In this document: piece by piece, positions 1-11,416 of the stretch
How positions within the stretch are numbered: the first letter of the stretch is position 1
Layout of the letters: the number at the start of each line of letters is the position of its first letter
Source: a virus
Taxonomy: Duplodnaviria > Heunggongvirae > Uroviricota > Caudoviricetes
IMG/VR virus record: IMGVR_UViG_2541047168_000023
Location: 1-11,416 of that record
Reading direction: 5' to 3' (one strand)
Length of the DNA stretch: 11,416 bases
Translations under genes and position numbers: made by a program
The notes under the pieces: model-generated
Seen by the model: only the letters and a program-made list of their open reading frames with translations
Told to the model about the DNA's origin: nothing
The model's database searches: none

Positions 1-174
1 CAACTCCGGGAGCCGTGATTATGGCATTCAGGCTCTGCTAAAAATGCCAGATAACATTCCGGCCTCCCCTGATTCAGGTTATAAATGACACAATATCTTG
101 ACAACACCCGTCACTGTCTGTCAGAAAATATACCGCCAGGCATAAGTATCATGTGAAATCCAACTATCCTTCTG

Positions 175-217
175 AGCCAGCACCTCTCCACCGAAAGTCA
201 GTGCTGGCTGTTTTTTT
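175..217 (+). terminator. Candidate intrinsic terminator: 9-bp stem, long loop, T-run
   Basis: AGCCAGCAC (175-183) pairs with GTGCTGGCT (201-209), followed by G + TTTTTTT (211-217). The 17-nt loop is longer than typical, which lowers confidence. No ORF of 60 aa or more lies upstream in the window. Confidence 0.3.
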
Positions 218-423
218 CCTTAATAAAGCATCTGTAACTGGTTGTTGTTCTGCGGGTTCTGTTCTTCGTTGACATGAGGTTGCCCCGTATTCAGTGTCGC
301 TGATTTGTATTGTCTGAAGTTGTTTTTACGTTAAGTTGATGCAGATCAATTAATACGATACCTGCGTCATAATTAATTATTTGACGTGGTTTGATGGCGT
401 AGATGCACGTTGTGACATGTAGA

Positions 424-438
424 TGATAATTATTATCA
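424..438. promoter_or_regulatory. Perfect 7-1-7 inverted repeat TGATAAT-T-ATTATCA (Fur-box-like)
   Basis: Read directly: TGATAAT (424-430), T (431), ATTATCA (432-438), inside an AT-rich stretch about 40 bp upstream of cosN. It matches the 7-1-7 description of Fur boxes (TGATAATnATTATCA); function is unknown. Confidence 0.3.
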
Positions 439-474
439 TTTTGCGGGTCCTTTCCGGCGATCCGACAGGTTACG

Positions 475-486
475 GGGCGGCGACCT
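475..486. other. cosN: cosN 12-nt cohesive-end sequence (lambda-type cos site)
   Basis: GGGCGGCGACCT at 475-486, preceded by CGACAGGTTACG and followed by CGCGGGTTTTCGCTATTTATGAAAATTTTCCGG. From recollection this matches the phage lambda cos junction (right end ...CAGGTTACG, left end GGGCGGCGACCTCGCGGG...). The small terminase gene starts about 185 bp downstream, as in lambda. Confidence 0.85.
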
Positions 487-520
487 CGCGGGTTTTCGCT
501 ATTTATGAAAATTTTCCGGG

Positions 521-632
521 ATCCATGTCCGGTTTCTCTTCAAGTTAACTATATGAAAAATATAAAAACAGGTCTTCTGTGAACCGGACATGAACAAAAA
601 ACAGACATGTAAACCGGACATGACCGGTTTTG
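521..632 (+). promoter_or_regulatory. cosB: Putative cosB: three copies of ATGTCCGGTT flanking an AT-rich IHF-like segment
   Basis: ATGTCCGGTT at 525-534 (+ orientation) and its reverse complement AACCGGACAT at 582-591 and 612-621. An AT-rich stretch (about 545-570, TATATGAAAAATATAAAAACAGG) lies between the first and second copies. This mirrors lambda cosB (R3, I1, R2, R1, with R3 inverted), but the repeat sequence differs from what I recall of the lambda R sites. Confidence 0.5.
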
Positions 633-669
633 TTGTGATTGTGAGGTGAGAGTTTTTGCGAGGTGAGGA

Positions 670-1179
670 GTGGCTACGCAGACTGAAGTTGCCAGGCATT
701 TAAGTCTGACCGATCGCCAGCTTCGCAGATTGCAGAAATTGCCGGGTGCCCCGATATCGAATAAGCGAGGGCAACTGGATCTGGATGCCTGGCGCGATTT
801 TTACATATCGTATCTGAGGAGAAGTAAAAACGATGTGCCTGATGGCGATAGCGAAGACGACTATGAGGAGAAATTGCTTATTGCCAGATGGGAACTGACA
901 GCAGAACAGGCTGTTACACAGCAGTTAAAAAATGAGGTGTCAAAAGGAAAACTGATTGACACCGGGTTCTGTATTTTTGCCCTCAGTAAGCTGGCAATGG
1001 CGTTATCCAGTACGCTTGATTCCATCCCTTTATCCATGCAGCGACAGTTTCCTGATTTAACACCGCGCCATCTTGACCATCTGAAAACCCTTATTGCTAA
1101 GGGGGCAAATCAGTGTGCGCGGGCAGGGGATAAATTACCGGATTTACTTGATGAATATATCAGAGCAACAACTGAATAA
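670..1179 (+). CDS. Nu1: Terminase small subunit (Nu1 family)
   Basis: 169-aa ORF from GTG 670, immediately after cos and overlapping the start of A. The C-terminal half resembles lambda Nu1 as I recall it (FCxFxLS..., PLSxQRxFP, LxEYI). The N-terminal region (TQTEVARHLSLTDRQLRRLQ) is HTH-like but unlike lambda Nu1. Confidence 0.85.
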   Translation: MATQTEVARHLSLTDRQLRRLQKLPGAPISNKRGQLDLDAWRDFYISYLRRSKNDVPDGDSEDDYEEKLLIARWELTAEQAVTQQLKNEVSKGKLIDTGFCIFALSKLAMALSSTLDSIPLSMQRQFPDLTPRHLDHLKTLIAKGANQCARAGDKLPDLLDEYIRATTE

Positions 1180-3080
1180 TATGATGAGCGCTGTCACAAC
1201 TGCATTACAGCCCCTGATAAGGGCATTGCCGGTGACGCCAGTTGAATGGGCTGATCAAAATTATTATCTGCCTAAAGAATCTTCATATGGTGAGGGCGAA
1301 TGGAAAACGCTGCCATTCCAGATCGCCATCATGAACAGTATGGGGAATGATCAGATCCGCACTGTTAATCTGATTAAATCTGCCCGTGTTGGCTATACAA
1401 AGATGTTGCTGGGGGGGGGGCGGGTATTTTATTGAGCATAAATCCCGAAACAGTCTGCTTTTTCAGCCCACGGATTCTGCCGCTGAAGATTTTATGAAGT
1501 CTCACGTGGAGGCGACGATTCGGAACGTGCCATGCCTGAAAGACCTTTCCCCATGGCTGGGTCGTAAACATCGTGACAATACTCTCACGCTGAAACGCTT
1601 TTCATCGGGCGTCGGTTTCTGGTGCCTGGGCGGCGCTGCCGCCAAAAACTACCGTGAAAAATCCGTTGACGTGGTCTGCTATGACGAACTTTCCTCGTTC
1701 GAGCCGGATGTCGAAAAAGAGGGCTCGCCAACCCTGCTGGGGGATAAGCGTATTGAGGGGTCGGTGTGGCCAAAATCCATTCGCGGCTCGACGCCTAAAA
1801 TCAAAGGCACCTGCCAGATCGAAAAAGCCGCTAACGAGTCGGCGCATTTTATGCGTTTTTATGTGCCCTGCCCGCACTGTGGGGAGGCGCAGTATCTGAA
1901 ATTTGGCGATGAGTCCACGCCTTTTGGGCTTAAATGGGAGAAGGACAGCCCTGAAAGTGTTTTCTACCTCTGTGAACATCATGGCTGCGTGATCCATCAG
2001 TCTGAACTGGACCAGAGCAACGGGCGGTGGATCTGTGAAAACACGGGCATGTGGACCCGTGACGGTCTGACGTTTTTCAGCGCCCGGGGTGATGAAATTC
2101 CGCCGCCGCGCTCCATCATGTTCCATATCTGGACGGCGTACAGTCCGTTCACCACCTGGGTACAGATTGTCTATGACTGGCTGGATGCACTGAAAGATCC
2201 CAACGGCCTGAAAACCTTTGTGAACACCACGCTGGGCGAGACCTGGGAAGAGGCCGTGGGCGAAAAACTCGATCACCAGGTACTGATGGATAAGGTGGTG
2301 CGTTACACGGCGGCGGTGCCTGCCCGGGTGGTTTATCTGACGGCGGGCATTGACTCGCAGCGAAACCGTTTTGAGATGTATGTCTGGGGATGGGCTCCGG
2401 GAGAGGAAGCCTTTCTGGTGGATAAAATCATCATTATGGGGCGTCCTGATGAGGAAGAGACGCTGTTACGTGTGGATGCGGCGATCAACAAAAAATACCG
2501 CCATGCGGATGGCACCGAAATGACTATTTCCCGTGTCTGCTGGGACACCGGGGGGATCGATGGTGAAATTGTTTATCAGAGATCAAAAAAACACGGTGTT
2601 TTCCGGGTGCTGCCGGTAAAAGGCGCATCTGTCTATGGCAAGCCGGTGATCACCATGCCAAAAACCCGCAATCAGCGGGGCGTGTATCTGTGTGAAGTGG
2701 GAACGGACACCGCAAAAGAAATTCTCTATGCCCGTATGAAAGCCGATCCCTCGCCTGCGGATGAAGCCACGTCGTATGCCATCCGTTTTCCTGATGATCC
2801 GGAGATTTTTTCGCAGACAGAGGCGCAGCAACTGGTGGCGGAAGAGCTGGTGGAGAAGTGGGAAAAAGGAAAGATGCGTCTGCTGTGGGATAACAAAAAG
2901 CGGCGTAACGAAGCGCTGGACTGCCTGGTGTATGCCTACGCGGCATTACGTGTGTCCGTGCAACGCTGGCAGCTTGATCTGGCTGTACTGGCAAAATCCC
3001 GGGAAGAAGAGACGACCCGGCCAACCCTGAAAGAACTGGCAGCGAAGCTGTCCGGAGGAGTGAATGGTTACAGTCGCTGA
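1151..3080 (+). pseudogene. A: Terminase large subunit (gpA homolog), frame interrupted at a G10 tract (real frameshift or homopolymer error)
   Basis: Two ORFs in different frames (1094-1435 and 1386-3080) together give a full-length gpA homolog. The likely start is ATG 1151 (MNISEQQL..., compare lambda MNISNSQV...). The frames switch at GGGGGGGGGG (1411-1420); removing one G gives ...GYTKMLLGGGGYFIEHK..., collinear with lambda ...GYSKMLLGVYAYFIEHK... Downstream motifs are conserved (KNYREKSVDV, FVNTTLGETWE, KRRNEALDC). Confidence 0.8.
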
Positions 3081-3270
3081 ACTGCAGGCGCTGCGTCAGG
3101 CGCGCCTTGATTTATTAACCGGTAAACGGGTGGTGTCTGTCCAGAAAGATGGTCGCAGAATTGAATATACGGCGGCTTCTCTGGATGAGCTTAACCGGGC
3201 GATCAATGATGCGGAGTCGGTACTGGGGACAACCCGGCGTCGCCGTCGTCCGCTGGGAGTGAGGTTATGA
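3064..3270 (+). CDS. W: Head-tail joining (head completion) protein gpW
   Basis: 68 aa, with LxxGKRVxxVQKDGRRxE[FY]TA and a C-terminal RRRR motif as in lambda gpW. The start overlaps the end of A and the stop overlaps the B start (ATGA at 3267-3270). Confidence 0.85.
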   Translation: MVTVAELQALRQARLDLLTGKRVVSVQKDGRRIEYTAASLDELNRAINDAESVLGTTRRRRRPLGVRL

Positions 3271-4859
3271 AACGAACGCCTGTCCTGATTGATGTGAACG
3301 GCGTTCCGCTTCGTGAGAGTCTCAGCTACAACGGGGGCGGTGCAGGATTTGGCGGGCAAATGGCGGAGTGGTTGCCACCGGCGCAGAGTGCCGATGCGGC
3401 CCTGCTGCCCGCGTTGCGTCTGGGGAATGCCCGGGCAGATGATCTGGTGCGCAATAACGGAATAGCGGCCAATGCGGTGGCACTGCATAAGGATCACATT
3501 GTCGGGCATATGTTTCTTATCAGCTACCGTCCGAACTGGCGCTGGCTGGGGATGCGGGAGACCGCAGCAAAAAGCTTTGTCGATGAGGTGGAGGCGGCCT
3601 GGTCGGAATACGCCGAAGGGATGTCTGGCGAGATCGACGTGGAAGGAAAACGCACGTTCACGGAATTTATCCGTGAAGGTGTGGGCGTTCATGCGTTTAA
3701 CGGCGAAATCTTTGTGCAGCCGGTCTGGGATACGGAAACCACGCAGTTATTCCGTACGCGTTTTAAAGCCGTGAGTCCGAAACGGGTGGACACGCCAGGA
3801 CACGGTATGGGGAACCGTTTTCTGCGGGCCGGGGTGGAGGTCGATCGATATGGCCGTGCCGTTGCGTACCATATCTGTGAGGATGATTTTCCTCGCTCCG
3901 GGAGTGGACGATGGGAACGGATCCCGCGTGAACTTCCCACCGGGCGTCCGGCCATGCTGCATATTTTCGAGCCGGTGGAGGACGGGCAGACCCGTGGGGC
4001 CAACCAGTTTTACAGCGTCATGGAACGGCTGAAGATGCTCGATTCCCTGCAGGCAACACAGCTTCAGTCGGCCATTGTGAAAGCCATGTATGCAGCGACG
4101 ATTGAAAGTGACCTTGATACCGAAAAGGCCTTTGAATATATCGCCGGTGCGCCGCAGGGGCAGAAGGATAATCCGCTTATTAATATTCTGGAGAAGTTCT
4201 CCAGCTGGTATGACACGAATAACGTGACGCTGGGTGGTGTCAAAATTCCGCACCTTTTCCCCGGGGATGATCTGAAACTACAGACTGCGCAGGATTCAGA
4301 CAATGGATTTTCGGCGCTTGAACAGGCGCTGCTGCGGTATATCGCCGCCGGTCTTGGCGTTTCCTACGAACAGTTGTCCCGTGATTACTCGAAGGTCAGT
4401 TATTCAAGTGCCAGGGCCTCTGCCAATGAGTCGTGGCGCTATTTTATGGGGCGGCGAAAATTTATTGCGGCCCGGCTGGCCACGCAGATGTTTTCCTACT
4501 GGCTGGAAGAGGCACTTCTTCGGGGGATTATCCGTCCGCCACGGGCGCGTTTTGATTTTTATCAGGCGCGATCAGCCTGGTCACGGGCAGAGTGGATTGG
4601 TGCCGGAAGAATGGCCATTGACGGGCTCAAGGAGGTTCAGGAATCGGTGATGCGCATTGAGGCCGGACTGAGCACGTATGAGAAAGAGCCGGCGCTGATG
4701 GGCGAGGATTATCAGGACATTTTCCGCCAGCAGGTCAGGGAATCTGCAGAGCGGCAAAAAGCCGGACTCTCACGTCCGGTGTGGATAGCGCAGGCGTATC
4801 AGCAGCAGATAGCGGAGAGTCGCAGGCCGGAAGAGGAGACAACACCCCGTGAGACGTAA
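3267..4859 (+). CDS. B: Portal protein gpB
   Basis: 530 aa with long stretches matching my recollection of lambda gpB (ARADDLVRNNG, FEPVEDGQTRGAN, LQSAIVKAMYAATIES, LRYIAAGLGVSYEQLSR, GRMAIDGLKEVQE). Position after W is as in lambda. Confidence 0.9.
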   Translation: MKRTPVLIDVNGVPLRESLSYNGGGAGFGGQMAEWLPPAQSADAALLPALRLGNARADDLVRNNGIAANAVALHKDHIVGHMFLISYRPNWRWLGMRETAAKSFVDEVEAAWSEYAEGMSGEIDVEGKRTFTEFIREGVGVHAFNGEIFVQPVWDTETTQLFRTRFKAVSPKRVDTPGHGMGNRFLRAGVEVDRYGRAVAYHICEDDFPRSGSGRWERIPRELPTGRPAMLHIFEPVEDGQTRGANQFYSVMERLKMLDSLQATQLQSAIVKAMYAATIESDLDTEKAFEYIAGAPQGQKDNPLINILEKFSSWYDTNNVTLGGVKIPHLFPGDDLKLQTAQDSDNGFSALEQALLRYIAAGLGVSYEQLSRDYSKVSYSSARASANESWRYFMGRRKFIAARLATQMFSYWLEEALLRGIIRPPRARFDFYQARSAWSRAEWIGAGRMAIDGLKEVQESVMRIEAGLSTYEKEPALMGEDYQDIFRQQVRESAERQKAGLSRPVWIAQAYQQQIAESRRPEEETTPRET

Positions 4860-6354
4860 TCTTTCACACATTATTGCCGCAGCATTCAATGAACCGCTGC
4901 TTCTGGAGCCCGCCTATGCGCGGGTTTTCTTTTGCGCGCTCGGGCGCGAGATGGGGGCAGCAAGTCTTTCGGTACCACAGCAGCAGGTACAGCTTGATGC
5001 TCCCGGAATGCTGGCTGAAACGGACGAGTACATGGCCGGAGGTAAACGACCGGCCCGTGTTTACCGGGTGGTGAACGGTATTGCTGTACTGCCGGTGACC
5101 GGCACGCTGGTGCACCGGCTGGGGGGTATGCGGCCATTTTCCGGAATGACAGGCTATGACGGCATTGTCGCCTGTCTTCAGCAGGCAATGGCGGATAGCC
5201 AGGTGCGGGGCGTACTGCTGGACATTGACAGTCCGGGCGGGCAGGCCGCCGGCGCGTTTGACTGCGCTGACATGATTTACCGCCTCCGTCAGCAGAAGCC
5301 GGTCTGGGCACTGTGCAATGACACGGCCTGTTCTGCAGCCATGCTGCTGGCGTCGGCCTGCTCCCGACGGCTGGTTACCCAGACATCCCGTATCGGCTCC
5401 ATTGGCGTGATGATGAGCCATGTCAGCTATGCCGGTCATCTGGCGCAGGCCGGTGTGGATATCACGCTGATTTACTCAGGGGCGCACAAGGTGGATGGCA
5501 ATCAGTTTGAAGCCTTACCGGCAGAGGTTCGCCAGAACATGCAGCAGCGCATTGATGCGGCGCGCCGGATGTTTGCCGAAAAAGTGGCCATGTTTACCGG
5601 TCTGTCTGTTGATGCCGTCACGGGAACAGAGGCCGCCGTTTTTGAAGGTCAGTCCGGCATTGATGCCGGGCTGGCGGATGAATTAGTCAATGCGTCGGAT
5701 GCCATCAGTGTGATGGCCACGGCGCTGAACAGTAATGTCAGAGGAGGCACTATGCCGCAATTAACTGCAACGGAAGCCGCCGCGCAGGAGAACCAGCGAG
5801 TGATGGGGATCCTGACATGCCAGGAAGCGAAAGGACGTGAACAGCTTGCCACGATGCTGGCAGGACAACAGGGCATGAGCGTTGAACAGGCCCGGGCGAT
5901 TCTGGCCGCGGCGGCACCGCAGCAGCCGGTGGCATCCACGCAGAGTGAAGCCGATCGCATTATGGCGTGTGAAGAAGCGAACGGTCGTGAACAACTGGCG
6001 GCAACGCTGGCGGCGATGCCGGAGATGACGGTGGAAAAAGCCCGCCCGATCCTGGCTGCTTCACCGCAGGCGGATGCCGGACCCTCACTCCGTGATCAGA
6101 TCATGGCACTGGATGAGGCAAAAGGGGCTGAGGCGCAGGCTGAACAGCTGGCTGCCTGCCCGGGAATGACTGTGGAGAGCGCCCGGGCTGTGCTGGCTGC
6201 GGGATCAGGTAAGGCAGAACCGGTCTCTGCATCCACAACCGCCCTGTTTGAACGCATCATGGCGAACCATTCACCGGCTGCGGTACAGGGTGGCGTGCCA
6301 CAGACGTCAGCAGACGGTGATGCGGACGTGAAAATGCTCATGGCCATGCCATGA
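4849..6354 (+). CDS. C: Prohead protease/scaffold gpC (S49/SppA-like peptidase domain), with an expanded repeat at the C terminus; a nested Nu3-like scaffold product is possible
   Basis: 501 aa, GTG start overlapping the end of B. The N-terminal two-thirds match lambda gpC as recalled (AFNEPLLLEPAYARVFFCAL, MTGY, GAFDCAD, KPVWAL, RRLVTQT, GSIGVMM, ITLIYSG.HKVDGN, IDAGLADELVN). The C-terminal third carries tandem repeats (separate repeat feature). Confidence 0.9.
   Translation: MRRNLSHIIAAAFNEPLLLEPAYARVFFCALGREMGAASLSVPQQQVQLDAPGMLAETDEYMAGGKRPARVYRVVNGIAVLPVTGTLVHRLGGMRPFSGMTGYDGIVACLQQAMADSQVRGVLLDIDSPGGQAAGAFDCADMIYRLRQQKPVWALCNDTACSAAMLLASACSRRLVTQTSRIGSIGVMMSHVSYAGHLAQAGVDITLIYSGAHKVDGNQFEALPAEVRQNMQQRIDAARRMFAEKVAMFTGLSVDAVTGTEAAVFEGQSGIDAGLADELVNASDAISVMATALNSNVRGGTMPQLTATEAAAQENQRVMGILTCQEAKGREQLATMLAGQQGMSVEQARAILAAAAPQQPVASTQSEADRIMACEEANGREQLAATLAAMPEMTVEKARPILAASPQADAGPSLRDQIMALDEAKGAEAQAEQLAACPGMTVESARAVLAAGSGKAEPVSASTTALFERIMANHSPAAVQGGVPQTSADGDADVKMLMAMP
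5797..6300 (+). repeat. In-frame tandem repeats (about 141-159 bp, 3 full copies plus 1 partial) in the C-terminal region of C
   Basis: Units begin at 5797 (RVMGILTCQEAKGREQLATMLAGQQGMSVEQARAILAAAAPQ), 5956 (RIMACEEANGREQLAATLAAMPEMTVEKARPILAASPQ) and 6097 (QIMALDEAKGAEAQAEQLAACPGMTVESARAVLAAGSG), with a partial copy at 6253 (RIMANH...). As I recall, lambda gpC has a single such unit (RIMGILNCEEAHGREEQARVLAETPGMTVKTARRILAAAPQ). Confidence 0.65.
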
Positions 6355-6390
6355 AGTCAGTGCTGACCATCAACAGGAGGTTTTTACAAT

Positions 6391-6738
6391 ATGGTAACGA
6401 AAAACATCACTGAACAGCGTGCGGAAGTACGTATTTTTGCCGGTAATGATCCGGCTCATACCGCCACAGGCAGCAGCGGGATTTCCTCGGCAACACCGGC
6501 ACTGACGCCCCTGATGCTGGATGAAGCCAGCGGGAAACTGGTGGTCTGGGACGGACAGAAAGCCGGTAGTGCAGTTGGCATACTGGTACTGCCGCTTGAA
6601 GGCACAGAGACGGTACTGACCTATTACAAGTCGGGGACCTTTGCGACGGAGGCAATCCGCTGGCCTGAAAGTGTGGATGAACACAAAAAGGCAAATGCCT
6701 TTGCCGGCAGTGCCCTGAGTCACGCGGCGCTGCCGTAA
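6391..6738 (+). CDS. D: Head decoration protein gpD
   Basis: 115 aa with RBS AGGAGG (6375-6380). It shares DPAHTAT, TPLMLD, KLVxWDG, AVGIL, YKSGTF and AFAG with lambda gpD as recalled. Confidence 0.9.
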   Translation: MVTKNITEQRAEVRIFAGNDPAHTATGSSGISSATPALTPLMLDEASGKLVVWDGQKAGSAVGILVLPLEGTETVLTYYKSGTFATEAIRWPESVDEHKKANAFAGSALSHAALP

Positions 6739-6795
6739 CACGTTATCAGGCCACCGCGGTGGCCTGACTGATTTCTGAATGAAAGGAACTGATTT

Positions 6796-7062
6796 ATGGG
6801 ATTGTTTACGACCCGCCAGTTACTCGGTTATACCGAACAAAAAGTGAAATTTCGTGCGCTGTTTCTGGAGCTGTTTTTCCGCCGTACGGTGAATTTCCAT
6901 ACCGAAGAGGTGATGCTGGACAAAATTACCGGAAAAACGCCGGTGGCGGCCTATGTCTCCCCGGTTGTTGAAGGAAAAGTGCTGCGTCATCGCGGTGGTG
7001 AAACCCGCGTGTTACGTCCGGGCTACGTCAAGCCGAAACACGAATTCCCCTGGAGCCGGTAA
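6796..7062 (+). pseudogene. E: Truncated major capsid protein gene (E'), N-terminal ~84 codons only
   Basis: MGLFTTRQLLGYTEQKVKFRALFLELFF...PGYVKPKHE tracks lambda gpE (MSMYTTAQLL...KFKFDPLFLRLFF...PGYVKPKHE) up to 7044. It then reads FPWSR and stops at 7060-7062. Lambda gpE is about 341 aa. Confidence 0.8.
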
Positions 7063-7784
7063 AAGGAGCCGGTACCACCCTGTGGGTTTATAACGGTCAG
7101 GGTGACGCCTATGCAAACCCGTTGTCAGACGATGACTGGCAGCGACTGGCTAAGGTGAAGGATCTGACGCCGGGCGAGATGACGGCAGAATCCTACGATG
7201 ATAACTACCTGGATGATGAAGACGCGGACTGGACCGCGACCGGGCAGGGGCAGAAATCTGCAGGTGATACCAGTTTTACGCTGGCCTGGAAACCGGGAGA
7301 GGAAGGCCAGAAAGGGCTTATAGGCTGGTTTGAAAGCGGCGATGTCCGGGCCTATAAAATCCGTTTTCCGAATGGCACGGTGGATGTGTTTCGTGGCTGG
7401 GTCAGCAGTATCGGTAAGGCCGTGACGGCGAAAGAAGTGATCACCCGCACGGTGAAAGTCACTAACGTGGGTAAACCTTCTGTAGCGGAAGAACGCAGCA
7501 AAATTACGCCGGTCAGTGCGATTAAGGTGACGCCGACATCCGGTACGGTGGCAAAAGGGAAAACAACCACCCTGACGGTTTCTTTTGAGCCGGAAAGTGC
7601 AACAGACAAGACGTTCAGAGCGGTTTCCGCCGATCCGTCGAAAGCCACCATTAGTGTGAAAGATATGACAATTACGGTAAACGGCGTGGCGACAGGTAAG
7701 GTGCAGATCCCTGTGGTGAGCGGAAATGGTCAGTTCGCCGCAGTGGCTGAAGTCACCGTTACTGAAGCGGGCGCTGCAGGGTAA
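7056..7784 (+). pseudogene. V: Major tail protein V lacking its first ~8 codons and native start (V')
   Basis: In the frame of ORF 7122-7784, the sequence from about 7056 reads [41 protein letters not shown]...[40 protein letters not shown]..., closely matching lambda gpV from about residue 9. This frame is closed by TGA at 6999-7001 and has no ATG/GTG before TTG 7122. Confidence 0.8.
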
Positions 7785-7797
7785 ACGGAGGTAATAC

Positions 7798-8220
7798 ATG
7801 TTTCTGAAAACAGAACAATTTGAATATAACGGTGTGTCCGTCACGCTTTCCGAATTGTCTGCGCTGCAGCGGTTTGATTATATAAAGTTTGTTTCAGACG
7901 CAGAACAACAGGAGACAACGAAGCATGATGTCGTGCACATTAACCAGCGATATCTGGAAACGGCATCCCTGCTTGTGGCGATGTCGCTATGGCATTCCCA
8001 TTCCCTCAAAGGCACTCTGGCCTCTCCGGAGACAGAGATGCAGCAGATCCGCCGTGAAGTGATGCTGGGATGGCCTGCTGATGCACTGAATCAGGCAACG
8101 AACCGGGTGCTTTATCTTTCAGGTATGCTGGATAACCGGCACGATGCCGATCCTGAACCAACCGGGAAAACAGAAGCGACTGAGCCGGTAACATCAAAAA
8201 AGCATTCGAAGGCGAGCTGA
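7798..8220 (+). CDS. G: Tail assembly chaperone gpG
   Basis: 140 aa, RBS GGAGG upstream. MFLKTEQFEYNGVSVTLSELSALQR...LLVAMSLWH... matches lambda gpG (MFLKTESFEHNGVTVTLSELSALQR...FLVAMSLWH...) as recalled. Confidence 0.9.
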   Translation: MFLKTEQFEYNGVSVTLSELSALQRFDYIKFVSDAEQQETTKHDVVHINQRYLETASLLVAMSLWHSHSLKGTLASPETEMQQIRREVMLGWPADALNQATNRVLYLSGMLDNRHDADPEPTGKTEATEPVTSKKHSKAS

Positions 8221-8555
8221 ACTTTGTCCTGAAACTGGCGCGTGAGATGGAGAGAGCCGACTGGCGCGCCATGCTTGCCGGGATGACATCCACCGAATAT
8301 GCCGACTGGCGACGTTTTTACTGCACGCATTATTTTCAGGATACCCAGCTGGATATGCATTTTTCCGGGCTGATGTACGCCGTACTCAGCCTGTTTTTTT
8401 GCGATCCGGATATGCATCCGGCGGATTTCAGCCTGTTCGCTCCGGAGGCAGAGGAAGGACAGGCGGAGACGCCGGACGAAAATGATGTACTGATGCAGAA
8501 GGCGGCGGGCCTCGCCGGTGGAGTCCGTTTCGGGGAGGAGGGAAGGAGGTTGTGA
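7798..8555 (+). CDS. T: Tail assembly protein G-T (fusion produced by a -1 frameshift near 8196-8202)
   Basis: The T-homologous ORF (8247-8555 in the track) has no RBS or independent context and sits in the -1 frame relative to G. It continues without a stop from the slippery site at about 8199. Confidence 0.75.
8196..8202 (+). promoter_or_regulatory. Programmed -1 ribosomal frameshift slippery heptamer A-AAA-AAG (G to G-T)
   Basis: In the G frame the codons are TCA AAA AAG, six codons before the G stop. The -1 frame from here is open to 8555 and encodes a gpT homolog (MERADWRAMLAGMTSTEYADW...DPDMHP...VLMQKAAGLAGGVRFG). The G/G-T arrangement is conserved in lambda-like tail modules. Confidence 0.7.
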
Positions 8556-8598
8556 CAGTTATTGATGGTATCAGAGGACATTTCAGGAGGTGACCACG

Positions 8599-11244
8599 AT
8601 GGCAGGTAATTTTGCCGATCTGACAGCCGTGCTGACACTGGATTCTGCCCGTTTTTCTGAAGAGGCAGCGCGGGTAAAAAAAGAGCTGGGTGAAACCAGT
8701 GCGCTTGCTGATTTGATGTCCGGGAAAGTCAGTCAGTCTTTCAGAAAACAGGCTGATGCTGCTGAGCAGAGTCTGAGCCGACAGGCGCTGGCTGCACAAA
8801 AAGCCGGGATATCAGTCGGACAGTATAAGGCTGCCATGCGCACACTGCCCGCACAGTTCACGGATATTGTCACTCAGCTTGCCGGTGGTCAGAATCCCTT
8901 CCTTATCATGCTGCAGCAGGGGGGGCAGATCAGCGATTCATTCGGTGGACCGCTCAGCCTGCTTACCCTGCTGAAGGAGGAACTTCTCGGGATCAGGGAT
9001 GCCTCTGAATCATCAGAGGAGTCGCTGTCAGATACGGCAAATGCACTGGCTGAAAATGCCCGGAATGCCGGTGAGCTGGGACGATTTATGTCGGTGGCCC
9101 GTGTGGCGGCAGGTGGCGGGGTTGCCGTACTGGCCGCGCTTGCTGCCGCCGCCTGGCAGGCAGAGCAGGCTGACCGGGCCTTATTGCGTTCACTGACCCT
9201 GACCGGAGGGGCTGCTGCCACCACAACGGCAGAATTGTGGAAAATGGCCGGGGTGATCAGCGATGAAGCCGGTGGTGGTATCAGACAGGCGGCAGAAAAT
9301 CTGGCCCGTCTGGCAGAAAGCGGGAAATATACCGCCGGGCAGCTACGGATCATGGGGGAAACCTCTCAGAGATGGCTGCAGACGGTGGGGGACGATGCCG
9401 GGAAGGTGGAAAAAGCCTTTGAAGGGATTGCAGCAGATCCGGTGAAGGCGCTGGCCTCCCTGAATCAGCAGTATAACTTCCTGAGCGTTTCCCAGTTACG
9501 CCATATTGATGAGCTTGAGCGCACGAAAGGTAAACAGGCTGCGGTGACGGAGGCGATGTCCCTGTTTGCGGATGTCATGAATGCACGTCTGGAGCAACTT
9601 GATAAAGCGGCCACGCCGGTGGAAAAAATCTGGGACGATGTTAAAACCTGGACTTCTGACGCATGGGCATGGATAGGTGATCATACACTGGGGGCACTCA
9701 GTCTGATCACTGACGTGGTGGCAGGAACCGTTGAACAGGTGAAGCTGCTGCTTGTGCAGGGGGATCTGGCGCTGGCTGAATTTATTCAGTCAGCCTGGGA
9801 AACGACAAAGAATGTGCCCGGCGTTGGTGCGTTGTTTGGTGAACTGGCAGAAGAGAACCGCGTATTTATTGAGAAAACAAAACGTGATGAACTGGCGCTG
9901 AGAAAATCCATTGCGGAACGGGATGCGCGTATACGCCAGGGGGAAATGGGGTACATCAACCGCTCGCGTGCAACAGGCGTCAGCAAAGGTCCGGGGCAGC
10001 AGGAAGCCGTCAGCCGTCTGGCTGAAGAGCTGACAGGTAAAAAGCATACATCACCGAAAACGCGCTCTGCCGGGGAGAGGGAAGAGGAGCAGGCAAGAGA
10101 GGCTCTGCTTGCCCTTGAAGCTGAGCTCAGGACGCTGGAAAAACACAGCGGTGCGAATGAGAAAATCAGCCGGCAGCGCCGTGATTTATGGAAAGCGGAA
10201 AGTCAGTATGCGGTCCTGAAAGAGGCTGCCACGAAACGACAGTTATCTGAGCAGGAAAAATCCCTGCTGGCGCATAAAGACGAGACGCTGGAGTACAAAC
10301 GCCAGCTGGCTGAGCTGGGCGACAAGGTTGAATACCAGAAACGCCTGAATGAGCTGGCACAGCAGGCGGTGCGGTTTGAAGAGCAGCAGAGCGCGAAGCA
10401 GGCCGCCATCAGCGCAAAAGCCCGCGGTCTCACTGACCGTCAGGCGCAGCGGGAGTCTGAAGCGCAGCGTCTTCGGGACGTGTACGGTGATAATCCGGCT
10501 GCGCTGGCGAAGGCCACATCGGCACTGAAGAACACCAGGTCTGCGGAGGAGCAGCTTCGTGGAAGCTGGATGGCCGGGCTGAAGTCCGGCTGGGGCGAGT
10601 GGGCGGAAAGTGCGACGGACAGTTTTTCGCAGGTTAAAAGTGCTGCCACGCAGACCTTTGACGGTATTGCACAGAATATGGCGGCGATGCTGACCGGTGC
10701 AGAGGCAGACTGGCGGGGATTCACCCGTTCGGTGCTGTCCATGATGACAGAAATCCTGCTTAAACAGGCCATGGTGGGCATTGTCGGGCGTATCGGCAGC
10801 GCCATTGGCGGTGCTTTCGGTGGTGGTGCATCTGCTTCCTCGGGGACGGCCATTCAGGCTGCGGCGGCGAACTTCCATTTCGCGACCGGAGGATTTACGG
10901 GGACGGGCGGCAAATATGAGCCTGCGGGGATAGTTCACCGCGGGGAGTTTGTTTTCACGAAAGAGGCAACCAGCCGGATAGGTGTGGGGAATCTTTACCG
11001 TCTGATGCGCGGCTATGCGGAAGGTGGTTATGTGGGTGGTGCCGGAAGTCCGGCGCAGATGCGGCGGACGGAAGGCATTAATTTTAATCAGAACAATCAC
11101 GTGGTGATTCAGAACGACGGCTCCAACGGACAGGCGGGGCCGCAGCTGATGAAGGCGGTGTATGACATGGCCCGCAAGGGGGCGCAGGATGAGATTCAGG
11201 CGCAGATGCGTGATGGCGGCGTCTTTTCCGGAGGCAGGCGATGA
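8599..11244 (+). CDS. H: Tail tape measure protein gpH
   Basis: About 880 aa. RBS AGGAGG (8585-8590) precedes ATG 8599, which I prefer over GTG 8590. Long stretches match lambda gpH as recalled (SLSRQALAAQKAGISVGQYKAAMR.LPAQFTD, LRTLEKH.GANEKIS.QRRDLWKAESQ.AVL.EAA, SVLSMMTEILLKQAMVGIVG, HFATGGFTGTGGKYEPAGIVHRGEFVFTKEATSRIGVGNLYRLMRGYA). Confidence 0.92.
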   Translation: MAGNFADLTAVLTLDSARFSEEAARVKKELGETSALADLMSGKVSQSFRKQADAAEQSLSRQALAAQKAGISVGQYKAAMRTLPAQFTDIVTQLAGGQNPFLIMLQQGGQISDSFGGPLSLLTLLKEELLGIRDASESSEESLSDTANALAENARNAGELGRFMSVARVAAGGGVAVLAALAAAAWQAEQADRALLRSLTLTGGAAATTTAELWKMAGVISDEAGGGIRQAAENLARLAESGKYTAGQLRIMGETSQRWLQTVGDDAGKVEKAFEGIAADPVKALASLNQQYNFLSVSQLRHIDELERTKGKQAAVTEAMSLFADVMNARLEQLDKAATPVEKIWDDVKTWTSDAWAWIGDHTLGALSLITDVVAGTVEQVKLLLVQGDLALAEFIQSAWETTKNVPGVGALFGELAEENRVFIEKTKRDELALRKSIAERDARIRQGEMGYINRSRATGVSKGPGQQEAVSRLAEELTGKKHTSPKTRSAGEREEEQAREALLALEAELRTLEKHSGANEKISRQRRDLWKAESQYAVLKEAATKRQLSEQEKSLLAHKDETLEYKRQLAELGDKVEYQKRLNELAQQAVRFEEQQSAKQAAISAKARGLTDRQAQRESEAQRLRDVYGDNPAALAKATSALKNTRSAEEQLRGSWMAGLKSGWGEWAESATDSFSQVKSAATQTFDGIAQNMAAMLTGAEADWRGFTRSVLSMMTEILLKQAMVGIVGRIGSAIGGAFGGGASASSGTAIQAAAANFHFATGGFTGTGGKYEPAGIVHRGEFVFTKEATSRIGVGNLYRLMRGYAEGGYVGGAGSPAQMRRTEGINFNQNNHVVIQNDGSNGQAGPQLMKAVYDMARKGAQDEIQAQMRDGGVFSGGRR

Positions 11245-11416
11245 AAACCTTTCGCTGGAAAGTGAAGCCGGATATGGAGGTGAACTCGCAGCCATCGGTG
11301 CGTGAAGTGCGTTTTGGTGACGGGTATTCGCAGCGTATGGCGGCGGGGCTGAATGCTGACCTGAAAACATACCGTGTGACGCTTTCCGTGACCCGGGAGG
11401 AGGCCCGACATCTGGA
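11241..11416 (+). CDS. M: Minor tail protein gpM (5' part; runs off the window end)
   Basis: ATG 11241 overlaps the H stop (ATGA). Translation MKTFRWKVKPDMEVNSQPSVREVRFGDGYSQRMAAGLNADLKTYRVTLSV... matches lambda gpM (MKTFRWKVKP...VRFGDGYSQR...LKTY.VTLSV) as recalled. It is absent from the ORF track only because no stop falls inside the window. Confidence 0.85.
   Translation, partial: MKTFRWKVKPDMEVNSQPSVREVRFGDGYSQRMAAGLNADLKTYRVTLSVTREEARHL

What the first reader, a model, noticed from the sequence alone, without database searches (positions are those of the whole stretch)
424..438. Perfect Fur-box-like 7-1-7 palindrome just upstream of cos
TGATAAT-T-ATTATCA is a perfect 15-bp inverted repeat that coincides with the 7-1-7 Fur recognition motif. 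It lies in a non-coding AT-rich region between a terminator-like hairpin and cosN, where lambda cosQ would be expected. It could be a binding site for a dimeric regulator (iron-dependent control of a nearby transcript) or part of the packaging-termination signal. A single 7-1-7 unit is weaker evidence than a full 19-bp Fur box.
Basis: seen in the sequence. Interest (0 to 1): 0.35.

Follow-up and report, generated by a model that had tools for sequence, protein, structure and literature searches.

The report
Fur iron-repressor site beside phage cosQ
The palindrome is a real, strongly conserved binding site for the host iron-sensing repressor Fur that sits 6 bp upstream of the packaging-termination site cosQ in lambda-like phages. 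The same site is already published as the "nohA/nohB Fur box" of E. coli K-12 cryptic prophages, so the finding is correct but not new, and what the site does for the phage is still unknown.

Summary
TGATAATTATTATCA is at window 424-438 as described. The window is a lambda/434-type cos region of an E. coli O157-type prophage. cosQ (GGGTCCT) is at 445-451 and the cosN nick follows 474, so the palindrome lies 6 bp upstream of cosQ and is not cosQ.

The same 15-mer occupies the same place in the K-12 prophage DLP12, and the lambda variant (centre C) in Qin. These are the published nohB and nohA Fur sites: 25.3 and 22.3 bits, Fur titration, and a gel shift for nohA (PMC2189734). Fur ChIP-exo peaks, seen only in iron-replete cells, lie on the homologous boxes of a CFT073 prophage and of Sakai Sp15.

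Among 139 cos sites, 14 of 20 unrelated upstream-flank families keep the box 4-8 bp from cosQ. The arms are nearly invariant, while the centre base and spacer vary. Six families lack it, including two isolated phages (IdasGreatGrand, MStein-2023a), so it is not needed for packaging.

Fur binding is well supported. The regulatory output is unresolved: terminase genes rise 2-4-fold in delta-fur CFT073 and Sakai but not in K-12. Verdict: already known, modest interest.

The parts
424..438 (.). Core Fur operator: perfect 7-1-7 palindrome TGATAAT-T-ATTATCA
   Evidence: Identical to the DLP12 site at NC_000913.3 580594-580608, which is the published nohB Fur site.
419..443 (.). Extended Fur site, GTAGAT GATAAT T ATTATC ATTTTG. 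Outer partial hexamers on both sides give 15/19 and 16/19 matches to the 19-bp Fur consensus in the two registers.
   Evidence: Conservation that was not selected for is seen at -6 T, -5 G, -3 A, -2 A and in the T-run spacer across flank families. Chen et al. report clusters of 3-4 overlapping Fur sites in 25-28 bp here.
412..439 (+). Sigma-70 promoter-like match (-35 GTGACA 412-417, 16-nt spacer, -10 TATCAT 434-439) overlapped by the Fur box. Not shown to be active.
   Evidence: 10 of 12 matches. The match is not conserved: lambda has TATCAC, a 7-bp insertion disrupts it in one subfamily, and it is absent in phi80-type flanks. The identical DLP12 sequence gives no nohD derepression in delta-fur MG1655.
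439..444 (.). T-rich spacer TTTTGC between the box and cosQ. It varies in length (spacing 4-8 bp) and sequence between phages but always begins with a T-run.
445..451 (+). cosQ (GGGTCCT), the packaging-termination subsite
   Evidence: The cosQ misc_feature in the phage 434 record OL657226 maps to these bases. It is invariant in all 32 distinct lambda/434-family sequences.
475..486 (+). 12-nt cohesive-end sequence GGGCGGCGACCT within cosN. The top-strand nick falls between 474 and 475.
   Evidence: Linear phage records (lambda J02459, 434) end at the base that corresponds to window 474.
524..622 (.). cosB-like region with three CCGGACATG-type repeats: 524-535 inverted, 582-592 and 611-622 direct. 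They are presumed TerS binding sites of a non-lambda packaging specificity.
   Evidence: D1, D6, I5, I11
670..1179 (+). Small terminase subunit gene (169 aa)
   Evidence: annotated as terminase small subunit, WP_000235436.1
1151..3080 (+). Large terminase subunit gene, frameshifted at a run of 10 G (1411-1420)
   Evidence: The RefSeq annotation of strain 350 marks it 'frameshifted'.

Best explanation
The palindrome is the core of a high-affinity operator for the host ferric uptake regulator Fur. Fe2+-Fur dimers bind it when iron is sufficient; there are probably two dimers, on overlapping 7-1-7 units offset by 6 bp that together span about 419-443. The operator forms the conserved left edge of the lambdoid cos module, 6 bp upstream of cosQ, but it is not cosQ and packaging does not require it. 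My best guess for its function, which is inferred and not shown, is that bound Fur occludes the -10-like hexamers built into the box and blocks the DNA. This would limit transcription from the AT-rich region upstream across cos into the terminase and head genes while the phage is a prophage in iron-replete cells. Leftward transcription into the accessory-gene region may be limited in the same way. Fur binding is shown by published experiments on identical or homologous sequences. The regulatory consequence and any benefit to the phage are inferred. The confidence of 0.6 is for the whole statement: about 0.9 that it is a Fur operator, and about 0.4-0.5 for the transcription-damping function.
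For: (1) Sequence: a perfect 7-1-7, with 15/19 and 16/19 matches to the 19-bp Fur box.
(2) Identity with known sites: the DLP12 box at NC_000913.3 580594-580608 is the same 15-mer with the same flanks, and the Qin box at 1636593-1636607 is the lambda variant. After the v2-to-v3 coordinate shift these are exactly the sites Chen et al. 2007 list as nohB (25.3 bits, third strongest row of their Table 4; cited to reference 1, which I take to be the Stojiljkovic 1994 Fur titration study) and nohA (22.3 bits; gel shift with 150 nM Fur; recovered on a fragment selected in vivo for Fur binding) (PMC2189734).
(3) In vivo occupancy: ChIP-exo Fur peaks, found only under iron-replete conditions, lie on the homologous box of a CFT073 prophage (peak 1424699-1424711, box 1424694-1424708). 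They also lie on the box of Sakai Sp15 (peak centre about 2 bp from the box centre after a +123 coordinate calibration). A ChIP-seq summit at 1634625 in MG1655 lies on the Qin box (PMC3688515).
(4) Selection: 14 of 20 unrelated upstream-flank families and many cosB types keep the box 4-8 bp from cosQ. Homology to PhiR12-type phages starts exactly at base 424. Within the lambda/434 family the arms vary in 4 of 14 columns (3 sequences). The centre base differs in 9 of 32 sequences, the spacer in 5 of 7 columns and the upstream 50 nt in 20 of 50 columns. This is the pattern expected for a dimeric protein with an unconstrained central base.
(5) Output: terminase and head genes downstream of the box are listed as Fur-regulon members, with log2 delta-fur/WT of +1.05 to +2.13 in Sakai and CFT073.
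Against: No experiment was done on this window, and no binding data exist for lambda itself in the papers I could read. In MG1655 no ChIP-exo peak is listed at DLP12 or Qin, although repeat mappability may explain this. nohD and nohA are not derepressed in delta-fur MG1655, even though DLP12 carries the same box and the same promoter-like match as the window. In W3110 the neighbouring genes go down, not up, in delta-fur. The rises in CFT073 and Sakai are small, and genes upstream of cos (rzpQ, ECs2976) also rise about 2-fold. Increased spontaneous prophage induction in delta-fur cells could therefore explain them. The + strand promoter-like match is not conserved among box-bearing phages. Six of 20 flank families lack the box and have no replacement Fur box within -500 to +300. 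Any function is thus dispensable.
Confidence: 0.6

Rival explanations
1. Linked passenger. The box is a genuine Fur-binding sequence but has no function for the phage. It persists because it lies within 4-8 bp of the indispensable cosQ, so recombination rarely separates the two.
For: Six of 20 flank families, including the isolated phages IdasGreatGrand and Enterobacter MStein-2023a, have cosQ and cosN without the box and without a substitute. No consistent expression phenotype is seen across strains.
Against: Linkage does not explain the pattern within the box. The arms are almost invariant while the central base and the 6-bp spacer, which is even closer to cosQ, vary freely. The left boundary of homology falls at or just before the box in at least 14 unrelated flanks.
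Confidence: 0.2
2. Packaging accessory site. Fur bound at the box, or terminase itself, acts just upstream of cosQ as a speed bump or DNA-bending element. This would help the translocating terminase recognise cosQ and cosN at the end of packaging, in the way IHF at site I1 assists initiation.
For: The box is always immediately upstream of cosQ, on the side from which the packaging motor arrives, and it travels with the cosQ-cosN module whatever the cosB or TerS type. The cos fragments described in PMC4856287 (lambda 48442/48446 onward) include the box at lambda 48452-48466, so those constructs do not exclude a role for it.
Against: Phages with Nu1-type TerS and the same cosQ-cosN lack the box. 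Spacing to cosQ varies from 4 to 8 bp. In the abstract of Wieczorek and Feiss 2001, which I recall from memory and could not open, cosQ is a 7-bp element with strict spacing to cosN. The accessible Feiss-lab papers name only cosQ, cosN and I2 as termination requirements.
Confidence: 0.1
3. Fur decoy. During lytic replication, hundreds of phage genome copies, each with a very strong Fur site, titrate Fur and derepress host iron uptake. This would supply iron-dependent enzymes such as ribonucleotide reductase.
For: According to Chen et al., the homologous nohA site was recovered on a fragment selected in vivo for Fur binding, and the nohB site is cited to a Fur titration study. From my own recollection, not checked here, those assays put the fragment on multicopy plasmids. 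The site ranks among the strongest predicted in the E. coli genome.
Against: There are no data on this. From general knowledge, Fur is abundant (thousands of molecules per cell), so a few hundred sites may not titrate it. The idea does not explain why the box must adjoin cosQ.
Confidence: 0.05
4. The palindrome is the site of another dimeric regulator, or it acts as an RNA or DNA hairpin such as a terminator.
For: It is an AT-rich perfect palindrome. An FNR ChIP-seq peak was reported at the Qin copy.
Against: The half-site spacing (TGAT-N7-ATCA) does not fit FNR (TTGAT-N4-ATCAA, from my own knowledge). The authors themselves list the site as Fur-repressed. The RNA fold of 405-460 is not better than shuffles (z = -1.4), and a 1-nt loop cannot form. 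The only Rfam match is a sub-threshold PrrF hit (21 bits against a gathering score of 90).
Confidence: 0.03

Closest known systems
Fur sites upstream of nohB/nohD (DLP12) and nohA (Qin) in E. coli K-12 (Stojiljkovic 1994; Vassinova and Kozyrev 2000; Chen et al. 2007, PMC2189734)
   Same: The DLP12 box has the same 15-mer and the same flanks, and lies at the same distance from cosQ, cosN and the terS homologue. The Qin box is the lambda variant with centre C. The window's site is another copy of this element.
   Different: The window's copy sits in an O157-type prophage with a different cosB and TerS and a full, though frameshifted, head-gene set. The K-12 papers treat the site as a promoter-region Fur box of a 'packaging gene'. 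In the texts I could read they do not mention cos, cosQ or lambda.
Fur box of the stx1 promoter in Stx1-converting lambdoid phages
   Same: It is also a phage-borne Fur operator, and it is occupied in vivo in Sakai Sp15. ChIP-exo peak P91 lies on a 15/19 box upstream of stx1A. The same prophage also carries the cos-adjacent box.
   Different: The stx1 box overlaps a defined promoter of a lysogenic-conversion gene with a known iron response. The cos-adjacent box has no verified promoter or target.
cosQ of phage lambda (7-bp packaging-termination site)
   Same: It is the immediate neighbour of the box (6 bp away) and is co-inherited with it as one module in most lambdoid cos regions.
   Different: cosQ is GGGTCCT, is invariant, and is present in every cos found here. 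The box is absent from 6 of 20 flank families, and its spacing to cosQ is variable.
IHF site I1 in lambda cosB
   Same: It is a binding site for a host DNA-binding protein embedded in the cos region.
   Different: According to the Feiss-lab papers read here, I1 lies between R3 and R2 on the other side of cosN, where an IHF-induced DNA bend is described. No packaging role is known for the Fur box.

Membership tests
Fur operator (E. coli Fur box) | Sequence match to the 19-bp consensus GATAATGATAATCATTATC or to the 7-1-7 unit TGATAATnATTATCA | tested here: met
   A perfect 7-1-7 at 424-438, with 15/19 at 419-437 and 16/19 at 425-443. The identical DLP12 sequence scores 25.3 bits in the 24-site information model of Chen et al..
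Fur operator (E. coli Fur box) | Binding of purified Fur in vitro | not testable with these tools
   Published for the Qin/nohA copy, which differs from the window only at the unconstrained centre base and in flanking bases: a gel shift with 150 nM Fur (PMC2189734). Not done for the window's exact oligo.
Fur operator (E. coli Fur box) | Iron-dependent occupancy by Fur in vivo | not testable with these tools
   Published ChIP-exo peaks, iron-replete only, lie on homologous boxes in CFT073 and Sakai Sp15. I verified the positions here. No peak is listed for DLP12 or Qin in MG1655.
Fur operator (E. coli Fur box) | Fur- or iron-dependent change in expression of an adjacent transcription unit | tested here: inconclusive
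   Published RNA-seq tables show +1.05 to +2.13 log2 for terminase and head genes in delta-fur Sakai and CFT073. There is no change for nohD and nohA in MG1655, and neighbouring genes decrease in W3110. Prophage induction is a possible confounder.
lambda cosQ (packaging-termination subsite) | The 7-bp sequence GGGTCCT about 17 bp upstream of cosN | tested here: not met
   GGGTCCT is at 445-451. The palindrome at 424-438 does not overlap it.
lambda cosQ (packaging-termination subsite) | Present in all functional lambda-type cos sites, at fixed spacing | tested here: not met
   The box is absent from 6 of 20 flank families, including two isolated phages. Its spacing to cosQ is 4-8 bp.
Sigma-70 promoter with overlapping operator | Conserved -35 and -10 hexamers at 16-18 bp spacing, and a mapped transcription start | tested here: inconclusive
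   There is a 10/12 match on the + strand in the window. It is not conserved in lambda (TATCAC), in phi80-type flanks, or in a subfamily with a 7-bp insertion. No start-site data were available.
Intrinsic terminator or structured RNA | A stable stem-loop that folds better than shuffled sequence, or an Rfam match | tested here: not met
   z = -1.4. There is no terminator call at this position. The only Rfam match is a sub-threshold PrrF hit.

The most novel reading that the evidence does not exclude
Fur is a previously unrecognised host accessory factor of lambdoid DNA packaging. Fe-Fur bound 6 bp upstream of cosQ would slow or reposition the incoming terminase motor, or bend the DNA, so that cosQ and cosN are recognised. 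This would couple packaging termination or processivity to the iron status of the host. The 30-year-old 'nohB Fur box' would then be a packaging element rather than a transcriptional operator.
Probability: 0.08. Interest if true: 0.7.

Novelty: already known. Interest (0 to 1): 0.3.

Why it matters
The site is one of the strongest predicted Fur sites in E. coli. It is carried by lambda itself and by most lambda-type cos modules, yet its purpose has never been explained. The 'nohA/nohB Fur box' is the conserved left edge of the lambdoid cos module, 6 bp from cosQ. It shows a dimer-type constraint pattern and has been lost repeatedly. If Fur really limits leakage into the terminase genes, whose product would cut the prophage's own cos, or tunes packaging, phage maturation would be tied to host iron status. 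That would matter for Stx phages in the iron-limited gut. If the box is only a linked passenger, it is a caution for regulon studies, because strong and occupied sites need not regulate anything.

Tried and rejected
- I could not open Wieczorek and Feiss 2001 or Cue and Feiss 1993. Statements about the 7-bp cosQ and its spacing therefore rest on my memory of the abstracts and on the cosQ annotation in the 434 record.
- The I2 element turned out to lie between cosN and cosB, not upstream of cosQ, so it is irrelevant here.
- Full-text searches linking 'Fur box' to terminase, cos site or prophage found no paper that makes the connection.
- Searches on ylcI and ynfO gave nothing useful.
- Beauchene 2015 does not mention these genes in its text, and its supplements are not held.
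- The genome-contig scan returned few enteric hits and many copies of lambda DNA in non-enteric assemblies, so it added little diversity.
- Three Sakai ChIP-exo peaks that I checked as candidates (P28, P34, P50) are not at cos sites.
- The hairpin or terminator reading is rejected, and the Rfam PrrF hit is rejected as sub-threshold.
- A relocated Fur box in box-less phages was looked for and not found.
- I did not build my own Fur weight matrix, because the published 24-site model had already scored these exact sequences.

Full report
**Observation.** Window 424-438 reads TGATAATTATTATCA, a perfect 7-1-7 inverted repeat. It is the only match in the 11.4-kb window to TGATAATNATTATCA at up to two mismatches, against 0.01 expected. 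Palindromy by itself is not remarkable: four perfect 7-1-7 palindromes of any sequence occur in the window against 0.7 expected. With its flanks the site matches the classical 19-bp Fur box at 15/19 (419-437) and 16/19 (425-443, reverse register, using the T-run that follows). These are the two best scores in the window.

**Context.** Window 240-519 is 99-100% identical to the right end and cos of phage 434 and relatives, and 92-96% identical to lambda.
- Linear phage records end at the base that corresponds to window 474, so the top-strand cosN nick follows 474 and the cohesive end is 475-486.
- The cosQ feature annotated in the 434 record maps to GGGTCCT at 445-451. The palindrome thus lies 6 bp upstream of cosQ, at lambda 48452-48466, where lambda reads TGATAATCATTATCA, also a perfect palindrome. 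It is not at the cosQ position.
- Downstream lie a non-lambda cosB with three CCGGACATG repeats, a 169-aa TerS gene, and a TerL gene frameshifted in a run of 10 G.
- The whole window is 100% identical to a prophage of E. coli strain 350 and of O157:H7 strains.

**Identity with known Fur sites.** The K-12 cryptic prophages carry the same structure. DLP12 has the identical 15-mer at NC_000913.3 580594-580608, 233 bp upstream of nohD. Qin has the lambda variant at 1636593-1636607, 233 bp upstream of nohA. Both lie 6 bp from GGGTCCT.
- Chen et al. 2007 (PMC2189734) list Fur-site clusters at 579824 (nohB, 25.3 bits, third strongest row of Table 4; cited to their reference 1, which I take to be the Stojiljkovic 1994 Fur titration study) and at 1634624 (nohA, 22.3 bits).
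- The nohA site was gel-shifted by 150 nM Fur and was originally recovered on a fragment selected in vivo for Fur binding.
- The shift between genome versions (+778, and +1976/7) puts these coordinates exactly on the two palindrome centres.
- A ChIP-seq summit at 1634625 is also reported, in a table of Fur-repressed operons (PMC3688515).

**In vivo occupancy in other prophages.** In the Fur pan-regulon study (PMC10164565), CFT073 peak P53 (1424699-1424711, iron-replete only) lies on the homologous box TGATAATTATTCTCG (1424694-1424708), 5 bp from cosQ of a prophage. Sakai peak P90 (2918933-2918945 in NC_002695.1, iron-replete only) lies between the terS and Rz genes of the Stx1 prophage Sp15. 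I calibrated the offset between record versions on the stx1 Fur box (+123). After that correction, the peak centre falls within 2 bp of the centre of TGATAACCATTATCA.

**Conservation.** I scanned public collections for the cosQ-to-cosN pattern GGGTCCTTTC-N5-ATCC-N5-GTTACGGG. This gave 139 sites with full flanks, falling into 20 upstream-flank families and 16 cosB families.
- Fourteen flank families carry a match of 3 or fewer mismatches to the 14 specified positions, 4-8 bp upstream of cosQ, although the sequence further upstream is unrelated. This group includes phi80, N15, HK225, Stx1 phages, a Citrobacter prophage and others.
- Homology between the window and PhiR12-type phages begins exactly at base 424.
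- In a family-weighted profile the arms carry 1.2-2 bits per position, the centre is C or T in equal proportion, and position 15 is A or G. Unselected conservation extends to TGyAAn on the left and a T-run on the right. This fits two overlapping Fur units.
- In an unfiltered alignment of 32 distinct lambda/434-family sequences, the arms vary in 4 of 14 columns (three sequences). The centre differs in 9 sequences, the spacer varies in 5 of 7 columns and the upstream 50 nt in 20 of 50 columns. cosQ does not vary at all.
- This is the footprint of a dimeric protein with a free central base, not of simple linkage to cosQ.

**Dispensability.** Six flank families lack the box, with 6 or more mismatches. 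They include the isolated phages IdasGreatGrand and Enterobacter MStein-2023a. Most of the box-less sites examined are followed by a full-length Nu1-type TerS gene, and none has a relocated Fur box within -500 to +300. Together with the variable spacing to cosQ, this argues against an essential role in packaging termination.

**Function.** Fur binding is well supported; the output is not.
- A + strand promoter-like match (GTGACA, 16 nt, TATCAT at 412-439) is overlapped by the box. It is not conserved among box-bearing phages.
- The identical DLP12 arrangement shows no derepression of nohD in delta-fur MG1655. In W3110 the neighbouring genes fall rather than rise.
- In Sakai and CFT073 the terminase and head genes downstream of the box are listed as Fur-regulon members (log2 +1.05 to +2.13). 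Two genes just upstream of the CFT073 box also rise (+2.3 and +2.9).
- Other prophage genes upstream of cos rise about 2-fold as well, so increased spontaneous induction in delta-fur cells is a live alternative.
- My best estimate is that the site is a Fur operator (about 0.9). It most likely damps transcription across cos into the terminase genes in iron-replete lysogens (about 0.4-0.5). The rivals are a functionless linked passenger (0.2), a packaging accessory (0.1) and a Fur decoy (0.05).

**Comparison and novelty.** The element is another copy of the published nohA/nohB Fur box, so it is already known as a Fur site. In the open literature I could search, I found no statement that this box is the neighbour of cosQ, that lambda itself carries it, or that it is the conserved left edge of the lambdoid cos module. 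That placement is a modest addition. It makes the long-unexplained 'Fur-regulated packaging gene' directly testable with box-scrambled phages.

Noticed in passing
window 1411-1420 (within terL, 1151-3080): A run of 10 G splits the large terminase reading frame (ORFs 1094..1435 and 1386..3080). RefSeq marks the gene 'frameshifted' in strain 350. The prophage's own terminase is therefore probably inactive unless the run slips, or the frameshift is a homopolymer sequencing error.
   Followed up: partly
window 1-275; locus L160 1-3500: Homology to 434 and lambda stops at window 240, inside the ylcI/ynfO (DUF3950) gene. Only about 12 N-terminal codons remain (ORF 198-275, minus strand). Upstream in strain 350 the holin, lysozyme and lysis genes lie on the opposite strand, and a partial ylcI sits next to an IS1203. 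This points to an inversion or rearrangement between prophages.
   Followed up: partly
window 175-217: A hairpin (AGCCAGCAC ...
   Followed up: no
window 524-535, 582-592, 611-622: The three cosB repeats (CCGGACATG core) have the cosN-proximal copy inverted relative to the other two. This differs from the lambda arrangement, where R2 is the inverted one. An AT-rich stretch lies between the first and second copies, where an IHF site would be expected.
   Followed up: no
window 424 (junction): Megablast homology to PhiR12-type phages, which share this TerS and TerL, begins exactly at the first base of the palindrome. The box marks a mosaic recombination boundary.
   Followed up: yes
loci L017-L022, L026, L027, L030, L031, L034-L037: Assemblies of unrelated organisms contain the lambda-type cosQ-cosN pattern, often at contig ends or on very low-coverage contigs. 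They include Chromatiales and Nanosynbacter MAGs, Kitasatospora, Oceanobacillus, Veillonella, Shewanella, Raphidiopsis, Archangium and Alicyclobacillus. In at least L017 and L018 the sequence is identical to lambda, and L036 matches phi80. This is most likely contamination with lambda or cloning-vector DNA.
   Followed up: no
K-12 W3110 DLP12 and Qin (published table, PMC10164565 Dataset 3): In W3110, but not in MG1655, ylcI, ybcW, ybcV, nohD, ynfO and ydfO all fall 4- to 30-fold in delta-fur, at low read counts. This is the opposite of derepression. It could reflect Fur acting against silencing of this AT-rich region, or a strain artefact.
   Followed up: no
NC_004431.1 1423654-1423980 (locus L015 1-281): The CFT073 prophage that carries the ChIP-exo-occupied box encodes a TonB-family protein about 700 bp upstream of it. 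This is an iron-uptake-related accessory gene near a Fur site.
   Followed up: no
window 1250-1268: A second Fur-like 19-mer (GCTGATCAAAATTATTATC, 14/19) lies inside the terL coding region. It is probably chance.
   Followed up: no
window 412-540: A sub-threshold Rfam match to PrrF, a Fur-regulated Pseudomonas sRNA (21 bits against a gathering score of 90, E = 0.69). I treated it as noise.
   Followed up: yes

What the first reader, a model, noticed from the sequence alone, without database searches (positions are those of the whole stretch)
460..520. cosN and flanks match phage lambda although the structural proteins are clearly diverged
About 55 bp around the cohesive end (CGACAGGTTACG GGGCGGCGACCT CGCGGGTTTTCGCTATTTATGAAAATTTTCCGG) matches the lambda cos junction as I recall it. 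Similarity to lambda stops abruptly at about 520, and the encoded proteins differ from lambda at many positions. This is the pattern expected when the large-terminase cutting site is conserved but the small-terminase recognition site is swapped, as described for lambda versus phage 21. It also places the packaging start at 475-486, so the window begins in the right-end region of the prophage map.
Basis: partly seen in the sequence, partly recalled or inferred. Interest (0 to 1): 0.45.

Follow-up and report, generated by a model that had tools for sequence, protein, structure and literature searches.

The report
Lambda-type cos site, swapped cosB
This is the DNA-packaging start site (cos) of a defective lambda-like prophage of E. 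coli O157:H7. Its cutting site is identical to phage lambda's, but its recognition site and small terminase subunit belong to a third, common and untested type, and the site itself was already published in 2009.

Summary
Window 459-519 is a 61-bp exact match to lambda across the cohesive-end site (cosN 475-486). The match is wider than reported: 240-519 is 96.4% identical to lambda's right end plus its first 45 bp, including cosQ (445-451). It stops at 519/520.

Downstream lies a complete lambda-style cosB with different sequences:
- R3, CATGTCCGGTTT, 524-535 (+50)
- an IHF-like site, 546-558
- inverted R2, 582-592
- R1, 611-630

A 169-aa small terminase (TerS, 670-1179) follows. Only its C-terminal half resembles lambda Nu1 (46%) or phage 21 gp1 (40%). 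The head proteins are 95-98.5% identical to phage 21 and 54-66% to lambda. The swapped module (520-1232: cosB, TerS, first ~27 codons of TerL) matches neither lambda/phi80, 21 nor N15.

In nine relatives the R-site sits at the same distance from cosN, and one base in it changes together with one residue of the TerS recognition helix.

The module occurs in 1169 of 5426 complete E. coli genomes and in the PhiR12 phage records. It is the Sp4/Sp14 cos that Asadulghani et al. (2009, Fig. S8) aligned with lambda.

This copy sits in a prophage with a frameshifted TerL and a truncated capsid gene, so it could only be packaged in trans.

Verdict: real, correctly read, essentially known.

The parts
240..444 (+). 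Segment homologous to the right end of the lambda chromosome, upstream of cosQ. Bases 240-275 hold the first codons (minus strand) of a YlcI/YnfO-family gene cut by an inversion breakpoint.
   Evidence: 96.4% identity to lambda, DE3 and HK629 over 240-519. Mismatch list. YlcI/YnfO annotation in relatives.
445..451 (+). cosQ (GGGTCCT), the packaging-termination signal, 30 bp upstream of the first base of the cohesive end.
   Evidence: Exact match at the same distance from cosN in lambda, phage 21, PhiR12_1 and eight TerS-homolog loci. Labelled cosQ for the identical Sp4/Sp14 sequence in Asadulghani 2009 Fig. S8.
475..486 (+). cosN: the 12-nt cohesive-end sequence GGGCGGCGACCT. Nicks are inferred between 474/475 (top strand) and 486/487 (bottom strand).
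   Evidence: Identical to lambda, 21 and phi80. Nick positions are inferred from lambda and were not tested.
487..519 (+). Spacer between cosN and R3 (+13 to +45), identical to lambda. It holds the I2/IHF-labelled element TATGAAAATTTTCCG (504-518).
   Evidence: Exact run 459-519. The TATGAAAATTTTC core is conserved in all relatives, even those with a divergent cosN. Labelled IHF in Fig. S8.
524..535 (+). R3-equivalent TerS binding site, CATGTCCGGTTT, at +50 to +61.
   Evidence: Repeat family. Invariant in seven E. coli variants. Found at +49 to +52 in all relatives. Lambda R3 lies at bp 50-65 (PMC9026076).
546..558 (+). I1-equivalent IHF-like site, TAACTATATGAAA, followed by an A/T tract to about 570.
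   Evidence: Two mismatches to YAANNNNTTGATW, which is not above chance on its own. Relatives L006, L007, L008 and L013 carry a perfect consensus in the same position and orientation, and lambda and 21 carry an equally imperfect one.
582..592 (-). R2-equivalent site: inverted copy AACCGGACATG at +108.
   Evidence: 100% complementary to R3. Present at +107 to +109 in 9 of the 11 loci scanned. CFT073 carries a one-base variant there and L010 has R3 only.
611..630 (.). R1 region: near-palindrome AAACCGGACATGACCGGTTT. It holds a perfect copy in R2 orientation (611-622) and a one-mismatch copy in R3 orientation (619-630).
   Evidence: The R2-oriented copy is the conserved one.
670..1179 (+). Small terminase subunit (TerS, 169 aa, GTG start). 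[quoted passage not shown]
   Evidence: Pfam Phage_Nu1 over residues 49-150 only. 46% and 40% identity to lambda Nu1 and 21 gp1, in the C-terminal half only. phrog_57 covers the whole length. Structure model and fold matches. Matches the 169-aa Sp14 Nu1 shown in Fig. S8, allowing for text-extraction artefacts.
1151..1232 (+). First ~27 codons of TerL, the presumed TerS-binding end, which belong to the swapped module rather than to the 21-like body of the gene.
   Evidence: Phage 21 nucleotide identity starts at 1233. N-terminal alignment. TerL after the G-run is 96% identical to 21 gp2.
1151..3080 (+). Large terminase gene (TerL), disrupted here by a +1 frameshift in a 10-G run at 1411-1420.
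   Evidence: Two ORFs. The GpA_ATPase domain is split between them. Alignment to PhiR12_1, 21, lambda and L014. PGAP marks it 'frameshifted'.

Best explanation
Window 445-669 is a complete lambda-family cos site and is followed by its cognate small-terminase gene.

Inferred mechanism, by analogy with lambda:
- TerS dimers bind R3 and the inverted R2 through their winged helix-turn-helix domains, across an IHF-induced bend at I1.
- This places TerL so that it nicks cosN 12 bp apart (474/475 and 486/487), giving the lambda cohesive end.
- cosQ (445-451) serves packaging termination.

Mosaic structure:
- 240-519 is lambda-like: right end, cosQ, cosN and the I2 spacer.
- 520-1232 is a self-contained specificity cassette: cosB, all of TerS, and the TerL N-terminus that TerS binds. 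It matches neither lambda/phi80, 21 nor N15.
- 1233-7046 is phage 21's head module.
- 7037 onward is an O157 VT1-Sakai-type tail module.

The cutting and termination signals read by TerL are therefore shared across specificity classes, while the recognition signal co-varies with the TerS DNA-binding domain.

This copy belongs to the Sp4/Sp14-type prophage of O157:H7. Its own TerL is frameshifted and its capsid gene is truncated. It can be used only in trans, by terminase from a sibling prophage with the same TerS.

Shown here: the sequence anatomy, the mosaic boundaries, conservation, covariation and distribution. Inferred: binding, bending, nick positions and trans-packaging.
For: - **Identity with lambda.** cosQ, cosN and the spacer are lambda-identical.
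- **Repeats.** Three copies of an 11-mer lie in 520-669. None of 20000 shuffles gave three copies and 69 gave two.
- **Layout.** R3 at +50, IHF-like site at +72, R2 at +108, R1 at about +138 to +156, TerS start at +196. The published layout is R3-I1-R2-R1 with lambda R3 at bp 50-65 (PMC9026076; PMC4669245). The annotated phage 21 sites recompute to +50, +72, +107 and +150.
- **Conservation within E. coli.** Across seven variants, substitutions fall in the spacers. R3 is invariant and R2 and R1 are nearly so.
- **Conservation across genera.** In relatives from Klebsiella, Salmonella, Enterobacter and metagenomes (TerS 43-88% identical), an NNN(G/T)TCCGGTT site sits at +49 to +52. Its inverted copy sits at +107 to +109 in every relative that has a long cosB.
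- **Covariation.** Helix DRQLRRLQK goes with ATGTCCGG (window, PhiR12_1, E. kobei L009, Salmonella L012). Helices with D, N or T at residue 20 go with A(T/C)TTCCGG or similar (L006, L007, L008, L010, L011, L013). L007 is closer overall to the window (77%) than L009 (60%) yet has the other pairing. The variable base corresponds in the motif to lambda/21 bp 56, a published specificity determinant (coordinates checked).
- **TerS.** The Nu1 Pfam match covers only the C-terminal half. The N-terminal domain maps to the same phrog_57 positions as lambda Nu1 and 21 gp1. Its model (pLDDT 82) is a winged HTH with TM 0.62-0.65 to gpNu1 DBD 1j9i and to chain 6hn7_B of the RppC-TerS entry.
- **In phage isolates.** The same cosB and TerS occur in the PhiR12_1 to _5 phage records, whose listed hosts are K-12 and E. 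coli C.
- **Literature.** The identical Sp4/Sp14 cos was aligned with lambda. Sp4 DNA was found packaged despite a defective terminase, and this was attributed to Sp14's terminase (PMC2669165).
Against: - No experiment here shows cleavage at 475-486 or TerS binding to the repeats.
- The I1 match in this window has two mismatches and is not above chance by itself.
- The fold matches have non-significant Foldseek E-values (0.3-1.4), as expected for a 60-residue domain.
- The covariation rests on about ten loci and only two states.
- The conserved R1 copy has R2's orientation. In lambda and 21, R1 has R3's orientation.
- The R core lies 3 bp closer to cosN than the matching motif in lambda and 21, so the docking geometry may differ.
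- This prophage cannot make its own terminase or capsids.
Confidence: 0.87

Rival explanations
1. The site is simply phage 21's cos: 21-type cosB and gene 1 next to 21-type head genes.
For: The head proteins are 95-98.5% identical to phage 21. The R core CATGTCCGG resembles the 21 R2/R1 core CATGTCGG apart from one extra C.
Against: - Phage 21 (M81255, OL657228) shows no nucleotide match to window 520-1232.
- The alignment shows unrelated cosB sequence.
- TerS is only 40% identical to gp1, and only in the C-terminal half.
- At the specificity positions +56, +58 and +59 the window reads C, G, T, against G, C, G in phage 21.
Confidence: 0.02
2. The lambda-identical 61 bp is a cloning or cosmid artefact. 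A BamHI site (GGATCC, 519-524) sits exactly at the junction where lambda similarity ends.
For: GGATCC lies at the breakpoint. Lambda cos fragments are common in vectors.
Against: - The same junction occurs in hundreds of independent complete E. coli genomes and in the PhiR12 phage records.
- CFT073 and pSTEC711_1 read GGAACC there.
- The left side is only 96.4% identical to lambda, not vector-identical.
- The window is 100% identical over 1-1300 to several O157:H7 chromosomes.
Confidence: 0.01
3. The site is a dead relic. The prophage is decaying and the cos is no longer used by anything.
For: TerL is frameshifted, E is truncated, FI to U are missing and the lysis cassette is inverted.
Against: - The cis elements carry no damage. 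They are 100% identical to copies in other O157 genomes and are conserved in relatives with intact TerL.
- Sp4 DNA, which has the same cos, was recovered from particles (PMC2669165).
Confidence: 0.1
4. The repeats at 524-630 are not TerS sites but operators or hairpins for something else, such as a regulator of late transcription or a terminator.
For: The 611-630 palindrome could form a hairpin. No binding data exist.
Against: - The distance from cosN is fixed in all relatives.
- The inverted R3/R2 pair flanks an IHF-like site exactly as in lambda and 21.
- The repeats co-vary with the TerS recognition helix.
Confidence: 0.03

Closest known systems
Bacteriophage lambda cos (cosQ-cosN-cosB) with gpNu1/gpA terminase
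   Same: cosQ, cosN and the +13 to +45 spacer are identical. The sub-site order R3-I1-R2-R1 matches, with R3 at +50 and TerS starting at about +190 to +196. TerS has an N-terminal winged HTH and a C-terminal half 46% identical to Nu1.
   Different: - The R sequences differ: CATGTCCGGTTT against CGTTTCCGTTCTT, with the shared TCCG core 3 bp nearer cosN.
- The recognition helix differs: DRQLRRLQK against IRTIQNWQE.
- The TerS N-terminal 50 residues are not detectably similar by BLAST or Pfam.
- The conserved R1 copy has R2's orientation.
- The head proteins are only 54-66% identical.
Phage 21 cos and terminase (gp1/gp2), the classic alternative packaging specificity
   Same: cosQ and cosN are identical. 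The head module (TerL from residue ~28, gp3, portal, gp5/6, shp, gp7 N-terminus) is 95-98.5% identical. The cosB architecture is the same. The R core is similar: CATGTCGG in phage 21 against CATGTCCGG here.
   Different: cosB, gene 1 and the first ~27 codons of gene 2 are not homologous at the DNA level. TerS is 40% identical in the C-terminal half only. Phage 21 also differs from lambda and from the window at six positions between cosQ and +45.
Sp4/Sp14 prophages of E. coli O157:H7 Sakai (Asadulghani et al. 2009, PLoS Pathog, PMC2669165, Fig. S8)
   Same: This is the same element. The printed cos sequence matches the window and continues into ...TTTTCCGGGATCCATGT. The printed 169-aa Sp14 Nu1 sequence also matches the window, allowing for text-extraction artefacts. 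cosQ, cosN and an IHF site are already labelled against lambda.
   Different: That paper calls it a putative cos. The parts I read (the passages on cos, terminase and packaging, and Fig. S8) do not define the R3, R2 and R1 repeats or compare the site with phage 21. The window's copy has an intact TerS, whereas Sakai Sp4 has an IS in nu1, and it has a frameshifted TerL.
N15/Monarch packaging specificity (Feiss et al. 2015, PMC4669245)
   Same: It is another lambda-family cos whose cosB and TerS DNA-binding domain differ from lambda and 21. Distant relatives of the window's TerS (L010, L011) have a short, R3-only cosB like N15's.
   Different: N15's R3 is GAGGTTGTTGTT, its cosN differs at two positions, and its TerS N-terminus is unrelated by sequence. 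A tblastn search with the window's TerS N-terminal domain did not hit N15.

Membership tests
Lambda-like cos site (12-nt 5' cohesive end; cosQ-cosN-cosB) | cosN: a 12-bp cohesive-end sequence closely matching GGGCGGCGACCT, with flanking CG dinucleotides. | tested here: met
   Window 475-486 matches exactly and 473-474 / 487-488 are CG.
Lambda-like cos site (12-nt 5' cohesive end; cosQ-cosN-cosB) | cosQ heptamer GGGTCCT about 30 bp upstream of cosN. | tested here: met
   Found at 445-451, at the same offset as in lambda, phage 21 and all relatives.
Lambda-like cos site (12-nt 5' cohesive end; cosQ-cosN-cosB) | Complex cosB between cosN and the TerS gene: R3 at about +50, inverted R2, R1. | tested here: met
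   R3 at 524-535 (+50), R2 at 582-592 (inverted), R1 at 611-630. None of 20000 shuffles gave three copies. The orientation of the conserved R1 copy differs from lambda.
Lambda-like cos site (12-nt 5' cohesive end; cosQ-cosN-cosB) | IHF site I1 between R3 and R2. | tested here: inconclusive
   546-558 has two mismatches to the consensus, which is not above chance alone. Four relatives have a perfect consensus at the same position, and lambda and 21 have an equally imperfect one.
Lambda-like cos site (12-nt 5' cohesive end; cosQ-cosN-cosB) | Staggered nicking by terminase that generates the cohesive ends. | not testable with these tools
   This needs virion-end sequencing or an in vitro cos-cleavage assay.
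Lambda packaging specificity (cosB-lambda / gpNu1; also phi80) | R sequences matching CGTTTCCGTTCTT with T, C, C at bp 56, 58, 59, and recognition helix RTIQNWQE. | tested here: not met
   The window reads C, G, T at +56, +58, +59 and its helix is DRQLRRLQK. There is no DNA similarity after 519.
Phage 21 packaging specificity (cosB-21 / gp1) | Phage 21 R sequences (CGTGTCGGTAC / CATGTCGG) at +53, and the gp1 recognition helix PRTIERWQS. | tested here: not met
   There is no nucleotide match to phage 21 before window 1233. The alignment is, and TerS N-terminal residues 1-63 do not align with gp1 by BLASTP. The R core differs by a 1-bp insertion and a 3-bp shift.
Nu1-type small terminase (Pfam PF07471 Phage_Nu1) | Pfam match above the gathering threshold. 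| tested here: met
   67.9 bits against a cut-off of 30, but over residues 49-150 only.
Nu1-type small terminase (Pfam PF07471 Phage_Nu1) | [quoted passage not shown] | tested here: inconclusive
   The model has pLDDT 82, helices at 4-10, 15-22 and 38-54, and a beta wing. TM is 0.62-0.65 to 1j9i (gpNu1 DBD) and 6hn7_B, and 0.55-0.64 to RacA and RdfS, but Foldseek E-values are 0.3-1.4. It maps to the same phrog_57 positions as lambda Nu1.
N15-type simple cosB | A single R3 with the TerS gene starting at about +89, and no I1, R2 or R1 upstream. | tested here: not met
   The window has R2 and R1, and TerS starts at +196.

The most novel reading that the evidence does not exclude
The cassette 520-1232 (R sites (C/G)ATGTCCGGTT plus a TerS with helix DRQLRRLQK) may define an experimentally uncharacterised packaging specificity of the lambda family. 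It would not be cross-packaged by lambda/phi80, 21 or N15 terminases, although it is carried by about a fifth of complete E. coli genomes. A sister sub-specificity (A(T/C)TTCCGGTT with D or N at TerS residue 20) would differ by a single Arg-guanine-type contact at the base equivalent to lambda/21 bp 56. Shared cosQ and cosN with private cosB would then decide which O157 prophages can mobilise each other's DNA, including defective ones such as this.
Probability: 0.55. Interest if true: 0.35.

Novelty: already known. Interest (0 to 1): 0.18.

Why it matters
The biology is textbook. Lambda-family phages share the TerL cutting and termination signals (cosN, cosQ) and exchange the TerS recognition cassette, which sets who can package whose DNA.

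For O157:H7 this has a practical side. Several resident prophages, some carrying virulence genes and many of them defective, share an identical cos and TerS. One intact terminase can therefore mobilise the others, as Asadulghani et al. (2009) argued for Sp4 and Sp14.

This analysis adds an explicit map of the R3-I1-R2-R1 sites for this widespread class. It also identifies a recognition-helix/base-pair covariation that gives a directly testable specificity determinant.

Tried and rejected
- **Phage 21 cosB.** Checked whether the swapped part is phage 21's. It is not.
- **phi80 and N15.** phi80 has lambda-type R sites and recognition helix. N15 is unrelated.
- **Cloning artefact.** The BamHI site at 519-524 suggested one. 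Natural distribution rules it out.
- **Sequence search of PDB with TerS.** Nothing meaningful.
- **Pfam on the TerS N-terminal 70 residues.** Only a sub-threshold Sigma70_r3 hit.
- **Fold search with the full-length TerS model** (pTM 0.34). Only weak MerR-type hits. It was redone with the N-terminal domain alone.
- **The search for related loci on genome contigs.** Replaced by eight encoding-contig look-ups.
- **IHF consensus scan of the whole window.** 53 matches against 66 expected, so the I1 call cannot rest on the consensus alone.
- **Literature on PICI/Rpp hijacking** (PMC6739421, PMC9026076). Read for any test of this TerS type. None was found. CFT073 carries the identical TerS protein accession in a prophage. 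I could not link it to the 'TerS-21 of CFT073 prophage 4' that Murialdo and Feiss mention.
- **Gifsy-1 and Monarch cosB.** Not compared.

Full report
**Observation.** The 12-nt lambda cohesive-end sequence GGGCGGCGACCT is at window 475-486, and cosQ (GGGTCCT) is at 445-451. An ungapped comparison with lambda, read from the phage DE3 record and anchored on cosN, gives an exact run over 459-519 (61 bp). The first mismatch on the right is at 520. The following 205 bp are 74% mismatched, which is the random level. On the left the similarity goes much further than the finding states. Megablast aligns 240-519 to lambda, DE3, HK629 and HK630 at 96.4%, and to a set of environmental and ECOR-derived lambdoid phages at up to 99.6%.

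**Downstream of 520.** The region between cosN and the first gene is a lambda-style cosB with different sequences.
- A 12-mer, CATGTCCGGTTT, lies at 524-535, which is +50 to +61 counting from the first cohesive-end base.
- Its perfect inverted copy lies at 582-592.
- Another copy lies at 611-622, overlapped by a one-mismatch copy in the opposite orientation at 619-630.
- None of 20000 shuffles of 520-669 gave three copies of an 11-mer.
- Between the first two copies is TAACTATATGAAA (546-558) followed by an A/T tract. It has two mismatches to the IHF consensus, which is not significant on its own. It lies where lambda and phage 21 have I1.

The published layout is R3-I1-R2-R1, with lambda R3 at bp 50-65 and R2 inverted (PMC9026076; PMC4669245). 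The annotated phage 21 sites recompute to +50, +72, +107 and +150. The window's sites are at +50, +72, +108 and +138 to +156, and TerS starts at +196.

**The small terminase.** ORF 670-1179 (GTG start, 169 aa) matches Pfam Phage_Nu1 only over residues 49-150.
- BLASTP finds 46% identity to lambda Nu1 and 40% to 21 gp1, confined to the C-terminal half.
- The N-terminal ~50 residues have no BLAST, Pfam or PDB-sequence match.
- They do map to the same positions of phrog_57 as the lambda and 21 N-termini.
- An AlphaFold model of residues 1-60 (pLDDT 82) has helices at 4-10 and 15-22, a beta wing, and a helix at 38-54.
- Its best structural neighbours are MerR-type winged HTH domains. They include the gpNu1 DNA-binding domain 1j9i and chain 6hn7_B of the RppC-TerS entry (TM 0.62-0.65). 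The E-values are not significant for so small a domain.

**Mosaic boundaries.**
- The head proteins are 95-98.5% identical to phage 21 and 54-66% to lambda.
- Phage 21 nucleotide similarity begins only at 1233, about 27 codons into TerL. The first 27 residues of TerL are a third variant.
- 21-like identity ends at 7046. From 7037 the tail genes match VT1-Sakai-type O157 prophages at about 98%.
- The exchanged unit is therefore 520-1232: cosB, all of TerS, and the TerL N-terminus. In lambda and 21, the TerS C-terminus binds TerL (literature quoted). That the TerL N-terminus is the partner is from my own knowledge of lambda-21 hybrids.
- phi80 carries lambda-type R sites and recognition helix. 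N15 is unrelated.
- A tblastn search with the TerS N-terminal domain against 50,697 phage records hits only the five PhiR12 phages at 100%, plus distant Aeromonas, Pseudomonas and one E. coli phage at 47-57%.

**Comparative support for the R sites.**
- In seven E. coli variants of this cos, substitutions fall in the spacers. R3 is invariant and R2 and R1 are nearly so. This holds even in pSTEC711_1, whose cosN and left flank differ.
- For eight more distant TerS homologs (43-81% identity; Klebsiella, Salmonella, E. kobei, metagenomes) I fetched the upstream DNA.
- Seven of the eight have cosQ 30 bp before a cosN-like 12-mer. The eighth (L011) is a contig that begins inside cos.
- All eight have an NNN(G/T)TCCGGTT site where R3 is expected, at +49 to +52 in the seven that can be measured. 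The six with a long cosB have the inverted copy at +107 to +109. Four have a perfect IHF consensus in between.
- The fourth base of the site tracks TerS residue 20. Helix DRQLRRLQK goes with ATGTCCGG. Helices with D, N or T at residue 20 go with (T/C)TTCCGG.
- This pairing is not simply phylogeny. L007 (77% overall identity) has the T-type pairing, while L009 (60%) and L012 (71%) share the window's.
- The variable base is, within the motif, the equivalent of lambda/21 bp 56 (T in lambda, G in 21), a published specificity determinant (coordinates verified).
- Two differences from lambda and 21 stand out. The core lies 3 bp nearer cosN, and the conserved R1 copy has R2's orientation.

**Source and prior knowledge.**
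- The window is 100% identical over 1-1300 to several E. coli O157:H7 chromosomes.
- The cosB/TerS segment (505-800) occurs in 1169 of 5426 complete E. coli genomes, at one to four copies each. CFT073 encodes the identical TerS protein.
- Asadulghani et al. (2009) aligned exactly this sequence, the cos and Nu1 of Sakai prophages Sp4 and Sp14, with lambda, and labelled cosQ, cosN and an IHF site (Fig. S8).
- They proposed that terminase-defective Sp4 is packaged by Sp14's terminase because the two cos sites are identical.
- The finding is therefore already in the literature. The explicit R-site map and the covariation appear to be new, but they are incremental.

**State of this copy.**
- TerL is split by a +1 frameshift in a 10-G run at 1411-1420. 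A sister O157 copy has 9 G there, and PhiR12_1 reads GGGAGTCGCC.
- The major capsid gene stops after 88 codons and abuts V, with FI to U missing.
- The lysis cassette upstream is inverted, with a breakpoint at 239/240 and IS1203 at the far end.
- This cos can therefore act only in trans.

**Verdict.** This is a real, intact-looking lambda-family cos site. The cassette is a third type, neither lambda nor 21. It is widespread, experimentally uncharacterised and already described descriptively. Interest is low.

Noticed in passing
window 1411-1420 (TerL gene 1151-3080): A run of 10 G causes a +1 frameshift in the large terminase gene. A sister O157 copy (L014) has 9 G and stays in frame at this point, and PhiR12_1 reads GGGAGTCGCC. 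This could be a real slippage-prone tract or a homopolymer sequencing error. PGAP marks the gene 'frameshifted'.
   Followed up: partly
window 6796-7062 and 7037-7784: The major capsid gene E is truncated after 88 codons and directly abuts the tail tube gene V. FI, FII, Z and U are absent. Phage 21-like identity ends at 7046 and VT1-Sakai-like tail identity starts at 7037, so this is a deletion or recombination joint.
   Followed up: partly
window 1-239 (L004 8700-12239): The first 239 bp are not lambda right-end sequence. They are the region upstream of the holin gene. In the matching strain the whole lysis cassette (holin, lysozyme, Rz, PerC) is inverted. One breakpoint lies inside a YlcI/YnfO gene at window 239/240, and IS1203 sits at the other junction. 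Strain PV15-279 has the normal orientation.
   Followed up: partly
window 519-524: A BamHI site (GGATCC) sits exactly where lambda identity ends. It is natural: the same sequence occurs in PhiR12_1, N47 and UPEC129, and CFT073 and pSTEC711_1 read GGAACC.
   Followed up: yes
window 639-650 and 656-667: A direct repeat, TTGTGAGGTGAG / TTGCGAGGTGAG, lies just upstream of the TerS GTG start. Each copy contains a Shine-Dalgarno-like GAGGTGA. Its function is unknown.
   Followed up: no
window 611-630: R1 is a near-palindrome, AAACCGGACATGACCGGTTT. Across relatives the conserved half has R2's orientation, unlike R1 of lambda and 21.
   Followed up: partly
L010 304-381 and L011 1-70: Two distant relatives of this TerS have a short cosB: a tandem TTCCGGTTCCGGTT at about +50 and no inverted copy between cosN and the TerS gene, whose start is at about +78 in L010. 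This resembles N15's simple cosB.
   Followed up: partly
window 499-699, minus strand: A 66-aa ORF overlaps cosB. A shorter overlapping ORF is annotated 'hypothetical protein' in PhiR12_1. It is probably spurious, given that it lies over the packaging signals.
   Followed up: no
L015 (E. coli CFT073 1356408-1357503): The uropathogenic strain CFT073 carries a prophage with the identical TerS protein accession (WP_000235436.1) and a cosB with one change in R2. This strain also hosts the PICI EcCICFT073, whose Rpp redirects helper TerS. Whether Rpp acts on this TerS type was not established.
   Followed up: partly

What the first reader, a model, noticed from the sequence alone, without database searches (positions are those of the whole stretch)
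521..632. cosB-like array of three ATGTCCGGTT repeats paired with a divergent small-terminase N-terminus
Three copies of a 10-12 bp element (525-534 forward; 582-591 and 612-621 inverted) flank an AT-rich, IHF-like segment, the same layout as lambda R3-I1-R2-R1. The third copy sits inside a near-palindrome, AAACCGGACATGACCGGTTT. The small terminase keeps a Nu1-like C-terminal half but has a different N-terminal HTH region, consistent with a distinct packaging specificity.
Basis: partly seen in the sequence, partly recalled or inferred. Interest (0 to 1): 0.5.

Follow-up and report, generated by a model that had tools for sequence, protein, structure and literature searches.

The report
Lambda-type cosB with new repeat sequence
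This is the DNA-packaging recognition site (cosB) of a lambda-like E. coli O157:H7 prophage: three conserved repeats and a bending site, paired with a small terminase whose DNA-binding domain differs from phages lambda, 21 and N15, so it is most likely a widespread but so far undocumented packaging specificity of a well-known kind.

Summary
ATGTCCGGTT occurs exactly at 525-534 (+), 582-591 (-) and 612-621 (-), with a one-mismatch forward copy at 620-629. No shuffle reached four matches.

The repeats lie 51-147 bp after a lambda-identical cohesive end (GGGCGGCGACCT, 475-486). R3, an IHF-like site (546-558) and inverted R2 have the same centre-to-centre geometry as annotated phage 21 cosB.

- The repeats are invariant across E. 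coli variants while the spacers drift.
- The core TCCGGT starts 82-86 bp after cosQ in 19 of 20 tabulated loci with a cosQ upstream of the gene (76 and 92 in two), from Escherichia to Azospirillum, wherever TerS has this N-terminal domain.
- The repeat subtype tracks TerS residue 20. Arg goes with TGTCCGG (106/106 viral contigs). Asp/Asn/Glu/Thr goes with TTCCGG.
- A satellite family without TerS carries the same cosB.

- The third repeat is inverted, unlike lambda or 21 R1.
- The palindrome's forward half is not conserved.
- The R core only partly resembles phage 21 (CATGTCGG).

No binding has been tested. I found no prior description in the papers searched. Verdict: a new variant of a known kind, of moderate interest.

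The parts
445..451 (+). cosQ (GGGTCCT), the packaging-termination subsite
   Evidence: It lies 30 bp before cohesive-end base 1. GGGTCC sits 82-86 bp upstream of the R3 core in 19 of the 20 tabulated loci that have one upstream of the gene (76 in one Azospirillum MAG, 92 in Microbulbifer). It lies 78-81 bp before R3 in 119 of 119 IMG/VR matches. That cosQ is conserved in lambda-like phages is stated in PMC4669245.
475..486 (+). cosN cohesive-end sequence GGGCGGCGACCT, identical to lambda and phage 21
   Evidence: Direct comparison with J02459 and OL657228 bp 1-12. Window 380-519 is 100% identical to the cosQ-cosN region of several lambda-like phages, and similarity stops at 519/520.
524..535 (+). 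R3: CATGTCCGGTTT (core 525-534), bp 50-61 from the cohesive end. Inferred primary TerS binding site.
   Evidence: Exact repeat. Invariant in 7 of 7 E. coli variants including a satellite. Same position as lambda and 21 R3 (bp 50-65, PMC9026076). The core position is conserved in distant relatives.
546..558 (-). I1-like IHF site (TTTCATATAGTTA on the minus strand), followed by an A-rich tract to about 575
   Evidence: 7 of 9 matches to WATCAANNNNTTR, equal to lambda I1. A minus-strand match at cosQ+100..102 is present in 10 of 11 complex cosB loci, with a perfect 9 of 9 in three of them. Phage 21 I1 is annotated at bp 74-86; here it is bp 72-84.
581..592 (-). R2: CATGTCCGGTTC read on the minus strand (core 582-591), inverted relative to R3
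   Evidence: Conserved in 6 of 7 E. coli variants, with one A>G change in CFT073. It sits at cosQ+137..139 in all 11 complex loci. The R3-R2 gap is exactly 47 bp in all 119 IMG/VR matches, although the pattern allowed 40-55 bp.
611..622 (-). Third R element (R1 equivalent): CATGTCCGGTTT on the minus strand (core 612-621). It is inverted relative to R3, unlike lambda and 21 R1.
   Evidence: Conserved in 7 of 7 variants. It lies +30 bp (rarely +29) from R2 in 111 of 119 IMG/VR loci, and at +30 in Enterobacter kobei despite an unrelated spacer.
620..629 (+). Degenerate forward copy ATGACCGGTT, the right half of the near-palindrome 611-630. Probably not a required element.
   Evidence: Absent from RM8082, from the satellite L006 and from all 12 satellite-like IMG/VR loci.
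670..834 (+). TerS N-terminal winged helix-turn-helix domain (aa 1-55). Predicted recognition helix aa 15-22 (712-735). Residue Arg20 = 727-729.
670..1179 (+). Small terminase subunit gene (169 aa, GTG start), identical to WP_000235436.1
   Evidence: Annotation of identical loci. Pfam Phage_Nu1 scores 67.9 bits over aa 49-150. PHROG 57/1790 terminase small subunit.
1151..3080 (+). Large terminase subunit gene, frameshifted at a 10-G run (1411-1420) in this copy
   Evidence: One extra base relative to the intact CFT073 gene. Annotated as frameshifted in NZ_AP018488.

Best explanation
Window 445-632 is a complete lambda-type cos site: cosQ, cosN and cosB.

The three ATGTCCGGTT elements are the R sites of cosB, the sequences bound by the winged helix-turn-helix domain of the small terminase encoded immediately downstream.

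By analogy with lambda and phage 21, IHF bends the AT-rich I1 segment so that R3 and the inverted R2 face each other. A TerS dimer docks on them, which positions the large subunit to nick cosN about 50 bp upstream and start packaging rightward. The third, inverted R, 30 bp (about three helical turns) beyond R2, is probably an accessory site, as lambda R1 is.

The R sequence and the TerS recognition helix both differ from those of lambda, 21 and N15. This should therefore be a separate packaging specificity. It has two subtypes, distinguished by one base (TGTCCGG against TTTCCGG) and one helix residue (Arg20 against Asp/Asn/Glu/Thr).

What is shown: the sequences, their positions, their conservation, the co-variation and the predicted fold. 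What is inferred: binding, bending and specificity.
For: Position
- R3 lies at bp 51-60 from a lambda-identical cohesive end. The R3-I1-R2 centre spacings (22.5 and 34.5 bp) equal those annotated in phage 21.

Footprinting
- R3, R2 and R1 are conserved across seven E. coli variants with drifting spacers and a 28-bp indel.
- They are also kept in Enterobacter, Citrobacter and Salmonella loci whose spacers are unrelated.

Deep linkage
- Of the tabulated phages and genome loci whose TerS has this N-terminal domain (40-65% identity; Escherichia, Enterobacter, Aeromonas, Pseudomonas, Microbulbifer, Azospirillum, Roseomonas), the TCCGGT core starts 82-86 bp after cosQ in 19 of the 20 with a cosQ upstream of the gene; the outliers are an Azospirillum MAG (76) and Microbulbifer (92).
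- A locus with an altered helix (L030) instead has three GGGTTGCGGGTTGCG repeats. L031 and L034, with similarly altered helices, have no TCCGGT.

Co-variation
- The R3-N47-R2 pattern with TGTCCGG hit 119 IMG/VR stretches, all in a cos context. 106 were followed by a TerS, and 106 of 106 had the ...RRLQK helix.
- TTCCGG loci have D/N/E/T at residue 20.
- The repeat type follows the N-terminal domain, not the C-terminal domain.

Independent use
- A satellite family (capsid and decoration genes, no TerS) carries cosQ-cosN-R3-I1-R2-R1 of this type.

Fold

Viability
- PhiR12 phages, whose records name K-12 or E. coli C as host, have this cosB and TerS at 96-99% identity.
Against: - There is no binding, footprint or packaging experiment for this cosB or TerS.
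- The third repeat's orientation differs from lambda and 21, so the higher-order complex cannot simply be copied from lambda.
- The window's IHF match is only 7 of 9, and short AT-rich consensus matches are common.
- The Arg20 group forms one cluster in the N-terminal-domain tree. The residue-base co-variation may therefore be a single evolutionary event.
- Similarity of the N-terminal domain to gpNu1 is not detectable by phmmer or tblastn. It is weak by hhalign (17% probability), and Foldseek E-values were not significant.
- This particular prophage is defective (TerL frameshift, truncated capsid gene). Its cos may work only in trans, or not at all.
Confidence: 0.85

Rival explanations
1. The repeats are TerS binding sites, but they do not define a new specificity. 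The element is functionally a phage 21-type (or cross-recognised) cosB, because the R core shares CATGTC-GG with phage 21.
For: The phage 21 R elements are TTTCATGTCGGGCC, TTTCATGTCGGACC and AATCGTGTCGGTAC. The window has CATGTCCGGTT. The R3-I1-R2 geometry is identical. N15 terminase is known to package lambda DNA despite divergent elements (PMC4669245).
Against: The TerS N-terminal domain has no detectable sequence similarity to phage 21 gp1; tblastn aligns only aa 64-166. The recognition helices differ (TDRQLRRLQK against DPRTIERWQSQ). The invariant part of the family-wide core is TCCGGTT, which phage 21 lacks. The core sits about 3 bp closer to cosN than in phage 21.
Confidence: 0.08
2. The repeats and hairpins are transcriptional signals for the late operon, either terminator/attenuator stem-loops or operator sites for a regulator, rather than packaging signals.
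For: Two terminator-like stem-loops were flagged at 516-532 and 611-630, and a promoter-like site at 410-439.
Against: The counts are not above the shuffled expectation (2 found against 0.8 +/- 0.8). The 611-630 hairpin is destroyed in RM8082 and in the satellites while the inverted R is kept. The elements keep a fixed distance to cosQ and cosN, not to the TerS start, which varies from 128 to 175 bp. The satellites keep them with no terminase gene downstream.
Confidence: 0.03
3. The repeats are bound by some other protein, either a hijacker of the Rpp type or a host factor, and TerS recognises a different feature.
Against: The repeat subtype co-varies with a residue of the TerS helix encoded in cis, and it follows the TerS N-terminal domain through recombination. 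No Rpp-like gene is evident next to the prophage cos.
Confidence: 0.04

Closest known systems
Phage 21 cos (cosB-21: R3, I1, R2, R1; gp1 TerS)
   Same: Identical cohesive end. R3 at bp 50-65. The same R3-I1-R2 centre spacings (22.5 and 34.5 bp). R2 is inverted. The R core shares CATGTC..GG. The TerS gene follows directly. The TerS C-terminal half is about 40% identical.
   Different: The R core has an extra C and a TT tail (CATGTCCGGTT against CATGTCGG) and lies about 3 bp closer to cosN. R1 is inverted and 30 bp from R2, instead of direct and about 43 bp away. The TerS N-terminal domain is not recognisably similar in sequence.
Phage lambda cos (cosB-lambda, gpNu1)
   Same: The same cosQ-cosN-R3-I1-R2-third R architecture, an I1 of equal consensus quality at the same position, and the same gene order Nu1-A-W-B. 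The TTTCCGG subtype of the family resembles the lambda R sequence TTTCCG.
   Different: Different R sequence, different recognition helix, and a different orientation of the third R. Lambda-type similarity stops abruptly at window 519/520.
N15 / Monarch pair (simple versus complex cosB sharing one specificity; PMC4669245)
   Same: This family also has both forms. The simple form is a tandem TTCCG(G/C)TTCCGGTT at the R3 position just before terS, seen in Aeromonas phiARM81ld, Pseudomonas LPPA33 and E. coli 705R4. The complex form is R3-I1-R2(-R1), seen in the window and in Klebsiella and Salmonella prophages.
   Different: N15 R3 is GAGGTTGTTGTT, and its TerS N-terminal domain is different.
PICI cos sites read by Rpp-TerS (EcCICFT073; PMC6739421, PMC9026076)
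   Same: A satellite carries phage-like cosQ and cosN plus a cosB. The Rpp DNA-binding domain has the same predicted fold as this TerS N-terminal domain.
   Different: The satellites seen here copy the helper-type cosB (R3-I1-R2-R1), and no Rpp-type gene was recognised among the genes scanned next to their cos. EcCI cosB is reported to differ from the helper's and to lack I1, R2 and R1.

Membership tests
Lambda-type cos site (cosQ-cosN-cosB) | 12-nt 5' cohesive-end sequence related to lambda's, with a conserved cosQ about 30 bp upstream | tested here: met
   GGGCGGCGACCT at 475-486 is identical to lambda and phage 21. GGGTCCT is at 445-451. Actual nicking was not tested.
Lambda-type cos site (cosQ-cosN-cosB) | R3 TerS site about 50-65 bp from the cohesive-end start | tested here: met
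   The R3 core is at bp 51-60. This position is conserved in nearly all relatives.
Lambda-type cos site (cosQ-cosN-cosB) | IHF site I1 between R3 and R2 | tested here: inconclusive
   A 7 of 9 consensus match at 546-558 (-), equal to lambda I1. A match at the same position occurs in 10 of 11 related loci, perfect in three. IHF binding itself is not testable here.
Lambda-type cos site (cosQ-cosN-cosB) | R2 inverted relative to R3, about 55-57 bp centre to centre | tested here: met
   57 bp centre to centre. The gap is exactly 47 bp in all 119 IMG/VR matches.
Lambda-type cos site (cosQ-cosN-cosB) | R1 in the same orientation as R3 | tested here: not met
   The conserved third copy (612-621) is inverted. 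The forward copy at 620-629 is not conserved.
Lambda-type cos site (cosQ-cosN-cosB) | TerS binds the R elements and directs cosN nicking | not testable with these tools
   Only indirect support is available: co-variation and conservation.
gpNu1-type small terminase | Nu1-like oligomerisation and TerL-binding region | tested here: met
   Pfam PF07471 scores 67.9 bits (cut-off 30) over aa 49-150. The region is 40-47% identical to lambda, 21, N15 and phi80.
gpNu1-type small terminase | N-terminal MerR-like winged HTH DNA-binding domain | tested here: met
Phage 21 packaging specificity | R consensus (C/T)(A/G)TGTCGG with the gp1 recognition helix DPRTIERWQSQ | tested here: not met
   R = CATGTCCGGTT and helix = TDRQLRRLQK.
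Lambda packaging specificity | R consensus CGTTTCC(G/T)TTCT with the gpNu1 helix SIRTIQNWQEQ | tested here: not met
N15/Monarch packaging specificity | R3 GAGGTTGTTGTT with the N15 gp1 helix | tested here: not met
   and PMC4669245.

The most novel reading that the evidence does not exclude
This is a fourth family of packaging specificity among lambda-like cos phages that has not been documented experimentally. Its R core is TCCGGTT, and it pairs with a TerS N-terminal domain that lambda-family sequence searches cannot recognise. It occurs in about a fifth of complete E. coli genomes and extends to Alphaproteobacteria.

Within the family, a single helix residue (Arg20 against Asp/Asn) and a single base (G against T before TCCGG) appear to switch sub-specificity. 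The aligned position in lambda and phage 21 shows the same pairing: Asn21 with TTTCC and Arg21 with TGTCG.

A dedicated capsid-encoding satellite family copies the whole cosB, apparently to be packaged by these phages without an Rpp-type adaptor.
Probability: 0.55. Interest if true: 0.55.

Novelty: new variant of a known kind. Interest (0 to 1): 0.45.

Why it matters
Packaging specificity decides which DNA in a polylysogenic cell ends up in virions. E. coli O157:H7 carries several lambda-like prophages, some defective, and these are known to be packaged in trans when their cos sites match (PMC2669165).

As of 2015 only three specificities (lambda, 21, N15) had been documented. The authors remarked that more diversity would be expected (PMC4669245).

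This class is common. 1302 of 5426 complete E. coli genomes match it (1141 over at least 80% of its length), including O157:H7 and CFT073. It comes with natural variants that form a ready-made genetic series:
- simple and complex cosB forms;
- subtypes with Arg20/G or Asn-Asp20/T;
- the same cosB joined to different cohesive ends.

That series could be used to study how a small winged-HTH protein reads its site and how specificity changes. It also predicts which prophages and satellites can mobilise each other.

Tried and rejected
- **Terminator or attenuator reading of the hairpins 516-532 and 611-630.** The counts are not above shuffles, and the 611-630 hairpin is not conserved.
- **Minus-strand ORF 499-699 (66 aa).** A short ORF is annotated here in PhiR12. 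I rejected it as a gene because variation is concentrated in the spacers and includes a 28-bp indel.
- **phmmer of TerS against PDB sequences.** There were no meaningful hits; the best E-value was 0.7.
- **hhalign of the N-terminal-domain profile against lambda, 21 and N15.** The register is right, but probability is only 17%.
- **Reverse pattern TTTCCGGTT-N40-58-AACCGGAAA in IMG/VR.** It gave 23 hits. Most were chance matches outside any cos. Two were genuine, both with an Asn20 helix. L171 and L185 were inspected and rejected.
- **Literature searches for a prior description of this cosB.** They found only the lambda, 21, N15 and PICI papers. Many subscription-journal papers are not in the library, including the 2015 Virology papers on N15 and on lambda/21 contacts. 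Absence of a prior description is therefore not proven.
- **Source paper for the PhiR12 phages.** A search did not find it.

Full report
**Where the window comes from**

The window is 100% identical over 500-1200 to a lambdoid prophage of several E. coli O157:H7 genomes. 1302 of 5426 complete E. coli genomes have a match to this segment, 1141 of them over at least 80% of its length. The annotated neighbourhood is lysis genes, a gap with no annotation, then terminase small subunit, large subunit, head-tail joining protein, portal, protease, decoration protein and a truncated capsid gene.

Window 380-519 is 100% identical to the cosQ-cosN region of many lambda-like phages and 93.6% identical to lambda. 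That similarity ends at 519/520. From 424 onward the window matches only the PhiR12 phages, at 96%.

The lambda cohesive end GGGCGGCGACCT is at 475-486 and cosQ GGGTCCT at 445-451.

**The observation**

ATGTCCGGTT occurs exactly at 525-534 (+), 582-591 (-) and 612-621 (-). ATGACCGGTT occurs at 620-629 (+). There are no other matches in the window. Chance expectation is 0.65, and 0 of 200 shuffles reached four matches. The palindrome 611-630 and the extended repeats CATGTCCGGTTT / AAACCGGACATG are confirmed.

Counted from cohesive-end base 1, the copies lie at bp 51-60, 108-117 and 138-147.

In the annotated phage 21 genome, cosB is R3 50-65, I1 74-86, R2 107-122 (inverted) and R1 150-166. The window's IHF-consensus match is at 546-558 on the minus strand (bp 72-84), scoring 7 of 9, the same as lambda I1. 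The centre-to-centre distances R3-I1 and I1-R2 are therefore 22.5 and 34.5 bp, exactly as in phage 21.

The third copy differs. It is inverted and lies 30 bp from R2. In lambda and phage 21, R1 is direct.

**The terminase**

ORF 670-1179 (GTG start, 169 aa) is identical to WP_000235436.1, 'terminase small subunit'.
- Pfam Phage_Nu1 covers only aa 49-150.
- tblastn to lambda, 434, phi80, 21, N15 and Gifsy-1 aligns only from about aa 59-73 onward, at 34-47% identity.
- Full-length matches are limited to PhiR12 (99%), Pseudomonas LPPA33 (43%), Aeromonas phiARM81ld and PhAER-1 (32-35%), E. coli 705R4 (33%) and Vibrio HY01 (24%).

Foldseek E-values were not significant, although the top hits were all MerR-type winged-HTH proteins. 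Profile comparison with the lambda, 21 and N15 N-termini is weak (17% probability), but it is in the expected HTH register: window Arg16 aligns with lambda Arg17, and window residue 20 with lambda Asn21 / phage 21 Arg21.

**Conservation within E. coli**

I aligned cos regions from O157, PhiR12_1, CFT073, B1172, RM8082, DA33135 and a satellite.
- R3 (CATGTCCGGTTTCT) is invariant.
- R2 is invariant apart from one A>G change in CFT073.
- The inverted third R is conserved in all seven.
- The spacers vary, and RM8082 has a 28-bp insertion after the third R.
- The forward copy 620-629 is lost in RM8082 and in the satellite.

RM8082 also has a different cohesive-end sequence joined to the same cosB.

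**Deeper comparison**

Using the N-terminal 56 aa of four family members, a scan of one genome per species returned 26 loci. In the tabulated phage and genome loci with the MATQxEVAxHLxL(S/T)(D/E)R... domain, a tandem TTCCG(G/C)TTCCGGTT lies just upstream of terS. The TCCGGT core starts 82-86 bp after cosQ GGGTCC in 19 of the 20 tabulated loci that have a cosQ upstream of the gene, in Escherichia, Enterobacter, Aeromonas, Pseudomonas, Azospirillum and Roseomonas. The exceptions are an Azospirillum MAG at 76 and Microbulbifer at 92. These are 'simple' cosBs, like that of N15.

A locus with a different helix (L030, LTQQAVSALIQ) instead has three GGGTTGCGGGTTGCG repeats. L031 and L034, with similarly altered helices, have no TCCGGT.

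Intermediate homologues at 60-80% identity come from Klebsiella, Salmonella, Citrobacter and Enterobacter. They have 'complex' cosBs with R3 at cosQ+82..84, an IHF-consensus match at +100..102 (perfect in three), an inverted R2 at +137..139 and sometimes an inverted third R at +167 or +181. Their spacers are unrelated to the window's.

**Co-variation**

Loci whose helix reads ...RQLRRLQK (residue 20 = Arg) have (C/G)ATGTCCGGTT in every R element. These are the window, PhiR12, CFT073, RM8082, Enterobacter kobei, Citrobacter and Salmonella P0021.

Loci with Asp, Asn, Glu or Thr at residue 20 have (T/C/G)TTCCGGTT.

As a reverse test, I scanned IMG/VR for ATGTCCGGTT-N40-55-AACCGGACAT.
- Every one lay 78-81 bp after a cosQ.
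- 106 were followed by a TerS, and all 106 had the RRLQK helix.
- 12 had no TerS, and 1 was at a contig edge.

The TTTCCGGTT version of the pattern is far less specific. Only 2 of its 23 hits lay in a cos context, and both had an Asn20 helix.

The repeat type follows the N-terminal domain rather than the C-terminal domain. P0010 has a C-terminal part 90% identical to the window's but an N-terminal domain only 62% identical, and it has TTTCCGG sites. P0036 has a C-terminal part 56% identical, and it has TGTCCGG sites.

One caveat applies. The Arg20 sequences form one cluster in the N-terminal-domain tree, so the switch may be a single event.

By direct reading, lambda R is TTTCCG with Asn21, and phage 21 R is TGTCGG with Arg21. 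That is the same T/G with Asn/Arg pairing at the aligned helix position. This is a parallel, not a demonstrated contact. The published genetics assign bp 56 to residue 24 (PMC4669245).

**Satellites**

A chromosomal element in E. coli strain 135 encodes a RepA-family helicase, SSB, PerC, ProQ/FinO, a gpE-type major capsid protein and a decoration protein. It carries cosQ, cosN (one base changed), R3, I1, R2 and the inverted third R of this type. It has no terminase gene.

All 12 TerS-less IMG/VR hits belong to the same family, at 90-96% identity over the capsid-to-cos region. That an unrelated mobile element keeps the three R elements and I1, but not the forward copy, argues that these are the functional packaging signals.

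**Rivals**

The terminator or operator reading is not supported. Cross-specificity with phage 21 cannot be excluded without experiments, but it is unlikely given the unrelated helix. Binding by another protein is unlikely given the cis co-variation.

**Comparison with what is known**

The element works like lambda and phage 21 cosB, and it passes most membership features of a lambda-type cos. It fails the R1-orientation feature and the sequence definitions of the lambda, 21 and N15 specificities.

A 2015 paper from the Feiss laboratory states that only the lambda, 21 and N15 specificities had been documented (PMC4669245). The 2022 review adds only PICI cos sites (PMC9026076). For O157, the cos and Nu1 of Sp4 and Sp14 were aligned with lambda, and trans-packaging of a terminase-defective prophage by a sibling with an identical cos was inferred (PMC2669165). 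As far as the text shows, no R elements were analysed there.

I found no description of this R sequence. The library does not hold many subscription-journal papers.

**Verdict**

This is a new variant of a known kind. It is common, well defined by comparative evidence and ready for experiment, but not surprising in principle.

Noticed in passing
window 1411-1420 (within TerL, 1151-3080): A run of 10 G replaces GGGGGTGGT of the intact CFT073 gene. This adds one base and frameshifts the large terminase subunit. The identical locus in NZ_AP018488 is annotated as frameshifted.
   Followed up: yes
window 6796-7062: The major capsid (gpE-type) gene is cut to 88 codons and is followed directly by tail genes. 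The prophage therefore lacks a functional head gene and could be packaged only in trans. The identical locus is annotated 'major capsid protein, incomplete'.
   Followed up: partly
L006 (NZ_CP080260.1 3779029-3791150), cos at about 5945-6125; also L051, L052, L059, L060, L067, L078, L092, L095, L100, L111, L131, L141: A family of small elements encodes a RepA-family helicase, SSB, PerC, ProQ/FinO, a gpE-like capsid protein and a decoration protein. They carry this cosB type (R3, I1, R2, inverted R1) but no terminase gene. They are apparently phage satellites that copy the helper's packaging site. Some appear to have a duplicated cos region.
   Followed up: partly
window 519/520: There is a sharp mosaic junction. 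Window 380-519 (cosQ, cosN and 45 bp beyond) is 100% identical to phages that have lambda-type cosB. Everything from 520 onward belongs to a different lineage. The recombination point sits exactly between cosN and R3.
   Followed up: partly
L039 (RM8082) and IMG/VR loci: The same cosB and TerS helix is combined with different cohesive-end sequences. RM8082 has GGGCGGCAGCGG. Among the IMG/VR loci, 8 have GGGCGGGAGCGG, 3 have the N15-like GGGCGGCGTCCG, and a few have others. cosN and cosB therefore assort independently.
   Followed up: no
L030 (Pararoseomonas baculiformis, NZ_JAGIZB010000007.1), about 60-150 bp upstream of terS: A relative whose recognition helix is changed (LTQQAVSALIQ) has three copies of GGGTTGCGGGTTGCG instead of TCCGGT. 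This may be another specificity within the same protein family.
   Followed up: no
window 639-650 and 656-667: Direct repeat TTGTGAGGTGAG / TTGCGAGGTGAG just upstream of the TerS GTG start. It amounts to two Shine-Dalgarno-like GAGGTGAG motifs 17 bp apart, and it is conserved in the E. coli variants.
   Followed up: no
L011-L029, upstream of terS: cosQ-like GGGTCC lies at a nearly constant distance from the TerS site (82-86 bp in 19 of 20 tabulated loci) in prophages of Gamma- and Alphaproteobacteria. The lambda-type cos architecture is much older and more widespread than the enteric lambdoid phages.
   Followed up: partly

Follow-up and report, generated by a model that had tools for sequence, protein, structure and literature searches.

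The terminase genes and the frame break at the G tract

The stretch of DNA analysed here (the window, 11,416 nucleotides) is the whole of an 11.4-kb draft whole-genome shotgun contig, AVRG01000010.1 of assembly GCA_000462465.2. The following features were located in it:

475 to 486, + strand: lambda-type cohesive end GGGCGGCGACCT (cosN), on which this terminase acts; the lambda record J02459 opens with the same 12 bases, which we take to be lambda's left cohesive end
670 to 1179, + strand: terminase small subunit gene (nu1 homolog), intact; Pfam Phage_Nu1
1151 to 1435, + strand: N-terminal fragment of the large terminase (gpA/TerL homolog), 94 codons, ending in ...KMLLGGGRVFY; open reading frame and profile match
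1376 to 1399, + strand: conserved KSARVGYT stretch directly upstream of the tract, codons 76 to 83; read from the sequence
1411 to 1420, + strand: poly-G tract of ten G, in the out-of-frame (+1 nt) state; sequence, length polymorphism and the interrupted versions of relatives
1425 to 3080, + strand: rest of the large terminase gene, read in the +1 frame; it starts with TAT (Tyr92 of the restored protein) and ends with the stop at 3078-3080
6796 to 7784, + strand: remnant of capsid gene E fused to tail tube gene V; junction mapping with a 10-bp overlap at 7037-7046

The G run at 1411-1420 consists of exactly ten G and is embedded in the sequence CTG GGG GGG GGG CGG GTA T (1409-1427), where the first G of the tract is the third base of the Leu87 codon CTG and the tract falls at codons 88-91 of 642. 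The upstream frame, which opens at ATG 1151 (the start chosen in the NCBI annotation of identical DNA) or at ATG 1181, reads ...KSARVGYTKMLLGGGRVFY (in an alternative excerpt up to the same stop, ...NLIKSARVGYTKMLLGGGRVFY) and terminates at TGA 1433-1435. The +1 frame is open from a GTG at 1386 to position 3080 and reads ...GGGGYFIEHKSRN... (alternative excerpt, ...GGGGYFIEHKSRNSLLFQPTD...). As the preliminary description had proposed, the gpA homolog is thus divided into two frames exactly at the G10 run, and the window contains no single uninterrupted frame for it; the identical sequence is labelled 'frameshifted' by PGAP. Removal of one G, leaving G9, joins both parts as a single 642-codon open reading frame.

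The two parts match consecutive stretches of one protein family profile: the N-terminal fragment covers positions 4-45 of the GpA_ATPase profile, and the +1-frame remainder covers positions 49-247 together with the whole GpA_nuclease domain. The G9-restored protein matches Pfam GpA_ATPase (PF05876, E=5.8e-54, residues 48-293) and GpA_nuclease (PF20454, E=1.6e-71, residues 324-601). The prediction that deleting one G would give a protein collinear with that of lambda was borne out, the 642-aa product being 66% identical to lambda gpA over 641-642 aa and collinear with it over the full length; intact alleles from E. coli prophages share 98-99% identity with it. Besides the two domains, the gene shares with lambda gpA its place after nu1 and a lambda-type cos and the KSARVGY(S/T)KMLLG segment that precedes the tract, within which KSARVGY(S/T)K is invariant in the alignment. 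From lambda terminase work we take the KSARVGYTK segment to be ATP-binding and part of the packaging ATPase centre. At the tract itself the proteins diverge: lambda gpA has Gly-Val-Tyr-Ala where the restored window allele has Gly-Gly-Gly-Gly, and the lambda gene has no homopolymer at this site and a single reading frame. A sequence search of the PDB made to place residues 88-91 in a fold returned no match. On its domain content, collinearity and context we assign the gene to the lambda gpA family, although its frame is not intact. Because translation of the G10 allele would stop after 94 codons, just past the KSARVGYT segment, its product is predicted to provide neither a functional large subunit nor a packaging ATPase-nuclease.

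Long G runs were initially regarded as unusual in a gene of this kind. On base composition alone this is hardly so, as 391 of 5000 mononucleotide shuffles of the window (7.8%) contained a G or C run of ten or more, the strand being 31% G; the second-longest G run in the window is 7. The G10 run is therefore only mildly unusual and not statistically remarkable by this measure. The tract becomes informative when it is set against intact relatives, which carry interrupted versions (GGGGGTGGT or GGGAGTCGC) at exactly the same spot.

The window belongs to a defective prophage family of E. coli O157:H7

Sequence comparison places the window in the Sp4/Sp14 family, a group of defective lambdoid prophages found in E. 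coli O157:H7. A prophage of O157:H7 strain 350 shares 99.97% identity with positions 1-7871, and Sp4 and Sp14 of strain Sakai, like the corresponding pair in strain TW14359, match positions 240-7871 just as closely; two such prophages were present in every O157:H7 genome examined. The large terminase genes of Sakai Sp14 (ECs_2735) and Sp4 (ECs_1106) are the same gene of the same family, in DNA at least 99.95% identical to the window over 3.5-7.6 kb, the Sp4 comparison running up to window position 4460. An exact full-length match to the window was not found among finished E. coli genomes: the left 7.9 kb are O157 Sp4-like and the tail genes at 7872-10101 represent an allele that differs from the finished O157 copies compared. 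This differing tail allele may reflect mosaicism or the assembly of a collapsed repeat.

The preliminary description had also reported a deletion between genes E and V, which we could confirm. In comparison with an intact O111:H8 relative, window positions 6700-7046 match the start of capsid gene E and positions 7037-8000 match tail gene V, so that the start of E is joined to V across the 10-bp overlap and about 2.5 kb are gone, a loss that takes in FI, FII, Z and U as well as E beyond about codon 84. Sakai Sp14 and both TW14359 copies share this deletion and the cos site with the window. A truncated major capsid gene like that of the window is annotated in three O157:H7 copies (both from TW14359 and that of strain 350), and the same E-V junction is annotated in both O157:H7 copies.

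Further lesions of independent origin affect the family. In most O157:H7 Sp4 copies, including that of Sakai, nu1 is interrupted by ISEc8 at the site corresponding to window positions 925-932, an insertion that the window does not have, and strain 2571 carries a 14-bp deletion in terL in a copy with G9. The frameshift is thus one of several lesions in these prophages, alongside a deletion and an IS insertion, and in this it resembles frameshift pseudogenes of decaying prophages in the O157 pool. Such prophages can still excise, and Sp4 is packaged in trans (Asadulghani et al. 2009, PMC2669165). The view that the prophage is defective is upheld independently by the E-V deletion. The G10 break recurs and can probably revert, so it is no unique mark of this prophage.

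The tract varies in length between strains and between prophage copies

Both Sakai copies carry G9, and both of their large terminase genes are annotated as intact, whereas the window carries G10. G10 is likewise present in both TW14359 copies and in strain 350. Over 7.6 kb, only 2-3 SNPs and the tract length separate the window from Sakai Sp14, both copies of TW14359 and strain 350, with no other indels; for Sakai Sp4 (3.5 kb compared) the tract is the sole difference. Strain 27_141091 carries G12 in its ISEc8-bearing copy, which is again in frame and annotated as an intact protein of 643 aa, and G11 in its copy with an intact nu1. One extra G6-to-G7 difference was also seen in this strain.

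The distribution of tract lengths was surveyed in two ways. Queries of 88-91 nt with exact flanks were matched at full identity against 5426 finished genomes, and the protein predicted for each tract length was looked up as an exact sequence in a collection of about 15 billion proteins. Counts are given below; those for the full-length products (G9 and G12) are underestimated relative to the short fragments, since a perfect match over 642 aa was needed.

G5: product in 1 contig
G6: product in 0 contigs
G7: product in 5 contigs
G8: 34 finished-genome records; product in 52 contigs
G9: 194 finished-genome records; product (642 aa) in 982 contigs
G10: 174 finished-genome records; product (94 aa) in at least 1000 contigs
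G11: about 33 finished-genome records; product in 98 contigs
G12: product (643 aa) in 30 contigs
G13: product in 12 contigs
G14: product in 4 contigs
G15: product in 1 contig
G16: product in 0 contigs

The spectrum of products peaks only once, at G9/G10, and falls away to either side, the shape expected if a G9 founder slipped step by step. Many genomes are on two of the length lists, and their two copies therefore differ. Close strains thus differ by lengths that toggle the reading frame, from G8 to G12 in finished genomes, part of this spread being assembly error. The difference between G9 and G10 is solid, because it is seen in clean assemblies and in roughly a thousand contigs each. Comparison of the locus in related strains, as envisaged in the preliminary description, showed an interrupted run in intact relatives and, in O157, a variable one with both G9 and G10 common.

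The contribution of assembly error could be traced in individual strains. Two NADC assemblies of strain 86-24 have G8 in the copy with an intact nu1, and a third assembly of the strain (CP038408) has G8 in the ISEc8 copy. The two NADC assemblies moreover contain further 1-nt deletions in G4-G6 and A5-A7 runs, and these are not the same in the two. We considered treating the three 86-24 assemblies, each with one G8 and one G9, as concordant replicates and rejected this, as the flanks disagree on which copy is G8. In the near-identical strains FRIK2455 and FRIK2533 the tract states are swapped. Long-read homopolymer error thus inflates the apparent variation, as documented in two assemblies. Whether discordance between near-identical assemblies reflects switching or error is ambiguous, and because of such discordance and of homopolymer errors the rare extreme tract lengths, as well as the true breadth and rate of variation, are uncertain. 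The contig that forms the window is itself possibly a collapse of two copies.

Intermediate alleles support a stepwise origin of the tract

In intact prophages (those of O111:H8, O104:H4 and another strain) the site of the tract is occupied by interrupted 9-nt versions within a single open reading frame of 1929 nt. The common intact allele, found in O111:H8 and the other strain, reads CTG GGG GTG GTC GGG TAT (Leu-Gly-Val-Val-Gly-Tyr); the tract-site version in these common relatives is GGGGGTGGT (Gly-Val-Val). Another interrupted version at the same site in intact relatives is GGGAGTCGC, and the O104:H4 relative reads CTG GGA GTC GCC GGG. Two T-to-G substitutions (Val89Gly and Val90Gly) convert GGGGGTGGT to G9, and one more G yields G10.

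A rare intermediate allele, G8T (GGGGGGGGT), is in frame and encodes Gly-Gly-Val-Gly. Among the finished genomes listed as matches, it was found exactly in 7 non-O157 genomes, whose annotation gives a large terminase gene at the matching site; most other records were one base off, as expected for the common allele. The interrupted alleles can slip too, as products matching G4TGGT (named for an O55:H7 strain) and G7T exist. The sequences thus support a stepwise origin, by substitution followed by slippage, because intermediate alleles exist. In this scenario, two T-to-G substitutions would have merged short G runs into a single long one. The O157 allele is such a pure G run, and its in-frame length, G9, encodes Leu-Gly-Gly-Gly-Gly within an intact 642-aa gene in Sakai. 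Slipped-strand mispairing during replication would then have added or removed single G's, so that most copies came to have G9 or G10 and fewer have shorter or longer runs. The G10 of the window would represent the +1-nt out-of-frame state, with translation ending after 94 codons. The pure-G allele was not found in any of the isolated phage genomes searched, the nearest being 95% identical; in these closest isolates (at most 95% identity) the matched stretch is annotated as terminase DNA packaging protein A.

Probable slippage in a decaying gene, and alternatives

We consider it probable that the G10 of the window is the out-of-frame state of a hypermutable poly-G tract, that is, a passive and potentially reversible pseudogenising slip in a crippled prophage of the Sp4/Sp14 family. 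Ordinary replication slippage on the homopolymer is the mechanism that we favour. Replication slippage on homopolymers is a textbook mechanism. Mononucleotide runs are hot spots of indels in E. coli, and G:C runs of 8 bp are already outliers in K-12 (PMC8510543). The break had initially been attributed to a slip mutation, a sequencing indel or a variable tract; of these, a variable tract made by slippage fits best, and a sequencing indel fails as a general explanation.

Because the prophage lacks genes E to V, the large terminase gene is probably under little or no selection, and terminase function appears dispensable: the copy with an intact nu1 is out of frame in both genomes in which the context was checked, TW14359 (G10) and 27_141091 (G11). 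Private changes in the gene comprise 5 nonsynonymous and 7 synonymous ones, as against 10 and 58 between intact alleles, a difference that reaches p=0.04 in Fisher's test and p=0.36 when the two tract codons are left out, in both cases on few changes. Relaxed selection on the remaining codons is therefore suggestive at best.

That the strain in truth carries G9 and an intact gene, the tenth G being a miscall or a consensus of two copies, seems improbable to us. The contig is a draft of 11.4 kb over a region that occurs twice per O157 genome, and homopolymer miscalls do occur in the same region in some public assemblies. Set against this, public assemblies of every kind carry G10 no less often than G9, and finished genomes that are otherwise free of indels over 7.6 kb have it too, as both copies of TW14359 and the prophage of strain 350 show. 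Being common and present in clean finished genomes, G10 is a real allele, and nothing marks this particular contig as wrong. A different reading accepts the variation and makes it adaptive: the tract would be a contingency locus, a stochastic ON/OFF switch of the only terminase that recognises the Sp4/Sp14 cos, gating the packaging and transfer of effector-carrying prophages or limiting the cost of chromosome cutting by the terminase. Lengths of both kinds, ON and OFF, are indeed common, and beyond the tract the gene is still open; in Sakai (G9 in both copies), moreover, Sp4 DNA is packaged despite its own broken nu1, which has been credited to the Sp14 terminase (PMC2669165), and Sp14 carries espJ and tccP. 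The tract also resembles the poly-G/C contingency loci (simple-sequence-repeat phase variation) known from Campylobacter jejuni, Neisseria and Haemophilus: it has about 8-12 G close to the start of the open reading frame, and its length varies among close relatives and toggles the frame. Unlike those loci, however, it lies in a gene of a defective prophage, in a host, E. coli, whose mismatch repair is intact as far as known, and neither a selectable surface or restriction phenotype nor selection for switching is seen here. The latter was assessed by a weak test, in which in-frame lengths other than the presumably ancestral G9 were not enriched: G12 (30 contigs) falls between G11 (98) and G13 (12), and G6 is absent. 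The two OFF copies with an intact nu1, an element without capsid and tail genes, the absence of the allele from free phage isolates, and a literature search that found no paper describing such a switch likewise speak against this reading, which we regard as quite unlikely.

Least credible, in our judgement, is programmed recoding, by which full-length terminase would be made from the G10 allele through +1 ribosomal slippage on GGG or slippage of the RNA polymerase. Wherever in the run it took place, a +1 slip would yield precisely the G9 protein, and in the zero frame the run is followed by CGG, a rare codon in E. coli. However, the split architecture is not conserved: functional relatives as well as Sakai have a single frame for the protein. 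No stimulatory RNA structure was found around or downstream of the tract when positions 1400-1500 were folded and compared with shuffles: the 101 nt have a folding energy of -21.4 kcal/mol, compared with a mean of -26.9 for the shuffles (z=+1.6), and are thus less stable. Documented transcriptional slippage in E. coli moreover mostly concerns A or T runs. The junction peptide spanning the tract that would be expected if G10 were read through is MLLGGGGYFIEHK, and a scrambled control sequence for the G tract is GGTGGAGGC. Taken together, the E-V loss, the OFF state of copies with an intact nu1, the lack of an excess of in-frame lengths, the deletion in strain 2571 and the lack of any phage isolate with the allele point to passive decay over a regulated switch.

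Implications for O157:H7 prophages

A literature search for the tract, its length variability or a phase-variable terminase returned only general papers on homopolymers or on the O157 prophage pool, the nearest of which surveys homopolymers across Escherichia genomes in general (PMC8928963). In the study of the Sakai prophages both terminase genes are intact, that of Sp14 is scored as such and is said to act on the identical cos of Sp4, and the word 'frameshift' occurs 0 times in the main text (PMC2669165).

The 'frameshifted' flag attached to this gene in hundreds of O157:H7 genomes reflects an unstable tract; it is therefore neither a fixed lineage marker nor simply a sign of bad sequence. 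The tract is a trap for indel-based typing and for the polishing of long-read assemblies, being part of a repeat that is present twice per genome in copies that often differ. It is quite unlikely that the tract serves as a stochastic switch of the sole terminase for the Sp4/Sp14 cos, with subpopulations of O157:H7 toggling the trans-packaging and transfer of prophages that carry espJ and tccP; were this so, E. coli would have a DNA-packaging enzyme subject to phase variation. If the Sp14 terminase packages Sp4 (PMC2669165), this way of mobilising the prophage should be closed to strains whose copy with an intact nu1 has an out-of-frame terminase gene, and such a loss would bear on the movement of defective prophages that carry virulence genes.

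Origin and possible mosaicism of the window

The window corresponds in its entirety (1-11416) to the draft contig AVRG01000010.1 (GCA_000462465.2), and its left 7.9 kb constitutes the O157 Sp4-like portion. The segment 7872-10101 covers G/T together with the greater part of the tape measure gene; it has no match in the finished O157 copies that were retrieved, and its nearest relatives are found in O111:H8-type prophages. This divergence could reflect either true mosaicism or an assembly in which repeated prophage DNA was joined into a chimera. Between cos and the terminase small subunit gene nu1, CCGGACATG or the complementary CATGTCCGG recurs several times (window 520-640). These repeats may be binding sites for the small subunit (cosB-like), and the sequence of the corresponding interval in lambda is unlike them.

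Deletion, insertion and a probable inversion in the Sp4/Sp14 family

Two structural features could be mapped by the short overlap left between their flanks, and one of them generates a fusion ORF:

925-932: insertion site of ISEc8 in nu1, 8-bp overlap between the two flanks
7037-7046: 10-bp overlap at the deletion junction, where capsid gene E (at about codon 84) meets the beginning of tail gene V
7044-7784: E'-V fusion ORF, product of the capsid gene E/tail gene V deletion

The truncated capsid gene and the E'-V fusion ORF are annotated likewise in both copies of TW14359 and in strains 350 and 2571, and the alignment of Sakai Sp14 with the window runs unbroken across the junction. Since all these copies have the junction in common, the deletion either is older than their divergence or was spread by recombination between copies. 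ISEc8 occupies the equivalent site in the Sp4 copy of Sakai, of TW14359 and of most O157:H7 genomes; an nu1 gene free of the element is found in the window and in a few strains (350, DEC4E, F6321, 2571 and BB24-1).

In strain 27_141091, the locus 24110-44923 carries an Sp4-type head region with ISEc8 in nu1, followed by tccP, espJ and the chromosomal genes yodB and zinT, the latter two forming the chromosomal flank of Sp14 in Sakai. The position of an Sp4-type head beside Sp14-flanking genes implies a large inversion, which would have proceeded by recombination between segments common to both prophages.

Frameshifts and homopolymer tracts

The terminase gene of strain 2571 has an in-frame G9 tract and a 14-bp deletion at the equivalent of window 2030-2043, which is a second, independent lesion predicted to inactivate the gene. 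In the S49 peptidase (gpC-like) gene, the window has G6 (5121-5126) whereas one copy in strain 27_141091 has G7 and is annotated as frameshifted by NCBI, reflecting either further slippage or, the region being duplicated, an error of polishing. The window has an intact tape measure gene with a G7 run at 8919-8925. In Sakai Sp14, the annotation splits both the tape measure gene and the host-specificity (J) gene into a pair of overlapping ORFs (record 2673143-2676621 and 2679215-2681793), which suggests additional frameshifts in that prophage.

For strain 86-24, two publicly available NADC assemblies labelled "complete" display differing single-base deletions in this region:

1881, 2550, 2585, 3225 and 3569 (window equivalents): 1-nt deletions in short G or A runs

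These deletions are almost certainly sequencing errors and call for caution in homopolymer surveys resting on long-read-only assemblies.

At the terminase site itself, interrupted-tract alleles were also found in frameshifted form, namely G4TGGT and G7T (P0019 and P0025, predicted products from a protein collection), the G4TGGT product being named in that collection for an O55:H7 strain and the G7T product coming from strain E2865. Given these frameshifted interrupted alleles, the site was already somewhat prone to slippage ahead of the pure G run.

Follow-up and report, generated by a model that had tools for sequence, protein, structure and literature searches.

The scaffold part of a 501-amino-acid protein encoded in the window (the whole stretch of viral DNA analyzed here, 11,416 nucleotides) contains three in-frame units of about 40 amino acids that have diverged from one another. 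We propose, with moderate confidence, that this region is the C-terminal scaffolding or capsid-targeting part common to an S49 protease (4849-6354) and to a scaffold protein started internally in the same gene (5752-6354), and that its role is multivalent. The triple repeat itself is already known, as the 'Tri boxes' of phage 21 that stand in the feature table of a GenBank annotation of the 1990s. What is added here to the phage 21 record is a prediction of the fold of the unit, its distribution, its age, the constraint acting on it and its natural copy-number variants.

The protease/scaffold gene and its three units

The gene is a gpC-like prohead protease/scaffold fusion, homologous to phage 21 gene 5 (4849-6354, plus strand, GTG start), and is identified from the list of open reading frames, its translation and homology. 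It shares 98.6-98.7% nucleotide identity with phage 21 gene 5 and with several phage-21-like phages. The initial annotation had recognized it as a gpC homologue, in agreement with the 54% amino acid identity of the product to lambda gpC (412 amino acids aligned, E = 3e-143) and with the presence of a Peptidase_S49 catalytic domain (PF01343, E = 2.8e-35, 122 bits against a cut-off of 24.9). This domain covers amino acids 146-293 (5284-5727, plus strand), a region that matches the solved SppA structures 3rst and 4kwb by sequence (E ~ 5e-16), and the head maturation protease family phrog_53 matches the 501-amino-acid protein over its full length (E = 9.7e-228). The serine of the C-S-A motif aligns with that of lambda gpC and is the putative catalytic serine. 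The portal gene (3267-4859) lies directly upstream and a head decoration gene (shp/gpD-like, 6391-6738) directly downstream, both on the plus strand; the protease/scaffold gene thus follows the portal gene and precedes the decoration and capsid genes, as in a lambda-type head operon.

A scaffold gene of 200 amino acids is nested in the same frame (5752-6354, plus strand) and is a CDS in both M81255.1 and OL657228.1, the latter labeling the two products 'capsid protease/scaffolding protein' and 'scaffolding protein'. The putative Shine-Dalgarno sequence GAGGAGG (5741-5747, plus strand) was read from the sequence, and a ribosome-binding site is annotated at the equivalent position of M81255.1; four bases separate its AGGAGG from the ATG at 5752. 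Lambda carries AGGAGG and an ATG at the position aligned to this start, and 30 of 34 related loci have a Shine-Dalgarno-like motif and an in-frame ATG before the first unit. These putative and conserved initiation signals suggest that the internal start at 5752 gives rise to a separate scaffold protein with the C-terminus of the protease, as gene 6 does in phage 21 and Nu3 in lambda. Five of 200 residues distinguish the window scaffold from phage 21 gp6 (A72V, L165M, R168H, I169F, and P183A). Database entries named 'S49 family peptidase' conceal this nested gene, a point to bear in mind when such annotations are used.

All of the units are located within the nested gene, and the repeats thus fall in the Nu3 region, where the initial annotation had placed them. 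Unit 1 (QRVMGILTCQEAKGREQLATMLAGQQGMSVEQARAILAAAAPQ, 5794-5922), unit 2 (DRIMACEEANGREQLAATLAAMPEMTVEKARPILAASPQ, 5953-6069), and unit 3 (DQIMALDEAKGAEAQAEQLAACPGMTVESARAVLAAGSGK, 6094-6213), all on the plus strand, start at amino acids 15, 68, and 115 of the nested protein, and what had been described as a partial copy starts at amino acid 167. The periods are therefore 53 and 47 amino acids, with 52 amino acids to the 'partial copy', matching the proposed unit length of 47-53 amino acids. Linker 1 (QPVASTQSEA, 5923-5952, plus strand) is predicted to be disordered (pLDDT below 50 at scaffold residues 58-63), and linker 2 (ADAGPSLR, 6070-6093, plus strand) is non-helical and of lower pLDDT in the model. 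Unit 1 is the closest of the three to the single copy of lambda. In unit 3 of the window allele, Ala replaces the near-invariant Arg of the EAKGRE loop, and the three units need thus not all be equivalent.

A self-BLASTP of the scaffold protein returned the diagonal alone, and the units were instead scored against each other by local Smith-Waterman alignment (BLOSUM62) with 2000 shuffles of one partner (shuffle mean ~25-27, sd ~5). The local scores are 101 for units 1 and 2 (z = 15.6), 87 for units 1 and 3 (z = 11.4), and 97 for units 2 and 3 (z = 14.6), and for every pair the observed score was matched by 0 of 2000 shuffles. Sixteen positions are invariant among the three copies. The self-alignment suggested earlier as a check for periodicity, run in this form, shows a significant repeat and confirms the three full in-frame copies that had been reported. 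PHROG scaffold and protease profiles also match the repeat region in three distinct stretches. An HMM of the unit matches the window protein three times and lambda gpC once (amino acids 360-400), in agreement with the single lambda unit named in the initial annotation.

The claim of a partial fourth copy is not supported. It comes down to E-R-I-M-A (6250-6264), which as a repeat copy scores at chance level in the shuffle test (z = -0.2). This motif is included in the conserved C-terminal tail (…LFERIMANHSPAAV…DADVKMLMAMP, 6214-6351, plus strand), whose motifs F-x-x-[FI]-M, SP, and L-M-x-M-P are kept across homologues. F-[ED]-x-[FI]-M is conserved in homologues at the ERIMA position, and lambda has D-R-L-M similarly placed. 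Phage 21 reads EHFMA where the window reads ERIMA, and the supposed copy is thus even less repeat-like there. ERIMA is better described as a piece of the conserved tail motif.

The record of phage 21 gives an independent view of the same anatomy. In M81255.1 ('Bacteriophage 21 head gene operon'), gene 6 contains three features of the type repeat_region, the Tri1 box, the Tri box, and the Tri3 box, with the note 'function unknown; putative'. These map without indels to window positions 5819-5922, 5959-6069, and 6100-6213, respectively, and coincide with the independently found units 1, 2, and 3, which hold them. Genes 5 and 6 of phage 21 (M81255.1 and OL657228.1) agree with the window in the gene, the nested start and the three unit positions. 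The gene itself differs only by allelic changes, whereas the prophage that surrounds it in the window is defective. Lambda gpC/Nu3 is similar in gene order (portal, C/Nu3, D, and E), in the S49 domain, in the internal AGGAGG and ATG, and in having the unit followed by a similar tail. However, its one unit (amino acids 360-400) stands behind a Thr/Ser/Ala-rich leader of ~50 amino acids, while the three units of the window stand behind a leader of 14 amino acids. OL657228.1 further annotates 'CII binding sites' in the gene (window positions 5757-5770 and 5991-6004, minus strand). We consider these irrelevant, as the pattern occurs about as often as chance would allow: the window has 4 matches where 2.06 are expected, and 26 of 200 shuffles reach at least 4.

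Copy number, stability and age of the units

A profile of the three units was searched against 1.84 billion clusters at 50% identity and found 400 cluster representatives at E <= 0.001. The best 150 of these 400 representatives include 49 full-length S49 proteins, 48 of which have one unit and one of which has three; in the 48 with one unit, the median distance from that unit to the C-terminus is 52 residues. Among 34 related loci from species-representative genomes, 28 have one unit, five have three and one has two. The three-unit loci are those of E. coli, Shigella flexneri, E. albertii, Trabulsiella guamensis, and Providencia alcalifaciens, and a Bradyrhizobium locus has a 196-amino-acid open reading frame with two units and without the protease domain. 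We took the copy-number statistics from contig-based loci and 50%-cluster representatives because a first search for homologues gave mostly partial proteins. ClpP-type prohead proteases (P0151 and P0214) also carry the unit C-terminally, which makes it a portable module and no peculiarity of the S49 family. Overall, gpC-like proteases normally carry the unit once, and the triplication is limited to a phage-21-like enterobacterial lineage.

Within this lineage the number of units varies. Three units are also found in Salmonella prophage proteins, and four in an E. coli variant (P0027). Of 80 IMG/VR contigs with a protease domain that matches the one in the window at 98% identity or more, 79 carry three units, and the exception, L042, carries two. 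The two-unit variants have four different in-frame breakpoints: in L042, units 1 and 2 are merged at GREQLA into a hybrid, in P0020 the hybrid junction follows VEQ/VEK, P0021 has cleanly lost unit 2 and one linker, and P0016 has a deletion inside unit 2. Taken with the four-unit variant, these breakpoints indicate that copy number has been altered several times in nature. The two-unit variants may, however, belong to dead prophages.

The initial annotation had warned that such repeats are prone to recombination and assembly error. This concern is not supported for the window allele, since the repeat exists at the protein level and is not visible in the DNA. Tandem Repeats Finder reported no repeat, and a DNA repeat finder gave short chance-level matches alone. 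In codon-aligned DNA the units are 56-68% identical, the longest exact word common to them is 8-9 nt, and over half of the residues that are identical between units are encoded by differing codons. With at most 9 nt of exact sequence shared between the copies, homologous recombination or assembly collapse is unlikely for the window allele. Repeats do misassemble in general, and many database entries of this gene are partial, which could make one read the triple copy as an assembly artefact or as a recent, unstable expansion in the window sequence. However, the low DNA identity, the lack of any shared word above 9 nt and the blank Tandem Repeats Finder result all speak against this, as does the recovery of the same three-unit architecture in the 1990s record M81255.1, in OL657228.1, in 79 of 80 independent IMG/VR contigs, in 57 distinct alleles of 501 codons, and in complete genomes of several genera. 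The artefact or recent-expansion reading is already refuted by these data, and we regard it as next to impossible.

The triplication is old, as sequence comparison shows. Units at the same position in the window and Salmonella proteins are 84% (unit 1), 74% (unit 2), and 62% (unit 3) identical, against 48-62% for paralogous units of the window protein. As the units are positionally orthologous across genera, the triplication predates the split of these phage lineages. In Salmonella, Trabulsiella, and Providencia prophages and in E. coli P0027, the gpC-like protease shares the triplicated architecture and has units positionally orthologous to those of the window, with an overall identity to the window protein of 47-64%. 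Units 2-4 of the four-unit P0027 are mutually 79-87% identical, evidence that one further duplication took place there more recently.

The units are also under purifying selection. We computed dN/dS on the six most divergent of the 57 distinct 501-codon alleles, and the values for the three units (0.06-0.23) are comparable to those of the protease domain (0.06-0.22). Three minus-strand open reading frames (5649-5960, 5761-5994, and 6096-6347) are unsupported, and the plus-frame dN/dS fits coding on the plus strand.

The element in the window is a defective O157-type, phage-21-like E. coli prophage, in which the gpC-like open reading frame (4849-6354) is intact. Compared with phage 21 and the intact prophage of NZ_CP045827.1, the window is without about 2.5 kb: a remnant of the capsid gene is fused to the major tail gene near 7037-7046, and FI, FII, Z, and U are gone. 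The truncated major capsid gene (6796-7062, plus strand) retains 88 codons of ~343; the window scaffold thus lacks an intact natural partner and has no capsid to build here. The capsid/tail junction is found at a coverage of at least 80% in 300 complete E. coli genomes, with 100% identity in the O157:H7 genomes among the matches listed, where PGAP tags the capsid gene as incomplete. The gene of the terminase large subunit is also split by a frameshift, as one surplus G stands in a G10 run near 1412-1421.

Predicted fold and proposed role of the module

We modeled the 200-amino-acid scaffold with AlphaFold2 using 21 homologues. The model resembles separate helical beads on a string (mean pLDDT 65.5, pTM 0.27), with pLDDT values of 70-78 in the units and below 50-60 in the linkers and tail. 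Unit 2 was also modeled singly from a 104-sequence alignment of units, and it is predicted to form three short helices (mean pLDDT 79, core ~87). The structure prediction that had been suggested for the repeat unit thus yields a small three-helix module. Its predicted order is a short helix (RIMA), the E-A-K-G-R-E loop, helix 2 (xLAxxLA), a P-G-M-T turn, and helix 3 (VExARxILAA). The near-invariant positions of the family alignment (I11, E16, A17, G19, R20, A24, L27, A28, A38, and L42) correspond to the loop E-A-x-G-R that links the first two helices and to the hydrophobic sides of the second and third. A Foldseek search of the PDB with the whole 200-amino-acid model found nothing significant (best E = 1.1). 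Matches from a profile search of PDB sequences were confined to de novo designed helical repeat proteins, which is explained by the generic helix-loop-helix of the 'LGVSLEQALKIL' type. The sources searched yielded no solved structure or mapped partner for the lambda-type scaffold C-terminal module.

We infer that each module is an element of protein-protein contact. As with other C-termini common to a protease and a scaffold, it would draw both proteins into the assembling procapsid by attaching to the capsid protein on its inner face, to the portal or to further scaffold chains. With three modules strung on short, flexible linkers rich in Pro, Ala, Ser, and Gln, the contacts could be multivalent, where the lambda scaffold would offer one module behind its long N-terminal leader. 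After assembly, the protease would degrade the scaffold, and the exposed linkers are plausible sites of cleavage. A functional analogue may be found in the scaffold of P22, in which a C-terminal coat-binding helix-turn-helix is thought to dock on the capsid protein (PMC11922011). Like the unit of the window, this is a small helical C-terminal element; the likeness is one of function alone, as we found no sequence similarity or significant structural similarity between the two. Moreover, the single element of P22 lies at the very C-terminus of a scaffold to which no protease is fused, whereas the window protein has three elements followed by a tail of 46 amino acids.

Several observations bear on the partner of such docking and on how many modules it would need. 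In lambda, Nu3-E, Nu3-Nu3, and Nu3-C interactions are reported from yeast two-hybrid assays and earlier literature (PMC3224144), and they would fit a partner among these proteins. Capsid genes of the phage 21 type are accompanied by scaffolds with three units, and those of the lambda E type by scaffolds with one. The capsid proteins of phage 21 and lambda are 62% identical and of equal length, and the co-occurrence may therefore reflect co-inheritance of the head module. Nothing obvious in the capsid seems to demand three modules, which would count against multivalent docking. The two-unit variants, with their four breakpoints, suggest that three copies may not be strictly required.

It is also conceivable that the units serve as length or spacer elements that replace the unstructured leader of the lambda type, so that the size or reach of the scaffold would matter rather than how many binding sites it has. 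In three-unit forms 16-18 amino acids precede the first unit, against 32-76 in one-unit forms, and this inverse relation between leader length and unit number keeps length compensation alive as an explanation. Yet compensation is incomplete: measured from the conserved Shine-Dalgarno sequence and ATG, the scaffold would have 131 amino acids in lambda and has 200 in the window, a difference that would fit a role in reach but leaves total lengths unequal (about 131-150 against 200). Sixteen invariant positions among the copies, dN/dS values of 0.06-0.23 and positional orthology across genera are not expected of spacers, and we consider this explanation quite improbable. The modules might, on the other hand, act in self-association or in recruitment of the portal to an initiator complex, rather than in binding the capsid protein. 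Lambda Nu3 is also reported to be needed for incorporation of the portal (PMC3224144). The Nu3-Nu3 dimers, the dependence between Nu3 and B and the C-Nu3 interactions would all fit such a role, and protease and scaffold, both bearing the module, would co-assemble. However, the same study reports the Nu3-E interaction too, and the presence of the unit on ClpP-type proteases, in phages with different portals, favors a more generic role; we therefore think a restriction to self-association or portal recruitment unlikely, if credible. That the units are helix-hairpin-helix-like DNA-binding motifs is highly improbable, as the Pfam model (PF00633) scores 13.1-15.3 bits against a cut-off of 24 and the hairpin is P-G-M-T, without G-h-G. 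We thus favor the reading of the units as contact modules that target protease and scaffold to the procapsid.

As for what this means, the finding in the window itself is of little weight, since the repeat is an allele of the known phage 21 repeat and the prophage that carries it is dead. More broadly, the results are of modest use: the C-terminal module of the lambda-type scaffold is widespread, usually single-copy and carried by two families of prohead protease. We tentatively raise the possibility that the number of modules sets the valency with which scaffold and protease dock, and that the module is an undescribed, widespread procapsid-targeting domain of S49- and ClpP-type prohead proteases. 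The natural variants with one to four copies provide a simple genetic handle on the targeting of scaffold and protease into procapsids. If the proposal were true, this series of one, two, three, and four copies would be a ready test system for scaffold valency, in which effects on capsid nucleation, on the fidelity of assembly and on the amount of protease packaged could be tested.

Capsid gene remnant and packaging region of the prophage

The element in the window is a defective prophage. Its major capsid gene (6796-7062) retains only 88 codons, being cut off by a deletion of ~2.5 kb that is seen when phage 21 and intact prophages are compared. The deletion junction lies at ~7037-7046, FI, FII, Z and U are missing, and the fused capsid gene remnant is adjoined by the major tail gene (7122-7784). 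We found this junction in 300 complete E. coli genomes (coverage of at least 80%), and its sequence is 100% identical in the O157:H7 genomes among the matches listed.

The terminase large-subunit gene is present as two overlapping ORFs (1094-1435 and 1386-3080), separated by one extra G, with phage 21 as the reference, in a run of ten G residues (G10, ~1412-1421). A +1/-1 pair is located further downstream in the same gene, at 1532/1538. The extra G may be a real change or a homopolymer sequencing error; the equivalent gene of an O157:H7 genome is annotated as frameshifted by PGAP. Upstream, a 41-nt stretch (475-515) matches the phage 21 left cohesive end at 95%. DNA similarity to phage 21 was not found in the adjacent segment (516-1232), which comprises the terminase small subunit gene (670-1179) and the start of the large-subunit gene. 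This segment is matched by other E. coli prophages, which suggests a mosaic packaging-specificity module.

Start of lambda nu3 and doubtful database annotations

The RefSeq start of lambda nu3 is the ATG at 5132 (position 2633 of our lambda locus, L003), giving a protein of 201 aa that begins MDATRQ. This ATG falls within the protease domain, and no Shine-Dalgarno sequence was found at it. A conserved AGGAGG followed by ATG is present at lambda 5342 (L003 position 2843), in exact alignment with the start of phage 21 gene 6, and the scaffold predicted from this ATG is 131 aa long. Judging from these sequence features, the annotated start of lambda nu3 may be wrong.

The complete phage 21 genome record (OL657228.1) carries annotated "CII binding sites" (TTGYN6TTGY) inside the scaffold gene, at positions equivalent to 5757-5770 and 5991-6004 of the window, on the minus strand. 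These are probably chance matches, given that the pattern occurs four times in the window, with 2.06 occurrences expected by chance. Two cluster representatives, P0152 (844 aa) and P0127 (582 aa), combine an S49 gpC-like protease with TMP_2 (tape-measure) or minor tail protein L domains; the combination probably comes from chimeric gene calling or assembly and not from a real fusion. Many database entries for the protease gene of the window are labelled "S49 family peptidase, partial", their contigs stopping within or near the gene. They probably reflect short-read assemblies that break in multi-copy lambdoid prophage regions, and not breaks at the diverged repeat.

Variation of the repeat unit and its occurrence in other proteins

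The third repeat unit of the window's scaffold (6094-6213) reads E-A-K-G-A-E in place of the E-A-K-G-R-E found in nearly all family members, the third unit of the homologues from Salmonella and Trabulsiella included; a near-invariant Arg has been lost. Across loci L084-L117, leader length (from the nested ATG to the first unit) varies inversely with the number of units, being 16-18 aa where there are three units and 32-76 aa where there is one.

In Bradyrhizobium sp. SSUT77 (locus L106, ~2501-2944), an ORF of 196 aa encodes two units, with no detectable S49 domain, and may be a stand-alone scaffold gene. Two ClpP-type (PF00574) prohead proteases, P0151 (469 aa) and P0214 (375 aa), each have one ~40-aa unit, which is C-terminal. 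Its position at the C-terminus of ClpP-type prohead proteases makes the unit a module common to two protease families.

Follow-up and report, generated by a model that had tools for sequence, protein, structure and literature searches.

The stretch of DNA analyzed here, which we call the window, is 11,416 nucleotides long, and from its sequence matches we assign it to the late (morphogenesis) region of a defective lambda-like prophage of the Sp4/CP-933M type from Escherichia coli O157:H7. Genes were called by an ORF scan combined with Pfam searches, and together they form a lambda-type late operon on the plus strand, with the following features.

670-1179, plus strand: nu1, uninterrupted (ORF scan)
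split at about 1411, plus strand: terminase large subunit A, frameshifted
1411-1420, plus strand: G10 homopolymer in A, which shifts the frame (poly-G comparison)
3064-3270, plus strand: W (ORF scan and Pfam)
3267-4859, plus strand: portal protein B, intact; a 530-aa ORF annotated as 'phage portal protein' in identical genomes
4849-6354, plus strand: head protease/scaffold C, intact (Pfam Peptidase_S49, E = 2.8e-35; annotated as an S49 family peptidase)
6391-6738, plus strand: head decoration protein D, intact, upstream of the deletion (Pfam HDPD, E = 4.2e-24; PGAP annotation)
6796-7062, plus strand: E', a remnant of the major capsid gene with codons 1-84 of 342, then PWSR and TAA (Pfam and alignments)
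7037-7046, plus strand: junction with imperfect microhomology (ungapped comparison with the undeleted prophages L004 and L009)
7047-7784, plus strand: remnant of the major tail tube gene V, with codons 6-250 and the stop codon (Pfam and alignments)
7798-8555, plus strand: tail assembly chaperones G and G-T, with G at 7798-8220 (Pfam Phage_TAC_2, E = 1.4e-34)
8590-11244, plus strand: tape measure protein H, intact; an 884-aa ORF of the type found in an nleA-carrying prophage, not of the Sp4 type

The order of these genes is that of lambda, nu1-A-W-B-C(nu3)-D-E-FI-FII-Z-U-V-G-T-H, minus the 3' part of E together with FI, FII, Z, and U. Lambda (NC_001416) shares both the gene order and the protein families with the window and is itself complete; its tail genes are 76-79% identical, and divergence keeps its head genes from matching at the nucleotide (megablast) level. 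An earlier note on this DNA had listed B, C, D, G, G-T, and H as intact, and the ORFs, the Pfam matches, and the annotation bear this out; terminase A, which stood outside that list, is frameshifted in the window. Three-frame translation places a -1 slippery heptamer, A AAA AAG, at 8196-8202, with the T frame open to 8555. The corresponding G/G-T slippery site of lambda, G GGA AAG, is unlike the one in the window.

The ORF at 6796-7062 encodes 88 amino acids. It matches the Pfam family Phage_cap_E (PF03864) over profile positions 1-80 of 329 (E = 1.5e-14), far short of the full length, and 83 of its first 84 residues are the same as in E of L004, an intact sibling; the alignment to lambda gpE covers residues 1-83. 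After Phe84, four junction-derived codons unrelated to E (P-W-S-R) lead to a TAA stop codon at 7060-7062. This is the structure the earlier note had described, an E homolog of about 84 codons followed by unrelated sequence, except that five unrelated codons had been counted instead of four, because lambda has valine rather than phenylalanine at residue 84. PGAP labels the ORF 'major capsid protein, incomplete, missing C-terminus'. Judged by these matches, E' is a gene fragment and not a functional member of the Phage_cap_E family.

The sequence beyond the junction belongs to the tail-tube gene V. Read in the frame that continues from 7047, it contains both V domains at full length, Phage_TTP_12 (PF16461; positions 1-135 of 135, E = 2.1e-69) and Big_2 (positions 2-79 of 79). 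Against sibling V, the alignment of the remnant starts at residue 6 and runs to the stop codon; that to lambda gpV likewise begins at residue 6. That gpV continues here in a frame other than that of E had been recognized from the sequence; its start had been put at about residue 9, equivalent to some eight lost codons, and this is revised to residue 6, with five codons lost. Relative to E', V is shifted into the -1 frame. The V frame is open from 7002, following a stop codon at 6999-7001, and overlaps the E' frame as far as the E' stop at 7060-7062. The remnant has no Shine-Dalgarno sequence, ATG, or codons 1-5 of its own; sibling V begins with GAGGA-N6-ATG, and both of these signals lie inside the deleted interval.

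Undeleted relatives, which span about 2.5 kb more, were found when the window was compared by megablast with complete E. coli genomes, and two of them were used for comparison, the prophages of O111:H8 strain 08-4347 (L004) and of strain UTME-3 (L009). Both siblings share 97-98% DNA identity with the window on either side of the junction and have the same nu1-A-W-B-C-D-E and V-G-T-H modules, but they keep a 2.52-kb interval that holds the 3' end of E, FI, FII, Z, U, and the start of V. A complete E (342 aa) lies between D and V in both, along with FI, FII, U, and a tail protein of the Z type. In an ungapped DNA comparison with L004 and L009, the window follows E to 7046 and V from 7037. The bases at 7042 and 7045 are E-specific and that at 7047 is V-specific, so that 7045 is the last E-only base, T 7046 is shared, and 7047 is the first V-only base, which places the join at 7046/7047. 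Over positions 7037-7046, the E copy (AACACGAATT) and the V copy of the intact siblings (AACACCAAAT) form an imperfect microhomology of 8/10. The deletion amounts to 2521 bp relative to L004 or 2522 bp relative to L009, and it took away E codons 85-342, the whole of FI, FII, Z, and U, and, from V, the ATG and codons 1-5 as well as the ribosome-binding site.

These comparisons answer several points raised in the earlier note. It had confined the junction to 7045-7055, had explained the missing remainder of E and the absence of FI, FII, Z, and U by an internal deletion, and had suggested both a search for microhomology and a comparison with undeleted prophages. The join at 7046/7047 falls within that interval, both intact siblings map it to this same position and account for the missing genes, and an imperfect 10-mer is indeed found there. 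The size, given as roughly 3 kb, was too large in view of the measured 2521-2522 bp.

Because the background frequency of matches of 8/10 or better at a fixed register is only 5.6e-4 in sibling sequence, microhomology-mediated illegitimate recombination would be the likeliest mechanism for the deletion. The alternative of an end-join independent of microhomology may also apply, T 7046 being the sole strictly shared base at the join. Another route would be an IS-adjacent event or site-specific recombination. Sp4 does carry IS629/IS1203, with ISEc8 in addition in many strains, and its inverted lysis block lies beside an IS. The sequences flanking 7046/7047, however, run directly into E and V, with no IS sequence or IS end at or near the join, and the nearest IS elements are located upstream of nu1. 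Deletion mediated by an IS is rejected given the lack of IS sequence at the junction, and we regard this route as a whole as extremely improbable.

The identical junction is present in 300 of 5426 complete E. coli genomes, among them Sakai, where it falls within the 'prophage Sp4' feature, and EDL933, and also in nine IMG/VR contigs. Every serotyped genome among the junction matches listed is O157:H7. An exact 35-mer scan of the GTDB species representatives, in which the E. coli representative is probably not O157:H7, did not find the junction. In all genomes fetched, the prophage that bears the junction sits at serT-hya, the attachment site itself being absent from the window, and the serT site is empty in O55:H7 strain CB9615. 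The junction is fixed in the serT prophage of the O157:H7 lineage.

This distribution also bears on whether the junction could be an assembly collapse or a mis-join between repeated prophage sequences. O157:H7 genomes are rich in lambdoid prophages that are nearly identical to one another, draft contigs here stop inside V (window 7439-7704), and the window switches from Sp4-type to other prophage sequence near 7640-7840, all of which would suit such an artifact. Against it, E and V share no long repeat able to cause a collapse, only the 10-mer described above, and the exact junction recurs at 100% identity in independently assembled complete genomes and in the IMG/VR contigs. Because 300 complete genomes share the identical junction, we conclude that it is not a misassembly, and we put the chance of an artifact as close to nil.

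Across most of its length, the window is almost the same as previously sequenced Sp4 elements. Positions 1-7871 differ at two positions from the O157:H7-lineage strain 350 (99.975% identity), and positions 925-7871 differ from Sakai Sp4 by three mismatches and one indel (99.94% identity). The E' ORF at 6796-7062 is identical to Sakai ECs_1110, annotated as 'phage head protein'. In the Sakai record, the region is labeled 'prophage Sp4, lambda-like phage' and adjoins serT and the hya operon, and the prophage carries sodC, tccP2, and espV; these surroundings recur in other genomes that were compared. Sakai Sp4 (CP-933M type, ECs_1110/ECs_1111) has the same E' ORF, junction, gene order, and head and major-tail defects as the window. 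It differs in having ISEc8 in nu1, G9 in A, and its own G-T-H, whereas the window has no ISEc8, G10, and the G-T-H of another prophage from about 7640 onward.

Sp4 has been studied by Asadulghani et al. (2009; PMC2669165), whose Table 1 scores its portal, minor tail, host specificity, and lysis functions as conserved (+) and its head, major tail, and DNA packaging functions as defective (D). Treatment with mitomycin C led to excision of Sp4, its amplification occurred solely via regional replication driven by Sp5, and Sp4 DNA was present in DNase-resistant particles, that is, it was packaged despite its defects; no transfer to K-12 was detected (PMC2669165). The authors concluded that co-resident prophages had complemented the head and packaging defects of Sp4 and that packaging was most likely carried out by the Sp14 terminase (PMC2669165). 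Sp6, Sp9, Sp12, Sp14, and Sp15 are morphogenesis-defective like Sp4, yet they too were excised or packaged with co-resident help (PMC2669165). Their lesions are IS insertions, frameshifts, and other deletions, whereas the E-V join is specific to Sp4. The statement in the earlier note that heads cannot form without a major capsid protein agrees with both the sequence and this study. Published work already covers the Sp4 element with its head and major-tail defects, and the E-V lesion is a rediscovery; our addition to the records is limited to the base-level breakpoint (7046/7047, 8/10 microhomology, 2521-2522 bp).

The similarity to Sp4 does not extend through the tail genes. Positions 7037-7636 are identical to Sp4 and show 29 differing sites relative to L010, the nleA-carrying prophage of strain TR01, which we take to be Sp9/CP-933P. 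From about 7640 to 11416, comprising the 3' end of V, G, T, and H, there are instead three mismatches relative to L010, and the switch lies between 7636 and 7837. Between about 7840 and 10190, the window differs from Sp4 at 43-136 sites per bin of about 200 bp in all but one bin; in the H region (about 8407-10019), the same bins hold 0-2 mismatches versus L010 and 43-136 versus Sp4. The G, T, and H genes of the window are thus not those of Sp4. Among the complete E. coli genomes searched, there is no single uninterrupted match at >99% that covers the entire window, and a chimera of the Sp4/Sp9 type is unrepresented there. The switch may be a real gene conversion between prophages or a repeat-induced mis-join, the latter being considered as well because draft contigs end at 7439-7704. 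A shorter patch of the L010-like kind is seen in strain F8092B.

Two further differences between strains lie in A and nu1. The G10 tract at 1411-1420 is also present in TR01, F8092B, and strain 350, in all three of which PGAP notes the terminase gene as 'frameshifted'. Sakai and three IMG/VR draft genomes have G9, with A in frame, and the intact siblings read GGGGGTGGT at the poly-G position. Either genuine slippage or a sequencing error in the homopolymer could have produced the G10 in terminase A. The state of nu1 is a strain-level variant as well: the gene is free of ISEc8 in the window and in strains 350, DEC4E, and F6321, and it is split by ISEc8 at window position ~925-932 in Sakai, TR01, and F8092B, so that the window does not have the Sakai form. 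Because nu1 is uninterrupted in some carriers of the junction, the ISEc8 insertion is younger than the E-V deletion.

Next to nu1, and mostly just upstream of the window, the lysis block of Sp4 is inverted relative to the siblings. The inverted segment occupies window positions 1-240 and the sequence upstream (L005 11777-15271) and comprises a YlcI/YnfO remnant, PerC/pchA through Rz, and the endolysin; the annotated holin is on the minus strand, likewise inverted. IS629/IS1203 bounds the far side of the block, and homology to the siblings resumes at window position 240, on the nu1 side. A late promoter would read the Sp4 lysis genes antisense, yet lysis was scored as conserved (PMC2669165).

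The annotation of the V remnant is inconsistent, with two annotated starts and a third from the ORF scan. PGAP places the start at a non-canonical ATT codon at 7044 (WP_029208397.1, 246 aa, no pseudogene flag), so that RefSeq treats the gene as intact; the Sakai annotation uses a GTG at 7155 (ECs_1111, 209 aa); and the mechanical ORF scan selects a TTG at 7122. The V frame contains no ATG, GTG, or TTG between the stop codon at 6999-7001 and TTG 7122, and none of the three candidate starts is preceded by a convincing Shine-Dalgarno sequence. Programmed -1 frameshifting that would fuse E' to V was also considered and was rejected, as codon-by-codon reading of 7002-7062 found no X XXY YYZ heptamer. 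With neither a convincing start and Shine-Dalgarno sequence nor a slippery heptamer in the overlap, the V remnant is probably not expressed.

A different outcome can be imagined, in which the V remnant might be translated at a low level by reinitiation at ATT 7044 or CTG 7050 after the E' stop codon. Sp4 would then donate tail-tube subunits, along with G, G-T, and H, to hybrid particles of the O157 prophage pool, and recurrent gene conversion of the kind seen at about 7640 would keep the ORFs open. We consider this scenario unlikely. A stronger version holds that the arrangement is selectively retained, V being expressed through the strong translation signals of E, either by -1 frameshifting or by reinitiation of ribosomes that terminate at the E' stop, and supplying tail-tube protein together with G, G-T, and H for use by the prophage pool or in a particle made of a tail only. 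Several features would be compatible with such a role: E' keeps its own Shine-Dalgarno sequence, the V frame is -1 relative to E' and open across the overlap as far as the E' stop, the V ORF lacks nothing else, contains its two Pfam domains at full length, and is called as a protein by PGAP, and G, G-T, and H are intact. The overlap at 7002-7062 nevertheless has no slippery heptamer, the only near-cognate in-frame starts beside the E' stop are ATT 7044 and CTG 7050, both lacking a Shine-Dalgarno sequence, and the deletion of the tail terminator U and of Z leaves the element's own tail pathway incomplete. The major tail was, moreover, scored as defective (PMC2669165), and a lineage this clonal (2-3 SNPs over 7-8 kb) gives no power to test for selection. 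On balance, selective retention of the arrangement seems very improbable.

We are highly confident in the overall account of Sp4 as a defective O157:H7 prophage that underwent a single E-V deletion event. One illegitimate recombination, probably microhomology-mediated, joined E codon 84 to V codon 6 in an exchange that involved AACACGAATT from E and AACACCAAAT from the 5' end of V, with the removal of about 2.52 kb. The major capsid protein can no longer be made, FI, FII, Z, and U are gone, and V is left with neither ribosome-binding site nor start codon and out of frame with E'. That the neighboring ORFs are still open would reflect an event that is evolutionarily recent, together with the exchange of sequence among resident lambdoid prophages. 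Its recency is suggested by the low divergence among strains, which differ at only 2-3 positions per ~7-8 kb. The earlier note had proposed either recent decay or retention of the tail genes. The first part is consistent with this low divergence and with the exchange among prophages, but the second is not supported, since the deletion took U and Z and left V start-less; a combination of recent decay and sequence exchange among resident prophages fits better than tail-gene retention.

Taken together, the loss of the capsid gene, the loss of FI, FII, Z, and U, and the start-less V mean that Sp4 is unable to build its own heads or tails, an inability for which the E-V lesion accounts. For the serT prophage of O157:H7, the E-V breakpoint could act as a marker of lineage, and the lesion fits the published view that the defective lambdoid prophages of O157:H7 form a pool whose members complement one another and recombine.

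Follow-up and report, generated by a model that had tools for sequence, protein, structure and literature searches.

The window, an 11,416-nt stretch of DNA, is a segment of a lambdoid prophage of the E. coli O157 type. Its tail genes follow the order V-G-T-H, in which the overlapping G/T pair sits between the tail tube gene and the tape measure gene (Table 1). The G product can be assigned to the tail assembly chaperones. It scores 117.5 bits against the equivalog model TIGR01674 (phage_lambda_G; cutoff 74.45, 3.8e-34) and 119 bits against PF06894 (1.4e-34), and its zero-frame translation ends at the TGA at 8218-8220. The T frame gives 172.4 bits against TIGR01715 (phage_lam_T; cutoff 77.35, 2.9e-51) and also matches PF06223.

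Table 1. Features of the V-G-T-H region (positions are those of the window).
Feature	Position	Strand	Basis
Major tail tube gene V, 5' neighbour	7032-7784	+	PF16461 (2.2e-69), Big_2
Gene G, tail assembly chaperone, 140 aa	7798-8220	+	ORF, translation, TIGR01674/PF06894; named G in AP000400
Shift window, G and T frames both open	8184-8217	+	T-frame translation, register listing
Slippery heptamer A-AAA-AAG	8196-8202	+	Sequence read; G-frame codons TCA (8194-8196), AAA (8197-8199), AAG (8200-8202)
T-frame coding sequence after the shift, 117 codons and stop	8202-8555	+	Translation, TIGR01715, PF06223
Candidate RNA structure	8211-8279	+	Outer 7-bp helix GGCGAGC (8211-8217) with GCUUGCC (8273-8279), enclosing hairpin 8236-8271
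First T-frame ATG	8247-8249	+	Sequence; database T start
Tape measure gene H, 3' neighbour	8599-11244	+	PF06791, PF09718; annotated in AP000400

The T frame is the -1 frame with respect to G. A TGA at 8181-8183 closes it; from 8184 onward it stays open up to its stop at 8553-8555. A productive -1 shift out of G is possible at 11 register positions only, from 8184 to 8214. The full listing of these positions contains one canonical heptamer, A-AAA-AAG, placed in the X-XXY-YYZ register relative to the G frame as counted from the ATG at 7798. This agrees with the first-pass annotation of this DNA, which had named it the single canonical heptamer near the end of G.

The bare 7-mer AAAAAAG is not enriched in the window, where both strands together hold two matches for 1.99 expected, so what makes the site notable is its register, its position and its homology. 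Canonical heptamers in register number 10 in the ~3119 codons of the + strand genes, which corresponds to ~0.035 expected per 11 codons, and the one at the end of G is the sole X-XXA-AAG among the 10. A second in-register heptamer with the sequence A-AAA-AAA (seven A) occurs at 8676-8682, in codons 26-28 of H. It is probably incidental, as a -1 shift at this place would stop after KKRAG and yield an abortive product.

The heptamer of the window aligns codon for codon with the G-GGA-AAG of lambda. The end of G reads CCT GTT TCT GCG GGA AAG TGT TCG ACG GTG AGC TGA in lambda and CCG GTA ACA TCA AAA AAG CAT TCG AAG GCG AGC TGA in the window. The first-pass annotation was right to name G-GGA-AAG as the lambda heptamer, and it correctly described the present site as a variant within a conserved recoding event. 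The lambda site is the documented place of the shift, with the zero frame kept at ~96% and a G:GT ratio of ~30:1 (PMC3296357, PMC5009743). The production of both G and G-T, with G in large excess, and the need for both in tail assembly are known for lambda only (PMC3296357, PMC5009743).

The beginning of T was considered next to its database annotation. Public records (AP000400, ON416862 and RefSeq genomes) either begin T at ATG 8247, which gives a protein of 102 aa, or flag it as partial. The TIGR01715 profile begins at nt 8214, 11 codons 5' of this ATG, and the T-frame codons from 8184 to 8246 include no ATG, GTG or TTG. In lambda, a GTG directly after the slip site had served as the start in the old ORF-based annotation, whereas the window has GCA there. 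The T-frame residues that link heptamer and ATG form a conserved peptide, which reads KKAFEGELNFVLKLARE in the window, GKVFDGELSFALKLARE in lambda and GKIFEGELNFALMLARE in the Salmonella relatives, and the residues shared in this comparison are K-A/V-F-E/D-G-E-L-N/S-F-V/A-L-K-L-A-R-E. Taken together, the start of the profile, the lack of a start codon and the conserved peptide mean that the conserved N-terminus of T can be reached only via G.

Independent initiation of T at ATG 8247, with a 102-aa product and an incidental heptamer, would dispense with any shift. The ATG is in frame and it is the T start annotated in AP000400, ON416862 and the RefSeq genomes. However, such a protein would lack the 11 profile codons that precede the ATG, together with the residues conserved with lambda and the Salmonella relatives. 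The bases before the ATG (CUGGCGCGUGAG) are also without a spaced Shine-Dalgarno sequence. Moreover, lambda shares the internal ATG, and yet its gpGT is documented to arise by frameshifting (PMC3296357, PMC5009743). We therefore regard independent initiation as very improbable. The earlier statement that T has no start of its own holds as far as the first 15 conserved T-frame codons past the shift and has to be corrected for the rest of the frame, where ATG 8247 exists.

Judged from the sequence, a -1 ribosomal slip from G is the most likely way into T and would give G (140 aa) and G-T (252 aa). This had also been proposed in the first-pass annotation, and it is borne out by the gene order V-G-T-H, the families of both frames and the exact positional match with the lambda site. 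The predicted fusion of 252 aa has the junction ...EPVTSKK-AFEGELNF..., and the corresponding junction peptide would be ...VTSKKAFEGELNF... / ...EPVTSKKAFEGELNFVLK.

The conservation of the slip site was followed in G-T junctions taken from IMG/VR contigs, from species-representative genomes and from contigs encoding distant G proteins. This survey set comprises 31 distinct junction sequences of 107 nt. The same codon position holds a heptamer in 31/31, and the invariant part is the A-AAR lysine slip (tRNA-Lys). The lambda type, G-GGA-AAG, is found in 13 of the 31 junctions. A-AAA-AAG is found in 10, which include the O157 type and a second lineage with a G only 44-50% identical, and it is retained in every close relative surveyed. 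G-GAA-AAG accounts for seven junctions (from Kluyvera, Trabulsiella, Superficieibacter and others) and G-GGA-AAA for one, from Salmonella.

The codon before the heptamer varies in its amino acid, and its third base tracks the heptamer class: TCA, GCA or GTA precede AAA-AAG, and GCG or GTG precede GGA-AAG. This is what selection on a seven-base slip site predicts. The G-GAA-AAG class, one substitution away from the site of lambda, suggests a possible route between the heptamer classes. G-GAA-AAG itself is non-canonical; after the shift, the P-site tRNA-Glu would face GGA.

The scan of genome contigs gave little extra diversity, as many of the matches were lambda DNA in unrelated assemblies. Contigs with a lambda-type junction were met in assemblies of Neobacillus, Pseudomonas, Shewanella, Kitasatospora, Paenibacillus, Leeuwenhoekiella, Pseudoxanthomonas and others. 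They match the G of the window at 41%, the value of lambda G itself. Most are of low coverage and some measure ~48 kb. We read these contigs as contamination with lambda control DNA.

Protein evidence for the G-T of this phage was searched for and none was found; the public records list G and T as separate genes. An exact look-up of the 252-aa fusion encoded in the window showed it to be absent from the protein collection. The VT1-Sakai version of this fusion is present there, and its only source is a pair of assemblies with A7 in place of A6 (L204 and L205; GCA_008711395.1 and GCA_003742765.3; run at 1899-1905 in both). In these assemblies, G and T fall into one frame and a 252-aa fusion is annotated. 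The A7 of L205 is likely an assembly error, and this assembly has several other broken genes. The VT1-Sakai, ASU11 and RefSeq O157 records give separate entries for G and for a T that is truncated or called "partial", instead of G plus a G-T joined by slippage, and the correct 252-aa product (junction TSKK-AFEGEL) is consequently missing from protein databases. Its annotation would be the practical value of the present analysis.

A run of six A could also be lengthened during transcription. The RNA polymerase would then add one A in the A6, and the ribosome would read through without slipping. Such a run is indeed indel-prone at the DNA or assembly level, as the two public A7 assemblies illustrate. 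However, the relatives with G-GGA-AAG, G-GAA-AAG and G-GGA-AAA have A runs of only 3-4, so that the conserved mechanism cannot rest on a homopolymer. In addition, productive realignment as published needs >7 A (PMC3711429). As the explanation for G-T, transcriptional slippage thus has very little probability, and at the A6 of this particular site it may make a minor contribution.

The heptamer had further been labelled as dnaX-type. The label holds only for the seven bases A-AAA-AAG. In dnaX, a Shine-Dalgarno-like stimulator lies upstream, a stem-loop follows ~6 nt downstream (5-9 nt), and a shift of ~50% leads to a shorter product. In contrast, the product in the window would grow through the shift, from 140 aa to 252 aa, and the expected efficiency is low. 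As for a close stem-loop, the first 60 nt downstream show no structure, and a longer-range helix is an uncertain candidate. A Shine-Dalgarno-like element is absent 6-17 nt upstream, where positions 8179-8190 (ACUGAGCCGGUA) include no GGAG, GAGG or AGGA. Sharma et al. scored this element "N" both for the lambda gpG cluster (G_GGA_AAG_4) and for the Sp9 ECs1801 cluster (A_AAA_AAG_25) (PMC4066793).

Folding of the 60 nt downstream of the heptamer, which the first-pass annotation had suggested as a check, revealed no stimulatory structure. Both the first 40 nt (z +1.7) and the first 60 nt (z +1.6) show less structure than their shuffles. A longer span of 80 nt folds at an MFE of -30.4 kcal/mol (z -2.0). 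The outer helix of the candidate structure in this region (Table 1) begins 8 nt after the heptamer and closes a 55-nt insert. The inner hairpin alone reaches a z of -4.6, in comparison with -2.8 for its equivalent in lambda.

Over the 31 sequences, 95.6% of the cells are paired, and 99.5% in the outer helix, values to be read with the facts that the region is protein-coding, that the 5' strand of the helix is coding in both frames, that T is highly conserved at the nucleotide level and that the structure was derived from a member sequence. One compensatory pair, from G-C to A-U, is present in seven sequences of one clade, next to several changes on one side only. Two of the G-GAA-AAG junctions, L198 and L199, have a disrupted inner helix. 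Because of the coding constraint, the conservation of T and the derivation of the structure from one of the sequences, we treat the outer helix as a lead. It is an uncertain, modelled candidate for a stimulator, and we do not claim it as one. For the lambda gpG cluster, Sharma et al. scored a conserved downstream hairpin, and they judged most phage hairpins unconvincing (PMC4066793).

A programmed -1 ribosomal frameshift at A-AAA-AAG, producing lambda-type tail assembly chaperones G and G-T, is in our view the very probable reading of this locus. For most ribosomes on G, translation would end at TGA 8218 with the release of gpG (140 aa). A smaller share would slip back by one base with AAA in the P site and AAG in the A site, when both tRNA-Lys(mnm5s2UUU) would re-pair with AAA AAA in a tandem slip. 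Reading would resume with GCA TTC GAA... in the T frame and continue to 8555, resulting in the 252-aa G-T (...TSKK-AFEGEL...). If lambda is a guide, both proteins would coat the tape measure protein H through their G part, and G-T would recruit the tail tube protein V through its T part, so that the frequency of the slip would fix a high G:G-T ratio. Neither protein would be found in the virion.

The frequency that can be expected here was deduced from published reporters. In the E. coli measurements of Sharma et al. 2014, which covered all heptamers, A_AAA_AAG and G_GGA_AAG behave much alike (PMC4066793 supplement). Their efficiencies are 0.29% and 0.28% with no stimulator, 4.3% and 3.8% with the IS911 stimulators, and 39% and 43% with the IS3 pseudoknot, respectively (PMC4066793). 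In view of these nearly equal values, an exchange between the two heptamers is expected to be near neutral for efficiency, and the slip frequency of the window is probably a few per cent.

A wider scheme can be built on the long-range helix, and we consider it rather unlikely. The lambda G family would swap the P-site half of the heptamer (A-AAA, G-GGA or G-GAA) and keep A-AAR together with the helix, which would act as a stimulator and set the G:G-T ratio jointly with the heptamer. An all-lysine site would then be more sensitive than that of lambda to the thiolation of U34 in tRNA-Lys (TusA/MnmA). If the helix is a real stimulator, tail assembly of Stx-type phages with A-AAA-AAG would depend more strongly on the TusA/MnmA pathway.

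Between 7700 and 8700, the window shares 99.9% identity with VT1-Sakai (AP000400) and CP-1639. Several Stx2-converting phages, the induced phage ASU11 and O157:H7 chromosomes match this region at 99-100%. From V through H, the identity to the Stx1-type prophage of strain TR01 is 99.3%. Upstream of ~7037, the window diverges from the VT1-Sakai/TR01 Stx1-type prophage, and its head genes (terminase-portal-protease) are 66-68% identical. The window is thus a mosaic of 1-7036 and 7037-11416, and its terminase-portal-protease part matches another O157 prophage locus. G and T of this other locus measure 432 and 414 nt; in the window, G has 423 nt and T, counted from ATG 8247, 309 nt. When the whole window was compared with complete E. 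coli genomes, none of the records listed matched it colinearly at 100% throughout.

At the junction of the two parts (~7037-7045), a major capsid gene of the lambda E kind (6796-7062) breaks off after its first ~82 codons and continues, out of frame, into V. This E'-'V deletion has removed the first ~5 codons of V with the start codon, as compared to the intact V of TR01. The rest of E, FI, FII, Z and U, which together comprise ~2.6 kb in relatives, are deleted. An identical E-V junction is present in 300 complete E. coli genomes, indicating a natural deletion that became fixed in a defective prophage. The terL gene is split in two frames (ORFs 1094-1435 and 1386-3080) at a run of G10 (1411-1420), and its counterpart in TR01 is marked as frameshifted by PGAP. 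Either a mutation or a sequencing artefact could account for this homopolymer indel. The matching O157 locus likewise has a frameshifted terL, with ISEc8 adjoining terS.

This copy is part of a decayed prophage, in which the encoded signal is intact and its present use doubtful. As the prophage is defective, the slip site may no longer be under selection here. We see roughly even chances that it is by now a non-functional relic with unused tail genes, a possibility that concerns its present use and not the encoded mechanism. The loss of most of the major capsid gene through U and of the start codon of V, the frameshift of terL at G10, the ISEc8 beside terS in the matching O157 locus, and the E-V junction fixed in 300 complete genomes all speak for such a relic. 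On the other hand, G and the T frame are intact, with a G-T product one residue off that of VT1-Sakai, and phages obtained by induction, ASU11 among them, carry the same G-T sequence.

The programmed -1 frameshift of lambda G/G-T was reportedly described by Levin, Hendrix & Casjens in 1993 and treated again by Xu, Hendrix & Duda in 2004, 2013 and 2014. The encoded site of the window has much in common with it. The shift falls at Lys135 of a 140-aa G, the stop of G follows five codons on, the order V-G-T-H and the families of both frames are the same, and the downstream nucleotides are highly similar. The A-site slip, from AAG to AAA by tRNA-Lys, is also shared. The two differ in the P site, which is GGA (Gly) in lambda and AAA (Lys) in the window, so that both slipping tRNAs would be tRNA-Lys here, and in the junction, which is ...AGK-V... 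in lambda and ...SKK-A... here. G is just 41% identical to lambda G, and G-T measures 279 aa in lambda in comparison with 252 aa in the window because the C-terminus of T is shortened.

This C-terminus deserves a separate description. The T frame of the window stops early (...GVRFGEEGRRL*) with respect to lambda and many close relatives, in which G-T has 279-287 aa. A gap of ~43 nt appears at this place in the pairwise alignment (region 8530-8600). Relic codons of the usual C-terminal ISGGV motif are recognizable at 8580-8592, past the T stop and just before the start of H. VT1-Sakai and the induced phage ASU11 have the same early-ending T.

The O157 prophage protein ECs1801 of Sp9 (cluster A_AAA_AAG_25) is a further system with the same heptamer. 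It is a tail assembly chaperone with A-AAA-AAG just 5' of the tape measure gene, and its -1 PRF was considered "safely inferred" by Sharma et al. 2014 (PMC4066793 Table S4). It differs in its length of 124 aa, in a stop directly after the heptamer (...AGA AAA AAG TAG) and in a differently organised head-tail module. An identification of ECs1801 as the gene of the window was rejected, since the Sakai annotation and the sequence make it a different, 124-aa chaperone of Sp9.

Another close known system is VT1-Sakai (Sp15 of E. coli O157:H7 Sakai), with 99.9% identity over V'-G-T-H' and an identical heptamer and context. One residue of T is different, REMGRA there and REMERA here. Z, U and an intact V are present in VT1-Sakai, whereas the upstream head and tail genes of the window are deleted or decayed. 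The A-AAA-AAG variant as such was already known: where Lynch et al. cite Xu, Hendrix & Duda 2004, AAAAAAG is given as the G-T type shift site of VT1-Sakai (PMC3483164), and the variant was thereby listed, as a prediction, for a near-identical phage two decades ago. The locus described here adds one further case to a recoding event understood since 1993 and surveyed in 2004.
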